From a virus (Duplodnaviria; Caudoviricetes): 24,085 nucleotides of DNA. The notes under the pieces are model-generated. The model did not search any database. It had not been told where the DNA came from and saw only the letters and a list, made by a program, of their open reading frames with translations. The stretch lies in IMG/VR virus record IMGVR_UViG_3300020045_000377, positions 1 through 24,085 of that record; one strand, 5' to 3'. The position numbers were made by a program, and so were the translations under genes. Positions 1 to 24,085 of the stretch are shown in pieces (positions within the stretch are counted from its first letter, which is position 1; each line of letters begins with the position of its first letter).

Positions 1-128
1 AACCAGCCGTTGATCTACACCTTCTAGTTTATTCCTTCCACTTAACATAGCTTTCCTTAAACATTTTAATTACCACTGGAAGCTTTTCCAAAACACAAAT
101 CATTCTCATTAGCCTATACCCGACTAAA

Positions 129-286
129 CTTGAGGGTTATTCTTGAGCCCATGCTTGAGGGGTAGGCAGGGGGTTAGCCCTTGCTGTGTAGGGTGCATTA
201 CACCTAAAATTTATCTAGTAAAAATTATCACATTCAGCCTCTTGCCCAGAATGTTCCTTGAGTATATACTTGAGAGTGTTCTTGAG
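129..286 (+). repeat. Two clusters of three CTTGAG hexamers with 12-13 bp period
   Basis: CTTGAG at 129, 142, 154 and at 257, 269, 281; the clusters are offset by 127-128 bp in a non-coding leader. Confidence 0.8.
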
Positions 287-299
287 AAGTGTCTATGAC

Positions 300-344
300 G
301 TACCTTCGGTACATAAGAATGTCCTGTTAAGGACGTATAAGAAT
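300..344 (+). promoter_or_regulatory. Two tandem short hairpins, each followed by ATAAGAAT, upstream of the lysis genes
   Basis: GTACC-TTC-GGTAC (300-312) then ATAAGAAT; GTCCT-GTTA-AGGAC (321-334) then GT-ATAAGAAT. A regulatory role is inferred only. Confidence 0.35.
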
Positions 345-363
345 TAATGTGGAATAGTAATTT

Positions 364-570
364 ATGAGTTTACAAGAAACAATGTCTCAAATTCCAGATA
401 GTGCGAAAATAGCTATTGCTACTTCTAGCTCTGCTCTTTCATTCCTAGGTGTTCCTGTGGAACAGTGGATGTATCTTCTATCTGCTATTGTCTCAGTGTT
501 ATTTATTCTGGAGAAACTTCCAGTAGTGATTAAGATGTTTAAGGAAATGTATGTTAAGTGGAAAGAATAA
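364..570 (+). CDS. Putative holin (small membrane protein)
   Basis: 68 aa with hydrophobic segments (ALSFLGVPV; WMYLLSAIVSVLFIL) and a basic C-terminus; lies directly upstream of, and overlaps, the endolysin. Confidence 0.65.
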   Translation: MSLQETMSQIPDSAKIAIATSSSALSFLGVPVEQWMYLLSAIVSVLFILEKLPVVIKMFKEMYVKWKE

Positions 571-949
571 GCTAGAAGGTGTAGATCAACGGCTGGTTGA
601 TATTGTAGAAGAGGTCGGTAAGACTAGAAATATTATTGTCACCGAAGGTGTACGAACTCTAGAACGACAAAAGGAACTTTATGCTCAAGGGCGTACTAAG
701 CCGGGTAAGATGATTACTTGGACGTTAAAGAGTAAACACATTGATGGTAAGGCTGTTGATGTATGTCCTTACGTTAATAAGACAATCCCTTGGAATGATA
801 CAATTGCTTTCGTAGACTTAGGTATTGAAATGCTTGATGTCGCACACAAGAAAGGTATTTCTATTCGTTGGGGGTACGACTGGGATGGTGATGAAAGTCT
901 TATGGAAGCTGGCGAATCAGATGGACCTCATTTTGAACTGAGAGAATAA
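551..949 (+). CDS. Endolysin, L-alanyl-D-glutamate peptidase (peptidase M15 family)
   Basis: Motifs EGVRTLERQKELYAQGRTKPG, SKHIDGKAVD (SxH-x6-D Zn ligands), IRWGYDW and DGPHFE are typical of M15C/Ply500/T5-like endolysins. Confidence 0.9.
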   Translation: MLSGKNKLEGVDQRLVDIVEEVGKTRNIIVTEGVRTLERQKELYAQGRTKPGKMITWTLKSKHIDGKAVDVCPYVNKTIPWNDTIAFVDLGIEMLDVAHKKGISIRWGYDWDGDESLMEAGESDGPHFELRE

Positions 950-950
950 T

Positions 951-1391
951 ATGGGATTCTGGGGAAAAGTATTTGGAACAGACGAAGCTATTACATCCAC
1001 TATTGGAGCTGTTAGAGATGGCCTAGACTCTCTCGTTTATACGAATGAAGAGAAAGCTAACGACGCAGCTAAAGAACGCTCTGAAGCCCGTTCAATGCTT
1101 GTACAATGGATGGAAGCTACACAAGGACAGAATCTAGCACGTAGAGTTATTTCGTTGGCTATTACAGGTGTATGGCTCCTTCAATACATTGTTGCTCAGA
1201 TTGCTTCGTCTATTGCCATATTCTGGACAACAAAAGCAGGTGAACTAAATCAACTTGCTAAAGTACAAATGGATAGTGCAGAAGCTATGTCTTCTGCTGT
1301 TATGTTAATTCTCGCTTTCTATTTTGCAGCACCCCATATGGGTGATTTTGCTAAAGCAGTAATTACTAAATTCGAAACAAAGGTTAAATAA
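951..1391 (+). CDS. Membrane protein, probably holin-like (GTA 3TM holin-like architecture)
   Basis: Amphipathic N-terminus (MGFWGKVFG), DSLVYTNEEKA segment and C-terminal hydrophobic helices ending ILAFYFA; sits directly after the endolysin. Confidence 0.55.
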   Translation: MGFWGKVFGTDEAITSTIGAVRDGLDSLVYTNEEKANDAAKERSEARSMLVQWMEATQGQNLARRVISLAITGVWLLQYIVAQIASSIAIFWTTKAGELNQLAKVQMDSAEAMSSAVMLILAFYFAAPHMGDFAKAVITKFETKVK

Positions 1392-3386
1392 ATGGCAAAG
1401 TTAGAACTCTCAGATACGATTAGTGGATATAATCTTTCTGTACTTAATGATAATTTCCAAAAGATTGAAACAGAGTTAAAAGAGAAAGTTGTATATCGGG
1501 ATGAAGTATCTCCTATGGAGCGTACTCTTGATATGGATGGTAATAAGATTATTAATCTAGGGAATGCAGTACACAGTGGAGAAGCTGTCCCACTTAACCA
1601 ACTGCTTAGTTTAATTGATGTAATTGATGCTGCTGAAATTGATCCTTTTATTCGCTCAGAACTTGCTGATACATCTGGTGCATCTTTAGTGGGTTATCTG
1701 TCACCAGAAACGGGAGCAATTAATCGTACAGTAGAAGAGGAACTAAATGATTTAGCAGTTAGTGTTAAACGATTTGGTGCAGTGGGTGATGGTGTTGCTG
1801 ATGATACTGCTGCGATTCAAGCTGCTTTAAACGCAAGTGTTTCTGTATTTTTACCAACAGGTAATTATCGTGTAACAAGCACAATCACATTTCCAAATGG
1901 GCGAACACTTCATGGAAATCATCCTGTTGGTGGATACGTCAATTATGGATTTGGGTCTGTAATTATTGCAGATACCACCGCTACGGTATTCGTTCTGCGG
2001 GATGCCAGTGCTATAAAGAATATAGGCATCAGCTACCCTAACTACGCCACAGGCTCAATGGCTCCTGTTGTTAGTGATTACACTATCAAAATCGGATTGA
2101 ACGCTGGTGCACAATCTATTGACAGTGTTCTTGATGGAATAACAGTTTGGAATGCCTACAATTTTCTGTTTGTTTACGGCGGTCGTACAAAGGTAGATAA
2201 TATCTTTGGGCGGGTTGTGAACATTGGCCTTTTCCAAAAGTATTCCGGGGATATTAGTAGGTTCAGCAATGTCCACTTCATGCCGGTTGGTGAATGGGTG
2301 GCTGGAAATATATGGGAATGGACGCTGGCAAATGGAACAGGATTTATCGTTGGGGAGAGTGGGTTTACAAATGATGCCACGCAATATGATAACTGCTCTG
2401 CTGTTGGATTTGATATCGGCTTTTTACTGCGGCAAAATTCTGCAGGAAAATACAACCAAATTTCAGCAGACGTATGCAATACCGGCTGCGTAGTTTTAGC
2501 TGCCGGTACTAGCATTGCCAATTCATCGTTTACGACTGGAAGTCGTGGATCTGGGAATTGCCTTGAGATTGGCTCCTCAAGTACGCGCCCCTCAAGCGTT
2601 GCAATCACTGGATGCCATATCATTTCTGCTACGCAGTATTGCATCAAACTTATTAAAGTTGCTGATTTGTCTATTACTGGATGCACCATTGCAAGAGGTA
2701 AACTAGGGAATTTACTTGCTAGCCCTTCAACTTCTTCTGATCTAGCAGGTGTAGTAATCACTGGAAATATATTCGTAGCAGGAGCAAATTCAATAACGCT
2801 CTGTGCACTCGGGTCTATTGGTGATGCAGTAAATGTCTCAGATAACGCTTTTACAAATTACCAACCTTACACGTCCGTAGCGGGGATAAGCTGCTCTATT
2901 GCTACTGCAAAAGTAACAAATAATTCTTTTGGTGGCGTTTCTCCTCAGACTTCTGGAACAGCTTCTCCTACAGGAACTTTTACGCCTACGTACAAAACTA
3001 CCGGAGTAAATATTGTCTCCGCTACGTATCCAAGTTCAACCGGAGGATATTATTCAAGGGTGGGGGATGCTGTGTTTTTTACGCTATCTATGCAAACCGA
3101 CGCAATGGATAAGACGGGCGCGACGGGAAACGTCAGAATAACCGGTTTACCGATTACAGCGAAATCGGGGTTATCTTTCCCGCTCAACGCTGCGTGCTCT
3201 GTTGCAAACTCTTTGACGTTTGGCGGCAGTAGACCTATGTTTGCCAGGGTAGTGCAGGGAACTGCTGATATAGAACTCTTCTATCGGGTAGCAGTGGGAG
3301 ATAATGACTCGGCAGTTCCTATTGGAAGTTTAAGTACAGGAGCCTCTGCTAATATTATTACAGTTTCTGGGGTATATCCTATCTAA
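1392..3386 (+). CDS. Tailspike / tail fibre with pectate-lyase-like beta-helix (putative polysaccharide depolymerase)
   Basis: N-terminal anchor (LNDNFQKIE...LDMDGNKIINL), the Pectate_lyase_3-type start SVKRFGAVGDGVADDTAAIQAAL, beta-helix repeats (ITGC, ITGN), and a C-terminal GTFTPT...YSRVGDAV...ITGLP domain. Confidence 0.85.
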   Translation: MAKLELSDTISGYNLSVLNDNFQKIETELKEKVVYRDEVSPMERTLDMDGNKIINLGNAVHSGEAVPLNQLLSLIDVIDAAEIDPFIRSELADTSGASLVGYLSPETGAINRTVEEELNDLAVSVKRFGAVGDGVADDTAAIQAALNASVSVFLPTGNYRVTSTITFPNGRTLHGNHPVGGYVNYGFGSVIIADTTATVFVLRDASAIKNIGISYPNYATGSMAPVVSDYTIKIGLNAGAQSIDSVLDGITVWNAYNFLFVYGGRTKVDNIFGRVVNIGLFQKYSGDISRFSNVHFMPVGEWVAGNIWEWTLANGTGFIVGESGFTNDATQYDNCSAVGFDIGFLLRQNSAGKYNQISADVCNTGCVVLAAGTSIANSSFTTGSRGSGNCLEIGSSSTRPSSVAITGCHIISATQYCIKLIKVADLSITGCTIARGKLGNLLASPSTSSDLAGVVITGNIFVAGANSITLCALGSIGDAVNVSDNAFTNYQPYTSVAGISCSIATAKVTNNSFGGVSPQTSGTASPTGTFTPTYKTTGVNIVSATYPSSTGGYYSRVGDAVFFTLSMQTDAMDKTGATGNVRITGLPITAKSGLSFPLNAACSVANSLTFGGSRPMFARVVQGTADIELFYRVAVGDNDSAVPIGSLSTGASANIITVSGVYPI

Positions 3387-3458
3387 ATGATAAATAATTT
3401 ACATATCTTCTATTTAATTTTAATTAAGAGTAGTAGATTGTTTTTATAAACTAAAAAC

Positions 3459-3956
3459 ATGAATAAACAAGAACTTATGCTAGATAGTATGGGTAAATTT
3501 CGTACCCAGTCTCTTTTTCTAGAGTTAGGTTATACGGAAGGATCACTGTACACGTTGAAGGATGAAGATTATACTTACAACAATAAAGTATATCCTTCGT
3601 TAAAGAAACTATATCTAGAAACTGCTGATCCTACTGAGTATCTCTTTGCCAAGGAATATCTCCTTGGCTGGAGACATTGGCAGAGGATGTGTGAAAACCA
3701 AGCTATTCGTAAACATATTGACGAATGGCGAGAGGAATTAGAAGTAGCTCTTCGTTCTAAAGCAATTGGTGATGCTATTACAGCAGCTAAGACAGGAAAC
3801 TTTCAAGCTGCTAAATGGGTTGCTGATCGTGGATGGAGTACACGAGGAGCTGGACGGCCTACTAAAGCCGAGTTAGAACGAGAAAAGAAAATACAATCAG
3901 CTATTGGTGAAGAATATAATAGTGATGTAATTAGAATGTTTCAAAAACAAGGCTGA
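3459..3956 (+). CDS. Terminase small subunit (putative)
   Basis: 165 aa helical protein immediately upstream of TerL; motifs YPSLKKLYLE, DPTEY, WRHWQR and EWREEL recalled from TerS of VpV262-like phages. Confidence 0.7.
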   Translation: MNKQELMLDSMGKFRTQSLFLELGYTEGSLYTLKDEDYTYNNKVYPSLKKLYLETADPTEYLFAKEYLLGWRHWQRMCENQAIRKHIDEWREELEVALRSKAIGDAITAAKTGNFQAAKWVADRGWSTRGAGRPTKAELEREKKIQSAIGEEYNSDVIRMFQKQG

Positions 3957-3959
3957 TGA

Positions 3960-5573
3960 ATGGCACAAGATGATGAAATCTGGCGTAAGGAAGCTAAACT
4001 AAAACTTGAAAGAATGCCACAAGAGGCTAAAGAGATTAGGGAAACTGCGCTTAATGATCTCTTCTTCTTTGCTCGTTTAGTTAATCCTGGGTATCTCTAT
4101 GGAGATGTTCATAAGGATATTTACAAATGGATGGAGTCCTACACTCTTTATGGGCAAGGTGCCATCAACATAACAAATAAGCTTATTATGCTCCCACGAG
4201 CCCATTTAAAGAGCCATATGGTGGCTACATGGGCAACTTGGATTATTGCTAGGCATCCTGAAGTAACTATTTTATACGTTTCAGCTACTTCAGGTCTTGC
4301 TGAGACTCAGTTGTTTGCTATTAAGAATATTCTAGAAAGTCAGGTATTTACTCGTTACTTTCCTGAATACATTAATCCACAAGAAGGTAAACGAGAAAAG
4401 TGGAGCCAAACATCAATCTCTATTGATCATGTTAAACGCCGTAAAGAAGGCATTCGAGATGCCACTATTTCTACAGCAGGTTTGACAACTAATACGACAG
4501 GATGGCACGCTGATATTCTTATTCCAGATGACTTAGTTGTCCCTGAAAATGCATATACAGAAGACGGTCGTTTAAGCGTATCTAAGAAAGCTTCTCAGTT
4601 TACTTCTATTCTTAATGCAGGCGGTTTTACAATGGCTTGCGGAACTCGTTACCATCCTTCTGATATTTATGCAGACTGGAAGAAACAAGAGTTTGATATT
4701 TATGATGAGAACGAAGAAATTGTAGATAGGATGAACGTATGGGAGATTAAAGAATATGCTGTAGAGCATGATGGAATCTTTATCTGGCCTCGTACAGTTA
4801 GGCCTTTAGATGGTAAGTCTTTTGGATTTAATAACCAGACACTAGCTAAGATTAGGGCTCAATATGAAGATAGGATTCAGTTCTATGCTCAGTATTATAA
4901 TGATCCAAATGATCCCGGTTCTAATCGTATTAGTAGAGATAAGTTTCAATACTATGATAAGAAATTTCTAAAGCAACAGTATGGTCATTACTATTACAAG
5001 AGTAAGAAACTAAATGTCTATGCTGCTATTGACTTTGCTTTTAGTTTATCTAAGAAATCAGATAATACAGCTATTGTAGTTATTGGTATTGACGAAGAAG
5101 GTTATATCTATGTGTTAGATATTGATGTATTCAAGAGTGATAAAATCTCTGAATACTTCAGACATATTGCAGACCTACATTCTAAATGGGAGTTTAAGAA
5201 ACTAAGAGCTGAAGTAACAGTTGCACAAGCTATTATTGTCAGAGATTTAAAAGATACCCTTCGTTCAGAGGGATTGCAACTGTCTATTGATGAACACCGT
5301 CCTACACGTAATGAGGGAACTAAAGAGGAACGTATCTCTTCTGCTTTGGAACATAGGTACGATAATCTATCTATTTGGCACTTTAAGGGTGGTTACATTG
5401 ATATGCTCGAAGAAGAACTGGTCTTGGCTCGTCCTGCTCATGATGACATTAAAGACGCTCTTGCATGTGCTGTAGAAATTGCAGTTAAACCTAAAAGGTC
5501 TAGACGAGATGAATTTAAAGAAGAAAGAAATGTTTTATATCATCCACGATTTGGTGGAATTAGATATGCCTAA
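3960..5573 (+). CDS. terL: Terminase large subunit
   Basis: Walker A-like LPRAHLKS, Walker B GWHADILIPDD, motif III GTRY, nuclease acidic residues AAIDFA and HDDIKDALA. Confidence 0.93.
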   Translation: MAQDDEIWRKEAKLKLERMPQEAKEIRETALNDLFFFARLVNPGYLYGDVHKDIYKWMESYTLYGQGAINITNKLIMLPRAHLKSHMVATWATWIIARHPEVTILYVSATSGLAETQLFAIKNILESQVFTRYFPEYINPQEGKREKWSQTSISIDHVKRRKEGIRDATISTAGLTTNTTGWHADILIPDDLVVPENAYTEDGRLSVSKKASQFTSILNAGGFTMACGTRYHPSDIYADWKKQEFDIYDENEEIVDRMNVWEIKEYAVEHDGIFIWPRTVRPLDGKSFGFNNQTLAKIRAQYEDRIQFYAQYYNDPNDPGSNRISRDKFQYYDKKFLKQQYGHYYYKSKKLNVYAAIDFAFSLSKKSDNTAIVVIGIDEEGYIYVLDIDVFKSDKISEYFRHIADLHSKWEFKKLRAEVTVAQAIIVRDLKDTLRSEGLQLSIDEHRPTRNEGTKEERISSALEHRYDNLSIWHFKGGYIDMLEEELVLARPAHDDIKDALACAVEIAVKPKRSRRDEFKEERNVLYHPRFGGIRYA

Positions 5574-5583
5574 GAGGAAATAA

Positions 5584-7329
5584 ATGGCTAATAAACCCCT
5601 ACAGCTCGCGTCAGTTAGAGAAGACCTTGCTAAATATGTTGCATTTGAGTGGCATCGTCACAACTCTCAACGACATGAGAAGATTGCTCTTTGGAAAGAA
5701 CTTCGTAATTATGTCTTTGCTACAGATACAACAACTACCACTAACAAATCGCTTCCTTGGAAGAACAGTACAACTCTGCCTAAGCTTTGTCAGATCAGAG
5801 ACAATCTTCATTCCAATTACATCTCTGCTCTTTTTCCAAATGATGAATGGCTAAGGTGGGAGGCTTATACGCGCGATGACGCTGCTAAAGGTAAAACTGA
5901 GGCAATAGTAGCCTACATGTCAAACAAAGCGCGTGAGAGCCATTTTAAGATGGAACTGAGCCAGTTGTTGTACGATTACATCGACTACGGTAACGCATTT
6001 GCTACAGTAGGCTTTCAAAGCTCATATGCTGATGATGGTAAAGGGAATAAGACAACTAACTATGTTGGTCCTCGTATCCATCGTATCAGTCCTTTAGATA
6101 TTGTGTTTAATCCTTTAGCTAATTCTTTTCGAGAAAGTTATAAGATTATTCGTTCTATCAAACCTATTGGTGAACTTATTCGTATGGCTAAGGACAACCC
6201 TGGTCAATATGGATTCTTTGAAGAAGTTTTCATTAAACGAAATAAGGTTATGCAGTATGCAAACGCTTATGGTATTGAAGATAACGACAAAGCAGAAGGT
6301 TTACAAGTAGACGGGTTTGGTAACTTTAATGACTATCTTCAAAGCGGATATGTAGAACTTCTTACATTCTATGGTGACTTGTTTGACAATGAGACAGGTA
6401 AGCTAGAAGATAATCAAGTAGTAACAGTCGTAGACCGCATGTATGTGGCCGACAAGCGTCCGTTGGACACGTGGATAGGCCATGCCCCCATCTACCACGT
6501 TGGATGGCGTAAACGCCCGGATAACTTGTGGGCTATGGGTCCATTGGATAACTTGGTTGGTATGCAATATCGGATTGACCATCTAGAGAATCTTAAAGCA
6601 GATGCAATGGATTTGGCTGTTCTTCCTCCTCTCGTTATTGCAGGTGAGGTAGAAGAGTTTGAATATGCTCCGGGTAAGGAAATCCACATTGACGAGAATG
6701 GTTCAGTAACAGAGCTTGGTAAGAATGCCCAATGGGTTATTACTGCTGAGAATGGTATTGACAAGCTTGAGATGCGAATGGAACAATACGCTGGAGCTCC
6801 ACGAGAGGCTATGGGTATTCGTTCAGCAGGTGAGAAGACAGCATTTGAAGTACAACAGCTTAACAATGCTGCTGGTCGTATCTTCCAAGAGAAGGTTAGT
6901 ACGTTTGAAACAGAACTTCTAGAGCCCTCTCTCAATGCTATGTTGGAAGCTGCTAAACGAAACATGGATATGACAGACTGGGTTAAAGTAATTGATAATG
7001 ACTTGGGTGTAACTCAGTTCATGGAGATTACGAAAGATGACATCACAGCATCTGGTATCCTTCGCCCTATTGGTGCTAGGCACTTTGCTGCTCAATCTCA
7101 GCTTGTACAAAATCTGACATCTATTTCTAATACACCTATCTGGCAACAGATTGCTCCTCACGTTAGTTCTAAACGTCTGGCGACATTGGTAGAGGACGTA
7201 TTGAATCTCAATCGTCATCAACTTATTCGTCCTAACGTAGCTATCACAGAGCAACAAGAAACAGCTAGACTTGGTAATCAAGCTAGTGAAGACCTTCAAG
7301 TTGAACAATCTATCCCTGTACAACCTTAA
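5584..7329 (+). CDS. Portal protein
   Basis: 581 aa directly after TerL, with RBS GAGGA. Portal-like motifs DYIDYGNAF, RISPLDIVFNP, WAMGPLDNL and EKTAFEVQQL. Confidence 0.9.
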   Translation: MANKPLQLASVREDLAKYVAFEWHRHNSQRHEKIALWKELRNYVFATDTTTTTNKSLPWKNSTTLPKLCQIRDNLHSNYISALFPNDEWLRWEAYTRDDAAKGKTEAIVAYMSNKARESHFKMELSQLLYDYIDYGNAFATVGFQSSYADDGKGNKTTNYVGPRIHRISPLDIVFNPLANSFRESYKIIRSIKPIGELIRMAKDNPGQYGFFEEVFIKRNKVMQYANAYGIEDNDKAEGLQVDGFGNFNDYLQSGYVELLTFYGDLFDNETGKLEDNQVVTVVDRMYVADKRPLDTWIGHAPIYHVGWRKRPDNLWAMGPLDNLVGMQYRIDHLENLKADAMDLAVLPPLVIAGEVEEFEYAPGKEIHIDENGSVTELGKNAQWVITAENGIDKLEMRMEQYAGAPREAMGIRSAGEKTAFEVQQLNNAAGRIFQEKVSTFETELLEPSLNAMLEAAKRNMDMTDWVKVIDNDLGVTQFMEITKDDITASGILRPIGARHFAAQSQLVQNLTSISNTPIWQQIAPHVSSKRLATLVEDVLNLNRHQLIRPNVAITEQQETARLGNQASEDLQVEQSIPVQP

Positions 7330-7587
7330 ATGAAAACAGTCTGGACATCTGGACTCAAGGATAAGGAGAAGCAAGAAATCATACAAGATTTTAGAGCTTC
7401 TCCCGCTCTTCGAGCACGCTTAATTAAAATTCTCGACGGCAAGATAGGGGCTACAAGAGCCTCTTCTTTATCAAAAGATACGTATTTATCCCCTTCGTGG
7501 GCGTACCAACAAGCTGACGCAGTAGGGTACGAAAGAGCTTTACGAGAGGTTATGTCACTATTTGACGAAAAAGATGTCGATAAGTGA
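7330..7587 (+). CDS. Hypothetical phage protein (between portal and scaffold)
   Basis: 85 aa abutting the portal stop codon; WAYQQADAVGYERAL helix; fits the operon. Confidence 0.75.
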   Translation: MKTVWTSGLKDKEKQEIIQDFRASPALRARLIKILDGKIGATRASSLSKDTYLSPSWAYQQADAVGYERALREVMSLFDEKDVDK

Positions 7588-7601
7588 TTAAAATCTCGGT
7601 A

Positions 7602-7680
7602 TAAGTAGTCACTTACAAGTATACTTACTCCCGAATGAACGAAGTGAAAGAGTGAGTAAGAATAAATACTAGTATACTTA
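7602..7680 (+). promoter_or_regulatory. Structured intergenic element upstream of scaffold/capsid genes
   Basis: TAAGT-AGTC-ACTTA hairpin (7602-7615), palindrome AAGTATACTT (7617-7626), CTTACTC...GAGTAAG stem (7624-7630/7654-7660), AGTATACTTA repeated at 7618 and 7671. Confidence 0.5.
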
Positions 7681-7702
7681 ACACAATTAGAAAGAAACAT
7701 TA

Positions 7703-8527
7703 GTGTCTGACCAGACCTCAATCTTTAATAAAGAACAATCGACTGAACAGCAGTCAAACACGACTAATAGCACTAGTCAAACTCAATCGTCACCTGATCC
7801 TCTGAATGACCTTCTAGGACAGATTAAGAACGAACGAGGGGAGCCGAAGTACAAATCGGTTCAAGATGCTTTAAACGGCTTACTTCACGCTCAAAATCAC
7901 ATCCAAACACTGCTGACAGAAAAAAGGCAAGTGGATGAAGAATTGAATACATTGCGTCCAGTGGCTGTTAAGGTTTCTGAACTTGAGAAAGTCGTAGAGA
8001 GGCTCACTCAACCTAGTCAATCCCAAACTGTTACACCAACAGCACAACAAGGGTTTACGGAAGAGCAAGTTGCTAAACTCGTTGAACAAACGATGACACG
8101 TAATCAACAACAAACAGTAGCTAAAGCTAACTTGGAAAGTGTTGTGAACAGTGTCAAAAAGCACTTTGGGGATAAGGCTGAAGAAGTCTTTTACGCTAAA
8201 GCTGCTGAGCTTGGTATGAATCAAGCAGAGATTAATGCACTAGCTGCACGTACTCCTGCTGCTACTTTGAAACTTCTAGGTATTACTGCTGTTACTTCAG
8301 CGTCTCCTAATGTTCAAACTAGCTCGATTAATACTTCTGCTTTGGAACCTAACAGACAGACATTCATTAGCCGAAACGCAACAAAACTTGAAGTTGGAGC
8401 AACTCATCAAGACATCATGAGGGAAGCGGAAGCCTCTCGTAAAATGATTGAAGAGATGGGACAACAAGGAATGTCTATTGATGACTTAACAAAGCCATCA
8501 AATTACTTTAAATATTTTGGAAAATAA
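7703..8527 (+). CDS. Capsid scaffolding protein
   Basis: GTG start; Q/S/T-rich low-complexity N-terminus, coiled coil (KYKSVQDALNGLLHAQNHIQTL); position between portal and major capsid. Confidence 0.85.
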   Translation: MSDQTSIFNKEQSTEQQSNTTNSTSQTQSSPDPLNDLLGQIKNERGEPKYKSVQDALNGLLHAQNHIQTLLTEKRQVDEELNTLRPVAVKVSELEKVVERLTQPSQSQTVTPTAQQGFTEEQVAKLVEQTMTRNQQQTVAKANLESVVNSVKKHFGDKAEEVFYAKAAELGMNQAEINALAARTPAATLKLLGITAVTSASPNVQTSSINTSALEPNRQTFISRNATKLEVGATHQDIMREAEASRKMIEEMGQQGMSIDDLTKPSNYFKYFGK

Positions 8528-8536
8528 GGAATAATA

Positions 8537-9490
8537 GTGGCTCAAAATCGCGCTAATAGTACCGCTTTCATTGAAGCGGAACAATACTCGGCATTCATCT
8601 TGCGTAATCTGCATGATGGTATGCTCCCTGGTGTTATGTATCGTAACGTTACCGACTTCGGTTCTGGTAGCACCCTTCACATCAAAACTGTTGGTTCTGT
8701 AACCATTCAGGATGGTGCTGAAGAAGTACCGTTCGCATACTCTCCTATCGAATCTGGTGAAGTGACTCTGACTATTACTGACTATGTTGGTGATGCTTGG
8801 TATGTTACTGACGAGCTTCGTGAAGATGGTGCTCAAGTGGAAGCTCTGATGTCTGCTCGCTCTAGTGAGTCTACTCGTGCTATCCAAGAAGTGTTTGAAA
8901 CTCGTTTCTTGAAGAAGTGTAACACCTCTCAAGTTAATGCTAATGCAAACTTGGTTAATGGTTTTGCTCACCGTATCGCTTCTGCTGTTGCTACCGTTGG
9001 TAGTGAGAACACAGCAACGACTGCTCACTTCATCCAAATGAAGCTTGCTTTTGACAAGGCTAATGTCCCTATGGCTGGTCGTGTTGCTATCGTTGATCCT
9101 GTGGTTGGTGCTACGATGGACGGTTTGGTTTCTATCAGTCGTGATGTCACTCCGTTTGGTCAGAAGATTCTTGAGAACGGTTTTGATCGTGATCACACCT
9201 TCTTGATGAACCTGTATGGCTGGAACATCTTGACCTCTAACCGTCTTGACAAGGGTACTTTCTCTGATGGTACGACCTCTGTTACTGGTGCTGTTGCTAA
9301 CGTGTTTATGAGCGTTGCTGATGACAACAACAAGCCTGTGATGGCCGCATGGCGTCGTATGCCTAAGGTTGAAGGTGAACGTAATAAAGACCTTCGTCGT
9401 GATGAATTTGTGACTTCTGCTCGTTGGGGCTTTGGTACGCAACGTGTTGACACCCTTGGTGTTCTCATCACTTCTGCAACCAAAATCTAA
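8537..9490 (+). CDS. Major capsid protein
   Basis: 317 aa after the scaffold, RBS TAAGGA, GTG start, strong high-expression codon bias. FIEAEQYSAFILRNL...FGSGSTLHIKTVG N-terminus and RWGFGTQR C-terminus of T7/VpV262-type capsids. Confidence 0.9.
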   Translation: MAQNRANSTAFIEAEQYSAFILRNLHDGMLPGVMYRNVTDFGSGSTLHIKTVGSVTIQDGAEEVPFAYSPIESGEVTLTITDYVGDAWYVTDELREDGAQVEALMSARSSESTRAIQEVFETRFLKKCNTSQVNANANLVNGFAHRIASAVATVGSENTATTAHFIQMKLAFDKANVPMAGRVAIVDPVVGATMDGLVSISRDVTPFGQKILENGFDRDHTFLMNLYGWNILTSNRLDKGTFSDGTTSVTGAVANVFMSVADDNNKPVMAAWRRMPKVEGERNKDLRRDEFVTSARWGFGTQRVDTLGVLITSATKI

Positions 9491-9504
9491 TTAAGGAATT
9501 ATAA

Positions 9505-9975
9505 ATGGCTTACGAAAATGGTACGGGCCTTGGTGTGTATAATCAGTATGGCGCTCGTTCTACTGGTGGTGCATACGGCAAGGAAACAGGCGATGGCAGC
9601 ACTTTCCGTGTTGTCGTTGACTTGACTGGTGAAATGTTGAACAGCGGGTTTGTTCCTCCTGTTTATGTTCCTAAGGGTGCATTGCTTCAATCTGCAATGT
9701 TGGATGTAGATGAAGTGTTTGTTGTCTCGGCAGCTGGCACTGTGGCAATTGGTGGCACTGTCCCCGGCACTAATGGTGTTGTGTTGACTGAAGCCAAGCT
9801 GGAAGCAGTTGGTACTTCGTTGGTTAGCTCTCTTGCTATTGGTACTTGGGCTACGGCTTCTTCCACTGGTACTACGGCTTCTGAGAAGATTACTAAAGCA
9901 ATCACTGGTACTGTAGCAGCTACCTCTGGTAAAGCTACGCTGGTGATGGACTTCTTCACCAAGACTAAGGCTTAA
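9505..9975 (+). CDS. Minor capsid / head decoration protein (putative)
   Basis: 156 aa, G/T/A/V-rich beta protein with RBS TAAGGA, located between the MCP and the terminator, with similar codon bias. Confidence 0.65.
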   Translation: MAYENGTGLGVYNQYGARSTGGAYGKETGDGSTFRVVVDLTGEMLNSGFVPPVYVPKGALLQSAMLDVDEVFVVSAAGTVAIGGTVPGTNGVVLTEAKLEAVGTSLVSSLAIGTWATASSTGTTASEKITKAITGTVAATSGKATLVMDFFTKTKA

Positions 9976-9985
9976 TAAATAATAG

Positions 9986-10023
9986 AAGGGGACTTGCTTT
10001 TAGCTTGTCCCCTTTTCTTTTTT
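9986..10023 (+). terminator. Rho-independent terminator after the capsid genes
   Basis: AAGGGGAC (9986-9993) pairs with GTCCCCTT (10007-10014), inner GCT-TTT-AGC, followed by a T-run; position analogous to T7 T-phi. Confidence 0.85.
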
Positions 10024-10038
10024 GTACAAAGGATAACC

Positions 10039-10662
10039 ATGGCAATTCAACATGTTGACATTCCAGATGCAGAAATCCATGAACCAAAAGGCATTGTTAG
10101 CGCAGTAAACCGCTCTCTTTATGTAGCTGATGGTATTGGGTCAGGAGATTGGAGAAAGCTTACAGAGGCTGATGTAGACTATTCTGTATACACTGATAAT
10201 AAATTTGGTTGGCACCATCGTAAAGATACTCAGTATGTATCAGGAGCACCTCTTGCAATTGCTTCAGGAGTAAAGACAGCACTTCCTAACAACGGTCTTC
10301 ACCCTCTTACTGATATTACTCGTCCATTAGGAATTGTTTACACAGGTACGTACTTCACACCTAACTCTCTTTATTCTTCCTACGTTCTACGTATTAATGC
10401 TAAGATTACAGCGGCAGCTGGAGCCGGAACTCCTTACGTAGTTAAAGTGTCTCTTGAAGGAGGTGCAGTTCCTCTTGCGTTTGATACACAAGATATGTTC
10501 CTTAAAGGTGGAGGATATATAAACGATATGTGTCTTACATTTATGTTTTACACAGGGGCATTAAATACCAATCAACCTATTAGGATTCAGTTTACACCTG
10601 ACACCAACGTTACAGTGTATGACATTGGATATATGATTCAGCGAACATATTACGAGGGTTGA
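10039..10662 (+). CDS. Virion structural protein (putative head/tail fibre-like)
   Basis: Likely start is the ATG at 10039 (RBS AAGGA), giving MAIQHVDIPDAEIHEPKG; the ORF-track start at 9994 lies inside the terminator. Beta-rich C-terminal domain. Confidence 0.7.
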   Translation: MAIQHVDIPDAEIHEPKGIVSAVNRSLYVADGIGSGDWRKLTEADVDYSVYTDNKFGWHHRKDTQYVSGAPLAIASGVKTALPNNGLHPLTDITRPLGIVYTGTYFTPNSLYSSYVLRINAKITAAAGAGTPYVVKVSLEGGAVPLAFDTQDMFLKGGGYINDMCLTFMFYTGALNTNQPIRIQFTPDTNVTVYDIGYMIQRTYYEG

Positions 10663-10663
10663 G

Positions 10664-11413
10664 ATGAAGAAAACCCTATTTGAAATCGTAGACTACATCC
10701 TTAACGAAATGGATGCAGATCAAGTAAACAGTATTACTGATACTATAGAATCTGCTCAAGTAGCTCAGATTGTTCGTTCTTGTTACGAAGAGATGATGAG
10801 TAATCGTAATTGGCCCCATCTTCGCAAACTGATTCAACTTGATTCTCTCAGTGATGTAGACAAGCCTAATTATTTAAAAGCCCCTGACCTACTTAAAGAG
10901 ATGGTGTTCTTTAAGTATGATGTACAAGAACTTGGTGACATTCTTCCTTTGTTTGAAGATATTAAATTTAAATATCCAGATGAGTTCTTGAACATTGTTT
11001 CTAGGCGTACAGGTGATAATGTACAACAGGTAGTAGATTTTAGTGGATCAACTCTTTTGATTTATAATGATCATGCTCCTCAGTACTGGACATCTTTTGA
11101 TGACAAGCATATTGTCACAGACAGTTACGACAACGAAGTAGATGATACACTGAAGAAATCTAAAACACAAGCTCTTGCCTTCATGTTCCCTTCGTGGAGT
11201 CACTTAGACGACTTTGTTCCTGATCTTCCAGCAGAAGCTTTTTCAGCTCTTATTGAAGAAGCTAAGAGCACAGCATTTTTGACGCTTAAGCAAATGGCTA
11301 ATCAAAAAGCTGAACAGAAAGCAGGAAGGCAGAATCGTTGGCTCTCTCGTAAAGCTTGGGAACTGAATGGTGGTGTAAGGTATCAAGATTATGGTCGCAA
11401 GGGGCGTAAATGA
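10664..11413 (+). CDS. Tail adaptor / tail tubular protein A (T7 gp11-like)
   Basis: N-terminus TLFEIVDYILNEMDADQVNSITDTIESAQVAQIV...NWP is typical of adaptors; consistent synteny. Confidence 0.8.
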   Translation: MKKTLFEIVDYILNEMDADQVNSITDTIESAQVAQIVRSCYEEMMSNRNWPHLRKLIQLDSLSDVDKPNYLKAPDLLKEMVFFKYDVQELGDILPLFEDIKFKYPDEFLNIVSRRTGDNVQQVVDFSGSTLLIYNDHAPQYWTSFDDKHIVTDSYDNEVDDTLKKSKTQALAFMFPSWSHLDDFVPDLPAEAFSALIEEAKSTAFLTLKQMANQKAEQKAGRQNRWLSRKAWELNGGVRYQDYGRKGRK

Positions 11414-11625
11414 GATTTGAACACAAAGGTTATTACGTGACCCCTCATCCTCTTTGTCCTAGCTGTTATGTTATTTCTACAGAAGGACGTGGTGGTAAGA
11501 TTCCTAAAGTGATGGAAGGGTTGTTTAATACTCGAACTATTGCTAATAATGTAATTGATTTGTATGTAGATATTCCCAAAGAGGAACCTGTAAATGACAA
11601 AAAAACCCTCAAGAGGGGAGTTTAA
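11410..11625 (+). CDS. Hypothetical protein
   Basis: 71 aa, ATGA overlap with the upstream gene; GRGGKIPKVMEGLFNT motif. Confidence 0.7.
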   Translation: MRFEHKGYYVTPHPLCPSCYVISTEGRGGKIPKVMEGLFNTRTIANNVIDLYVDIPKEEPVNDKKTLKRGV

Positions 11626-13855
11626 TAGCTTCGTAAAAGGTCTTGTTACTGAAGCAAGCGTACTTAATTTCCCTGAACAAGCTGCAAGTGACATTAATAA
11701 TTTTCAACTGAATAGGGATGGCTCTCTTAATAGGCGTCCTGGGTTTGGTTTTGAAAATGAATTTGAGTACATTACAACAGGTTTGACACAAGATCAACTT
11801 GATAATGGATTCCTTTCATCTTATGTATGGGAAGACCCAGCTGGTCAATCTGGTGAAAAGTATCTTGTAATCCAAGCACGTGATGTAATTAAGTTCTATA
11901 ACTTGAATAGTGGTGTTGTCTCTTTAGATGGATTCCTCGGGAGTGTCTCTTTTACAGCTGGGAACAAGAAGCTAAACAAAAGCTCATATGCTTCTGTTGA
12001 TGGAAAACTAGTAATTGCTACAGGTGATTATGTTGTCTATCTCGTAGAATATGATATGGTAACTCTCTCTTTTTCCATCTCTTCCTTTTCACTAAAGACA
12101 AGAGATATTTGGGGTGTATCTGATCCAGAAACAGATAACGATCCTTTACTTCGCCCTCTTGCATATAGTATAAATCACATATATAATTTATACAATCAAG
12201 GATGGAATGTAGAACGTAAAGTTACAGGAGGAACGTTTAAAGATGCTTCTGACTTTGTATTTACATCTGGTTTATCTAAATATCCCTCTGACTCTGATAC
12301 AGTATGGTCAGGTATTATTACAATACCTAACGGATCAACTCCTGAAGAGGTCTTTACATTAGATGCATTTAGAGAGAATACGGGAACTACTTCCTCTACT
12401 TCTCGTGGGTCTTTTATTATTGATCTCTTGAAAAGAGGCGAGACCAGACAATTAGCAGTTGAAGCTAATTATAGTAAATATTCTTCCATGCTCTTGACAA
12501 CTTTTGCAGCTCCGATTGATTATACCTCTAAAGGTTCTTCTGTTGTAAGTGAGTATGCTGGACGTATTTGTTATGCAGGGTTTGGTCCTACATCTCAGGG
12601 AGATGCTAGAAGTCCTGATCTATCTTCTTATGTTGCATTCAGTAGATTGATTCGTAATAAAGATGACTTTGGTAAATGCTACCAAGAAGGTGATCCTACA
12701 TCTAGAGATGCTAGTGATATTGTTGATACTGATGGTGGTTTAATTCGTATTGCAGGATGCTCTACTATTCGTAAGCTAATTCCACAAGGAGCGAACTTAA
12801 TTGTATTTGCTGACAATGGTGTATGGGCAGTGCAAGGGGGTTCTGATTATGGATTCACTGCTACGAATTACAAAGTAGATAAGATTTCTGATTTTGGTAT
12901 TGTTAGTGCAGACTCAGCTATCACAGATGGATCAAAAGCATATTACTGGGCAGCAGATGGAATTTATGCTATTGGTAAAAGTGAAGTTGGTGATCTAGGA
13001 CACCAAAACATTTCAGATGTATCTATTGGAACGTATTATAGAGAAATACCTAGTTTAGATAAAGGTGTTACTAAAGGAGTGTATGATAAAGTTTCTAAAA
13101 ACTTACGTTGGATTTATCCAGAAACAAGTTCAACTAAAGAATTAGTTTTTAGTCTTGATTTAGGTGCTTACTATGTAAATACAATAGAGAACCTAAACAA
13201 TACATCTATTGCTTTTATTTTCAACAGCTCACCTTTTAATGCTGAAGATGTAGATGATCAAGTGTTAGTTGGAACAGATCAAGTATATTCAGAAACAGAT
13301 CAAGTCTTTATTAACGTACAAGAAGTCTCTAATAGCTTACAGACAGTCAAATATCTTGCAACTGTAACAGAAGCGGGAGAAGTTAAACTTGCCATAGGTT
13401 GGTATAAAGATTCTTCTTTTAAAGACTGGAAAGATCTAAATGGAACAGGTGTAGATGCTAAAGCATATCTCACAACAGGCTCAATTACAGCAGGTGATTC
13501 TTCTATTCATAAGCAAACACCTTTGTTGGTTATGCACATGGAAAGAACAGAAGACGAAGTAGGTGTAGATTATAATCTAATGAATCAATCTGGATGCCTT
13601 GTTCGCACAAGTTGGGATTTTGCTTCAAGCTCTGTTTCGGGTAAGATTAGTCCTTTGTTCCAAGCCTATCGTTATCGTAGACACATTGTACCTTCTGGTG
13701 TAGGTGCATTTGATAATGGATATTCTGTTGTCACTACTCGTAGTAAACTACGGGGACGAGGAAGGGCTCTTTCTATCTATATGGAATCTGAACCTTCTAA
13801 AGATTGTAAAATCATTGGATGGAACTTAAGTATAAATGGAAACACAATCTCGTAA
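11594..13855 (+). CDS. Tail nozzle / tail tubular protein B (T7 gp12-like)
   Basis: 753 aa; FVKGLVTEAS...NFQLNRDGSLNRRPG N-terminus, beta-propeller-like repeats, C-terminal KLRGRGRALSIYMES; follows the adaptor. Confidence 0.85.
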   Translation: MTKKPSRGEFNSFVKGLVTEASVLNFPEQAASDINNFQLNRDGSLNRRPGFGFENEFEYITTGLTQDQLDNGFLSSYVWEDPAGQSGEKYLVIQARDVIKFYNLNSGVVSLDGFLGSVSFTAGNKKLNKSSYASVDGKLVIATGDYVVYLVEYDMVTLSFSISSFSLKTRDIWGVSDPETDNDPLLRPLAYSINHIYNLYNQGWNVERKVTGGTFKDASDFVFTSGLSKYPSDSDTVWSGIITIPNGSTPEEVFTLDAFRENTGTTSSTSRGSFIIDLLKRGETRQLAVEANYSKYSSMLLTTFAAPIDYTSKGSSVVSEYAGRICYAGFGPTSQGDARSPDLSSYVAFSRLIRNKDDFGKCYQEGDPTSRDASDIVDTDGGLIRIAGCSTIRKLIPQGANLIVFADNGVWAVQGGSDYGFTATNYKVDKISDFGIVSADSAITDGSKAYYWAADGIYAIGKSEVGDLGHQNISDVSIGTYYREIPSLDKGVTKGVYDKVSKNLRWIYPETSSTKELVFSLDLGAYYVNTIENLNNTSIAFIFNSSPFNAEDVDDQVLVGTDQVYSETDQVFINVQEVSNSLQTVKYLATVTEAGEVKLAIGWYKDSSFKDWKDLNGTGVDAKAYLTTGSITAGDSSIHKQTPLLVMHMERTEDEVGVDYNLMNQSGCLVRTSWDFASSSVSGKISPLFQAYRYRRHIVPSGVGAFDNGYSVVTTRSKLRGRGRALSIYMESEPSKDCKIIGWNLSINGNTIS

Positions 13856-14297
13856 ATACGAAGTTAAATTAGTTGATAATACTAGTCTACAGTGGTTTGT
13901 AGAAATAGCCGCTGTAAACATGTTAACAAATGAACTCTGTAGACCTGAGCTTATTTGTATTCCTAATCTCTATTCCCTAGCTAAGAGGGGCATGGAAAGT
14001 GAAACAGCTTTTGTTGTATTCTTGAATGAAAAACCTGTTGGGGCGATAGGTGCGTTGTTAGTACCAAACATGTTCAATCCAGAAATAACAACCCTTGCTG
14101 AAATATTTTGGTATATCCTCCCTGAAGCAAGAAGCACAAGGGCAGGATATCTTCTCTTGAAGAGGTTAGAAGAGAGGGCTAAAGAGGTTTCTAATGAACT
14201 TACTCTCTCTTTACTCGCTGCTGGTGATGTTAACATTGATACACTAGAGAAACGAGGTTTTAGTTTTGAAGAATTAGGTTTTAGAAAGAAATTATAA
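13836..14297 (+). CDS. GNAT-fold acetyltransferase-like protein (T7 gp13 position)
   Basis: EIFWYILPEARSTRAGYLLLKRLEE resembles GNAT motif A, and LEKRGF resembles motif B. Confidence 0.75.
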   Translation: METQSRKYEVKLVDNTSLQWFVEIAAVNMLTNELCRPELICIPNLYSLAKRGMESETAFVVFLNEKPVGAIGALLVPNMFNPEITTLAEIFWYILPEARSTRAGYLLLKRLEERAKEVSNELTLSLLAAGDVNIDTLEKRGFSFEELGFRKKL

Positions 14298-14782
14298 TGG
14301 CGGCAATCTCAACAATTATTGCAGCAGTTGCTCTTACAGCTACTGTCTATTCTGCACAAGAGCAAAAGAAACAAGCAAGTAAGCAGAATGAAGCTCAAAC
14401 TAAAATACGTAATGAAGACATTGCTAGTAATAAAGCTAAACAAATGGCTGAACGTAGGCAACAGATTCGTGAAGAACGTATTAAACGAGCACGTGTATTA
14501 GCTACATCTGAAGCATCAGGTACTGTAGGCAGTTCTGGTGAAGCAGGAGCACTTGGTAGTATGAATACACAGCTTGGAGTGAATGTTGGTGCAAACCAAA
14601 GCATGATTCAATCTGGTCAACGGGTAAGTGTATTTTCTCAAGATGCTGCTAATGCTCAGTTGGCTGGCCAACAAGCTGCAATGTTTGGTCAACTAGTTAA
14701 TGCAGCAGCACCTGTAGCTGGGAGTATTTTTAGTACAAGCCCTAGTACAACTGGAAGTGTATTTGACGCAAGAGCAAAATAG
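14297..14782 (+). CDS. Internal virion / ejection protein (gp14-like)
   Basis: Hydrophobic Ala-rich N-terminus, Q/A-rich coiled coil, Gly/Ser-rich middle; first of three ejection-module genes. Confidence 0.7.
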   Translation: MAAISTIIAAVALTATVYSAQEQKKQASKQNEAQTKIRNEDIASNKAKQMAERRQQIREERIKRARVLATSEASGTVGSSGEAGALGSMNTQLGVNVGANQSMIQSGQRVSVFSQDAANAQLAGQQAAMFGQLVNAAAPVAGSIFSTSPSTTGSVFDARAK

Positions 14783-14802
14783 AAACGTCTACAAAGATAA
14801 AT

Positions 14803-17800
14803 ATGAATGAACTGGAAAACCTGATGGGTGCTGAAACAGCTCCTTTGGATTTGAGTGAGTTGGTTAGTAAACCTGACTATTCCCTTCAACTTCCTTTGGC
14901 TGCTGTTCGCAATAGAGCATCAACCCTCTCTCTTTTCTCTAACGACTCAACAGAGGCTGTGGATAAATTTCAACTGATGATGTCAGAAGGTATGAGTGGA
15001 TCGTTTGACTATACCAATCATCAGGAAAGCCAACTCAGTGAGAAGATTAGTGCTGAAGATAGAGCAACCTATCTAAAAATGTTAGGTGACCCTTCTGTAG
15101 GATTTGAACAGAAGCAACAAATTATTCAAGCAATGAAACTAGGACCTGTTAAAACAGACCCTACTTCTGGACTTGCTAACGAGCTTCTTGTTCAACCTAG
15201 TAAAGGAGAGTCTCCTGAGAACGAAAATGCTCGTGTAAGTATGGCTGATGCTATTGGTGAGATTTATAAAGCTAATCAAACTATTCAAGGGCTTGTTAAT
15301 TCTCACGCTGCTAGTTTAGATAGCTCTACTCCCGGAGCTGTTCTGGATATGGCAGAACTTTGGGTTGCTCCTTTTGGTAACAGCATGGCTGTGTCAACCC
15401 TATCCGGTGAATTGGAACAGAACGCTTCTCTGTGGAAACGAGTGAAGAGCTTCTTTCTCCCTGGAACTGAAATTGCAAATGTACGTAAAGGGTTAGAAAA
15501 TCTTCCTCCACAGGAACGTGTAGCGTTTGCTCAATCAATCATTAACACTATCTCTGGTAACCCTGACTTCGTATTTGCTGGTAAGAATCAGTTTGCAGAA
15601 TACGAAAAGGCTGTACAGATTTTTAGTGAAGGTGGTTATTCTAGTACAGAAGAGTTTATTGACAACACTTCTGTGTTGCTTGATGTTATTGGGCTTGGGG
15701 CTTCTGTACGAGGCTTCACAAAGGGCTCTAAAGGGGCTGTAGCAGCTTCTAAGACATCTACTGGTACTAGTGTACCTCCTGCTGGAAAAACAGCTCCTAC
15801 GACCTCTGAAGGGGTTGTAGCTGAAGCTGCTCAAGAAGTTGTTTCCCCTATAGATTTTAAATACACTATTCGTGAGAAGACAGCAGAAGAGGTTGTCTCT
15901 GACGTAAGCGGATATAATGCAAAATCTGTAAGTAAGCTTGAAGCTGAACGAGCAACTCTTATGGAAGACCTCGGCAAAGCACTTGAACCCGGAGATGTTC
16001 GTAATCTAGAAACTGAACGTAAGGCTATTAAACTTCGTCGTATTACAGATACTAACGCTCTCGCTAAAGACATTCAAAGTTCTCTTAAAATCACTTCTAA
16101 AGAAGCTAAAAAGAGGGCTGTTAAGCAAGCCGAAGAAGCTAATGCTGATGTAGAAGCCTCTCTCCAACGTATTGACAATCAATTGGAAGGTAATAAGCTT
16201 GCAGCTAAAGCCAATCAGAAGATTGCAGACATTGATAAGGATTTGGAAGTTCTTCGTAAACAGATAACTGTTCCTAGTCGTCTTACTCCTATTGCAGATA
16301 TTATAAAACGTCTAGAGGTGAATGGGGTTGTTCGTATTGAACACCCTGTATCTCCTCACGCTACAGCTAAACAAGTTAATCCTGAGAAAGCAAGGGAGTT
16401 GTTTGAAACTATTGTCAAATCAGATTCAGACGAAATTTCTCAAGCTCTAACAGGTGTTAAGCGTGAACAAGCTATTGTTAACGATGTCTACCCACAAGCT
16501 GTTACGGAAACTGGGCGTGTTGTAGCACAGCCTACAGACATTCAGCGTAACCTTCGTATCAAGGACATGATTCCAGAGAAGATTAAAGACTACATCTGGT
16601 CTACTGGTCGTGTTGATATTACTGATGCTGAACGAGTAGCTGCTAGGGCACACGTTGTACGTAAGTTTGAAGATGCTGAAGGTATTACGCTTGAGCCATC
16701 TATGAGCAGCTTTACTGAGGATGGTGGACGTATTAAGATTGGAGCAATGTATGGATTGCCTGAAGGAGCGTTTGCTAATGGCGTAGATGCTATTAATCAA
16801 GCTAAAGCAGCTCTTCGTCATATGAATCTTACGGATAACGAGCTTGTCTTGATGAAACGAGAAGGACGAGACTACGTACCTGTTAGTATTGAAGAAGGGA
16901 ATACTCCCGGAAGTTATTACGTTAAAGTAGAGACTTCTCACGAAATTGATCCTACTGACATTACTAACTTTGATAAGTTTGGTGTACGGTTTAACTTCTT
17001 TGATAGAATTTCACAGTCAATTAGTGGTACAGCAGGTAGCTTACAGAGGCACATCATGGATGCTGCTTCAATGCTTGATAAGCGTTTGACAGGAGCTGCT
17101 TCAACAGCTACAGATAGGGGTTCTAAACTCGAACAGTATTTGCTTGAAGAAGCGAGTAAGTACTCTGATAAGTATAGTCGTCTTGATAACGTCGAGAAGG
17201 GTGCTGTAGACAAGTATATCCTTGAAGCTAATAAGAACGAATGGGCTCTTGATGTTGTAGACCTAGCAGCTCGTGGGTTTAATAACAAACAGATTGATGC
17301 TCTTGTTTCTTGGAGAGAATTCTGGGATGGTCATTACTATCTAGAGAATCTTGATTTGGTACGTACATTACGTGTACAGAAATATCAAAAACTAGATACC
17401 CCTAACGCTTCTGTCTTTGCTCGTCCTGTAGCTAAGAACATGAGTAACAACTTTGTTTATGATCCTGAGACAGATATGGTGTTGTCCTTGACGAAACAAG
17501 GGATGGATGATCTATATGACAACGGAGGTACTGTAGCTAAGCTTCGTCGTCCTTCAGAGTTTAATGGAGAAACTGTAGAATACATTGCTGTCAAGAATAA
17601 TGCTAATTCCTACTTGAAAGAGATTAGAGACCATGACATGGCTCTGAACTATCGAGAAGGTTATTACAATATTCAATACTCAGCTCCACGGTTCGTAGAT
17701 GAAATTAGTGTTGATAAGAGTGGTAAAGAGATTCGTAGAGCTATTGCTGTAGCAGGGGATACTCCTGAAGCACAGCGATTTGCTTCTCGTATGTCTACTA

Positions 17801-19917
17801 ATGCACTTAACGGTGAACGATATGAAGTTAGGGCTGATGATCGTGCTCTTCGTACCGGATCGGATGATTGGTTTGATGTTAACTCAGCTAAAGGTCGTAT
17901 TGCTCAAAGACATCGTGGGAAGCTTCTAGAAGATGGGTCAGGTATGAATCATCTTGGTGATGGCTCTTACATTGTTGATCCTGTATCTTCTGCTATTCAT
18001 GCAGCTAAGAGTATTGCAGGGCGTACAGTTAATCGTCCTATGCTTGAAACAGCTAAGGCTAGGTTTGTAAGTCAATATGGTGATTTCTTAACAGCTAAGG
18101 AAGGTATTAAACATTTTCCAGCATCTGTTGACGAGATTGGTGCTAAGGGTATGCAATTTACCAAAGCTGTAGCAGATGCTCGTACTACCTTTGAGTTTAT
18201 TCGTTACTTAGAGAATGGATATATTAACAGTGTTGACAACTTCTTTAAAGCAATGATGCACACTTTTTCAGGGGCTGTAGGTTCCTTAGGTGCTAAGCAT
18301 AATATTAAAGGAGCTGCTGCTGTTGAACGAGGTGCTGAATACCTCTCTTCTATCAATCCAATGGGATTAGGTAAGAACGGTGTATTCCACGCATACATTG
18401 GAACTAACTTCCTTCGTCAGCTAATCGTACAACCACATCAAGTTGTTCGTACTTGGTTCTATAATCCTGTAGGGGCTCTTAGTGGATCAACTACTAAATA
18501 TAGTATGGAGTATGTTGCTGGCTTGTTGGATATTGGAAGAAAAACTGATTTCTTTAAATTTGTAGATGAAAGTGGTGTAGCTTCAGCCATTGATAAGCAG
18601 AACTTGGTACGAGGAAGTCTTACAGACGCTGCTGACAATAGTAACAAAGTTGTTAAAGCAGTAGGTAAAGCCCTTAACGTACCTCGTAGGATTGGCTTTG
18701 ATACGGGTGAACATGCTAATATGGTTGGTCATATGGCTTCTGTTTACGACAGGTATAAAAGAGCTGGCAAGGATTTGTCTAATAAGGTTGTACGAGAAGA
18801 GGCCCATGCAGAAGCCCGTGCTTTAAGTTATGACATGAACTTTGCTGGTGACATGCCTTATAACCAAAACTTCGCTGGACTGGTTATGCAGTTTATGCAA
18901 GTTCCACATAAGGCACTTCTTCAGCTAACAAACAATAGGATTCCTTTTAAACAACGTATGCAGCTTCTTGCTGGAGACTTAGTGTTCTGGGGACCACCTA
19001 CGTTACTGGTTAGTGAACTTCTTGGTGGAGATATTCTACCTGAAGACAAGGAAACACGAGAAGCTATTGTCTATGGCATGGAGAGTTTGATTCTTAATCA
19101 GATGTTTCGTAACATGTCAAGGGATGAAGACACTAACATTGACTTTACTTCGTTGGCTCCTTATGATATGACAGGTTGGGGAGAGATGTTTAAAGCTGTT
19201 CTTGAAGAAGGGACGCTTGGTATTATCTCTAATAGTCCAGCAGGTCAGTTATATGCCCCAGACGGGAAAGTATCTAAGTTTGTTCAAAGCACTCTTCGTT
19301 TCTTTGGTATGCAGGAAGATATTGAAGAAACTCCTGAGCAATTCCAAAGCGTTGTTACAGAGCTTCTGAGTATCTCTTCTGGATTCTCTAACGGGATGAA
19401 GTCCTATTTGGCTCTTAAGACAGGTGAACGATATGATAAGTACGGTCAAGAAATTGATACATCCACTAATCGTGCAGAGGCTGTTCTAGAGGCTTTTGGG
19501 TTTACTGATGCTACACGTAGGGATTTGTTCCTTGCTTCTCGTAAAGCTCGTAAAAACATTAAAGAGCATACGGACGAAGTTACTAATGATGTTAAGTTTA
19601 TCTTAGATCACGTAACTAAGAGGCTAGAGGGTGGTAATGTAGATGAGCGTACAATTGAAACATTGAAACGTACTACAGCGTATGCACTGTCTAAGTATAA
19701 ACTTGATCCAGAAGCACAAGCTATTTTCCAGAAACAGCTTACTCTGCGAATGCGTAACCCTAATGATGGTCTGTTGTATTCTGTTATGAAAGCAAGTGGA
19801 CTTCCTACAGGAGATAGTATTAAAGACTCTATTCGTTTATCTTCAGCAACTGAGGAGCAGAAGCAACAGCTCATTCAGCGAATTGAAGATATTGAAAAAC
19901 TAAGACAAGGTGAATAA
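14803..19917 (+). CDS. Large internal virion / ejection protein
   Basis: 1704 aa, largely helical, in the ejection module; no catalytic domain recognised. Confidence 0.75.
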   Translation: MNELENLMGAETAPLDLSELVSKPDYSLQLPLAAVRNRASTLSLFSNDSTEAVDKFQLMMSEGMSGSFDYTNHQESQLSEKISAEDRATYLKMLGDPSVGFEQKQQIIQAMKLGPVKTDPTSGLANELLVQPSKGESPENENARVSMADAIGEIYKANQTIQGLVNSHAASLDSSTPGAVLDMAELWVAPFGNSMAVSTLSGELEQNASLWKRVKSFFLPGTEIANVRKGLENLPPQERVAFAQSIINTISGNPDFVFAGKNQFAEYEKAVQIFSEGGYSSTEEFIDNTSVLLDVIGLGASVRGFTKGSKGAVAASKTSTGTSVPPAGKTAPTTSEGVVAEAAQEVVSPIDFKYTIREKTAEEVVSDVSGYNAKSVSKLEAERATLMEDLGKALEPGDVRNLETERKAIKLRRITDTNALAKDIQSSLKITSKEAKKRAVKQAEEANADVEASLQRIDNQLEGNKLAAKANQKIADIDKDLEVLRKQITVPSRLTPIADIIKRLEVNGVVRIEHPVSPHATAKQVNPEKARELFETIVKSDSDEISQALTGVKREQAIVNDVYPQAVTETGRVVAQPTDIQRNLRIKDMIPEKIKDYIWSTGRVDITDAERVAARAHVVRKFEDAEGITLEPSMSSFTEDGGRIKIGAMYGLPEGAFANGVDAINQAKAALRHMNLTDNELVLMKREGRDYVPVSIEEGNTPGSYYVKVETSHEIDPTDITNFDKFGVRFNFFDRISQSISGTAGSLQRHIMDAASMLDKRLTGAASTATDRGSKLEQYLLEEASKYSDKYSRLDNVEKGAVDKYILEANKNEWALDVVDLAARGFNNKQIDALVSWREFWDGHYYLENLDLVRTLRVQKYQKLDTPNASVFARPVAKNMSNNFVYDPETDMVLSLTKQGMDDLYDNGGTVAKLRRPSEFNGETVEYIAVKNNANSYLKEIRDHDMALNYREGYYNIQYSAPRFVDEISVDKSGKEIRRAIAVAGDTPEAQRFASRMSTNALNGERYEVRADDRALRTGSDDWFDVNSAKGRIAQRHRGKLLEDGSGMNHLGDGSYIVDPVSSAIHAAKSIAGRTVNRPMLETAKARFVSQYGDFLTAKEGIKHFPASVDEIGAKGMQFTKAVADARTTFEFIRYLENGYINSVDNFFKAMMHTFSGAVGSLGAKHNIKGAAAVERGAEYLSSINPMGLGKNGVFHAYIGTNFLRQLIVQPHQVVRTWFYNPVGALSGSTTKYSMEYVAGLLDIGRKTDFFKFVDESGVASAIDKQNLVRGSLTDAADNSNKVVKAVGKALNVPRRIGFDTGEHANMVGHMASVYDRYKRAGKDLSNKVVREEAHAEARALSYDMNFAGDMPYNQNFAGLVMQFMQVPHKALLQLTNNRIPFKQRMQLLAGDLVFWGPPTLLVSELLGGDILPEDKETREAIVYGMESLILNQMFRNMSRDEDTNIDFTSLAPYDMTGWGEMFKAVLEEGTLGIISNSPAGQLYAPDGKVSKFVQSTLRFFGMQEDIEETPEQFQSVVTELLSISSGFSNGMKSYLALKTGERYDKYGQEIDTSTNRAEAVLEAFGFTDATRRDLFLASRKARKNIKEHTDEVTNDVKFILDHVTKRLEGGNVDERTIETLKRTTAYALSKYKLDPEAQAIFQKQLTLRMRNPNDGLLYSVMKASGLPTGDSIKDSIRLSSATEEQKQQLIQRIEDIEKLRQGE

Positions 19918-21775
19918 ATTGGCAGAGTTTGGAATTAAAGCAACGGAGCTATCATCCCCACAAGGGGCAGGTAGCTCTCCTGTCTCTCCTGTTCAGGTAG
20001 ATGATACAGGCTGGATGAAGACAGTAGGGGAAGGACTAAATATCTTTGCCAAAGGACTAGGTATTAAAGAGAAAGAAGAAGCTGGAAAGCAAGAATCTAA
20101 TATCATTAATTCCTACTCTCGTAAACTTTCTGAGATTAATAGCGCTCTTTCTACAGGGCAGATTACAGCAGCAGAAGCTGGTATGCGAAGCCGAGCTATT
20201 AGTAACGAGTATATGGGAGGTTATGGTGAACTGGCTGAAAAACTTAGCAAAGTTTCTAAAGCTTTTGCAGGTGCTACTGAGCTTGGTACTGCCGAAAAAG
20301 AAATAGAGACAGCAGCTACTCTCTATAACAAAGCTCTTACTGACACTCAGAGTGCAGGTTACCCTATTTACGATTGGATGACTAAAACTCAAAAAGATTC
20401 AGCTATTAGGGCTTATCAGACAGGTGTACAAGCTGATAAAGAGTTTACTCGTTTAACAGCTAAGACGGCTGAAGACAGGGCTTCTGGTAAGTATAATCAA
20501 GACGTGTCGGATCGTGAAAAGAAAGATTTCTCTATTCGTCTAATTGGTGACATTGTTGGAACTAACTTTGAAGCTTCTTACGACCAAGTGAATAGCTTGT
20601 CTGCTGGTATCTCTTCTGGTAAAATTACTCCAGAGGAAGCTCAGATGGAGTGGGCTAGGAAGATGGGACGCATCAACTCTCAGATTCAGCTAGTGTCTGG
20701 AACTAATCCAGAACTTGCAGCTCCTTATCGTTCCCTCTTTGCTACTCTCGAATCTCTTGGTAAGGATATGCTTGATCCTACTAAAGCTAGTGATAAACTT
20801 AAATCTGAAATTGATTTGTTACAAAATCAAGCTAAGCTTCTTATCCTTCAACAGCCAGGGGCAGCTAATGTAATTGCAGCTTCTCAACTGTTTGGTCAGA
20901 ATGCTCAAGTTGCTCTTGGAAGCTCTCCCACAGTTGCTAAAGTTATTACTAACATTATTAGCACACCTGTAGAGAGTCCTTCAGCTAAAGAGCAAGTGAT
21001 TGGTAATCCTGAAGTTCAGAAAGATACGTTCAAGTTCTTAAGTAAGTCTCTTAAGGATTTGAATGCTGGTAAGTTTAAGGATAATGTAAAGGCTAACGAA
21101 GAAGCAACTAATGGAGTTAATAACATTCTCCAACAAGTTGGAGACTCTCTTGGACGAAGAGGTGTCACAGCCACTTATCTTAAAGACTCTGCTTCGTTCT
21201 TCGCTTCTCCTGAGTTTGGTCAATATGTAACTACAGCTAAGATCGATAATGAAGCTCTTGCTGGAGCTACTAAGACATTCCAAGTACAGTATCAGAACGA
21301 AGTAATTACAGGTGTTGATAAAGAGGTTCAACGTGTATTTACTACGATTGATAAGTTTGGTTCTAAGTCAGCTCTTGATCTTGCTGCTGAAGCTAAAGCT
21401 AAGGGTGGACCTATTAAAGAAACTTCTGTACAAAAACAGACAGAAGTAGAGTTTGACGTATCTAAGGTGGTACCTACGTTTACAGGAGCAGGTGTTGCTT
21501 TCTCCTACGTAAACCCTTCGAGCAATCCAGCTACAGCTCGTCAAGAACGAGAGATTCTAAATCAACTTAAGATGTCTCAGACAGCCCTTACACAACTTGT
21601 ACACATTGGCGCACACATGGAAGGAACAACTAATTATTCTAAATTCTGGGAAGAAAATAAACACGTTATCCTTCCTCGTTTCTTCTCTAAGTACGAAGGT
21701 TTGGAGATTGGTCAAGTGGTTGATGGTAAGCGTTATGTTGGTGGTGATGCTAATGATCCTAGCAACTGGAAATAA
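19910..21775 (+). CDS. Internal virion / ejection protein
   Basis: About 620 aa, helical and Ala/Lys-rich; the start may be TTG at 19919 (AAGGTG-AATAAA-TTG). Ends in GQVVDGKRYVGGDANDPSNWK. Confidence 0.75.
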   Translation: MNKLAEFGIKATELSSPQGAGSSPVSPVQVDDTGWMKTVGEGLNIFAKGLGIKEKEEAGKQESNIINSYSRKLSEINSALSTGQITAAEAGMRSRAISNEYMGGYGELAEKLSKVSKAFAGATELGTAEKEIETAATLYNKALTDTQSAGYPIYDWMTKTQKDSAIRAYQTGVQADKEFTRLTAKTAEDRASGKYNQDVSDREKKDFSIRLIGDIVGTNFEASYDQVNSLSAGISSGKITPEEAQMEWARKMGRINSQIQLVSGTNPELAAPYRSLFATLESLGKDMLDPTKASDKLKSEIDLLQNQAKLLILQQPGAANVIAASQLFGQNAQVALGSSPTVAKVITNIISTPVESPSAKEQVIGNPEVQKDTFKFLSKSLKDLNAGKFKDNVKANEEATNGVNNILQQVGDSLGRRGVTATYLKDSASFFASPEFGQYVTTAKIDNEALAGATKTFQVQYQNEVITGVDKEVQRVFTTIDKFGSKSALDLAAEAKAKGGPIKETSVQKQTEVEFDVSKVVPTFTGAGVAFSYVNPSSNPATARQEREILNQLKMSQTALTQLVHIGAHMEGTTNYSKFWEENKHVILPRFFSKYEGLEIGQVVDGKRYVGGDANDPSNWK

Positions 21776-21776
21776 T

Positions 21777-22163
21777 ATGGCAGAACAGGAAGTTAAGACA
21801 GAGATGCCTTGGGAGAAGAGCTGGATCATGAAGAAGGTCCAGCCTCTTGTTGATGCTGTAGCAGATGCTAAGAAGGGGACAATTCCCTGGGAAAGACAAT
21901 GGAGCGAAAAGGAAGTGAAAGCTAAAGCTGTGAACCCTGCTACACAAACAGCAGGAAAGAGCTACAAGCTTGATAAAGACTTACCAAGCCTCCTAGGTAA
22001 CACTCCTGAAGAAAATCGAATGGGTGCCCGTATAGAGCCTACTAGCGTTAAGTCTAGGCGTGTAGAGCAAGACATCTTATCAATTAAAGCTGAGATGGCT
22101 AAAACTAAAGACCCTAATATTCTTTCAGTGTTGCAAAACGAACTAAAGAAAAGGACAAGGTGA
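21777..22163 (+). CDS. Hypothetical protein with repeated PWExxW motif
   Basis: Probable start is the ATG at 21777 (MAEQEVK), 1 nt after the upstream stop; the ORF-track extension to 21597 overlaps the upstream gene. Contains MPWEKSW and IPWERQW. Confidence 0.7.
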   Translation: MAEQEVKTEMPWEKSWIMKKVQPLVDAVADAKKGTIPWERQWSEKEVKAKAVNPATQTAGKSYKLDKDLPSLLGNTPEENRMGARIEPTSVKSRRVEQDILSIKAEMAKTKDPNILSVLQNELKKRTR

Positions 22164-22166
22164 GAT

Positions 22167-22439
22167 ATGCCAAAGAAAGGGCAATATTCTAAATCAGCTA
22201 CAGAAGATTCAATTCGTCAACGAAAGTATAACTCTAAGCCCTCTAGTAAGAAGGACAGAGCCTCTCGTAATGCTGCTCGTAGCGAGGCTATGAAGGATGG
22301 TAAGGTACGAAAGCATGATGGTCGTGACATTGATCACAAAGACTCTAACCCACGTAATAATAAAAAAAGTAACACCCAAGTGATGTCTGCTAGTAAGAAC
22401 AGAGCACTTAATCAATTTGACAAAAGGAAAAAGAAATAA
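22167..22439 (+). CDS. Small basic HNH endonuclease-like protein
   Basis: DIDHKDSNPRNNKKSNTQVMSASKNR matches the beta-beta-alpha HNH/HNN pattern; very K/R-rich; RBS AAGGTGAG. Confidence 0.75.
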   Translation: MPKKGQYSKSATEDSIRQRKYNSKPSSKKDRASRNAARSEAMKDGKVRKHDGRDIDHKDSNPRNNKKSNTQVMSASKNRALNQFDKRKKK

Positions 22440-23959
22440 TGGCAATTGAACCTAAAGGCCCAGGTGGTGTAGGCAGTTCTTATGGAACCCGTACAACCAC
22501 CCCAGCTCCTCAGATTGGCTCTGCTAACGAGCTGCGCCCTAATTACACAGAGTTCTCTCAAGAAGAAGGATTTCCTGTAGTTGCACAAACTAACCCTCTC
22601 ACCGGGGAGATTGGCTTTTTTATAGGTTCAATCGCTGCCGGAACCGTTGGGGAGTTGCCAGGCAAGTCTCGCATGTCCATTGCAGTCATTGGCGACAGTC
22701 GTGCAGCAAATCATGTGGCCGGAACATCGCAGTTTTCTGGTCGCGGGGCTGTCGCATGGGCATCTCTGAAGCTAAACGGAAAGCTTCGATTCTCAACGGC
22801 AGATGTTTACGGGGTGTCAACGACCTATATTTATGACAATAGATCCGGCCTGTTGTCAGCATACAACCAGCTCGCAACGCTCACAAAGCAATACGATTTC
22901 ATAGCCGCAATTTGCGCGGTGAATGACGTATTTAATGGCGCGTCATCAGGCAAGATGATTGCCGACATGACAGCGGTTATCTATGCGATTTTTCAGAAGG
23001 GATCAACCCCGATCCTGTTTACCGAAGTCGTCACAACCGGCATGTCGGCGGCACAGCGAACGGTTGTTGATCGATACAACTCCTGGCTGCGAAGTTGCGT
23101 GGTCGGCAAGAGGATTTTGCTGATTGACGCATATGCGATTTGTGTGGATTGGACTTCTGCGACTTGTCAGCCGCTCGGCTCTGGAGCAGCGCAGTACCTT
23201 TATGATGGTCTGCACTTTGCGCCAGTGGCGGCTGAAAAGATCGGGAATTCACTGGTGGCAACACTTGATAAATGGATGCCCGCGCAGGCCATGATCTCAA
23301 TGGCGTCGAGAGAGGATGCGTATGATGCAACAAACCGCCCCTATGGCAATTTGCTTGGAATTCAAGGTGCATTTGGCGCATCTGGTGGCGCAAACCGGGA
23401 CGGGGCGAATGATGTAACAACTGCTTCGACTGGTACAGTAGCCCTAGGATCGCGGCTGTACAAAACGCCCGGCGCTTTGATTTCTGTTGTCGGCGCTGTT
23501 GGAACGAGCATTGCCGATATTCAAGGCAATGCAATCGCGCTGCCGGTGCAAAACATCAAGATCACAGCGGGTGGCACGGGTTATCAAACGTGTCAGTTCC
23601 AGCTTCCCGGCATATCAACAAACATTGCGCCGGGGGATGTTGTTTGTATGTCTGGCTGGATCAATATCAAAGGTGCAACCGGATTACAAGCTTTCTCCCC
23701 GTACGTTCAGGAACAGAACGGGTCCTATGTGGTGCAGCAAACGACATCGGTCATGTCTGGCTTTCAGAATTCCAGCGTCTATTACCCGCCGGTTCAGGAT
23801 GTCAAGGCTTTTTATTTTGAGTCCCCGCCGATGACTCTTACTGCTGCTGCGGTGTATCTGCGTGCAATGCTTGACATTCAAGTCGATGGCGCAACAGCTA
23901 ATGTCGAAATTGAGATCGCAAACGTATCAGTGCACAAGGTGGACCCACTGCAACTGTAA
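22439..23959 (+). CDS. SGNH/GDSL hydrolase-domain tail-associated protein (putative O-acetyl esterase / receptor-binding protein)
   Basis: Block I IAVIGDS, block III ICAVND, block V YDGLHF; C-terminal beta-sandwich (carbohydrate-binding-like); short low-complexity N-terminal ~55 aa. Confidence 0.8.
   Translation: MAIEPKGPGGVGSSYGTRTTTPAPQIGSANELRPNYTEFSQEEGFPVVAQTNPLTGEIGFFIGSIAAGTVGELPGKSRMSIAVIGDSRAANHVAGTSQFSGRGAVAWASLKLNGKLRFSTADVYGVSTTYIYDNRSGLLSAYNQLATLTKQYDFIAAICAVNDVFNGASSGKMIADMTAVIYAIFQKGSTPILFTEVVTTGMSAAQRTVVDRYNSWLRSCVVGKRILLIDAYAICVDWTSATCQPLGSGAAQYLYDGLHFAPVAAEKIGNSLVATLDKWMPAQAMISMASREDAYDATNRPYGNLLGIQGAFGASGGANRDGANDVTTASTGTVALGSRLYKTPGALISVVGAVGTSIADIQGNAIALPVQNIKITAGGTGYQTCQFQLPGISTNIAPGDVVCMSGWINIKGATGLQAFSPYVQEQNGSYVVQQTTSVMSGFQNSSVYYPPVQDVKAFYFESPPMTLTAAAVYLRAMLDIQVDGATANVEIEIANVSVHKVDPLQL
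22592..22612 (+). other. Left 21-bp site of putative domain cassette (AACCCTCTCACCGGGGAGATT)
   Basis: 14/21 identical to 23965-23985 in direct orientation; AAYC-N13-GATT dyad; encodes NPLTGEI in frame. Confidence 0.5.
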
Positions 23960-23964
23960 TTTCA

Positions 23965-23985
23965 AATCCCCTCAGCACGATGATT
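23965..23985 (+). other. Right 21-bp site of putative domain cassette (AATCCCCTCAGCACGATGATT)
   Basis: 5 nt after the SGNH gene stop; shares the CTCA core and AAYC/GATT ends with 22592-22612. Confidence 0.5.
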
Positions 23986-23992
23986 ATAAACC

Positions 23993-24016
23993 AACCCGTC
24001 TGTTTCAAGGTGGGTT
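23993..24016 (+). other. Intergenic hairpin (possible terminator or processing site)
   Basis: AACCCGTCT-GTTTCA-AGGTGGGTT, a 9-bp stem with two G-U pairs; no long U-tract. Confidence 0.4.
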
Positions 24017-24033
24017 AACTCTTAAGGAATTAG

Positions 24034-24085
24034 ATGGCAAGTTCTAAACTAACTCGTCAACGTCAAGTTGTTGAACCTATTCGTG
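24034..24085 (+). CDS. Start of next gene, truncated by the window end (MASSKLTRQRQVVEPIR...)
   Basis: RBS TAAGGA then ATG at 24034, open to the window end, phage-type codons. Confidence 0.7.
   Translation, partial: MASSKLTRQRQVVEPIR

What the first reader, a model, noticed from the sequence alone, without database searches (positions are those of the whole stretch)
22592..23985. Candidate site-specific, in-frame swappable receptor-binding cassette: SGNH domain bracketed by att-like 21-bp sites
Seen: the left site AACCCTCTCACCGGGGAGATT (22592-22612) lies inside the ORF and encodes N52-PLTGEI. The right site AATCCCCTCAGCACGATGATT (23965-23985) lies 5 nt after the stop. They match 14/21 as direct repeats 1373 bp apart, share a CTCA core, and both have AAYC-N13-GATT dyad ends. 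Crossing over in CTCA would release a 1373-bp circle with junction AATCCCC-TCACCGG-GGAGATT, i.e. 7-bp inverted arms (6/7 complementary) around a 7-bp spacer. It would leave an empty site AACCCTC-TCAGCAC-GATGATT reading ...TNPLSTMIINQPVCFKVG*. Established: inverted arms around a 6-8 bp spacer is the core-site layout of tyrosine recombinases (lambda Int, XerCD, integron IntI, shufflon Rci). Inference: domain cassettes are plugged in frame onto a resident ~55-aa virion-anchoring N-terminus, an integron-like host-range diversification system. No recombinase is encoded in this window, so it would act in trans or from the host. The match is imperfect and could be chance.
Basis: partly seen in the sequence, partly recalled or inferred. 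Interest (0 to 1): 0.85.

Follow-up and report, generated by a model that had tools for sequence, protein, structure and literature searches.

The report
Plug-in enzyme cassettes across unrelated phages
Dozens of unrelated phages carry a likely virion gene whose predicted sugar-modifying end lies between the same two short DNA sites and differs between close relatives exactly at those sites, so phages likely swap these ends as standard plug-in parts, probably through a recombinase that has not been found.

Summary
The two sites are real; their 14/21 match alone is chance-level, but relatives show a system. In 41 slots from unrelated phages, an in-frame left site (spacer TCACCGG, peptide N/D-P-L/V-T-G) and a non-coding right site (CTAATCCCC-TCWGCAC-GAWGATY) at the stop codon bracket a 1.2-2.6 kb cargo. 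Eight anchors, the window's included, each carry unrelated cargos; four cargos, 94-96% identical, sit on unrelated anchors, breaking right after the site. L043/L048 are 92-95% identical outside the sites and unrelated between them. Cultured Curvibacter phage P26059A has two slots. Cargos are mostly predicted esterases and deacetylases; one anchor is a capsid cement protein. No empty site, circle junction or shared recombinase was found. Best reading: exchange by two crossovers, left with left and right with right, like plasmid dif modules, rather than integron-like excision. The enzyme is unidentified. No description in ten literature searches; the scan's index held no look-alike.

The parts
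22439..23959 (+). 506-aa anchor-cargo fusion gene
   Evidence: phrog_6102, E 6e-25, residues 68-501
22439..22591 (+). Phage-side anchor, residues 1-51; first ~20 residues resemble the N-terminal arm of the post-capsid gene 9505-9975 (weak)
   Evidence: shared with P0002 (95%) and L006/P0003 (55%); hhalign E 4e-4, probability 35%; ranks next after true family members among 1531 N-termini
22592..22612 (+). Left site L: outer arm AACCCTC (22592-22598), spacer TCACCGG (22599-22605), inner arm GGAGATT (22606-22612); encodes NPLTGEI
   Evidence: spacer TCACCGG in 26 of 28 slots; identity between relatives ends here
22606..23971 (+). Cargo cassette between the spacers, GC 0.52 against 0.40-0.42 in the flanks
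22685..23218 (+). SGNH hydrolase domain (residues 83-260); G85-D86-S87, G125, N162, D256-G-L-H259 read from the sequence
   Evidence: PF13472 E 3e-7, 31.5 bits, just under the 32.9 cut-off
23291..23956 (+). C-terminal beta-sandwich, likely carbohydrate-binding (residues 285-506)
   Evidence: Atlas model: TM 0.76-0.77 to C-terminal parts of phage SGNH proteins, 0.57-0.61 to CBM_4_9-bearing clusters; feature scores under 0.9, a lead only
23965..23985 (+). Right site R: inner arm AATCCCC (23965-23971), spacer TCAGCAC (23972-23978), outer arm GATGATT (23979-23985); non-coding
   Evidence: identity between relatives resumes at R-5 to R+0
22167..22439 (+). Upstream 90-aa HNH-like gene, phage flank; used to find L006
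24034..24085 (+). Start of phoH-like gene, downstream phage flank, cut by the contig end
   Evidence: identical to G005 over 23965-24085; phrog_170 on the G005 copy
9505..9975 (+). 156-aa gene after the major capsid gene, putative decoration protein; possible source of the anchor's N-terminal arm
   Evidence: decoration role is inferred from position only
1392..3386 (+). Separate beta-helix tailspike gene without L or R sites
   Evidence: matrix scan finds one L and one R in the whole window

Best explanation
The region is one filled slot of a cassette system shared by unrelated phages, in which a 1.2-2.6 kb cargo between an in-frame left site and a non-coding right site is exchanged between phages, likely by a site-specific (probably tyrosine-type) recombinase acting in trans through two crossovers, left with left and right with right. 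Shown: the sites, their conservation at synonymous and non-coding positions, and the anchor-by-cargo mixing with breaks at the sites. Inferred: all four 7-bp arms approximate AATCCCC (or its complement) around 7-bp spacers; the two spacers differ (TCACCGG and TCWGCAC), which would block left-right excision or inversion and allow only swaps during co-infection or with a prophage, through a cointegrate that the second crossover resolves. The left site is written in frame, so each swap fuses a new enzyme to the phage's own anchor; anchor and cargo each give one strand of a predicted beta-hairpin (V-x-A-x-T-N-P-L-T-G | G-I-E-L). The product is likely displayed on the virion, in at least some phages on the capsid, and is predicted to deacetylate, cut or bind host surface polysaccharide as an accessory to the tailspike.
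For: DNA breakpoints: L043/L048 95% identical up to L+13, no match across the cargo, 92% from R-4; L058/L075 99% to L+24, 97% from R-5; L080 a third cargo on that flank; L129/L144 84% from R-4. Protein matrix over 76 entries: 8 anchor groups (88-100% identical) with unrelated cargos, 4 cargos (94-96%) on unrelated anchors, alignments starting at cargo residue 1-2. Codon fixation in 24 peptide-level hits: xTC 23, ACC 23, GGG 22, against cargo usage CTC 0.11, GTC 0.22, ACC 0.24, GGG 0.19. Independent check of R: in the 6 left-selected loci with an R-like site the inner arm is AATCCCC in 6. L131 and L143 have R with perfect arms. Cargo GC is narrow (sd 0.03) and unrelated to flank GC (sd 0.07; r 0.08) over 37 slots, as for a common pool. 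The two P26059A slots share a private outer right arm, so that arm is phage-side. No empty site in 16 hits; one cassette per slot everywhere. Two records join at R alone (window/L053, L042/L069), as single crossovers would. Precedent for single-module exchange by cointegrate: PMC13141974 (passages). P0033's anchor is Phage_cement_2, E 4e-15. Cargo Pfam: SGNH 11 of 30, polysaccharide deacetylase 4, GH5 1, SGBP-like 1, none 13.
Against: No recombinase identified: PF00589 hits in 5 of 15 records are mutually unrelated (25% identity at most) and three complete records have none. No host copy of the sites in 401 and 151 genomes of one order. Arms are 7 bp (about 9-11 with loose extension), short for a tyrosine recombinase, and outer arms and some inner left arms are degenerate (mean matches of 7: 5.2, 5.8, 6.95, 4.3; the third is fixed by the search pattern). 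The model does not explain how a lineage gains its first slot; anchors are unrelated and the outer right arm often holds the next gene's ATG, which fits fresh insertion better. The two R-only joins share exactly 21 bases and may be assembly joins. The peptide around L is also conserved at the protein level upstream of the site. 4 of 24 right sites have no recognisable left site, and L033 has a left site without a right one. Virion location and enzyme activity are untested.
Confidence: 0.5

Rival explanations
1. Circle insertion and excision at the shared TC core: the cassette leaves as a circle with junction AATCCCC-TCACCGG-GGGGATT and enters an empty site, by a tyrosine recombinase that tolerates unlike spacers (integron- or conjugative-transposon-type; recalled) or by an IS110/IS1111-type bridge recombinase in trans.
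For: Both spacers start with TC; the two cargo-side arms are the best conserved and are complementary, like the 7-17 bp subterminal inverted repeats of IS1111 (PMC11208160, passages). Loose phage-side arms, unrelated anchors and next-gene ATGs in the outer arm fit fresh insertion.
Against: 0 empty sites in 16 hits and no post-stop junction in 11; no tandem cassettes in one slot; PF01548 in 0 of 5 complete records; the phage-side 5 bases WGCAC would have to pre-exist in every unrelated phage. Caveat: the empty-site pattern covered only part of the arm variants, small circles are unlikely to be in IMG/VR, and empty phages may be unfit.
Confidence: 0.25
2. No dedicated recombinase: L and R are conserved linkers that serve as short homology for ordinary phage or host homologous recombination, as PeSL elements do in T4-type phages; they stay conserved because only compatible ends travel.
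For: No shared site-specific recombinase found. Precedent: PMC2839356 (abstract). L also encodes a conserved peptide.
Against: Shared homology is 14-23 bp and in L043/L048 identity stops at the end of the 7-bp spacer; dyad arms with fixed asymmetric spacers are not needed for homology; R has no promoter or terminator signal above chance and no Rfam match; no annealing-protein hit among 34 ORFs of the arm that continues the window.
Confidence: 0.17
3. L is only a protein hinge motif where domains shuffle by illegitimate recombination, and R is an unrelated regulatory signal.
For: V-x-A-x-T upstream and I-E-L downstream are conserved with free third positions; background peptide hits exist.
Against: Third positions inside the site are fixed while those 7-13 bases upstream are free; only 3 of 24 background peptide hits have the spacer; DNA identity resumes within 5 bases of R in 4 independent sets; homologous SGNH genes of three Pseudomonas phages lack both sites.
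Confidence: 0.05
4. Assembly artefact: short-read assemblers join different phages at the shared 21-mers and create the apparent mixing.
For: Window/L053 and L042/L069 share exactly the 21-bp R and G005 switches from GC 0.39 to 0.6 there; no reads could be laid.
Against: Shared cargos differ by 4-6% and shared flanks by 1-16%, so they are different molecules; a cultured phage and a protein recorded from Dechloromonas agitata (WP_274738939.1) show the same layout; an artefact would not create the sites.
Confidence: 0.03

Closest known systems
pdif / dif modules of Acinetobacter Rep_3 plasmids (XerCD; PMC13141974, passages)
   Same: Accessory module between two oppositely oriented two-arm sites; single modules replace one another when left spacers match left and right match right, by cointegrate and resolution.
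   Different: Here in lytic and temperate phages of unrelated types, 7-bp rather than 6-bp spacers, one left and one right spacer for the whole family, no module chains, left site coding so that the swap makes an in-frame fusion, enzyme unknown.
Engineered recombinase-mediated cassette exchange with heterospecific lox or FRT sites (recalled; listing only)
   Same: Like arms, unlike spacers, so only donor-acceptor exchange is possible.
   Different: Natural, shorter arms, no recombinase known; the listing showed engineering papers only.
Integron gene cassettes (IntI, attI, attC; recalled)
   Same: Promoterless cargo from a common pool, stop codon overlapping the downstream site, recombinase could act in trans.
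   Different: No integrase, no arrays, no long attC hairpin, no empty site; cargo lacks its own start and is fused in frame.
IS110/IS1111 bridge-recombinase elements (PMC11208160, passages)
   Same: Short shared core and short subterminal inverted repeats on the element side.
   Different: No DEDD recombinase in 5 complete records, no empty target, no conserved non-coding end long enough to suggest a bridge RNA.
PeSL mobile regulatory cassettes of T4-type phages (PMC2839356, abstract)
   Same: Short conserved DNA elements mark where phage modules are shuffled.
   Different: PeSLs are promoter-terminator repeats, many per genome, within one phage group; here two different sites, one or two slots per genome, across unrelated phages, one site coding.
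Tail-fibre invertases and shufflons (Gin, Cin, Rci; recalled)
   Same: Recombination site inside a reading frame swaps the C-terminal part of a host-recognition protein.
   Different: Those invert alternatives stored in the same genome beside their recombinase; here no alternative is stored and alleles come from other genomes.
SGNH esterase receptor-binding proteins (G7C gp63.1, Klebsiella prophage RBPs; PMC13123978, passages)
   Same: SGNH domain in a phage structural module, predicted polysaccharide deacetylase.
   Different: Here on a short anchor that may bind the capsid, beside a separate tailspike, and bounded by the two sites.

Membership tests
pdif / dif modules | XerC and XerD arms separated by a 6-bp spacer | tested here: not met
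   7-bp spacers, all arms approximate AATCCCC; 6-bp spacer per PMC13141974; arms were not scored against an Xer matrix
pdif / dif modules | Module flanked by oppositely oriented sites with like arms inside | tested here: met
   inner arms GGGGATT and AATCCCC are complementary; outer arms are looser
pdif / dif modules | Single modules replace each other with matching left and matching right spacers | tested here: met
   L043/L048, L058/L075 share both spacers and differ in cargo
pdif / dif modules | Located on Acinetobacter Rep_3 plasmids | tested here: not met
   all genuine loci are phage; plasmid searches gave chance-level hits only
Integrons | IntI tyrosine recombinase next to the array | tested here: not met
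   no PF00589 next to slots; 5 of 15 records hold unrelated integrases elsewhere
Integrons | Tandem cassettes, circles and empty attI sites | tested here: not met
   limited by pattern breadth and by the absence of reads
IS110/IS1111 | DEDD recombinase gene | tested here: not met
   PF01548 in 0 of 5 complete records; action in trans not excluded
IS110/IS1111 | Subterminal inverted repeats of 7-17 bp and a short shared core | tested here: met
   7-bp inner arms, TC shared by both spacers; range from PMC11208160
IS110/IS1111 | Bridge RNA in a non-coding end | tested here: inconclusive
   no Rfam match in 22300-24085; cassette ends are coding up to the sites; a trans RNA was not sought
Shufflons and tail-fibre invertases | Alternative C-termini and recombinase in cis | tested here: not met
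   one L and one R in the window; PF00239 in 0 of 5, PF00589 absent from G005
PeSL cassettes | Sigma-70 promoter plus terminator stem-loop, repeated many times | tested here: not met
   promoter and terminator counts at chance level in 22000-24085; one or two slots per genome
Tyrosine-recombinase target site | Inverted arms around a 6-8 bp asymmetric spacer | tested here: met
   (perfect arms in L006-type L and in L131, L143 R)
Tyrosine-recombinase target site | Cognate recombinase binds and recombines the site | not testable with these tools
   no candidate found
SGNH hydrolases | Ser, Gly, Asn, Asp-x-x-His blocks in order | tested here: met
   GDS 85-87, G125, N162, DGLH 256-259 read from the translation; PF13472 just under cut-off; block definitions recalled
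Virion receptor-binding or capsid-displayed protein | Present in the particle and acts on host surface glycan | not testable with these tools
   indirect only: structural-module position, cement anchor in P0033, weak anchor likeness in the window

The most novel reading that the evidence does not exclude
A natural, community-wide cassette-exchange standard: unrelated podo- and siphoviruses of freshwater and soil Betaproteobacteria keep one pair of heterospecific recombination sites, one of them written into a virion protein's reading frame, and draw glycan-active domains from a shared pool through an undiscovered recombinase supplied by the host or another element.
Probability: 0.5. Interest if true: 0.95.

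Novelty: categorically new. Interest (0 to 1): 0.88.

Why it matters
How unrelated phages trade host-recognition domains at precise borders is usually put down to chance homologous or illegitimate recombination. Here the borders are two fixed 21-bp sites shared across phage families, which turns that question into a direct test, with a cultured phage-host pair (P26059A, Curvibacter) that carries two slots. It would add an inter-genome, in-frame mechanism to the known intra-genome ones (invertases, diversity-generating retroelements), point to a new recombinase with a natural pair of non-cross-reacting sites, and give a sequence tag for mining uncharacterised glycan-active enzymes (13 of 30 cargos have no Pfam match).

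Tried and rejected
Direct search for relatives of the window protein or P0002 in viral contigs: none; the window cargo itself has no close relative, so its own movement is not shown, only replacement on its anchor. Pseudomonas phage EL, nickie and M5.1 lipases: distant SGNH homologues without the sites. Bacterial cassette arrays: the GTDB scan gave 6 hits, 2 phage contigs in MAGs with full slots and 4 in ordinary genes or intergenic DNA; 4 of 18 metagenome hits (L065, L071, L072, L076) and L038, L135 are likewise chance-like. Host chromosomal site: not found in 401 and 151 genomes of G007's order, 4 scattered one-mismatch hits with differing spacers. Integrases of cassette-bearing phages: unrelated to each other, no arm motif next to them. 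P26059A annotation lists no integrase or recombinase; its paper has no passage with recombinase, integrase, tail fiber or surface protein (PMC5964084, term search). The JGI name 'RecA/RadA family phage recombinase' on P0033 is a capsid cement domain. Plasmids: chance-level. Sequencing runs: none was listed, so no reads were laid. Single-sequence fold: pLDDT 36, unusable; no PDB sequence match. The exhaustive protein-representative search never ran, so distant family size is unknown. Idea that the cassette splits a gene whose remainder starts at the ATG of the outer right arm: only 5 of 26 ATG arms open 50 codons or more, not general. L066 was left out of the slot count because its left site is out of frame with the called ORF. 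Literature: ten searches; none describes these sites, and the peptide and DNA motifs had 0 full-text hits; subscription papers and preprint supplements were not searchable.

Full report
Setting. The window is the structural half of a Zobellviridae-type podophage: its capsid protein is 68% identical to that of Salinivibrio phage CW02, and the held genome is the window alone. The finding lies in the last complete gene, 22439-23959 (506 aa), between a 90-aa HNH-like gene and the start of phoH. The protein has a short N-terminal part, an SGNH domain (residues 83-260, PF13472 at 31.5 bits, cut-off 32.9) and a C-terminal beta-sandwich that matches the tails of other phage SGNH proteins in the Atlas model (TM 0.76-0.77). 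A separate tailspike gene lies at 1392-3386.

The observation. Taken alone, 14 of 21 is ordinary: 31% of random 100-bp window pairs reach it. The first real support came from a relative found through the upstream gene: L006 has the same anchor, then an unrelated cargo, with a left site with perfect arms and a right site 4-5 bases after the stop.

The family. Exact-pattern scans for the right site gave 21 viral, 6 GTDB and 18 metagenome loci, and a shorter pattern 44 viral loci; the left-site pattern gave 11. Chance-like hits were set aside (L038, L135; 4 of 6 GTDB; 4 of 18 metagenome). After removing duplicates, 37 slots with both sites were tabulated and 4 more added by matrix score. Consensus: L = RAYCCYS TCACCGG GGGGATT, in frame about 19-120 residues into a gene; R = CT AATCCCC TCWGCAC GAWGATY, overlapping or within about 15 bases of a stop; distance 1225-2594 bp, median 1513. 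Because the scans fixed part of each site, I tested each on loci chosen by the other. Chosen by R: 18 of 24 loci with enough upstream DNA have the peptide motif with the spacer, 2 more by matrix, 4 none; background is 0.046 peptide hits per 1.9 kb, 3 of 24 with the spacer; third codon positions are fixed (xTC 23, ACC 23, GGG 22 of 24 hits) against 0.11-0.50, 0.24 and 0.19 in the cargos, while the V-x-A codons just upstream vary freely. Chosen by L: 6 of 11 loci have an R with an exact inner arm, 4 end at the contig edge, 1 (L033) has none. The hosts of these slots are unrelated phages: Zobellviridae-like, P22-like (G003), HK97-like and others by neighbouring genes, with flank GC 0.35-0.65, whereas cargo GC is 0.53 +/- 0.03 and uncorrelated with the flanks.

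Exchange at the sites. At DNA level, L043 and L048 are 95% identical for 2 kb up to the end of the left spacer, unrelated across the cargo and 92% identical for 3 kb from R-4; L058 and L075 behave alike, L080 is a third cargo on their flank, L129 and L144 a further pair. At protein level, over 76 entries, eight anchor groups carry unrelated cargos (window/P0002; L042/P0012; L043/L048/P0015; L044/P0018/P0019/P0022; L053/P0005; L055/P0021; L057/P0016; L058/L075/P0004/P0010) and four cargos at 94-96% identity sit on unrelated anchors (L052/P0012; L142/P0014; P0016/P0028; P0022/P0033), each alignment starting at the first or second residue after Thr-Gly. P0028 is recorded from Dechloromonas agitata. 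The cultured Curvibacter phage P26059A has two paralogous slots, gp119 and gp121, each with L, R and an unrelated cargo; L124 is a second tandem case. Some cassettes hold two genes (L075, L037). The window's own cargo has no close relative, so for this slot the evidence is replacement on the same anchor. Two records join at R only: G005 is a GC 0.39 replication arm, identical to the window's last 121 bases, attached at R to a cassette and a GC 0.6 phage; L042/L069 share a cassette to the last base of R. These may be single crossovers or assembly joins on a 21-mer; I do not count them as proof.

What the cargo does. Of 30 cargos scanned, 11 hit SGNH families, 4 polysaccharide deacetylase, 1 GH5, 1 an SGBP-like domain weakly, and 13 nothing. 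SGNH receptor-binding proteins of Klebsiella prophages are active esterases and G7C gp63.1 deacetylates O-antigen (PMC13123978, passages). The genes lie in structural modules, often after the capsid, portal or terminase gene, and the window phage, G003 and P26059A each have a separate tailspike or tail fibre. One anchor is a capsid cement domain, the L119 anchor copies the N-terminus of its neighbour, and the window anchor weakly resembles the arm of the gene after its capsid gene. I infer an accessory, likely capsid-displayed, glycan-active protein; this is untested.

Mechanism. The layout (inverted 7-bp arms, fixed asymmetric 7-bp spacers, perfect arms in some L and some R sites) is that of tyrosine-recombinase sites (recalled). 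The two spacers share only TC, which for a homology-dependent enzyme would forbid L-R excision and allow L-L plus R-R exchange, the route described for single dif-module replacement (PMC13141974, passages). This predicts no empty sites, circles or arrays, and none was seen, though the empty-site pattern was narrow and no reads were available. Against it: no enzyme. Tyrosine integrases occur in 5 of 15 records and are unrelated to one another; serine resolvase and IS110 families were absent from 5 of 5 records each; the arm that continues the window has no recombinase among 34 ORFs; and no host site was found in the genomes searched. The better conservation of the cargo-side arms, the unrelated anchors and the next-gene ATG in some outer arms keep circle insertion (integron-, conjugative-transposon- or IS1111-like) alive, and recombination at short conserved linkers cannot be excluded. 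I put the odds at 0.50, 0.25 and 0.17, with 0.08 for a protein-only hinge or artefact; that the sites mark the borders of exchanged cassettes I hold at about 0.95.

Comparison and novelty. It works most like a dif module or engineered cassette exchange but fails membership of dif modules, integrons, IS110, shufflons and PeSLs on tested features. Ten searches of the held library found no description, and the motifs had no full-text hit; subscription journals are mostly missing. The scan's own index held no look-alike; two notes describe analogous but different boundary elements. Papers seen: passages of PMC13141974, PMC11208160, PMC13123978 and PMC5964084; abstract of PMC2839356; listings only for the rest.

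Verdict. This is a widespread, apparently undescribed in-frame cassette system whose enzyme is still to be found.

Noticed in passing
G005 (L106, L107 1-6400): A 25-kb Zobellviridae replication arm, identical to window 23965-24085, is joined at the right site to a different, GC-rich phage; window plus arm would total about 49 kb. Real hybrid or assembly join is unresolved.
   Followed up: partly
L046, L050, L057, L060, L139, L149, L155, outer arm of R: The ATG inside the outer right arm appears to start the next phage gene, several of them short membrane-type proteins.
   Followed up: partly
L117/L037 2779-4647 (reversed), L121, L155: Right sites closing two-gene, lower-GC segments with no recognisable left site; the L117 first gene ends in a small domain like the P0010 cargo, so the left site may have decayed.
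   Followed up: partly
L002 430-2854, L004 5279-8659, L005, L008 after the 90-aa gene: Other Zobellviridae relatives fill the same position with different small virion-type genes and have no L or R site: a variable locus in which only some lineages carry a slot.
   Followed up: partly
window 21777-22163: The gene before the HNH-like gene is highly variable in length and domain content among relatives (128-440 aa, repeated PWE-type motifs, some with lysozyme-like parts).
   Followed up: no
L113 6033-6593 (P26059A gp120): An HNH endonuclease gene sits between the two slots, and its N-terminus holds the peptide NPLTGEF without the DNA spacer.
   Followed up: no
P0018/P0031, P0022/P0032, L142/P0014: Near-identical cargos often differ in the first 2-8 residues after the left spacer, i.e. 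in and just past the inner arm.
   Followed up: no
L107 501-1607: Thymidylate synthase gene interrupted by an endonuclease-like insert in frame (PHROGs hits to both), perhaps an intein or homing element.
   Followed up: no
L161 2472-3416, L162 2845-3489: Two unrelated cassette-bearing temperate phages have a similar metallophosphoesterase-like gene (34% identical) next to their unrelated integrases.
   Followed up: no
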